Positions 1 through 5,689 of a stretch of DNA of 5,689 bases are shown piece after piece. The stretch is from a virus (lineage: Duplodnaviria; Heunggongvirae; Uroviricota; Caudoviricetes). The notes below the pieces were generated by a model. The model was not told where the DNA came from. It was given only the letters and a program-made list of their open reading frames with translations, and made no database searches. Within the stretch, counting starts at the first letter, position 1, and each line of letters begins with the position of its first letter. The translations under genes and the position numbers were made by a program. The stretch lies in the IMG/VR virus record IMGVR_UViG_2579779116_000017, one strand, 5' to 3'.

Positions 1-189
1 ATGAAAACGTTATTACCAAACGTTAATACGTCTGAAGGTTGTTTTGAAATTGGTGTCACTATCAGTAACCCAGTATTTACTGAAGATGCCATTAACAAGA
101 GAAAACAAGAACGGGAGCTATTAAATAAAATATGCATTGTTTCAATGCTGGCTCGTTTACGTCTGATGCCAAAAGGATGTGCACAATGA
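1..189 (+). CDS. Hypothetical small protein (62 aa), first gene of the + strand block
   Basis: ORF starts with ATG at position 1 and ends with TGA at 187-189. Its stop overlaps the next ATG (ATGA at 186-189), a classic translational-coupling arrangement. I recognise no family. The upstream RBS lies outside the window. Confidence 0.4.
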   Translation: MKTLLPNVNTSEGCFEIGVTISNPVFTEDAINKRKQERELLNKICIVSMLARLRLMPKGCAQ

Positions 190-377
190 ATTCAGCATTT
201 GTGCTTGTTCTGACAGTTTTTCTTGTTTCCGGAGAGCCAGTTGATATTGCAGTCAGTGTTCACAGGACAATGCAGGAGTGTATGACTGCAGCAACCGAAC
301 AGAAAATTCCCGGTAACTGTTACCCGGTCGATAAAGTTATTCACCAGGATAATATCGAAATCCCGGCAGGTCTTTAA
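186..377 (+). CDS. Hypothetical small protein (63 aa) with hydrophobic N-terminus (signal peptide or membrane anchor)
   Basis: ATG at 186 is preceded by AAGGA at 173-177 with an 8 nt spacer. Product begins MNSAFVLVLTVFLVSGEPVD, a hydrophobic stretch followed by a polar domain. The track ORF starts at ATG 132, but that ATG and the one at 177 lack a well-placed Shine-Dalgarno sequence, so 186 is preferred. Confidence 0.5.
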   Translation: MNSAFVLVLTVFLVSGEPVDIAVSVHRTMQECMTAATEQKIPGNCYPVDKVIHQDNIEIPAGL

Positions 378-469
378 AACAGTTCCGTAATAAATATCCG
401 GTTTCATTCTTATATGCCAGCAATGGCAGGGATTTGTTCATCCTTAAATCTGTCATGAGGTTAAAACAA

Positions 470-2941
470 ATGAGTAAAGTCTTTATTTGCGCCGCTATTC
501 CTGACGAACTGGCAACAAGGGAAGAAGGCGCTGTGGCTGTAGCCACAGCCATTGAAGCTGGCGACGAACGCCGTGCTCGAGCAAAATTTCACTGGCAATT
601 CCTGGAACATTATCCGGCTGCTCAGGACTGCGCTTATAAATTTATTGTCTGCGAGGATAAACCTGGCATACCCCGCCCTGCCCTCGATTCATGGGATGCT
701 GAATATATGCAGGAAAACCGCTGGGATGAGGAGTCTGCTTCTTTTGTCCCGGTTGAGACTGAATCCGATCCGATGAACGTCACTTTTGACAAGCTGGCCC
801 CTGAAGTACAGAACGCTGTCATGGTTAAGTTCGACACATGTGAAAACATCACCGTTGATATGGTTATTAGCGCACAGGAATTGTTGCAGGAAGACATGGC
901 AACATTCGACGGACATATCGTTGAAGCGTTGATGAAAATGCCAGAAGTTAACGCCATGTATCCGGAGCTTAAGTTGCACGCCATTGGGTGGGTTAAGCAT
1001 AAATGTATTCCTGGTGCTAAATGGCCCGAAATTCAGGCAGAGATGCGCATCTGGAAAAAACGTCGCGAAGGTGAACGCAAGGAAACCGGAAAATACACGT
1101 CTGTTGTTGATCTCGCCCGCGCCAGAGCCAATCAACAGTACACTGAAAATTCAACAGGAAAAATCAGCCCGGTCATTGCTGCCATTCATCGCGAATACAA
1201 GCAGACATGGAAAACACTGGATGACGAACTGGCCTACGCTCTCTGGCCTGGTGATGTGGATGCCGGAAACATTGACGGCAGCATCCATCGCTGGGCAAAA
1301 AAAGAAGTTATCGACAACGACCGCGAAGACTGGAAGCGTATCTCGGCATCAATGCGCAAACAACCTGATGCCCTTCGCTACGACCGCCAAACTATTTTTG
1401 GCCTTGTCCGTGAGCGTCCGATCGACATTCACAAAGATCCCGTAGCACTGAACAAATATATCTGCGAATACCTGACGACAAAGGGCGTGTTTGAGAATGA
1501 AGAAACAGACCTGGGCACTGTTGATGTTCTCCAGTCATCAGAAACACAAACTGATGCAGTGGAAACTGAGGTATCTGATATCCCAAAAAATGAAACCGCG
1601 CCGAAAGCTGAACCATCTGTAGAGCGTGAGGGGCCGTTCTATTTCCTCTTCGCAGATAAGGACGGAGAAAAATACGGTCGCGCAAACAAACTCTCTGGTC
1701 TGGATAAGGCACTGGCTGCTGGCGCCACTGAAATCACAAAAGAAGAATATTTTGCCCGAAAAAATGGCACATACACGGGCTTACCGCAAAATGTAGATAC
1801 CGCTGAAGATTCAGAACAACCAGAGCCGATAAAAGTTACCGCTGACGAAGTAAACAAAATTATGCAGGCAGCCAATATCAGCCAGCCTGACGCCGATAAG
1901 TTGCTTGCTGCATCACGTGGTGAATTTGTTGAAGGGATTAGTGACCCGAATGATCCGAAATGGGTTAAGGGGCTCCAGACCCGCGATTCTGTGAACCAGA
2001 ACCAGCATGAATCGGAACGGAACTACCAAAAAGCGGAACAAAACAGTCCAAATGCGTTACAAAACGAGCCAGAAACGAAACAGCCTGAACCAGTAGCGCA
2101 ACAGGAAGTGGAAAAAGTCTGCACCGCCTGCGGTCAGACCGGCGGCGGCAACTGCCCTGATTGTGGCGCGGTGATGGGCGACGCAACATACCAAGAAACA
2201 TTCGATGAAGAGTATCAGGTTGAAGTTCAGGAAGATGATCCGGAGGAAATGGAAGGCGCTGAACATCCACACAAGGAGAACACTGGCGGCAATCAGCATC
2301 ACAATAGCGATAATGAAACTGGCGAGACGGCAGATCACCCAATTAAGGTGAACGGTCATCACGAAATCACATCCACCAGCAGGACGTGTGACCATCTAAT
2401 GATCGACCTTGAAACCATGGGAAAAAATCCTGATGCCCCGATCATCTCAATAGGTGCAATATTTTTCGATCCGCAAACCGGAGATATGGGACCGGAATTT
2501 AGTAAGACTATCGATCTGGAAACTGCTGGCGGAGTCATTGATCGGGACACCATTAAATGGTGGCTGAAGCAATCACGCGAAGCGCAATCTGCCATTATGA
2601 CCGATGAAATCCCGTTAGATGATGCACTGTTACAATTGCGAGAATTTATCGACGAAAACTCCGGTGAATTTTTTGTTCAGGTCTGGGGAAATGGAGCCAA
2701 CTTCGACAACACGATTTTGCGCCGTTCATACGAACGGCAGGGGATCCCCTGCCCGTGGCGTTACTACAACGATCGCGATGTACGCACAATCGTTGAGCTG
2801 GGGAAAGCCATAGACTTCGATGCCAGAACGGCTATTCCGTTCGAAGGGGTGCGCCACAATGCACTTGATGACGCCCGTTACCAGGCAAAATACGTTTCAG
2901 CAATCTGGCAAAAACTGATCCCGAATCAGGCTGATTTTTAA
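470..2941 (+). CDS. Large phage exonuclease-family protein (~823 aa) with an uncharacterised N-terminal region, a CxxC...CxxC zinc-ribbon-like motif, an acidic/His-rich linker and a C-terminal DnaQ-like DEDDh 3'-5' exonuclease domain
   Basis: Uninterrupted 2.5 kb ORF in the exo position upstream of xis-int. The C-terminal ~180 aa carry DnaQ-like motifs: Exo I MIDLETMG, Exo II VWGNGANFDNTIL, Exo III HNALDDARYQ. A Cys cluster CTACGQTGGGNCPDCG lies at about nt 2120-2164. Start chosen at ATG 470 (MSKVF...) because of GAGG at 456-459; the track start at TTG 434 and ATG 455 are alternatives. Comparable lambdoid prophage genes are often annotated exodeoxyribonuclease VIII, but the C-terminal fold here is DEDDh, not the PD-(D/E)XK fold of Rac RecE. 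Confidence 0.8.
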   Translation: MSKVFICAAIPDELATREEGAVAVATAIEAGDERRARAKFHWQFLEHYPAAQDCAYKFIVCEDKPGIPRPALDSWDAEYMQENRWDEESASFVPVETESDPMNVTFDKLAPEVQNAVMVKFDTCENITVDMVISAQELLQEDMATFDGHIVEALMKMPEVNAMYPELKLHAIGWVKHKCIPGAKWPEIQAEMRIWKKRREGERKETGKYTSVVDLARARANQQYTENSTGKISPVIAAIHREYKQTWKTLDDELAYALWPGDVDAGNIDGSIHRWAKKEVIDNDREDWKRISASMRKQPDALRYDRQTIFGLVRERPIDIHKDPVALNKYICEYLTTKGVFENEETDLGTVDVLQSSETQTDAVETEVSDIPKNETAPKAEPSVEREGPFYFLFADKDGEKYGRANKLSGLDKALAAGATEITKEEYFARKNGTYTGLPQNVDTAEDSEQPEPIKVTADEVNKIMQAANISQPDADKLLAASRGEFVEGISDPNDPKWVKGLQTRDSVNQNQHESERNYQKAEQNSPNALQNEPETKQPEPVAQQEVEKVCTACGQTGGGNCPDCGAVMGDATYQETFDEEYQVEVQEDDPEEMEGAEHPHKENTGGNQHHNSDNETGETADHPIKVNGHHEITSTSRTCDHLMIDLETMGKNPDAPIISIGAIFFDPQTGDMGPEFSKTIDLETAGGVIDRDTIKWWLKQSREAQSAIMTDEIPLDDALLQLREFIDENSGEFFVQVWGNGANFDNTILRRSYERQGIPCPWRYYNDRDVRTIVELGKAIDFDARTAIPFEGVRHNALDDARYQAKYVSAIWQKLIPNQADF

Positions 2942-2945
2942 TGTT

Positions 2946-2982
2946 CAACTGTCGCCAGTTGTAGTTGGTATTCTGCAACTGG
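2946..2982 (+). promoter_or_regulatory. Overlapping alternative stem-loops in the exonuclease-xis intergenic region
   Basis: CAACTG (2946-2951)-tcgc-CAGTTG (2956-2961) forms a 6 bp hairpin. CCAGTTG (2955-2961) can instead pair with CAACTGG (2976-2982) across a 14 nt loop. The two structures are mutually exclusive. No U-run follows, so this is not a canonical intrinsic terminator. Confidence 0.3.
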
Positions 2983-3002
2983 CGCGTTCCGGAGTGATAG
3001 CC

Positions 3003-3272
3003 ATGAGCGAACAGTACCTGATAACGCTCGACGAGTGGAAACCCAAACGGTTCAGTCTCCCAATAACAAACACTACCCTGGTGAAATACGGAAAACTAGG
3101 ATACATCGTTCCAAGACCACAAAAAATTCGAGGGCGTTGGCTGATAGATCGCCGGGCAGTATTTGTTGGACCTGGTGAAACGGGAATTGCGCCAGAAATT
3201 CATACTGGCGATGATGATGCACTGAAGGAGATTTTAACTCATGTCACCGAGGCCACGAAAAAACAGCACTGA
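3003..3272 (+). CDS. xis: Excisionase / excisionase-like DNA-binding protein (89 aa)
   Basis: Small ORF immediately upstream of and overlapping the integrase gene, as in lambda. ATG 3003 is preceded by GGAG at 2991-2994 with an 8 nt spacer. The N-terminal sequence MSEQYLITLDEWKPKRFSLPITNTTLVKYGKLGYIVP resembles the excisionase-like family as I recall it. The track start GTG 2994 is less likely. Confidence 0.7.
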   Translation: MSEQYLITLDEWKPKRFSLPITNTTLVKYGKLGYIVPRPQKIRGRWLIDRRAVFVGPGETGIAPEIHTGDDDALKEILTHVTEATKKQH

Positions 3273-4359
3273 CGTAGCCGGTCTTTACGAAAAGTTTGAT
3301 CGCAGAACTGGCAGGGTTTACTACCAGTATAAAAACCCTGTGACTGGAAAATTTCACGGTCTCGGAACAGACAAAGGCAAAGCAGAAAAAATCGCTTCCA
3401 CAGCCAATCAGCGAATAGCTGCAGCAGAAGCTGAATATTTCATGCGCAAAATTGATGAAAGTCCGTCAGCAACAAAACGTCGGGGTATCAGATTAAAGGC
3501 ATGGGTTGATCGATATCTGAAAATACAGGACGCGCGACTGAAAAATGGAGATATTGCAGCTACAACTCACAAAGAAAAAGCCCGAATGGCTGCATACCTG
3601 GTTTCCCGTCTGGGAAACCACCCATTGAAAGAACTGGAAGTAAGAGACTTTGCATTAATACTGGATGAGTGGCTGGATAAAGACATGGTCAGCACAGCGA
3701 GAGTAAATCGTGGATTATGGGTTGATATTTATAAAGAAGCACAGCATGCAGGGGAAGTTCCTCCTGGATGGAATCCTCCGGAGGCCACCCGCAAACCGAT
3801 CCCTAAAGTCAGCAGAGCCAGACTCACCCTGGAAGACTGGCAAAAAATTTATAATGCAACGCCAGAAAAACACTTTATCCGTAACGCAATGCTTCTTGCG
3901 ATTGTTACTGGTCAGCGCCGTGATGACATTTGCCACATGCGTTTTTCAGATGTATGGAACGAACACCTGCATATCACCCAAGGGAAAACCGGAATGCGTC
4001 TGGCGTTACCGCTTACGCTACGCTGTGATGCCATTGGGATATCGCTAAAAGAAGTGATTGATGGATGCAAGGACAGAATATTGAGTCCATACCTGATTCA
4101 TAGTCGGCACCAGAAACAACCAAAACCAATGAGTAAAGATAACCTGAGCGACTACTTTGCTAAAGCGCGGGATCTGGCAGGAATAACTCCACCAGCAGGA
4201 AAAACACCACCAACATTTCATGAACAACGTTCCCTGTCAGAACGGCTGTACCGAGCACAGGATGTCGATACAAAAACATTACTGGGGCATAAAGTCCAGG
4301 CAACCACCGATCGCTATAACGATACTCGAGGTCAGGAATGGGTTAAGTTGGTTGTTTGA
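3241..4359 (+). CDS. int: Lambda-family tyrosine site-specific integrase (372 aa)
   Basis: Conserved catalytic residues line up with lambda Int: R in IVTGQRRDD, K in QGKTGMRLALP, H-x-x-R in TFHEQRSLSERL, H in LLGHK, and Y in TTDRYNDTRGQEW. The N-terminus (YYQYKNPVTGKFHGLGTDKGKA) resembles the lambda Int arm-binding domain. Strong RBS AAGGAG at 3225-3230, 10 nt before ATG 3241. The gene overlaps the xis 3' end by 32 nt. Confidence 0.95.
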   Translation: MSPRPRKNSTDVAGLYEKFDRRTGRVYYQYKNPVTGKFHGLGTDKGKAEKIASTANQRIAAAEAEYFMRKIDESPSATKRRGIRLKAWVDRYLKIQDARLKNGDIAATTHKEKARMAAYLVSRLGNHPLKELEVRDFALILDEWLDKDMVSTARVNRGLWVDIYKEAQHAGEVPPGWNPPEATRKPIPKVSRARLTLEDWQKIYNATPEKHFIRNAMLLAIVTGQRRDDICHMRFSDVWNEHLHITQGKTGMRLALPLTLRCDAIGISLKEVIDGCKDRILSPYLIHSRHQKQPKPMSKDNLSDYFAKARDLAGITPPAGKTPPTFHEQRSLSERLYRAQDVDTKTLLGHKVQATTDRYNDTRGQEWVKLVV

Positions 4360-4385
4360 CAAAAATAACCATCCGGGATTATAGT
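4356..4385 (+). promoter_or_regulatory. Near-consensus sigma70 promoter (TTGACA-N18-TATAGT) overlapping the int stop codon
   Basis: Exact -35 hexamer TTGACA at 4356-4361, then an 18 nt spacer and TATAGT at 4380-4385 (5 of 6 matches to TATAAT). Predicted transcription start is around 4392. Confidence 0.45.
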
Positions 4386-4391
4386 CTGCGC

Positions 4392-4468
4392 ACGCCAGCA
4401 AAATCTGGCGTCGGGATTGGCGTCCCGGATAGAAACCGCGACAGACACACGCCGCGAGTGTGTTTTTT
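4392..4468 (+). ncRNA. Candidate small RNA (~75 nt, three hairpins) bounded by the promoter and an intrinsic terminator
   Basis: Hairpin 1: CGCCAG-caaaat-CTGGCG (4393-4410). Hairpin 2: CGGGA-ttggcg-TCCCG (4412-4427). Hairpin 3 is the terminator. No RBS or plausible start codon lies inside. Not matched to any sRNA I know, so this is purely a structural prediction. Confidence 0.3.
4445..4468 (+). terminator. Rho-independent terminator (int-operon terminator and/or sRNA 3' end)
   Basis: ACACAC (4445-4450) pairs with GTGTGT (4458-4463) around a 7 nt loop GCCGCGA, followed by a T-run at 4463-4468. The stem is short (6 bp), so strength is moderate. On the - strand no U-run follows. Confidence 0.5.
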
Positions 4469-4567
4469 ATTGTCGTATGCGCACGCACATCTGAATTATG
4501 GTGGGCTGTGTGGGGGCACCGAAAGGTGCGCCGGTTGGTTTCCCGGTTACGCCAACCCTGCACAGTT

Positions 4568-4598
4568 CACCACCAGACGATTGGCGTCGTCGGTGGTG
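4568..4598 (+). other. Long stable stem-loop (12 bp with one bulged A, hexaloop TTGGCG) in the int-distal part of the intergenic region
   Basis: CACCACC (4568-4574) pairs with GGTGGTG (4592-4598). The inner stem is GACGA (4576-4580) with TCGTC (4587-4591), and the loop is TTGGCG (4581-4586). Same loop sequence as hairpin 2 of the candidate sRNA. Confidence 0.4.
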
Positions 4599-4629
4599 AG
4601 TTATTTAGAAACCACCCGAGGGCGTCATT

Positions 4630-5184
4630 ATGACAACTCAAATCTCTGTTGAAACTCTCTCCCCGATCACTCATAACCAGATCCCTGTTATTACCACTGA
4701 ACTTTTGGCGCAGCTTTACGGTACAGAAGCGATTCGCATTCAGCAAAATCACAAACGCAACTCGGATCGCTTTGTTGAGGGAAAGCACTTTTTCAAAATT
4801 GTGGGTGAGGAGCTAAAAAATTTGCGACTATCTTTAAGAGAGTCACAAATATCTCCCAAAACCCGCTCGCTCATCCTCTGGACAGAACGCGGAGCAGCCC
4901 GCCACGCCAAAATGCTGGAAACCGATCAGGCGTGGGAAGTGTTCGAAAAACTGGAAGACTGTTATTTCAATAAGAAACAACCTCCAGCATCGCCGCAAAC
5001 CACATCAGTTGCCGGTTGTTCGGTGTTGATCCATTTCAATAGCCACGGTCAGGTTGAGTTCACGGAAAAAGTCCCAGCCGACGCAATGGTGTGCACCCTG
5101 GAGCGTTTTAAGTTTTATCTGGAACAGCAAGGCTGGATAGTTGCCCGTAAGGAGCAACTGTTAGAAAGGTTAATGTCGCTTTAG
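4630..5184 (+). CDS. Phage regulatory protein with N-terminal Bro-N/ORF6N/Rha-like (antirepressor-type) DNA-binding domain (184 aa)
   Basis: ATG 4630 is preceded by GAGG at 4619-4622 with a 7 nt spacer. The N-terminal region ITTELLAQLYGTEAIRIQQNHKRNSDRFVEGKHFFKIVGEELKNL...LILWTERGAARHAKMLETDQAWEVFEKLEDCYF matches the conserved pattern of the ORF6N/Rha family as I recall it. The C-terminal ~70 aa are not recognised. Confidence 0.8.
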   Translation: MTTQISVETLSPITHNQIPVITTELLAQLYGTEAIRIQQNHKRNSDRFVEGKHFFKIVGEELKNLRLSLRESQISPKTRSLILWTERGAARHAKMLETDQAWEVFEKLEDCYFNKKQPPASPQTTSVAGCSVLIHFNSHGQVEFTEKVPADAMVCTLERFKFYLEQQGWIVARKEQLLERLMSL

Positions 5185-5191
5185 CTAATGC

Positions 5192-5215
5192 AAAAACCCC
5201 GGCATAGCCGGGGTT
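5192..5215. terminator. Bidirectional Rho-independent terminator between convergent genes
   Basis: GC-rich 7 bp stem CCCCGGC (5197-5203) with GCCGGGG (5207-5213) and loop ATA. It is flanked by AAAAA (5192-5196), which gives a U-run on the - strand transcript, and by TT on the + side. It sits between stop codons at 5184 (+) and 5222 (-). Confidence 0.7.
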
Positions 5216-5221
5216 CGGAGA

Positions 5222-5689
5222 CTAATCTTGATCAGGTTCCTGCTTAGAATAATGTTTTCCAACAATAAATGCCGTAACCAATGCAACAAGATCTACTGAA
5301 ACGAGTGTTACAGCAAGACCTGTTTGTCCCCTCGCGCCAAAAAAGACGGCTGCCAGTATGATAATCAGCGCAATACAGAAAGCCATTTTCTGACCATTTC
5401 TTGTGATCTTTATACTATCAGCGACTGTTTTATGGCGATGAGCTTGCTCTTTTTCCGTCAATTCAACGAGTCGATTTGCAAGCCCAGGAATCAATTGCTC
5501 ATACTCTTTCAGCATTGATGGCGGAGGAACCGGCCCCTGAAAATGCTGGCAAACAATGGCTCGCCCTTGCGGGCTATCCAAAACCCGATTTAAAACCTCT
5601 GGATTCTCGATTACTCGAGAAACCAGTTCGTTATCTTTTTGTTCTTCACTGGTGAGTTCAGCATTCTCACTTTCTTTTTGATCTGGCAT
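5222..5689 (-). CDS. Small membrane protein (155 aa): acidic soluble N-terminal domain plus C-terminal two-helix transmembrane hairpin
   Basis: ORF begins at the window edge (reverse complement ATG at 5687-5689) and stops at 5222. The C-terminus has two hydrophobic segments, MAFCIALIIILAAVFFGA and LAVTLVSVDLVALVTAFIVG, separated by RGQTG. The N-terminus is Glu/Asp-rich. Promoter and RBS are outside the window. Confidence 0.7.
   Translation of the reverse strand: MPDQKESENAELTSEEQKDNELVSRVIENPEVLNRVLDSPQGRAIVCQHFQGPVPPPSMLKEYEQLIPGLANRLVELTEKEQAHRHKTVADSIKITRNGQKMAFCIALIIILAAVFFGARGQTGLAVTLVSVDLVALVTAFIVGKHYSKQEPDQD

Follow-up and report, generated by a model that had tools for sequence, protein, structure and literature searches.

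A promoter-to-terminator unit behind a phage int gene is an IsrK-family RNA and, very probably, the 5′ module of a mobile c4-type antirepressor-control cassette

What is encoded by the short stretch that directly follows int in this tailed-phage DNA? The window (the whole 5,689-nt stretch that was analysed, IMG/VR record IMGVR_UViG_2579779116_000017) carries, in order, dicB, DUF1482, a gene for an 835-aa protein with a 3′-5′ exoribonuclease domain, xis, int, an ORF6N gene and DUF2335. From the letters alone, an initial annotation had proposed a promoter overlapping the end of int, an RNA of about 75 nt running from 4392 to 4468, and an intrinsic terminator about 80 nt downstream of the promoter, and had been unable to match the RNA to any known sRNA. 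Such a match does exist. The covariance-model search that the initial annotation had suggested for 4392-4468 returns the Rfam family isrK (RF01394, E 7e-15) over the full length of the model, and the orthologous RNA of the Salmonella prophage Gifsy-1 is 77 nt long with the same ends. Scanned against Rfam as a whole, the window gives three matches above the gathering score, all of them full length and on the + strand (Table 1), of which those to isrK and c4-a1b1 overlap each other. Thus, the unit behind int is the already known IsrK with its ends correctly placed; the blind reading arrived at the precise ends of an RNA from a curated sRNA family, and there is no new element here. isrJ was not found in the window.

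Table 1. Positions in the window of the RNA, pairing-site, promoter and gene features discussed in the text.
Feature	Position	Strand	Details
int	3241-4359	+	stop TGA 4357-4359 inside the -35
-35 TTGACA, predicted isrK promoter	4356-4361	+	consensus scan; holds the int stop TGA 4357-4359
-10 TATAGT	4380-4385	+	18-nt spacer; TATATT in most relatives
c4-a1b1 (RF03163) match	4379-4431	+	51.9 bits, gathering 46.7, E 2.8e-11, full length
IsrK-family small RNA, 77 nt; also 5′ leader of the isrK-C4-ant read-through transcript	4392-4468	+	RF01394
isrK (RF01394) match	4392-4468	+	73.4 bits, gathering 50, E 7.4e-15, model 1-77/77
IsrK hairpin 1	4392-4411	+	7 bp, loop CAAAAU
IsrK hairpin 2	4412-4427	+	site a1 in loop and 3′ side
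a1 UUGGCGU	4417-4423	+	loop and 3′ side of IsrK hairpin 2; complementary to C4 a′
b1 GAAACC	4432-4437	+	IsrK single strand; complementary to b′
IsrK intrinsic terminator	4447-4468	+	stem ACACGC/GUGUGU, loop CGCGA, U-run
C4-type antisense RNA (Gifsy-1 STnc1160/'orf45' region)	4494-4577	+	RF01695, 72.5 bits, gathering 45, E 3e-13
33-codon ORF, Gifsy-1 orf45 counterpart	4498-4599	+	conserved AUG; stop 4597-4599
b′ GGUUUC	4537-4542	+	C4 hairpin-2 loop
a′ ACGCCAA	4549-4555	+	C4 single strand, 3′ of hairpin 2
a2 UUGGCGU	4581-4587	+	second copy of a target, downstream of C4
b2 GAAACCA	4608-4614	+	3 nt upstream of ant Shine-Dalgarno
ant Shine-Dalgarno GAGGG	4618-4622	+	sequence
ant, ORF6N-domain antirepressor (AnrP homologue)	4630-5184	+	PF10543, E 6e-23; start ATG 4630
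DUF2335 gene	downstream of ORF6N gene	-	window annotation

The predicted structure is that of the family. The minimum-free-energy fold of 4392-4468 (-28.1 kcal/mol) consists of two 5′ hairpins, as had been described from the sequence, followed by the terminator, and it equals the Rfam consensus; taken by itself, the 77-mer has a modest fold z-score of -2.0. Hairpin 1 is 100% paired across 31 distinct relatives, with four pairs changed on both sides. The proposed terminator is likewise found, as a hairpin whose stem forms at 4447-4452/4458-4463 or alternatively in a longer register at 4443-4465, with a T-run that reaches up to 4468. The window-specific T at 4459 was considered as a change that weakens this terminator and was rejected, as the fold moves to the longer register at -9.1 versus -7.7 kcal/mol. 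No credible ORF lies within 4392-4468, in line with the initial annotation. Two longer frames were rejected as genes: a 98-aa TTG ORF (4356-4652), which begins in the -35 hexamer, and a 57-aa GTG ORF (4460-4633) both run across structured RNA with covarying helices.

The promoter elements are those originally reported, an exact TTGACA and a TATAGT that agrees with the consensus at five of six positions, with the int stop codon inside the former. With 11 of 12 consensus matches this is the best site in the window by consensus scan; only two promoter-like sites occur in the 5.7 kb, versus 6.9 expected in shuffles. The -10 ends 6 nt before the first base of hairpin 1. The TTGACA hexamer alone is no evidence for a promoter, because it belongs to the 3′ end of int even where no cassette follows: in about 1374 E. 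coli genomes without the cassette, int likewise ends in TTGACAA. More telling is that the 31 distinct relatives, which cover four upstream contexts (behind int, behind ninE in Stx phages, behind antQ in Gifsy-1, and a further flank), all retain TTGAC and TATA(G/T)T with 18 nt between them. The sequence of the spacer and all DNA upstream vary among these contexts, while the geometry is constant. In comparative terms, the fixed distance from -35 to -10 in every other cassette context is the evidence for a promoter. We predict from sequence that a sigma-70 promoter at 4356-4385 transcribes the IsrK-family RNA, and the copy in the window is presumably expressed.

What such an RNA can do is known from Gifsy-1, where experiments revealed IsrK as an RNA of 77 nt (PMC2330248, Padalon-Brauch 2008). 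Most transcripts from the Gifsy-1 isrK promoter end at the IsrK terminator, and read-through gives a translationally silent isrK-orf45-anrP mRNA, in whose inactive structure A the central stretch of IsrK is base-paired to the 3′ portion of 'orf45' (PMC4825925, Hershko-Shalev 2016). The short IsrK works in trans, independently of Hfq, by binding the same 'orf45' sequence, and in reporter fusions it raises orf45/anrP translation 114- to 171-fold; single point mutants of IsrK abolish this trans-activation, and G28/G31 have compensatory mutants with C162/C159 (PMC4825925). The AnrP antirepressor induces Gifsy-1 and thereby the toxic antiterminator AntQ, and a stable processed RNA, STnc1160, comes from the 'orf45' region (PMC4825925). 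The 77-nt RNA, the read-through, the more than 100-fold trans-activation and the a1:a′ compensatory mutants have been shown in Gifsy-1 only. By analogy, we propose that transcripts of the copy in the window usually end at their own intrinsic terminator as well. The initial annotation had left two roles standing side by side, a trans-acting sRNA and a terminated leader; given the IsrK homology and the Gifsy-1 data, both fit.

The two loci are close. Positions 4330-4660 of the window are 87% identical to the Gifsy-1 isrK locus, an alignment that covers the -35, the -10, both hairpins and the terminator. The published numbering (PMC4825925) maps onto the window with +1 at 4392, A107, where the first AUG of 'orf45' begins, at 4498, G28/G31 at 4419/4422 and C159/C162 at 4550/4553. 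Both RNAs are 77 nt long and agree fully in hairpins 1 and 2, and they share promoter geometry and terminator, although the -10 reads TATATT in Gifsy-1 and TATAGT in the window. The downstream neighbours are the same, namely the C4/STnc1160 region and an ORF6N antirepressor, that of the window being 53% identical to AnrP. Also shared is the complementarity between IsrK and C4 (4417-4423 with 4549-4555), including the mutationally proven G28/G31 pairs. In contrast, the Gifsy-1 cassette follows antQ, whereas that of the window follows int at the prophage end; and the b sites are GAAACC/GGUUUC in the window and UCACCG/CGGUGA in Gifsy-1, which suggests a different specificity class.

A further difference concerns the reading frame between IsrK and the antirepressor gene. 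In Gifsy-1, the mechanism requires orf45 to be translated, and the stop of orf45 and the start of anrP overlap in the sequence AUGA (PMC4825925). The 33-codon ORF of the window has no such overlap and stops 33 nt before the ATG of ant. Among the relatives, the ORF from the invariant AUG runs from 14 to more than 45 codons. We rejected the 'orf45' counterpart as a conserved coding sequence, given that both its length and its frame vary among relatives; the orf45 region is kept as RNA, and a similar remark on the peptide was made by the authors of the Gifsy-1 study (PMC4825925). Since the AUGA overlap is missing and the length of the ORF is variable, the Gifsy-1 orf45 coupling step is not transferable unchanged. 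That this step is not conserved favours a core mechanism of the antisense/decoy type, as in phage P1.

The order of the cassette in the window is IsrK, a C4 antisense RNA, the sites a2/b2, and the ORF6N antirepressor gene. What Rfam calls C4 is the stretch that yields STnc1160 in Gifsy-1. The sites a1 and b1 in IsrK duplicate a2 and b2 near the ribosome-binding site of ant, so that the same two targets occur once upstream and once downstream of the C4 segment, whose a′ and b′ are complementary to all four of them. In some relatives (b-types UACGGA and AAAAAGG) b2 overlaps the ant Shine-Dalgarno sequence, while in the window it falls 3 nt short. For the read-through RNA (4392-4645), the predicted minimum-free-energy fold pairs a1/b1 with a′/b′ and thereby resembles the inactive structure A of Gifsy-1. 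In the light of this arrangement, IsrK reads as the terminated a1b1 leader of a c4-type module.

Whether these complementarities are conserved was judged from relatives. A scan of IMG/VR for relatives of Ant returned 80 loci, 62 of which carry the cassette, and the alignment comprises 31 distinct sequences, including the window, Gifsy-1 and E. coli FORC_082. Both a1:a′ and a′:a2 extend over 8 columns and pair in every sequence (100%); each shows double-sided changes at 4 pairs and in 44 cells. When the partners are slid by 1-3 columns as a control, only 11-50% remain paired (11-44% for a1:a′). The C4 fold itself is 100% paired with 10 covarying pairs. Five a-types occur (GGCGU, GGCAU, GGAAC, AGGAAC and AGCAC), along with six b-types (GAAACC, UCGAAAC, UACGGA, UCACCG, AAAAAGG and UCAACC), each of the latter with a matching C4 loop. 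Duplex energies of whole segments hardly differ between cognate and non-cognate b sites (-11.0 versus -9.9 kcal/mol), because GC-rich stems dominate; b-site specificity was scored by the longest complementary run, with the C4 loop alone. By this measure, the runs are 6-9 nt with the cognate b2 versus at most 6 nt with non-cognate loops. Pairing of b1 is poorer than that of b2 in many relatives, where GAGACC either forms a G-U pair or is reduced to a run of 3-4 nt. In 17 sequences the closing A-U pair of hairpin 2 is lost; the 3′ base changes and the pairing with a′ is kept. The hairpin thus sacrifices its closing pair to keep the a′ pairing, which indicates that the long-range pairing is the stronger constraint. 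Within the alignment, the sites in IsrK, in C4 and downstream of it are seen to co-vary three ways, and it is family membership, architecture, promoter conservation and this covariation that sequence comparison establishes for the cassette.

Given these observations, we consider it very probable that IsrK is the 5′ module of a mobile antirepressor-control cassette of the P1/P7 immI (c4) type. In the read-through transcript, the C4 segment would pair with a1/b1 in cis, or a processed C4 would pair with a2/b2; either mode of pairing would keep ant untranslated. The free short IsrK would pair in trans with the a′/b′ sequences of C4 and would remodel or titrate it, which would turn ant translation on, and the antirepressor would then inactivate the prophage repressor and so promote induction. 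The best supported reading is that IsrK is both a leader and a trans-acting RNA that releases ant translation through pairing with a′/b′ of C4. For the copy in the window, IsrK may act as a decoy (sponge), with C4 as the actual repressor. Decoy action is suggested by the P1 architecture, with remodelling of the mRNA as the published alternative. A simple sponge model is at odds with one finding from Gifsy-1, in that constitutive expression of STnc1160 strengthened IsrK toxicity and did not weaken it (PMC4825925).

The short RNA could instead be a by-product of attenuation, with the terminator limiting read-through into C4-ant and the 77-mer having no function in trans. The layout does fit a terminated leader, the a1b1 leader of P1 has a hairpin and U-run with its targets annotated as 'putative' and with no trans role, and b1 is degenerate in many relatives. 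However, Gifsy-1 IsrK supplied in trans lifts anrP translation more than 100-fold and loses this ability through point mutations (PMC4825925), and the a1:a′ complementarity stays perfect through five sequence types, which a mere terminator would not need. We regard pure attenuation as improbable and retain the reading in which IsrK also acts in trans.

The comparison with P1 bears directly on the type of module. The P1 record has the same order, with the promoters P2c4/P1c4, a1, b1, c4 RNA, a2, b2, icd and ant. The window shares with P1/P7 immI the C4 fold, in which the loop of hairpin 2 holds b′ and the unpaired stretch 3′ of that hairpin holds a′, and it also has an antirepressor as the regulated output. 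The P1 leader and c4 RNA match RF03163 (51.0 bits) and RF01695 (68.8 bits), respectively. On the isrK model, the P1 leader, which includes a hairpin and U-run before c4, scores 35 bits, below the gathering score of 50, whereas the a1b1 leader of the window has an efficient-looking terminator and reaches that score. The two systems also differ downstream: icd lies between c4 and ant in immI, and b2 is found at its ribosome-binding site, while in the window ant follows directly, with no icd, and b2 adjoins the Shine-Dalgarno sequence of ant itself. Moreover, the ORF6N Ant of the window and P1 Ant1 are unrelated in sequence (BLASTP E 0.14). To judge from these comparisons, the window holds a c4-type regulatory module that drives a different antirepressor, and not an orthologue of the immI operon. 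An explicit link between IsrK and P1 c4 was not found in the searchable literature; Rfam holds isrK and c4-a1b1 as overlapping families.

The distribution of the cassette shows how it relates to int. It occurs in 1875 of 5426 complete E. coli genomes, about a third, in up to 5 copies per genome, and in 295 phage records, mostly of Stx phages. The exact IsrK hairpin 23-mer is also present in Enterobacter, Lelliottia, Leminorella and Shigella, always adjoining C4. The closest relative is another IMG/VR contig, with 98.6% identity over 4350-4640, and among complete E. coli genomes the highest identity over 4300-4700 is 93.5%. Of the 1384 complete E. coli genomes that have the 3′ end of int with its TTGACAA, only 10 run on into isrK. 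In the common form of int without the cassette, homology ends at 4363 and potC begins about 165 nt later; in the form seen in the window, a cargo of about 1.8 kb, made up of isrK-C4-ant, the DUF2335 gene and a small ORF, fills the space from the int stop to the att arm. E. coli RSHH22, M8 and FORC_082 are examples of lysogens with this prophage, and after integration the cassette is still located between int and the potC/att junction. Elsewhere it sits behind ninE or antQ, not int. Conservation among prophages with the same int, which had been suggested as a test of the element, is in fact low; the cassette is nevertheless conserved in other contexts, and the test misleads because the element is a separate mobile cassette. 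Judged by this distribution, the cassette moves with ant rather than with int. The space between int and att can take up the cassette as cargo, the region of the int stop then being reused as its -35.

These data also bear on two readings that tie the element to int. In the first, the hairpin and U-run are primarily the terminator of the int operon, or a retroregulator of int that works like sib. It is the first terminator past the int stop, with nothing between, and an int read-through RNA would include the structure and probably stop there; lambda tI/sib, to which a dual role had been likened initially, similarly has a hairpin and U-run downstream of int. Unlike lambda sib, however, the element of the window has its own promoter and is mostly unlinked to int. 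The whole unit of promoter, hairpins and terminator is found behind ninE in Stx phages and behind antQ in Gifsy-1, and it is missing from 1374 of the 1384 E. coli genomes in which int ends in this way. As the cassette follows ninE or Q elsewhere, the terminator belongs to the cassette, and as integration does not part the cassette from int, which stays on the same side of the att junction, a sib-like mechanism loses its basis. We therefore take the likeness to tI/sib to be very unlikely to reflect function, and prefer a terminator that is part of the IsrK cassette. A putative passive stop of int read-through at this terminator is plausible.

In the second, the repeats (GATTGGCGTC twice and AGAAACC twice) would be DNA sites of attP, either arm-type sites of Int or IHF sites. 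The region does lie directly after an int whose protein has a lambda-type arm-binding domain, and direct repeats are indeed present. Against this, the repeats change together with a third site, their reverse complement, that lies within a structured RNA, the cassette is also found far from any int, the att junction lies about 1.3 kb beyond, and the native int-att spacer does not contain these repeats. A scan of the whole window found no tRNA or tmRNA, and an att core derived from a tRNA is therefore ruled out for the region. We give the attP reading practically no credence: the -35 is supplied by the end of int, and the element is not attP but the IsrK cassette.

As a structural analogue of IsrK, the CI RNA of phage P4 with seqA/seqC has been named (PMC4825925). 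There too, a processed leader RNA pairs with duplicated complementary sites up- and downstream in its own transcript. Unlike the cassette of the window, P4 CI brings about premature transcription termination of replication genes, and neither a sequence match nor a covariance-model match to it was found in the window.

Beyond this locus, the cassette would be a prophage-induction switch, Stx phages included, and its classes of pairing sites may govern cross-talk between prophages. More tentatively, IsrK-family RNAs might in general be the released a1b1 leaders of C4 modules, acting as anti-antisense decoys, with the a/b classes gating cross-activation between prophages and int read-through adding decoy; we hold this broader proposal to be possible rather than likely. 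If it were true, the switch would consist of three RNAs (decoy, antisense and target), and at least five a-variants and at least six b-variants could combine into many specificity classes, which would decide which co-resident prophages cross-activate each other's antirepressors. The fusion to the int 3′ end would then let int read-through deliver decoy, coupling excision to antirepressor release. The peculiarities of the copy in the window are local and modest: its place behind int, a b-site class unlike that of Gifsy-1, and an ant gene without AUGA coupling.

Downstream of IsrK, a full-length C4-type antisense RNA starts 25 nt 3' of the IsrK terminator in the window, and across the 31 relatives (distinct cassette sequences) its fold contains 10 covarying pairs and is 100% paired. 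Though this RNA lies outside the coordinates of the possible small RNA proposed in the initial annotation, it belongs to the same system as IsrK. The frame corresponding to Gifsy-1 orf45 varies among the relatives from 14 to more than 45 codons; because its counterpart in the window stops 33 nt upstream of the ant start, the AUGA overlap is absent here.

The a1b1 leader of phage P1 itself (L084 18231-18312) scores 35 bits against the isrK covariance model, below the gathering threshold of 50, and the match takes in the hairpin and U-run immediately 5' of c4; an IsrK-like terminated leader may thus be ancestral to c4 systems. In a variant cassette (compared loci L036-L046, e.g. L040 2038-2500, and L048), isrK, C4 and a2 are retained, an unrelated stretch of about 250 nt stands in place of b2 and the SD, and Ant has a longer and different N-terminus.

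Window position 4459, on the 3' side of the stem of the IsrK terminator, is T, while all 30 other distinct relatives carry C. With T, the predicted fold is not weakened but moves to a longer, 8-bp register (-9.1 versus -7.7 kcal/mol). Directly beside b1, a palindromic CGCG...CGCG (4437-4440 and 4453-4456; window 4437-4456, plus strand), also listed by the consensus scan as a minus-strand terminator-like hairpin, could form a putative alternative to the terminator stem. Since this possible rival stem adjoins b1, C4 binding at b1 might influence IsrK termination.

The isrK -35 re-uses the int stop region (window 4356-4363). Of the 1384 complete E. coli genomes that have the TTGACAA-containing int 3' end, only 10 continue into isrK. 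In the window, cargo of about 1.8 kb separates the int stop from the att arm beside potC.

Features of the window and loci bearing on them
Feature	Position	Strand	Details
C4-type antisense RNA, full length	4494-4577	+	Rfam RF01695, 72.5 bits
Counterpart of Gifsy-1 orf45	4498-4599	+	33 codons
Cargo, int stop to att arm			isrK-C4-ant, DUF2335 gene, small ORF
Loci bearing on int end and cargo	window 4356-4363; L100 1560-1740; L083 7970-8290
Strong hairpin CCCCGGC-ATA-GCCGGGG	5197-5213	-	minus-strand T5 run; -18 kcal/mol on minus strand
Gene for 835-aa protein	434-2941	+

Beyond ant, the strong hairpin probably ends transcription of the DUF2335 gene on the minus strand (5222-5689) and, if bidirectional, as is possible, that of ant too; it is not among the consensus scan's terminator listings for the window. 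The one domain recognised in the 835-aa protein, at its C-terminus (residues 654-825), is an Rv2179c-like 3'-5' exoribonuclease, and the gene is interrupted or frameshifted in E. coli FORC_082 and O157:H7 strain 2159.

Follow-up and report, generated by a model that had tools for sequence, protein, structure and literature searches.

Downstream of int in the 5,689-nt stretch of viral DNA analysed here (the window), two hairpins present the same loop, TTGGCG, on different stems, raising the question of why the loop should be identical while the stems are not. Reading of the sequence confirmed both hairpins, CGGGA (4412–4416)/TTGGCG/TCCCG (4423–4427) and GACGA (4576–4580)/TTGGCG/TCGTC (4587–4591), where an initial sequence-only reading had placed them. 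The 10-mer GATTGGCGTC occurs exactly twice in the window, starting at 4415 and 4579, and GGCGTC occurs on the + strand at 4407, 4419, 4583 and 4621, as had been claimed; the only two other copies in the window lie on the − strand. Analysis of 2000 dinucleotide-preserving shuffles of 4400–4630 yielded some exact 10-mer repeat in 41, some hexamer with four copies in 10, and four copies of GGCGTC in none. Across the whole window, six copies of GGCGTC were found against 2.23 expected, with six or more reached in 4 of 200 shuffles. The shuffles and the whole-window count thus bear out the claim that the repeats exceed chance.

The analysis that follows indicates that the two hairpins are very probably a1 and a2, the target sites of an antisense RNA of the C4 type, within an immI/isrK-type module controlling the translation of an antirepressor-like gene. 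This kind of system is already known, being a prophage RNA switch of the phage P1 c4/Salmonella Gifsy-1 IsrK type. Three Rfam families (isrK, c4-a1b1 and C4) were detected above their gathering thresholds and in canonical order. The stretch had been labelled an intergenic region, a description now replaced by that of an RNA module of the P1 immI/Gifsy-1 isrK type, comprising a promoter, an IsrK-like RNA, a C4-like RNA and an ORF6N gene, with all features of the module on the + strand.

A sigma-70-type promoter is predicted at 4356–4385 (TTGACA, 18-nt spacer, TATAGT; 11 of 12 matches), with its −35 hexamer overlapping the int stop codon. Its −35 and −10 elements align with those of the Gifsy-1 isrK and the P1 P1c4/P51b promoters. 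It is followed by an IsrK-like leader or small RNA at 4392–4468 (Rfam isrK RF01394, 73.4 bits against a gathering threshold of 50, E = 7e-15), consisting of a 5' hairpin (4392–4411), the a1 hairpin (4412–4427) and an intrinsic terminator, for which the terminator scan revealed a stem (4443–4450/4458–4465) and a U run. The scans thus found three marks of an isrK locus, namely a covariance score above the gathering threshold, a promoter of its own and an intrinsic terminator. The a1 hairpin, the first of the two hairpins, displays the a1 word UUGGCGU (4417–4423) in its loop, complementary to the word a', ACGCCAA (4549–4555), and lies within a match to c4-a1b1 (RF03163, 4379–4431, 51.9 bits against 46.7). 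The adjoining b1 word, GAAACCG (4432–4438), aligns with the annotated b1 of P1 and is complementary to the C4 loop UGGUUUC (4536–4542), one G-U pair included, with a b1:b' duplex energy of −8.4 kcal/mol.

The gene for the C4-type antisense RNA spans 4494–4577 (Rfam C4 RF01695, full-length match, 72.5 bits against a gathering threshold of 45, E = 3e-13). The mature RNA is predicted to comprise 4500–4574 by homology with P1, whose ends were taken from the GenBank annotation and an alignment. Minimum-energy and centroid folding of 4500–4574 gave a long closing stem and two hairpins (−44.6 kcal/mol, z = −4.39), with b' in the second loop (4535–4542) and a', the word complementary to both TTGGCG(T) loops, in a single-stranded junction, matching the fold of the C4 family. 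In this fold the 3' end is an ACC overhang next to an acceptor-like stem.

The second hairpin (4576–4591) is the top of a longer helix at 4568–4598 (−22 kcal/mol, z = −5.45), with a lower stem of CACCACC/GGUGGUG and the a2 word UUGGCGU (4581–4587), again complementary to a', in its loop. The 5' arm of this lower stem doubles as the 3' strand of the C4 closing stem, which puts the two folds in competition. The b2 word, GAAACCA (4608–4614), forms a b2:b' duplex of −8.9 kcal/mol and aligns with b2 of P1, a site overlapping the ribosome-binding site of icd. The downstream C4 target site is thus found next to the ribosome-binding site of an antirepressor-type gene, although the 7-nt b2 adjoins the Shine-Dalgarno sequence GAGG (4618–4621), ending 3 nt upstream, whereas in P1 and many relatives b2 overlaps it. 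The gene that follows (4630–5184) encodes a 184-aa ORF6N-domain protein (Pfam ORF6N, E = 6e-23) with 53% identity over its full length to Gifsy-1 STM2616/AnrP, and is the putative regulated gene, an antirepressor-like AnrP homologue. An Rfam scan of the window detected no isrJ downstream of the module. A match to PsrR1 at 5192–5258 (23.9 bits, gathering threshold 42) was dismissed as a terminator hairpin.

Co-variation of the target words was analysed in a wide sample of 107 unique related modules, carrying 16 different a' words. The exact complement of a module's own a' was present upstream in 96 of 107 modules and downstream in 103 of 107, compared with 27 of 1605 upstream and 2 of 1605 downstream comparisons (<2%) for non-cognate a' words. 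Three-way co-variation of the words was observed over 14 lambdoid phages and P1. Since the b words are out of register in the alignment, the b sites were scored by longest complement rather than column by column, revealing median matches of 8 nt for cognate and 5 nt for non-cognate b':b1, and of 9 nt and 4 nt for b':b2; 47 distinct b2 words were present among the 107 modules. ArgO145, for example, belongs to a different a class (GTTCGAA), and E. coli M8 to a different b class (CCTTTTT). Complementarity of a'/b' to both a1/b1 and a2/b2, co-varying over phages, is a mark of C4 RNAs and was found here.

The sequence-only reading had called for an alignment of relatives and a test for compensatory changes. 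When these were carried out on 56 sequences with 500 shuffles, the co-variation was found to lie between the loops and a'. For a1:a', 97.2% of cells were paired, with 98 double changes against 24 ± 7 after shuffling; for a2:a', 94.0% were paired, with 88 double changes against 20 ± 8. None of the 500 shuffles reached 98 or 88, respectively, and no more than 44% of cells were paired in slid controls. The differing stems had been read as a covariation-like pattern; they are not homologous positions, as the hairpins are paralogues that both present a single target word. Relatives show hardly any change in the a1 stem CGGG/CCCG, and the innermost A-U 'pair' assigned to it is part of the target word, while the a2 hairpin has a nearly invariant lower stem and an upper stem that varies with its pairs kept. 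The suggestion of a repeated RNA structural motif holds in outline, both hairpins being RNA elements with the same loop, but the reason is a shared a' partner and not selection on the fold as such. We conclude that the loops are identical because a single 7-nt word, ACGCCAA, in the C4-type RNA encoded between them has to pair with both. The loop word is a specificity determinant, which explains why the two hairpins share it although their stems can diverge.

The enrichment of GGCGTC is real, but only its two middle copies belong to a functional conserved element. Copy 1 (4407–4412), which forms the 3' arm of the 5' hairpin of IsrK, and copy 4 (4621–4626), in the Shine-Dalgarno–ATG spacer, appear incidental, as neither co-varies with a' as a C4 target, and copy 4 is present in only 11 of 69 TTGGCGT-class modules. 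Both were rejected as extra C4 sites, not being conserved with the a' word.

The location of the module, with xis and then int directly upstream, is compatible with a role for the repeats as DNA sites for proteins, as integrase arm-type sites, Xis sites or a repressor operator flanking attP, and lambda-type integrases with an Arm-binding domain are known to use short repeated arm sites. This explanation is nevertheless highly improbable. BLAST comparison of the window with E. coli VG48B2 and E. coli M8 delimited the whole cassette (−10 box, IsrK, C4 and ORF6N gene) to approximately 4369–5164, and the block of ~796 bp that contains the repeats is absent from the related VG48B2 prophage, which retains a homologous int; its flanks, the DUF2335 gene and int, compared over its 3' end, are 91% identical to the window. 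Related prophages either have or lack the cassette at this place between int and the DUF2335 gene, and in other phages the same module occurs far from int, in the nin region or after Q. The prophage-host junction adjoins potC, past the DUF2335 gene and another small gene, ~0.7–1 kb beyond the window end. The repeat word also changes in step with a word of the C4 RNA, behaviour that a protein site would not show. The proposed arm sites are therefore not supported, given the cassette's absence beside a homologous int, the distant junction and the placement of the module elsewhere in other phages. Similar sequence is present in 2621 of the 5426 complete E. coli genomes, with as many as 7 sites in a single genome, but we give virtually no credence to a REP-like dispersed host repeat, or to a repeat that arose by chance and has no connection with the prophage. 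These matches cover the full 247-base module, and in all ten E. coli matches listed an ORF6N- or P22AR-type antirepressor-like gene lies under the match, so that what recurs is whole modules by antirepressor-type genes in prophages, and not short palindromes dispersed between core-genome genes, the generic host repeat that the sequence-only reading had named as a refuting case. The 10-mer occurs just twice in the window, and chance is excluded by the shuffles and the co-variation.

Two further explanations act at the RNA level. The a2 loop UGGCGUC (4582–4588) could pair, G-U pairs included, with GGCGUCA (4621–4627) at the ribosome-binding site, masking the Shine-Dalgarno sequence and making the GGCGTC repeats a lock in cis. 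The minimum-energy fold of the processed leader (4575–4640) forms exactly this helix between a2 and copy 4, and the a2:RBS duplex energy is −10.3 kcal/mol here against a family median of −7.1. Across the family, however, the mean a2:RBS energy is −6.1 kcal/mol for cognate and −5.6 for non-cognate combinations, giving no signal. In addition, ArgO145 and PhiR12_2 have a changed a2 and retain GAGGGCGT at the ribosome-binding site, while in the syntenic module of E. coli M8 a2 is retained but GGCGTC is lacking there. The self-pairing lock, which we regard as improbable, was rejected on this lack of a family-wide energy signal and on the poor conservation of copy 4. A stronger, though still unlikely, candidate is a purely cis-acting role for the hairpins as alternative mRNA structures, with identical loops since a1 and a2 compete for a' in one transcript, and with no processed C4 acting in trans. 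In the minimum-energy fold of the full leader, a1/b1 is paired with a'/b' in cis (4413–4438 with 4536–4558) and the extended a2 hairpin uses the 3' strand of the C4 stem; four strands, GGUGGGC (4500), CACCACC (4568), GGUGGUG (4592) and ACCACCC (4611), are mutually exclusive in pairing. Pairing of the middle of IsrK with the 3' part of the orf45/STnc1160-like segment, characteristic of isrK, was likewise found by folding and co-variation, and the Gifsy-1 work accounts for regulation by cis structures A and B with IsrK in trans, invoking no C4-like repressor (PMC4825925). Minimum-energy cofolding of C4 with its targets showed no net gain, because loop-loop (kissing) contacts fall outside this model, and short-duplex energies were used instead. 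Against an action purely in cis, a stable processed species of ~80 nt, STnc1160, arises from exactly the corresponding segment in Salmonella (PMC4825925), the RNA fits the P1 C4 family, down to an acceptor-like stem and an ACC(A) 3' end, and repression by C4 in trans via a2/b2 is established for P1 and P7 (P1 annotation; PMC12197685). The choice between the two concerns the mode of action alone, and leaves the identity of the loops unchanged.

The IsrK-C4 pair was present in every phage locus retrieved, three modules occur in tandem on one viral contig, and the closest module among the matches listed, with 99.6% identity, is from E. coli RM8082. Public phage records often label the RNA region as a hypothetical protein-coding sequence. 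The ORFs over the RNA here (GTG-ORF 4460–4633 and ATG-ORF 4498–4599) were rejected as the primary function, because their length and frame are not conserved; poor conservation of ORF length and frame over the RNA is also stated in the Gifsy-1 study (PMC4825925).

A working mechanism can be proposed by analogy with P1 and Gifsy-1. The promoter at 4356–4385 would drive a leader from ~4392, containing a1 and b1 followed by the terminator. As in P1 c4, the read-through transcript would be processed by an RNase P-type cut 5' of G4500, releasing C4, which would dock on a2 and b2 by loop-loop contacts and cover the ribosome-binding region, keeping the antirepressor off and, as in P1, maintaining lysogeny and immunity. 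As in Gifsy-1 IsrK, upstream a1/b1 could pair with a'/b' in cis, the pairing seen in the full-leader fold, and so lock the long transcript, while the short terminated a1/b1 RNA may pair in trans as a decoy, relieving the block and turning the antirepressor on (PMC4825925). The loop word would set specificity, as in P1 versus P7 heteroimmunity. For the direction of control, with C4 repressing and the IsrK-like RNA serving as an anti-repressor decoy, this scheme draws on two separate model systems, P1 and Gifsy-1, that have yet to be reconciled by experiment. Co-expression of the orf45/STnc1160 region in Gifsy-1 did not relieve IsrK toxicity, and arrest was more pronounced (PMC4825925), an outcome that fits poorly with a simple C4-repressor picture.

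We tentatively suggest that the IsrK/C4 modules of lambdoid prophages may form one three-RNA circuit, in which the C4 antisense repressor, the guarded a2/b2 target and a terminated a1/b1 RNA that titrates C4 as a decoy operate together, and in which combinations of a and b words could form an RNA 'barcode'. The 107 modules contain at least 16 a and 47 b words, a single E. coli genome can have up to 7 modules, and three lie in tandem on the viral contig mentioned above, so that the words could act combinatorially. If true, such a circuit would unify 'C4 represses' (P1) and 'IsrK activates' (Gifsy-1), treated separately in the papers cited here, and the barcode could set which co-resident prophages silence or induce each other's antirepressors. 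For the window, the stretch after int takes on the meaning of a mobile regulatory cassette for antirepressor expression, and hence prophage induction, and not of an att arm or junk. Co-variation of two short words at three positions in more than 100 modules makes a textbook case of RNA-RNA specificity, and the words may offer a way into the cross-talk among Stx and other lambdoid prophages that share a host.

Among known systems, immI of P1 and P7 (RF01695, RF03163) shares with the window module the order of promoter, a1, b1, C4 (with b' in a loop and a' in a junction), a2, b2 and ribosome-binding site, the a sites in hairpin loops, the acceptor-like C4 stem and an antirepressor-class target gene, together with words that vary from phage to phage and determine specificity. 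The P1 c4 antisense RNA, with its a1, b1, a2 and b2 targets upstream of icd-ant, was reportedly described by Citron and Schuster in 1990; it is processed by RNase P using the acceptor-like stem and ACC(A) 3' end, and the principle of RNA-RNA specificity through loop words has been known since the P1/P7 work of that year. The P1 GenBank record annotates a1, b1, c4, a2, b2 and icd in the same order as in the window module, and in the alignment the TTGGCGT loops fall on the P1 a sites. Start-to-start distances are 14 nt in P1 and 15 nt here for a1-b1, and 29 nt and 27 nt for a2-b2. The words differ, being TTGGCGT/GAAACC here and TTGACAG/GTTAGTG in P1. The window module has no icd, the ORF6N ORF starting where P1 icd starts. 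Unlike P1, it has an efficient-looking intrinsic terminator between a1/b1 and C4, and its carrier is an integrated lambdoid prophage whereas P1 is a plasmid prophage.

The Gifsy-1 isrK-orf45-anrP locus (RF01394) shows 81% DNA identity over the region and has the same a word, and its promoter, IsrK hairpins, terminator, C4-like segment (STnc1160) and 53% identical AnrP homologue are all shared. The compensatory mutants by which Gifsy-1 IsrK was tested, G28A/C162U and G31A/C159U (Hershko-Shalev et al. 2016, PMC4825925), correspond to the experimentally verified pairs G28-C162 and G31-C159, which map to the window a1:a' pairs 4419/4553 and 4422/4550. A further mark of isrK loci is binding of the short RNA to Hfq, with activation of anrP in trans. 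The b word differs, being TCACCG/GGTGA in Gifsy-1 and GAAACC here, as does the upstream neighbour, antQ in Gifsy-1 and int here. In Gifsy-1, the 45-codon upstream orf45, with its AUGA overlap, is needed for translational coupling of anrP (PMC4825925). The corresponding ORF here has 33 codons (ATG 4498, stop 4597–4599) and ends 31 nt before the ORF6N ATG, without the overlap, which occurs in 6 of the 107 modules.

More distant parallels are found in the immunity of satellite phage P4 (CI RNA, seqA, seqC), where a processed small RNA likewise lies between upstream and downstream complementary target copies, and which the IsrK authors named as a structural analogue (PMC4825925). Neither Rfam nor sequence comparison revealed a P4 match to the window, and P4 immunity acts by premature transcription termination of replication genes, compared with the control of antirepressor translation proposed here. 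In P22 sar/ant, a small RNA also acts against translation initiation of an antirepressor, with sar blocking that of ant (PMC12197685); sar is a cis-antisense RNA from the opposite strand, whereas the regulator in the window module is encoded on the same strand as its target and would recognize it through short loop words.

The two hairpins described in the sequence-only reading are present as claimed, CGGGA/TTGGCG/TCCCG at 4412–4427 and GACGA/TTGGCG/TCGTC at 4576–4591. The 10-mer GATTGGCGTC recurs exactly at 4415 and 4579, with no third copy within the window, and GGCGTC occurs four times on the plus strand, at 4407, 4419, 4583 and 4621. The repeats of 4400–4630 exceed chance: among 2000 dinucleotide-preserving shuffles of this 231-base region, none gave four copies of GGCGTC, in line with the excess that had been proposed, while 10 gave four copies of any hexamer and 41 any exact 10-mer repeat.

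An Rfam search of the window returned three adjacent matches above the curated gathering scores, all on the plus strand: c4-a1b1 (RF03163) at 4379–4431 (51.9 bits vs 46.7), isrK (RF01394) at 4392–4468 (73.4 bits vs 50) and C4 antisense RNA (RF01695) at 4494–4577 (72.5 bits vs 45). A near-consensus promoter (TTGACA, 18-nt spacer, TATAGT) occupies 4356–4385 and an intrinsic terminator 4443–4468. Lambda-type xis (2994–3272) and int (3241–4359) lie upstream, and an ORF6N-domain gene (4630–5184) followed by a convergent DUF2335 gene lies downstream of the RNA genes. Over its full length, the product of the ORF6N gene shares 53% identity with AnrP, an antirepressor-like protein encoded at the isrK locus of Gifsy-1. 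Region 4400–4630 thus belongs to an antisense-RNA immunity module of the P1 c4 / Gifsy-1 isrK kind, with the two hairpin loops as its predicted target sites a1 and a2, upstream and downstream of C4.

Further left, 1–2941 holds dicB (1–189), a DUF1482/ydfD-like gene (132–377) and a gene (434–2941) whose 835-aa product bears an Rv2179c-like 3'-5' exonuclease domain at its C terminus, a set typical of the early-left regions of Qin/Rac-like lambdoid prophages. In the gap where the ORF6N and DUF2335 genes converge, a G+C-rich hairpin at 5192–5258, AAAAACCCCGGCATAGCCGGGGTT, with a sub-threshold PsrR1 match, is probably a bidirectional terminator.

The P1 GenBank record gives the order promoters P51a/b, a1, b1, the 77-nt C4 RNA, a2, b2, icd and ant1/2, with a1/b1 labelled as putative C4 target sites and a2/b2 as 'repression of icd ant translation'. 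In the P1 sequence the a word is TTGACAG and the b word GTTAGTG; P1 C4 carries b', TCACTAAC, in a hairpin loop and a', CTGTCAA, directly 3' of it. In an alignment of the window with 13 lambdoid phage loci and P1 (15 sequences), both TTGGCG(T) loops aligned with P1 a1 and a2, and ACGCCAA at 4549–4555 with P1 a'. A second pair of sites, absent from the sequence-only reading, aligned with P1 b1 and b2: GAAACCG at 4432–4438 and GAAACCA at 4608–4614, both complementary to UGGUUUC (4536–4542), a hairpin loop of C4.

Across the 15 sequences, the a and a' words change together at all three places. TTGGCGT is matched by ACGCCAA in the window, Gifsy-1, phi330 and others, TTCGAAC by GTTCGAA in ArgO145, TTAGCAC by GTGCTAA in YYZ-2008, TTTGCAC by GTGCAAA in Stx2_14040 and PhiR12_2, TCGCAG by CTGCGA in Stx2_EH2246, and TTGACAG by CTGTCAA in P1; the b words vary in nearly all of the phages, each matching the b' of its own module. 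When viral contigs were scanned for the conserved frame of C4 and the results pooled with the phage loci, 107 unique modules were obtained, in which a' took 16 different 7-mer forms and b2 47 distinct ones. A perfect reverse complement of the module's a' lay about 80 nt upstream of C4 in 96/107 modules and 6–7 nt downstream in 103/107, vs 27/1605 and 2/1605 for non-cognate a' words. The longest Watson–Crick match to the C4 loop region had a median of 8 nt cognate vs 5 nt non-cognate for b1, and 9 vs 4 nt for b2. Pair counts were made on a 56-sequence alignment with 500 shuffles per test: for a1:a', 97.2% of cells were paired, with 98 double-change cells vs 24.3 ± 7.0 shuffled, and for a2:a', 94.0%, with 88 vs 20.4 ± 7.8. 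None of the 500 shuffles reached the observed value in either test, and slid-register controls for a1:a' paired at most 44% of cells. Compensatory changes among aligned relatives are thus far above shuffled levels, giving direct comparative proof at the sequence level that the loop common to both hairpins is an RNA–RNA pairing word. Both loops track the a' word in C4 across relatives, which bears out in outline the earlier suggestion of a repeated RNA motif.

As a functional set, the GGCGTC repeats stand only in part: copies 2 and 3 are a1 and a2, whereas copies 1 and 4 do not track a'. Copy 1 (4407) forms the 3' arm of the first hairpin, at the 5' end of IsrK, and copy 4 (4621) lies between the Shine–Dalgarno sequence and the ATG. 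In the 38 modules with other a words, their own a core appeared at the copy-1 position in none and at the copy-4 position in one, and GGCGTC was still found there in 5 and 4, respectively. Among the 69 TTGGCGT-class modules, copy 1 was present in 18 and copy 4 in 11; in the syntenic E. coli M8 module, GGCGTC occurs at the two a sites only. GGCGUC could also pair with itself through G–U, joining a2 to copy 4 over the ribosome-binding site, and this pairing does form in the minimum-energy fold of the processed leader. It was rejected as a family feature, since the mean a2:ribosome-binding-site energy barely differs between cognate and non-cognate combinations (−6.1 vs −5.6 kcal/mol).

The predicted fold of C4 (4500–4574; −44.6 kcal/mol, z = −4.39) places b' in the second hairpin loop and a' in an unpaired junction, with a 3' ACC overhang, and the IsrK-like RNA is predicted to form a 5' hairpin, the a1 hairpin and the terminator. 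Hairpin 2 is the tip of a longer helix at 4568–4598 (−22 kcal/mol, z = −5.45) with the lower stem CACCACC/GGUGGUG; the closing stem of C4 uses this CACCACC as its own 3' strand, so that the two folds would compete. The differing stems had been taken as covariation-like, a view that fails because the hairpins are two paralogous scaffolds showing one word, at positions that are not homologous. In relatives, two stems, CGGG/CCCG of a1 and CACCACC/GGTGGTG, are near-invariant, the a2 upper stem is variable with pairing mostly kept, and the innermost A–U of hairpin 1 (4416/4423) does not persist as a pair, T4423 belonging to the target word and tracking a'; this pattern argues against covariation. 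Four mutually exclusive strands, GGUGGGC (4500–4506), CACCACC (4568–4574), GGUGGUG (4592–4598) and ACCACCC (4611–4617), make up an attenuator-like chain that joins the C4 fold, the a2 hairpin and the hairpin adjoining the Shine–Dalgarno sequence.

Public phage records carry protein-coding genes ('hypothetical protein', 'transcriptional regulator') annotated across the IsrK and C4 RNA genes, for example L002:1590–1763, L008:432–1268, L007:438–1580 and L011:683–1345 among the compared records, and window 4460–4633. The cause is probably a long open frame from the C4 5'-end ATG, which in 58/107 modules stays open for at least about 180 nt, beyond the downstream start position. Over all 107 modules the ORF from this ATG either ends after between 11 and 47 codons or stays open, a variation in length that fits RNA rather than protein. 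In the window, the ATG of the 33-codon ORF (4498–4599) ends at G4500, the predicted mature C4 5' end, so RNase P-type processing and ORF translation would be mutually exclusive; its TGA stop lies inside the conserved GGUGGUGA.

Together, the promoter -10 box, the IsrK and C4 RNAs and the ORF6N gene make up a block that related potC-adjacent E. coli prophages either carry or lack at the site between int and DUF2335 (window 4369–5164; L015:5868–5880; L016:6785–7640). A related prophage, in E. coli VG48B2 (L015), has about 11 bp in place of 4369–5164 (about 796 bp); it retains both int and the DUF2335 gene, and its flanks (int end, DUF2335 gene) are 91% identical to the window. E. coli M8 (L016) has the block, with the window's a word and a different b word (AAAAAGG/CCTTTTT), and its prophage end adjoins potC, beyond the DUF2335 gene and one further small gene. 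By this comparison 4369–5164 is a mobile prophage cassette; the 5192–5258 hairpin lies just outside its right boundary. Elsewhere, the module lies after Q in Gifsy-1 and in the nin region in phi330, YYZ-2008 and phi419. The proposal of integrase arm-type sites does not survive the absence of the block beside a kept int in VG48B2, the position of the prophage end in M8 and the other locations of the module. The module is present in 293 phage records and in 2621/5426 complete E. coli genomes, with as many as 7 sites in one genome. A REP-like host repeat was rejected, since the IsrK–C4 pair was found in 13/13 fetched phage loci and the feature under the E. coli match was an antirepressor-type gene in 10/10 among the matches listed.

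On the minus strand of IMGVR_UViG_2671181028_000005 (L039:9289–11266), three complete IsrK/C4 modules stand in tandem, 656 bp apart (C4 at 9712–9792, 10368–10448 and 11024–11104), with differing a' words (CTGCGAA, GTTCCAA) and a short gene after each; the three may form an array of antirepressor-type cassettes with different addresses. In two Stx-type phages, sRNA-Xcc1 (RF02221) scored above its gathering score downstream of antirepressor genes (L002:2235–2318, L004:1562–1645).

Comparison of sequences establishes the architecture of the module and its pairing words, and the steps of its action can be proposed from known systems. P1 C4 is processed by RNase P. The C4 repression model rests on the P1 annotation and, reportedly, on work by Citron and Schuster in 1990. 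By analogy with P1, a read-through transcript would be cut 5' of G4500 to release C4, which would dock on a2 in its loop and on b2 beside the Shine–Dalgarno sequence, blocking ribosome binding to the ORF6N gene and keeping the antirepressor off. By analogy with Gifsy-1, a1/b1 would pair with a'/b' in cis as 'structure A', which the whole-leader minimum-energy fold reproduces, and the short terminated IsrK RNA would pair in trans to activate antirepressor translation. The Gifsy-1 compensatory mutants G28A/C162U and G31A/C159U (PMC4825925) map to the window a1:a' pairs 4419/4553 and 4422/4550, respectively.

As in P1, the a word is shown in the loops of two separate scaffolds, and start-to-start distances are close (a1 to b1, 15 nt vs 14 nt in P1; a2 to b2, 27 nt vs 29 nt). 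Unlike in the models, the window has no icd gene, its b2 abuts the Shine–Dalgarno sequence without overlap, and its 'orf45' equivalent has just 33 codons (ATG 4498, TGA 4597–4599) and does not overlap the ORF6N start. The papers compared here handle the P1 'C4' and Gifsy-1 'IsrK' models apart (PMC4825925; PMC12197685): the IsrK study likens its locus to P4 CI/seqA/seqC and its text has no occurrence of 'bacteriophage P1' (PMC4825925), and a 2025 review gives c4 and IsrK as separate items (PMC12197685). We infer that a1/b1, acting as a decoy for C4, could reconcile the two models. Co-expression of orf45/STnc1160, the Gifsy-1 segment matching the C4-like part, worsened IsrK toxicity (PMC4825925), which calls for caution on the decoy reading. 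The finding is fully accounted for by a known system; its wider point lies only in how extensively and cleanly the words co-vary and in the possible unification of two published models.

Follow-up and report, generated by a model that had tools for sequence, protein, structure and literature searches.

Organization of the locus

The distal end of the window, by which we mean the whole 5,689-nucleotide stretch of viral DNA that was analysed (IMG/VR record IMGVR_UViG_2579779116_000017), carries two convergent genes and, between the first of them and the integrase gene (int), a series of promoter and RNA elements. Both open reading frames exist as described in an earlier note, made from the letters of the DNA, which had placed them after a putative attachment region. 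The features are as follows.

4356-4385, plus strand: sigma-70 promoter of the antirepressor cassette (TTGACA-18 nt-TATAGT, 11 of 12 consensus matches)
4379-4431, plus strand: c4-a1b1 element (Rfam RF03163, 51.9 bits; gathering threshold 46.7)
4392-4468, plus strand: IsrK-like leader/sRNA (Rfam isrK, RF01394, 73.4 bits; gathering threshold 50)
4494-4577, plus strand: C4-type antisense RNA (Rfam C4, RF01695, 72.5 bits; gathering threshold 45)
4498-4599, plus strand: possible upstream ORF of 33 codons, uncertain, overlapping C4; positional analogue of Gifsy-1 orf45
4581-4622, plus strand: downstream C4 target, with boxes b2 (UUGGCGU, 4581-4587, in a hairpin loop) and a2 (GAAACCA, 4608-4614)
4630-5184, plus strand: gene of a putative antirepressor-family protein of 184 aa (ORF6N, PF10543)
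5195-5215, no strand assigned: GC-rich hairpin of 9-10 bp between the convergent stop codons (-18.3/-18.6 kcal/mol)
5222-5689, minus strand: gene of a predicted DUF2335 inner-membrane protein of 155 aa (PF10097), second gene of a predicted two-gene operon

RNA elements upstream of the ORF6N gene

The -35 hexamer of the promoter overlaps the integrase stop codon (TGA, 4357-4359), and the hexamers are kept in seven of eight aligned phages. Inspection by eye for a LexA box near the promoter found CTG-N7-CAG only, without the CTG-N10-CAG spacing, and there is thus no sign of SOS control. The IsrK-like RNA ends in an intrinsic terminator, located at 4447-4468 by a terminator scan, and contains the upstream C4 target boxes, b1 (UUGGCGU, 4417-4423, in a hairpin loop) and a1 (GAAACC, 4432-4437); the RF01394 match and the terminator precede an antirepressor-like gene that is read from the same strand, as at an IsrK locus. 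The C4 match is full-length (model positions 1-87 of 87), and its two recognition segments, a' (UGGUUUC, 4536-4542, in a hairpin loop) and b' (ACGCCAA, 4549-4555), are both unpaired in the minimum free energy fold of -45 kcal/mol. Upstream and downstream boxes are exact complements of these segments over 6-7 nt, with b2 and a2 complementary to b' and a' over all 7 nt. Box a2 is followed by the Shine-Dalgarno sequence (SD) of the ORF6N gene (GAGGG, 4618-4622), and ends 3 nt before the SD and 15 nt before the AUG. Because a2 stops 3 nt short of the SD, occlusion of the ribosome-binding site (RBS) in the window is something that we infer.

The possible 33-codon ORF begins at a conserved AUG within UUAUGGUGGG. 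Its counterparts have 31-36 codons in six enteric phages and 8 codons in Yersinia YpM_44 and APSE-2, with varying sequence, and it is therefore not a conserved protein. A 57-codon ORF with a GTG start (4460-4633), the TGA of which overlaps the ant ATG as ATGA, was considered as a coupling ORF and rejected: it has neither an ATG nor a recognisable RBS, and its frame differs from that of the conserved AUG of Gifsy-1 orf45.

Across 12 loci from phages of E. coli, Salmonella, Klebsiella, Yersinia and Hamiltonella, both target boxes vary in step with the C4 segments, of which there are six b' variants and eight distinct a' variants. Nine of the 12 loci have, for each box, six or more exactly matching nucleotides at both target sites; by way of exception, the upstream a1 was not detected in Stx 1717, STEC1589 and EC.W1-9, nor the downstream a2 in Klebsiella L089. 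Across the loci, 1-16 nt separate the end of the downstream a-box from the ant start codon, and a2 includes the SD or the AUG itself in phiV10, APSE-2, EC.W1-9 and YpM_44. All RNA modules examined directly precede an ORF6N or Bro-N antirepressor gene.

The ORF6N protein

The 184-aa protein matches ORF6N (PF10543) with 81.4 bits (cut-off 27.8), its residues 12-95 aligning with profile positions 3-86 of 86. It is predicted to consist of an ORF6N domain of the KilA-N/Bro-N-like winged-helix type (12-113), a disordered linker (117-128) and a small C-terminal domain (about 130-184; AF2 confidence about 60-70), and a Pfam search with its 70 C-terminal residues returned no match. It had been called Bro-N/ORF6N/Rha-like, and of these labels ORF6N stands, while Bro-N (PF02498) and Rha (PF09669) give no Pfam match at E ≤ 0.01; the fold is related to KilA-N/Bro-N-type domains, without the protein being a Bro-N member at the level of sequence. 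Its proposed membership of antirepressor families is supported by sequence comparison, in a full-length match to PHROG 2379 ('anti-repressor', E 6e-88) and an identity of 45% to phi24B Ant over residues 1-178.

The convergent hairpin and the DUF2335 operon

The hairpin at 5195-5215 (z = -3.2/-3.4) is flanked by UUUUUG on the minus strand and by UUCGGAG on the plus strand. Since a U-run is present only on the minus strand, the DUF2335 gene has a proper intrinsic terminator here, whereas termination of the ORF6N transcript would be weak at best. Of the bidirectional terminator proposed earlier, the hairpin between the stop codons and its minus-strand function are retained.

The 155-aa product of the minus-strand gene matches DUF2335 (PF10097, 46.7 bits against 25) and PHROG 3996 ('membrane protein'). 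Both of the parts ascribed to it earlier were found: residues 1-45 are acidic (pI 4.3), and two hydrophobic segments (about 101-120 and 124-144; Kyte-Doolittle 19-mer above 2.2) are modelled with confidence by AlphaFold as a helical hairpin (pLDDT 83-86). In this model, built with 22 homologues, the mean pLDDT is 59, the hairpin alone being reliable and the soluble part standing at about 45-55. The acidic helical part, predicted to be cytoplasmic, carries GPVPPP...Y...PG...HR ahead of the two transmembrane (TM) helices, in agreement with the DUF2335/PHROG 3996 pattern of GP(V/L)PxP...Y...PG...HR followed by two TM helices in proteins of typically 110-220 aa. A profile of close homologues retrieved 12,138 clusters of similar size (50% identity).

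The ATG of the DUF2335 gene coincides with the last base of the window. Many IMG/VR contigs, like the window, start or stop exactly at this start codon. Reading on past position 5,689 in contig L004, which shares 98.9% identity with the window, we find a 67-aa ORF that is predicted to be the first gene of an operon with DUF2335; it overlaps the DUF2335 gene by 23 nt and has an AGGAG RBS and a predicted promoter (TTGAAA-18-TAGAAT). Pfam gave no match for this protein or its distant counterparts, and NCBIfam has no family for it, for the DUF2335 protein or for the ORF6N protein; a search of PDB sequences with the latter two returned nothing significant (best CASC3, E 0.14, and StkP kinase, E 0.57). 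An ORF of about 70 aa recurs upstream of DUF2335, and the pair of small ORF and DUF2335 gene is found in Pseudomonas and Staphylococcus phages, throughout in accessory spots, with phrog_26284 common to the small proteins of E. coli and MD8. The overlapping ORF is thus a feature of the window-type member that is found repeatedly and lies outside the description of the DUF2335 family.

The positions of DUF2335 genes differ among hosts. In Pantoea the gene lies between cI and N, the position of lambda rexAB; in Salmonella it lies within a nin region; in Pseudomonas phage MD8 it adjoins int; and in staphylococci it follows the lysin at the prophage end. One Pseudomonas copy has a context resembling a defence island (methyltransferases, DUF4145 and an AAA_15 ATPase). 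A role in exclusion or abortive infection is plausible by analogy, and the idea is consistent with the rex position in Pantoea and the int/att-proximal or post-lysis positions elsewhere. Like P22 SieA, lambda RexB and T4 Imm, the DUF2335 protein is a small, predicted inner-membrane protein in an accessory position in temperate phages; no sequence or profile similarity accompanies these likenesses, and its topology and size differ from those of RexB. Homology to P22 SieA was rejected (hhalign probability 0.4%), and PADLOC-DB v2 contains no significant defence model for the protein (best PD-T4-6, E 0.002, 15.6 bits, sub-threshold). Our literature search found no description of the family's function; the 'DUF2335 phospholipase' of two T6SS papers does not resemble this two-TM family, and another DUF was probably meant.

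Prophage boundaries and distribution of the cassettes

The supposed att region is the RNA control region of the antirepressor gene: 4356-4629 holds the promoter, a strong one, and the IsrK, C4 and c4-a1b1 elements, all three above their Rfam gathering thresholds. In related genomes the att core is a 14-bp sequence, TGAATAAGAAGGTG, in the 3' end of potB. It was not found anywhere in the window, so that 4360-4629 fails as an attachment site; in close relatives it adjoins potC, some 0.5 kb outside the window, and phage DNA runs on until there. E. coli RSHH22 has a 46-kb prophage flanked by two copies of the core, one at the potB end and the other just upstream of potC, beyond the 67-aa ORF, and in K-12 potB and potC are contiguous, without ORF6N or DUF2335 genes between them. 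The gene order potC / 67 aa / DUF2335 / ORF6N / int is present in 10 of 10 listed contigs with the exact DUF2335 protein. Nearly all matches in an IMG/VR search for related loci are to the same E. coli prophage. A scan of the whole window for tRNA and tmRNA genes found none, and hence there is no tRNA-type att in it. Since the core lies beyond the window end in the relatives, int and att enclose both genes, which are cargo within the att-bounded prophage, and the earlier view of the pair as accessory cargo is borne out. A layout built on the earlier note, with 4360-4629 as att and both genes outside the prophage on host or neighbouring-island DNA, has in its favour solely that the interval directly follows int, as attP does in lambda. 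Set against the duplicated core near potB and potC, the K-12 arrangement, the absence of the core from the window and the three RNA elements in the interval, this layout is refuted, and we assign it next to no probability.

The two genes had also been read as independent transcription units, and indel mapping agrees with this, as each cassette is found without the other on a single phage backbone. The same backbone occurs with Ant only, with DUF2335 only and with both, each cassette being a clean indel of 0.8-0.9 kb. Relative to L021, the window type has an additional 800 bp that are exactly promoter-IsrK-C4-ORF6N; relative to L047, it has about 866 bp more, comprising terminator-DUF2335-67 aa-promoter. 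DUF2335 is present in 210 of 5426 complete E. coli genomes, and the whole 4300-5689 stretch, with both ORF6N and DUF2335, is matched at 80% or more in 3 of these 210; for the remaining 207, contexts were looked at in a sample rather than enumerated.

Discussion

Our analysis points to two separate accessory ('moron') cassettes in a lambdoid prophage in the 3' end of potB, an RNA-gated Ant switch and a 67-aa/DUF2335 operon, and we consider this reading probable. No immunity region is visible within the window, which counts against it. The first cassette (4356-5215, plus strand) would be an antirepressor switch of the immI type. A constitutive promoter abutting the int stop would transcribe a leader containing the IsrK-like and C4-like RNAs, and the two unpaired 7-nt segments of the latter would pair with the boxes immediately upstream of the ORF6N Shine-Dalgarno sequence; the complementarity and its covariation suggest that this pairing would block translation of the ORF6N protein. 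The IsrK-like RNA, with its second copies of the boxes and its own terminator, is most likely a decoy that titrates C4 and so turns the switch on, a step that we infer from the P1 and Gifsy-1 models combined. Once made, the ORF6N protein probably inactivates the phage repressor and promotes induction, as its homology to phi24B Ant and its PHROG annotation suggest. The second cassette (5195-5689 and about 270 bp past the window, minus strand) would be a two-gene operon with its own promoter, and its position and architecture suggest that it is most likely a membrane module expressed in lysogens and directed against incoming phage by exclusion or abortive infection. The cassettes appear to be gained and lost independently, and are convergent, with one hairpin common to both.

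The RNA elements of the first cassette have close precedents. In P1 and P7, c4 pairs with sequences around the RBS and so prevents expression of ant (review, PMC12197685). As in immI of these phages, the window has a C4 RNA (RF01695) in the ant leader with two unpaired segments and upstream and downstream box pairs, the downstream pair lying at the translation start region, and the specificity variants covary, as in P1/P7 heteroimmunity. In contrast to immI, the window has no icd, the sole candidate being the 33-codon ORF that overlaps C4 and is not conserved in all relatives; with 52 nt from the end of C4 to the ant ATG and no icd, ant itself would be the direct target. The window also differs from P1 in that its putative antirepressor is an ORF6N protein unrelated to Ant1/2, in that the cassette belongs to a chromosomal lambdoid prophage, where it lies in the interval from int to att, and in that C1 control of the promoter is not evident. 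In Gifsy-1, the homologous promoter, PisrK, drives isrK-orf45-anrP, orf45 is translated, and AnrP induces the prophage (PMC4825925); lysogens transcribe IsrK and STnc1160 at high levels (PMC7067206), and on co-expression of STnc1160 and IsrK the rescue predicted by simple titration was not seen (PMC4825925). The order of promoter, IsrK with terminator (RF01394), C4-like stable RNA and antirepressor-like gene is that of Gifsy-1 isrK-orf45/STnc1160-anrP, as are the lambdoid prophage context and a predicted requirement for read-through of the IsrK terminator to produce ant mRNA. In contrast to the 45 codons of orf45, the upstream ORF of the window has 33 and stops 30 nt short of the ant ATG; the cassette adjoins int rather than antQ; and no isrJ-like RNA was detected downstream in the window, where the convergent DUF2335 operon is found instead. 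With the Ant cassettes of Stx phages (phi24B, 933W-type, 1717/2851) the window shares 88% nucleotide identity over 4392-4969, which covers the RNA leader and the ORF6N N-domain, and 45-65% protein identity in the N-terminal part. Its protein is shorter than theirs, with 184 as against 221-254 aa, and has another C-terminal domain (P22_AR_C in the phi24B record), and its gene lies between int and att whereas theirs lies between ninE and roi in the nin region.

Each cassette might have a function other than the one that we favour. The ORF6N protein could share the same RNA gate without being an antirepressor, and act instead as a regulator with sequence-specific DNA binding, as a toxic protein of the KilA type or as a defence candidate. 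It shows domain-level matches to the PADLOC candidate family PDC-S05 (E 6e-10), its C-terminal domain is unlike that of characterised Ants, and the outcome of Gifsy-1 AnrP is toxic via AntQ (PMC4825925). Against these points stand the full-length PHROG match, the identity to phi24B Ant, for which there is genetic evidence of derepression, in that deletion of phi24B ant lowers late-promoter activity on induction (PMC3064807), and the finding that 12 of 12 homologous RNA gates precede antirepressor-family genes; we therefore hold this alternative to be unlikely, and an immI-type induction/immunity switch accounts for the ORF6N gene better than a role as defence cargo does. For the 67-aa/DUF2335 operon, an addiction pair of the toxin-antitoxin (TA) kind, a lysis-timing accessory or a membrane factor of lysogenic conversion, rather than an anti-phage function, would fit the overlapping layout of small gene and membrane gene, which resembles that of TA operons, the location of the staphylococcal copies after holin-endolysin and the lack of a match to known defence models. 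The enteric, Pantoea and Pseudomonas contexts contain no lysis-gene neighbours, and the rex position in Pantoea and the defence-island-like context in Pseudomonas also weigh against such functions; no single one of these observations decides the matter, and we give these functions a low probability.

The cassettes could instead be parts of one system, for example immI-like immunity coupled to exclusion, as in sieA-mnt-arc-ant of P22, where sieA adjoins the ant region. IsrK/C4-Ant immediately adjoins DUF2335 in four separate contexts (window-type E. coli phages, Salmonella L026/L027, the Klebsiella Uetakevirus prophage L089/L090 and E. coli phage EC.W1-9), which span two orientations, two Ant N-domains and DUF2335 proteins that are about 32% identical, and the homology between the Salmonella block and the window type runs from promoter to promoter (72-77% nucleotide identity). 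We nevertheless regard a single system as very unlikely. Either cassette occurs alone on the same backbone, 8 of 12 DUF2335 contexts examined have no Ant neighbour, ORF6N relatives follow Q or tail fibres without DUF2335, and the promoters are separate and transcription is convergent. Such Ant leaders are present in about 37% of complete E. coli genomes, so that two accessory cassettes in one hotspot may adjoin by chance. A more specific proposal is that the pair of about 70 aa and DUF2335 constitutes a previously unrecognised two-component exclusion/Abi membrane module, extending from Enterobacteria and Pseudomonas to Staphylococcus and tied in enteric phages to the C4/IsrK-gated Ant cassette. 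The tie could be made through the common convergent terminator, where read-through from the induced Ant promoter would silence the exclusion operon. We consider this proposal rather improbable.

In the favoured reading of two separate cassettes, the stretch after int in a common E. coli prophage family is a complete antisense-RNA switch for an antirepressor and not an att site, and automated prophage boundaries and att calls at this position are therefore likely to be wrong. The covariation of C4 segments and target boxes shows that several distinct 'immunity specificities' circulate among enteric phages. As a further instance of a well-described control system, the Ant cassette is ordinary. 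The DUF2335 family is very large and phage-borne, occupies classical moron or defence positions and frequently has a conserved small partner, and this makes it a cheap candidate for a phage-defence screen.

Results

The first part of the window, up to int, is the early-left arm of a lambdoid phage, encoded on the + strand, and a tRNA/tmRNA scan found no tRNA or tmRNA genes in the window. Both members of the convergent gene pair described in the earlier note are present.

Genes in the window (six-frame ORF list and Pfam scans)
1-189, +, DicB homologue
132-377, +, DUF1482 protein
434-2941, +, RecE-like protein, ~820 aa, with a C-terminal Rv2179c-type exonuclease domain
2994-3272, +, excisionase
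3241-4359, +, lambda-type integrase (int)
4630-5184, +, ORF6N-domain gene, 184 aa
5222-5689, -, DUF2335 gene, 155 aa

The middle part of the 434-2941 ORF matches exodeoxyribonuclease VIII (RecE) and its C-terminus a Rv2179c-like 3'-5' exonuclease domain; the TTG listed as its start probably lies too far upstream, given that relatives measure 809-823 aa. In L004, a close relative extending past the window end (98.9% identity to 1830-5689), a DicF sRNA (Rfam, 73.6 bits; 15852-15903) lies just upstream of the DicB/DUF1482 equivalents.

The interval between int and the ORF6N gene had been read as an att region; it holds instead a promoter and RNA elements. An Rfam search of the window returned three matches above the gathering score, all in this interval and on the + strand.

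Leader of the ORF6N gene (target boxes are exact complements of the C4 segments)
4356-4385, +, near-consensus sigma-70 promoter, TTGACA-18-TATAGT, preceding the RNA elements
4379-4431, +, c4-a1b1 target motif (Rfam, 52 bits)
4392-4468, +, isrK (Rfam, 73 bits)
4417-4423, +, target box UUGGCGU within the IsrK element
4432-4437, +, target box GAAACC within the IsrK element
4447-4468, +, intrinsic terminator closing the IsrK element
4494-4577, +, C4 antisense RNA (Rfam, 72.5 bits)
4536-4542, +, C4 unpaired segment 1, UGGUUUC
4549-4555, +, C4 unpaired segment 2, ACGCCAA
4581-4587, +, target box UUGGCGU downstream of C4
4608-4614, +, target box GAAACCA downstream of C4

The -35 hexamer (4356-4361) overlaps the int stop codon (4357-4359), so transcripts reading through int would also enter the leader. 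As expected, the C4-like RNA forms a long stem, within which two segments stay unpaired. Each segment has its exact complement twice, inside the IsrK element and downstream of C4; the last box stops 3 nt before the ORF6N Shine-Dalgarno sequence, GAGGG (4618-4622).

Homologous leaders were collected from the Stx phages 1717, STEC1589-Stx1c, Stx2_09E025 and phi24B, from phiV10, Yersinia phage YpM_44, Hamiltonella phage APSE-2 and E. coli phage EC.W1-9, and from two Salmonella prophages and one Klebsiella prophage; in all, IsrK and C4 matches lie directly 5' of an ORF6N- or Bro-N-type antirepressor (ant) gene. Over 12 loci the first C4 segment takes eight sequences and the second six, and in 9 of the 12 every box is matched by at least 6 exact nt at both upstream and downstream sites. 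Among these loci no upstream a-box (target of one of the two segments) was detected in Stx 1717, STEC1589 or EC.W1-9, and no downstream a-box in the Klebsiella locus. The ant start codon falls 1-16 nt past the downstream a-box, which in several phages contains the Shine-Dalgarno sequence or the AUG itself.

The ORF6N protein has a full-length match to PHROG 2379 ('anti-repressor'; E 6e-88), is 45% identical to phi24B Ant over residues 1-178, and in its N-terminal part is 55-65% identical to other Stx-phage Ants. Of the proposed Bro-N/ORF6N/Rha-like character, Pfam recovers the ORF6N domain, with no Bro-N or Rha match. In the AlphaFold model the N-domain is confident (pLDDT 80-89), the linker (117-128) is disordered, and the C-terminal domain is small and modelled with less confidence. 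Members of the family are very common: 4,753 homologues were found at E<=1e-5, and 1,987 of 5,426 complete E. coli genomes have leader/N-domain DNA matches. Close full-length relatives in other prophages follow Q or tail-fibre genes; the cassette is therefore mobile among accessory sites.

The DUF2335 protein bears out the description of an acidic domain with a two-helix membrane hairpin: residues 1-45 have a pI of 4.3, and hydrophobic helices at ~101-120 and 124-144 have positive charges beside their cytoplasmic sides. It carries the family motif FQGPVPPP...Y...PGLANR...EKEQAHRH and, in aligned enterobacterial homologues, an invariant Asp in TM2. The profile of close homologues gave 12,138 clusters (50% identity), nearly all of 110-220 aa; DUF2335 is a large single-domain family, of which a literature search found no description. 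There was no significant PADLOC match, and by homology comparison P22 SieA is unrelated. Residues 44-99, the motif region (~5393-5560, minus strand), gave two independent sub-threshold similarities to Ser/Thr-kinase-type proteins (PADLOC PD-T4-6, E 0.002; PDB StkP, E 0.57), probably by chance.

Because the DUF2335 start codon is the last base of the window, co-transcribed upstream genes are invisible there. Looking beyond 5689, as had been advised, revealed in L004 a 67-aa ORF (9820-10023) that has a good RBS, overlaps the DUF2335 start by 23 nt and is preceded by a promoter, TTGAAA-18-TAGAAT. At the other end, the terminator suggested to be shared and bidirectional exists as a hairpin (5195-5215), but only on the minus strand does UUUUUG follow it.

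The exact DUF2335 protein is recorded in 187 data blocks, and all 10 contigs listed have the order potD-potC / 67-aa ORF / DUF2335 / ORF6N / RNA leader / int / xis / exonuclease. potB and potC are contiguous in K-12; in E. coli RSHH22 they are separated by a prophage of 46 kb with lambda-like head genes and contractile-tail genes. Host homology from both sides overlaps by 14 bp (TGAATAAGAAGGTG), duplicated at both junctions, and the right copy sits past the 67-aa ORF. A sequence search found no copy of this core in the window. The two genes, formerly placed beyond att, are therefore phage cargo between int and att, an interval equivalent to the lambda b region. The window and most IMG/VR contigs with the DUF2335 gene (L048-L080) start or stop exactly at its start codon, which suggests automated boundary calls that lose the last ~0.5 kb of phage (67-aa ORF, promoter and att).

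Discussion

The ORF6N cassette is an ordinary member of the known, well-studied RNA-gated antirepressor modules. Its element order equals that of Gifsy-1 PisrK-isrK-(STnc1160/orf45)-anrP, in which read-through of the IsrK terminator yields an inactive mRNA, short IsrK acts in trans to activate it, and the product AnrP brings about prophage induction (PMC4825925). Lysogens transcribe both IsrK and STnc1160 strongly in every condition tested (PMC7067206). In P1/P7, the c4 loops pair with targets around the RBS; this pairing prevents synthesis of the antirepressor and determines heteroimmunity (review, PMC12197685), and the pattern over our 12 loci is the same. We infer that C4 represses the ORF6N gene and that the IsrK-like RNA, bearing a copy of both boxes, may act as a decoy, although one experiment co-expressing Gifsy-1 STnc1160 had an outcome contrary to a simple titration model (PMC4825925). 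A 33-codon ORF (4498-4599) overlaps C4 and is placed like orf45; in two relatives it is only 8 codons long, which leaves its role here uncertain. In phi24B, deletion of ant reduces the late-promoter activity seen after induction, an effect reversed by complementation (PMC3064807).

The earlier view of two independent units with a speculative link is supported by indels mapped on one potB-phage backbone. Relative to comparison phage L021, the window type carries 800 bp more, a stretch that starts at the int stop, ends 20 nt short of the ORF6N stop and comprises exactly promoter, IsrK, C4 and ORF6N; relative to L047 it has an extra ~866 bp comprising terminator, DUF2335, the 67-aa ORF and its promoter, and strain SC516 has different cargo at this second position. 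The cassettes have thus been gained and lost separately, which speaks against a functional tie between them. The proposed co-occurrence check nevertheless found four separate contexts in which an IsrK/C4-Ant cassette adjoins DUF2335. In two of them the arrangement is tandem, the Ants are of the Bro-N type and the DUF2335 proteins are only ~32% identical. In the Salmonella block, homology to the window type extends from promoter to promoter. A functional tie keeps a small residual chance; we read the adjacency as both cassettes favouring the same accessory hotspots.

The tandem loci belong to epsilon15-like phages, with the IsrK-C4-Bro-N cassette and DUF2335 on one strand (Klebsiella prophage L089, 2692-4546; EC.W1-9, L043, 1592-3438), possibly as one transcription unit, in contrast to the convergent window genes. 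In phiV10 (L018, 3473-3613) a 46-aa two-TM membrane protein with no Pfam match is convergent with an IsrK-C4-Bro-N cassette, a layout resembling that of the window, but the gene is unrelated.

DUF2335 homologues occupy varied positions. In sampled contigs the E. coli allele of 84% identity, carried by most of the 210 carrier genomes, directly adjoins int with no ORF6N. In Salmonella, one homologue (78%) follows the tail fibres and converges with an IsrK/C4-ORF6N cassette, and another (57%) lies within a nin region; a Pantoea homologue (51%) sits between cI and N, where lambda has rexAB. Others are found between int and tail fibres (Pseudomonas phage MD8), after lysin, at the prophage end or beside int (staphylococcal phages), and among methyltransferases, DUF4145 and an AAA_15 ATPase (Pseudomonas chromosome). 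In most contexts a ~70-aa ORF lies directly 5' of, or overlaps, the DUF2335 gene, recurring in E. coli, Salmonella, Pseudomonas, Staphylococcus and a metagenomic phage.

Small ORFs upstream of DUF2335 genes
L044, 2706-2945
L045, 2784-2999
L085, 3757-3972
L086, 3796-4008
L087, 3780-3995
L043 (EC.W1-9), 2637-2963, 108 aa

The E. coli and MD8 small proteins both match PHROG 26284, and a loose motif, L..D....G.DF.KA, is common to the aligned proteins. Small ORF and DUF2335 together look like a conserved, undescribed two-gene cassette. Its positions fit an accessory function expressed in lysogens, and, purely as a guess, a role in exclusion or abortive infection would be the most economical.

Loci L003-L012, which share the int/cargo end, differ in the repressors of their immunity regions, which lie ~6-8 kb from the DUF2335 gene: some repressors contain an S24 peptidase domain, and others are short and HTH-only. 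Some of the loci also have ParE/PaaA2 toxin-antitoxin pairs. Short, non-cleavable repressors would need an antirepressor for induction.
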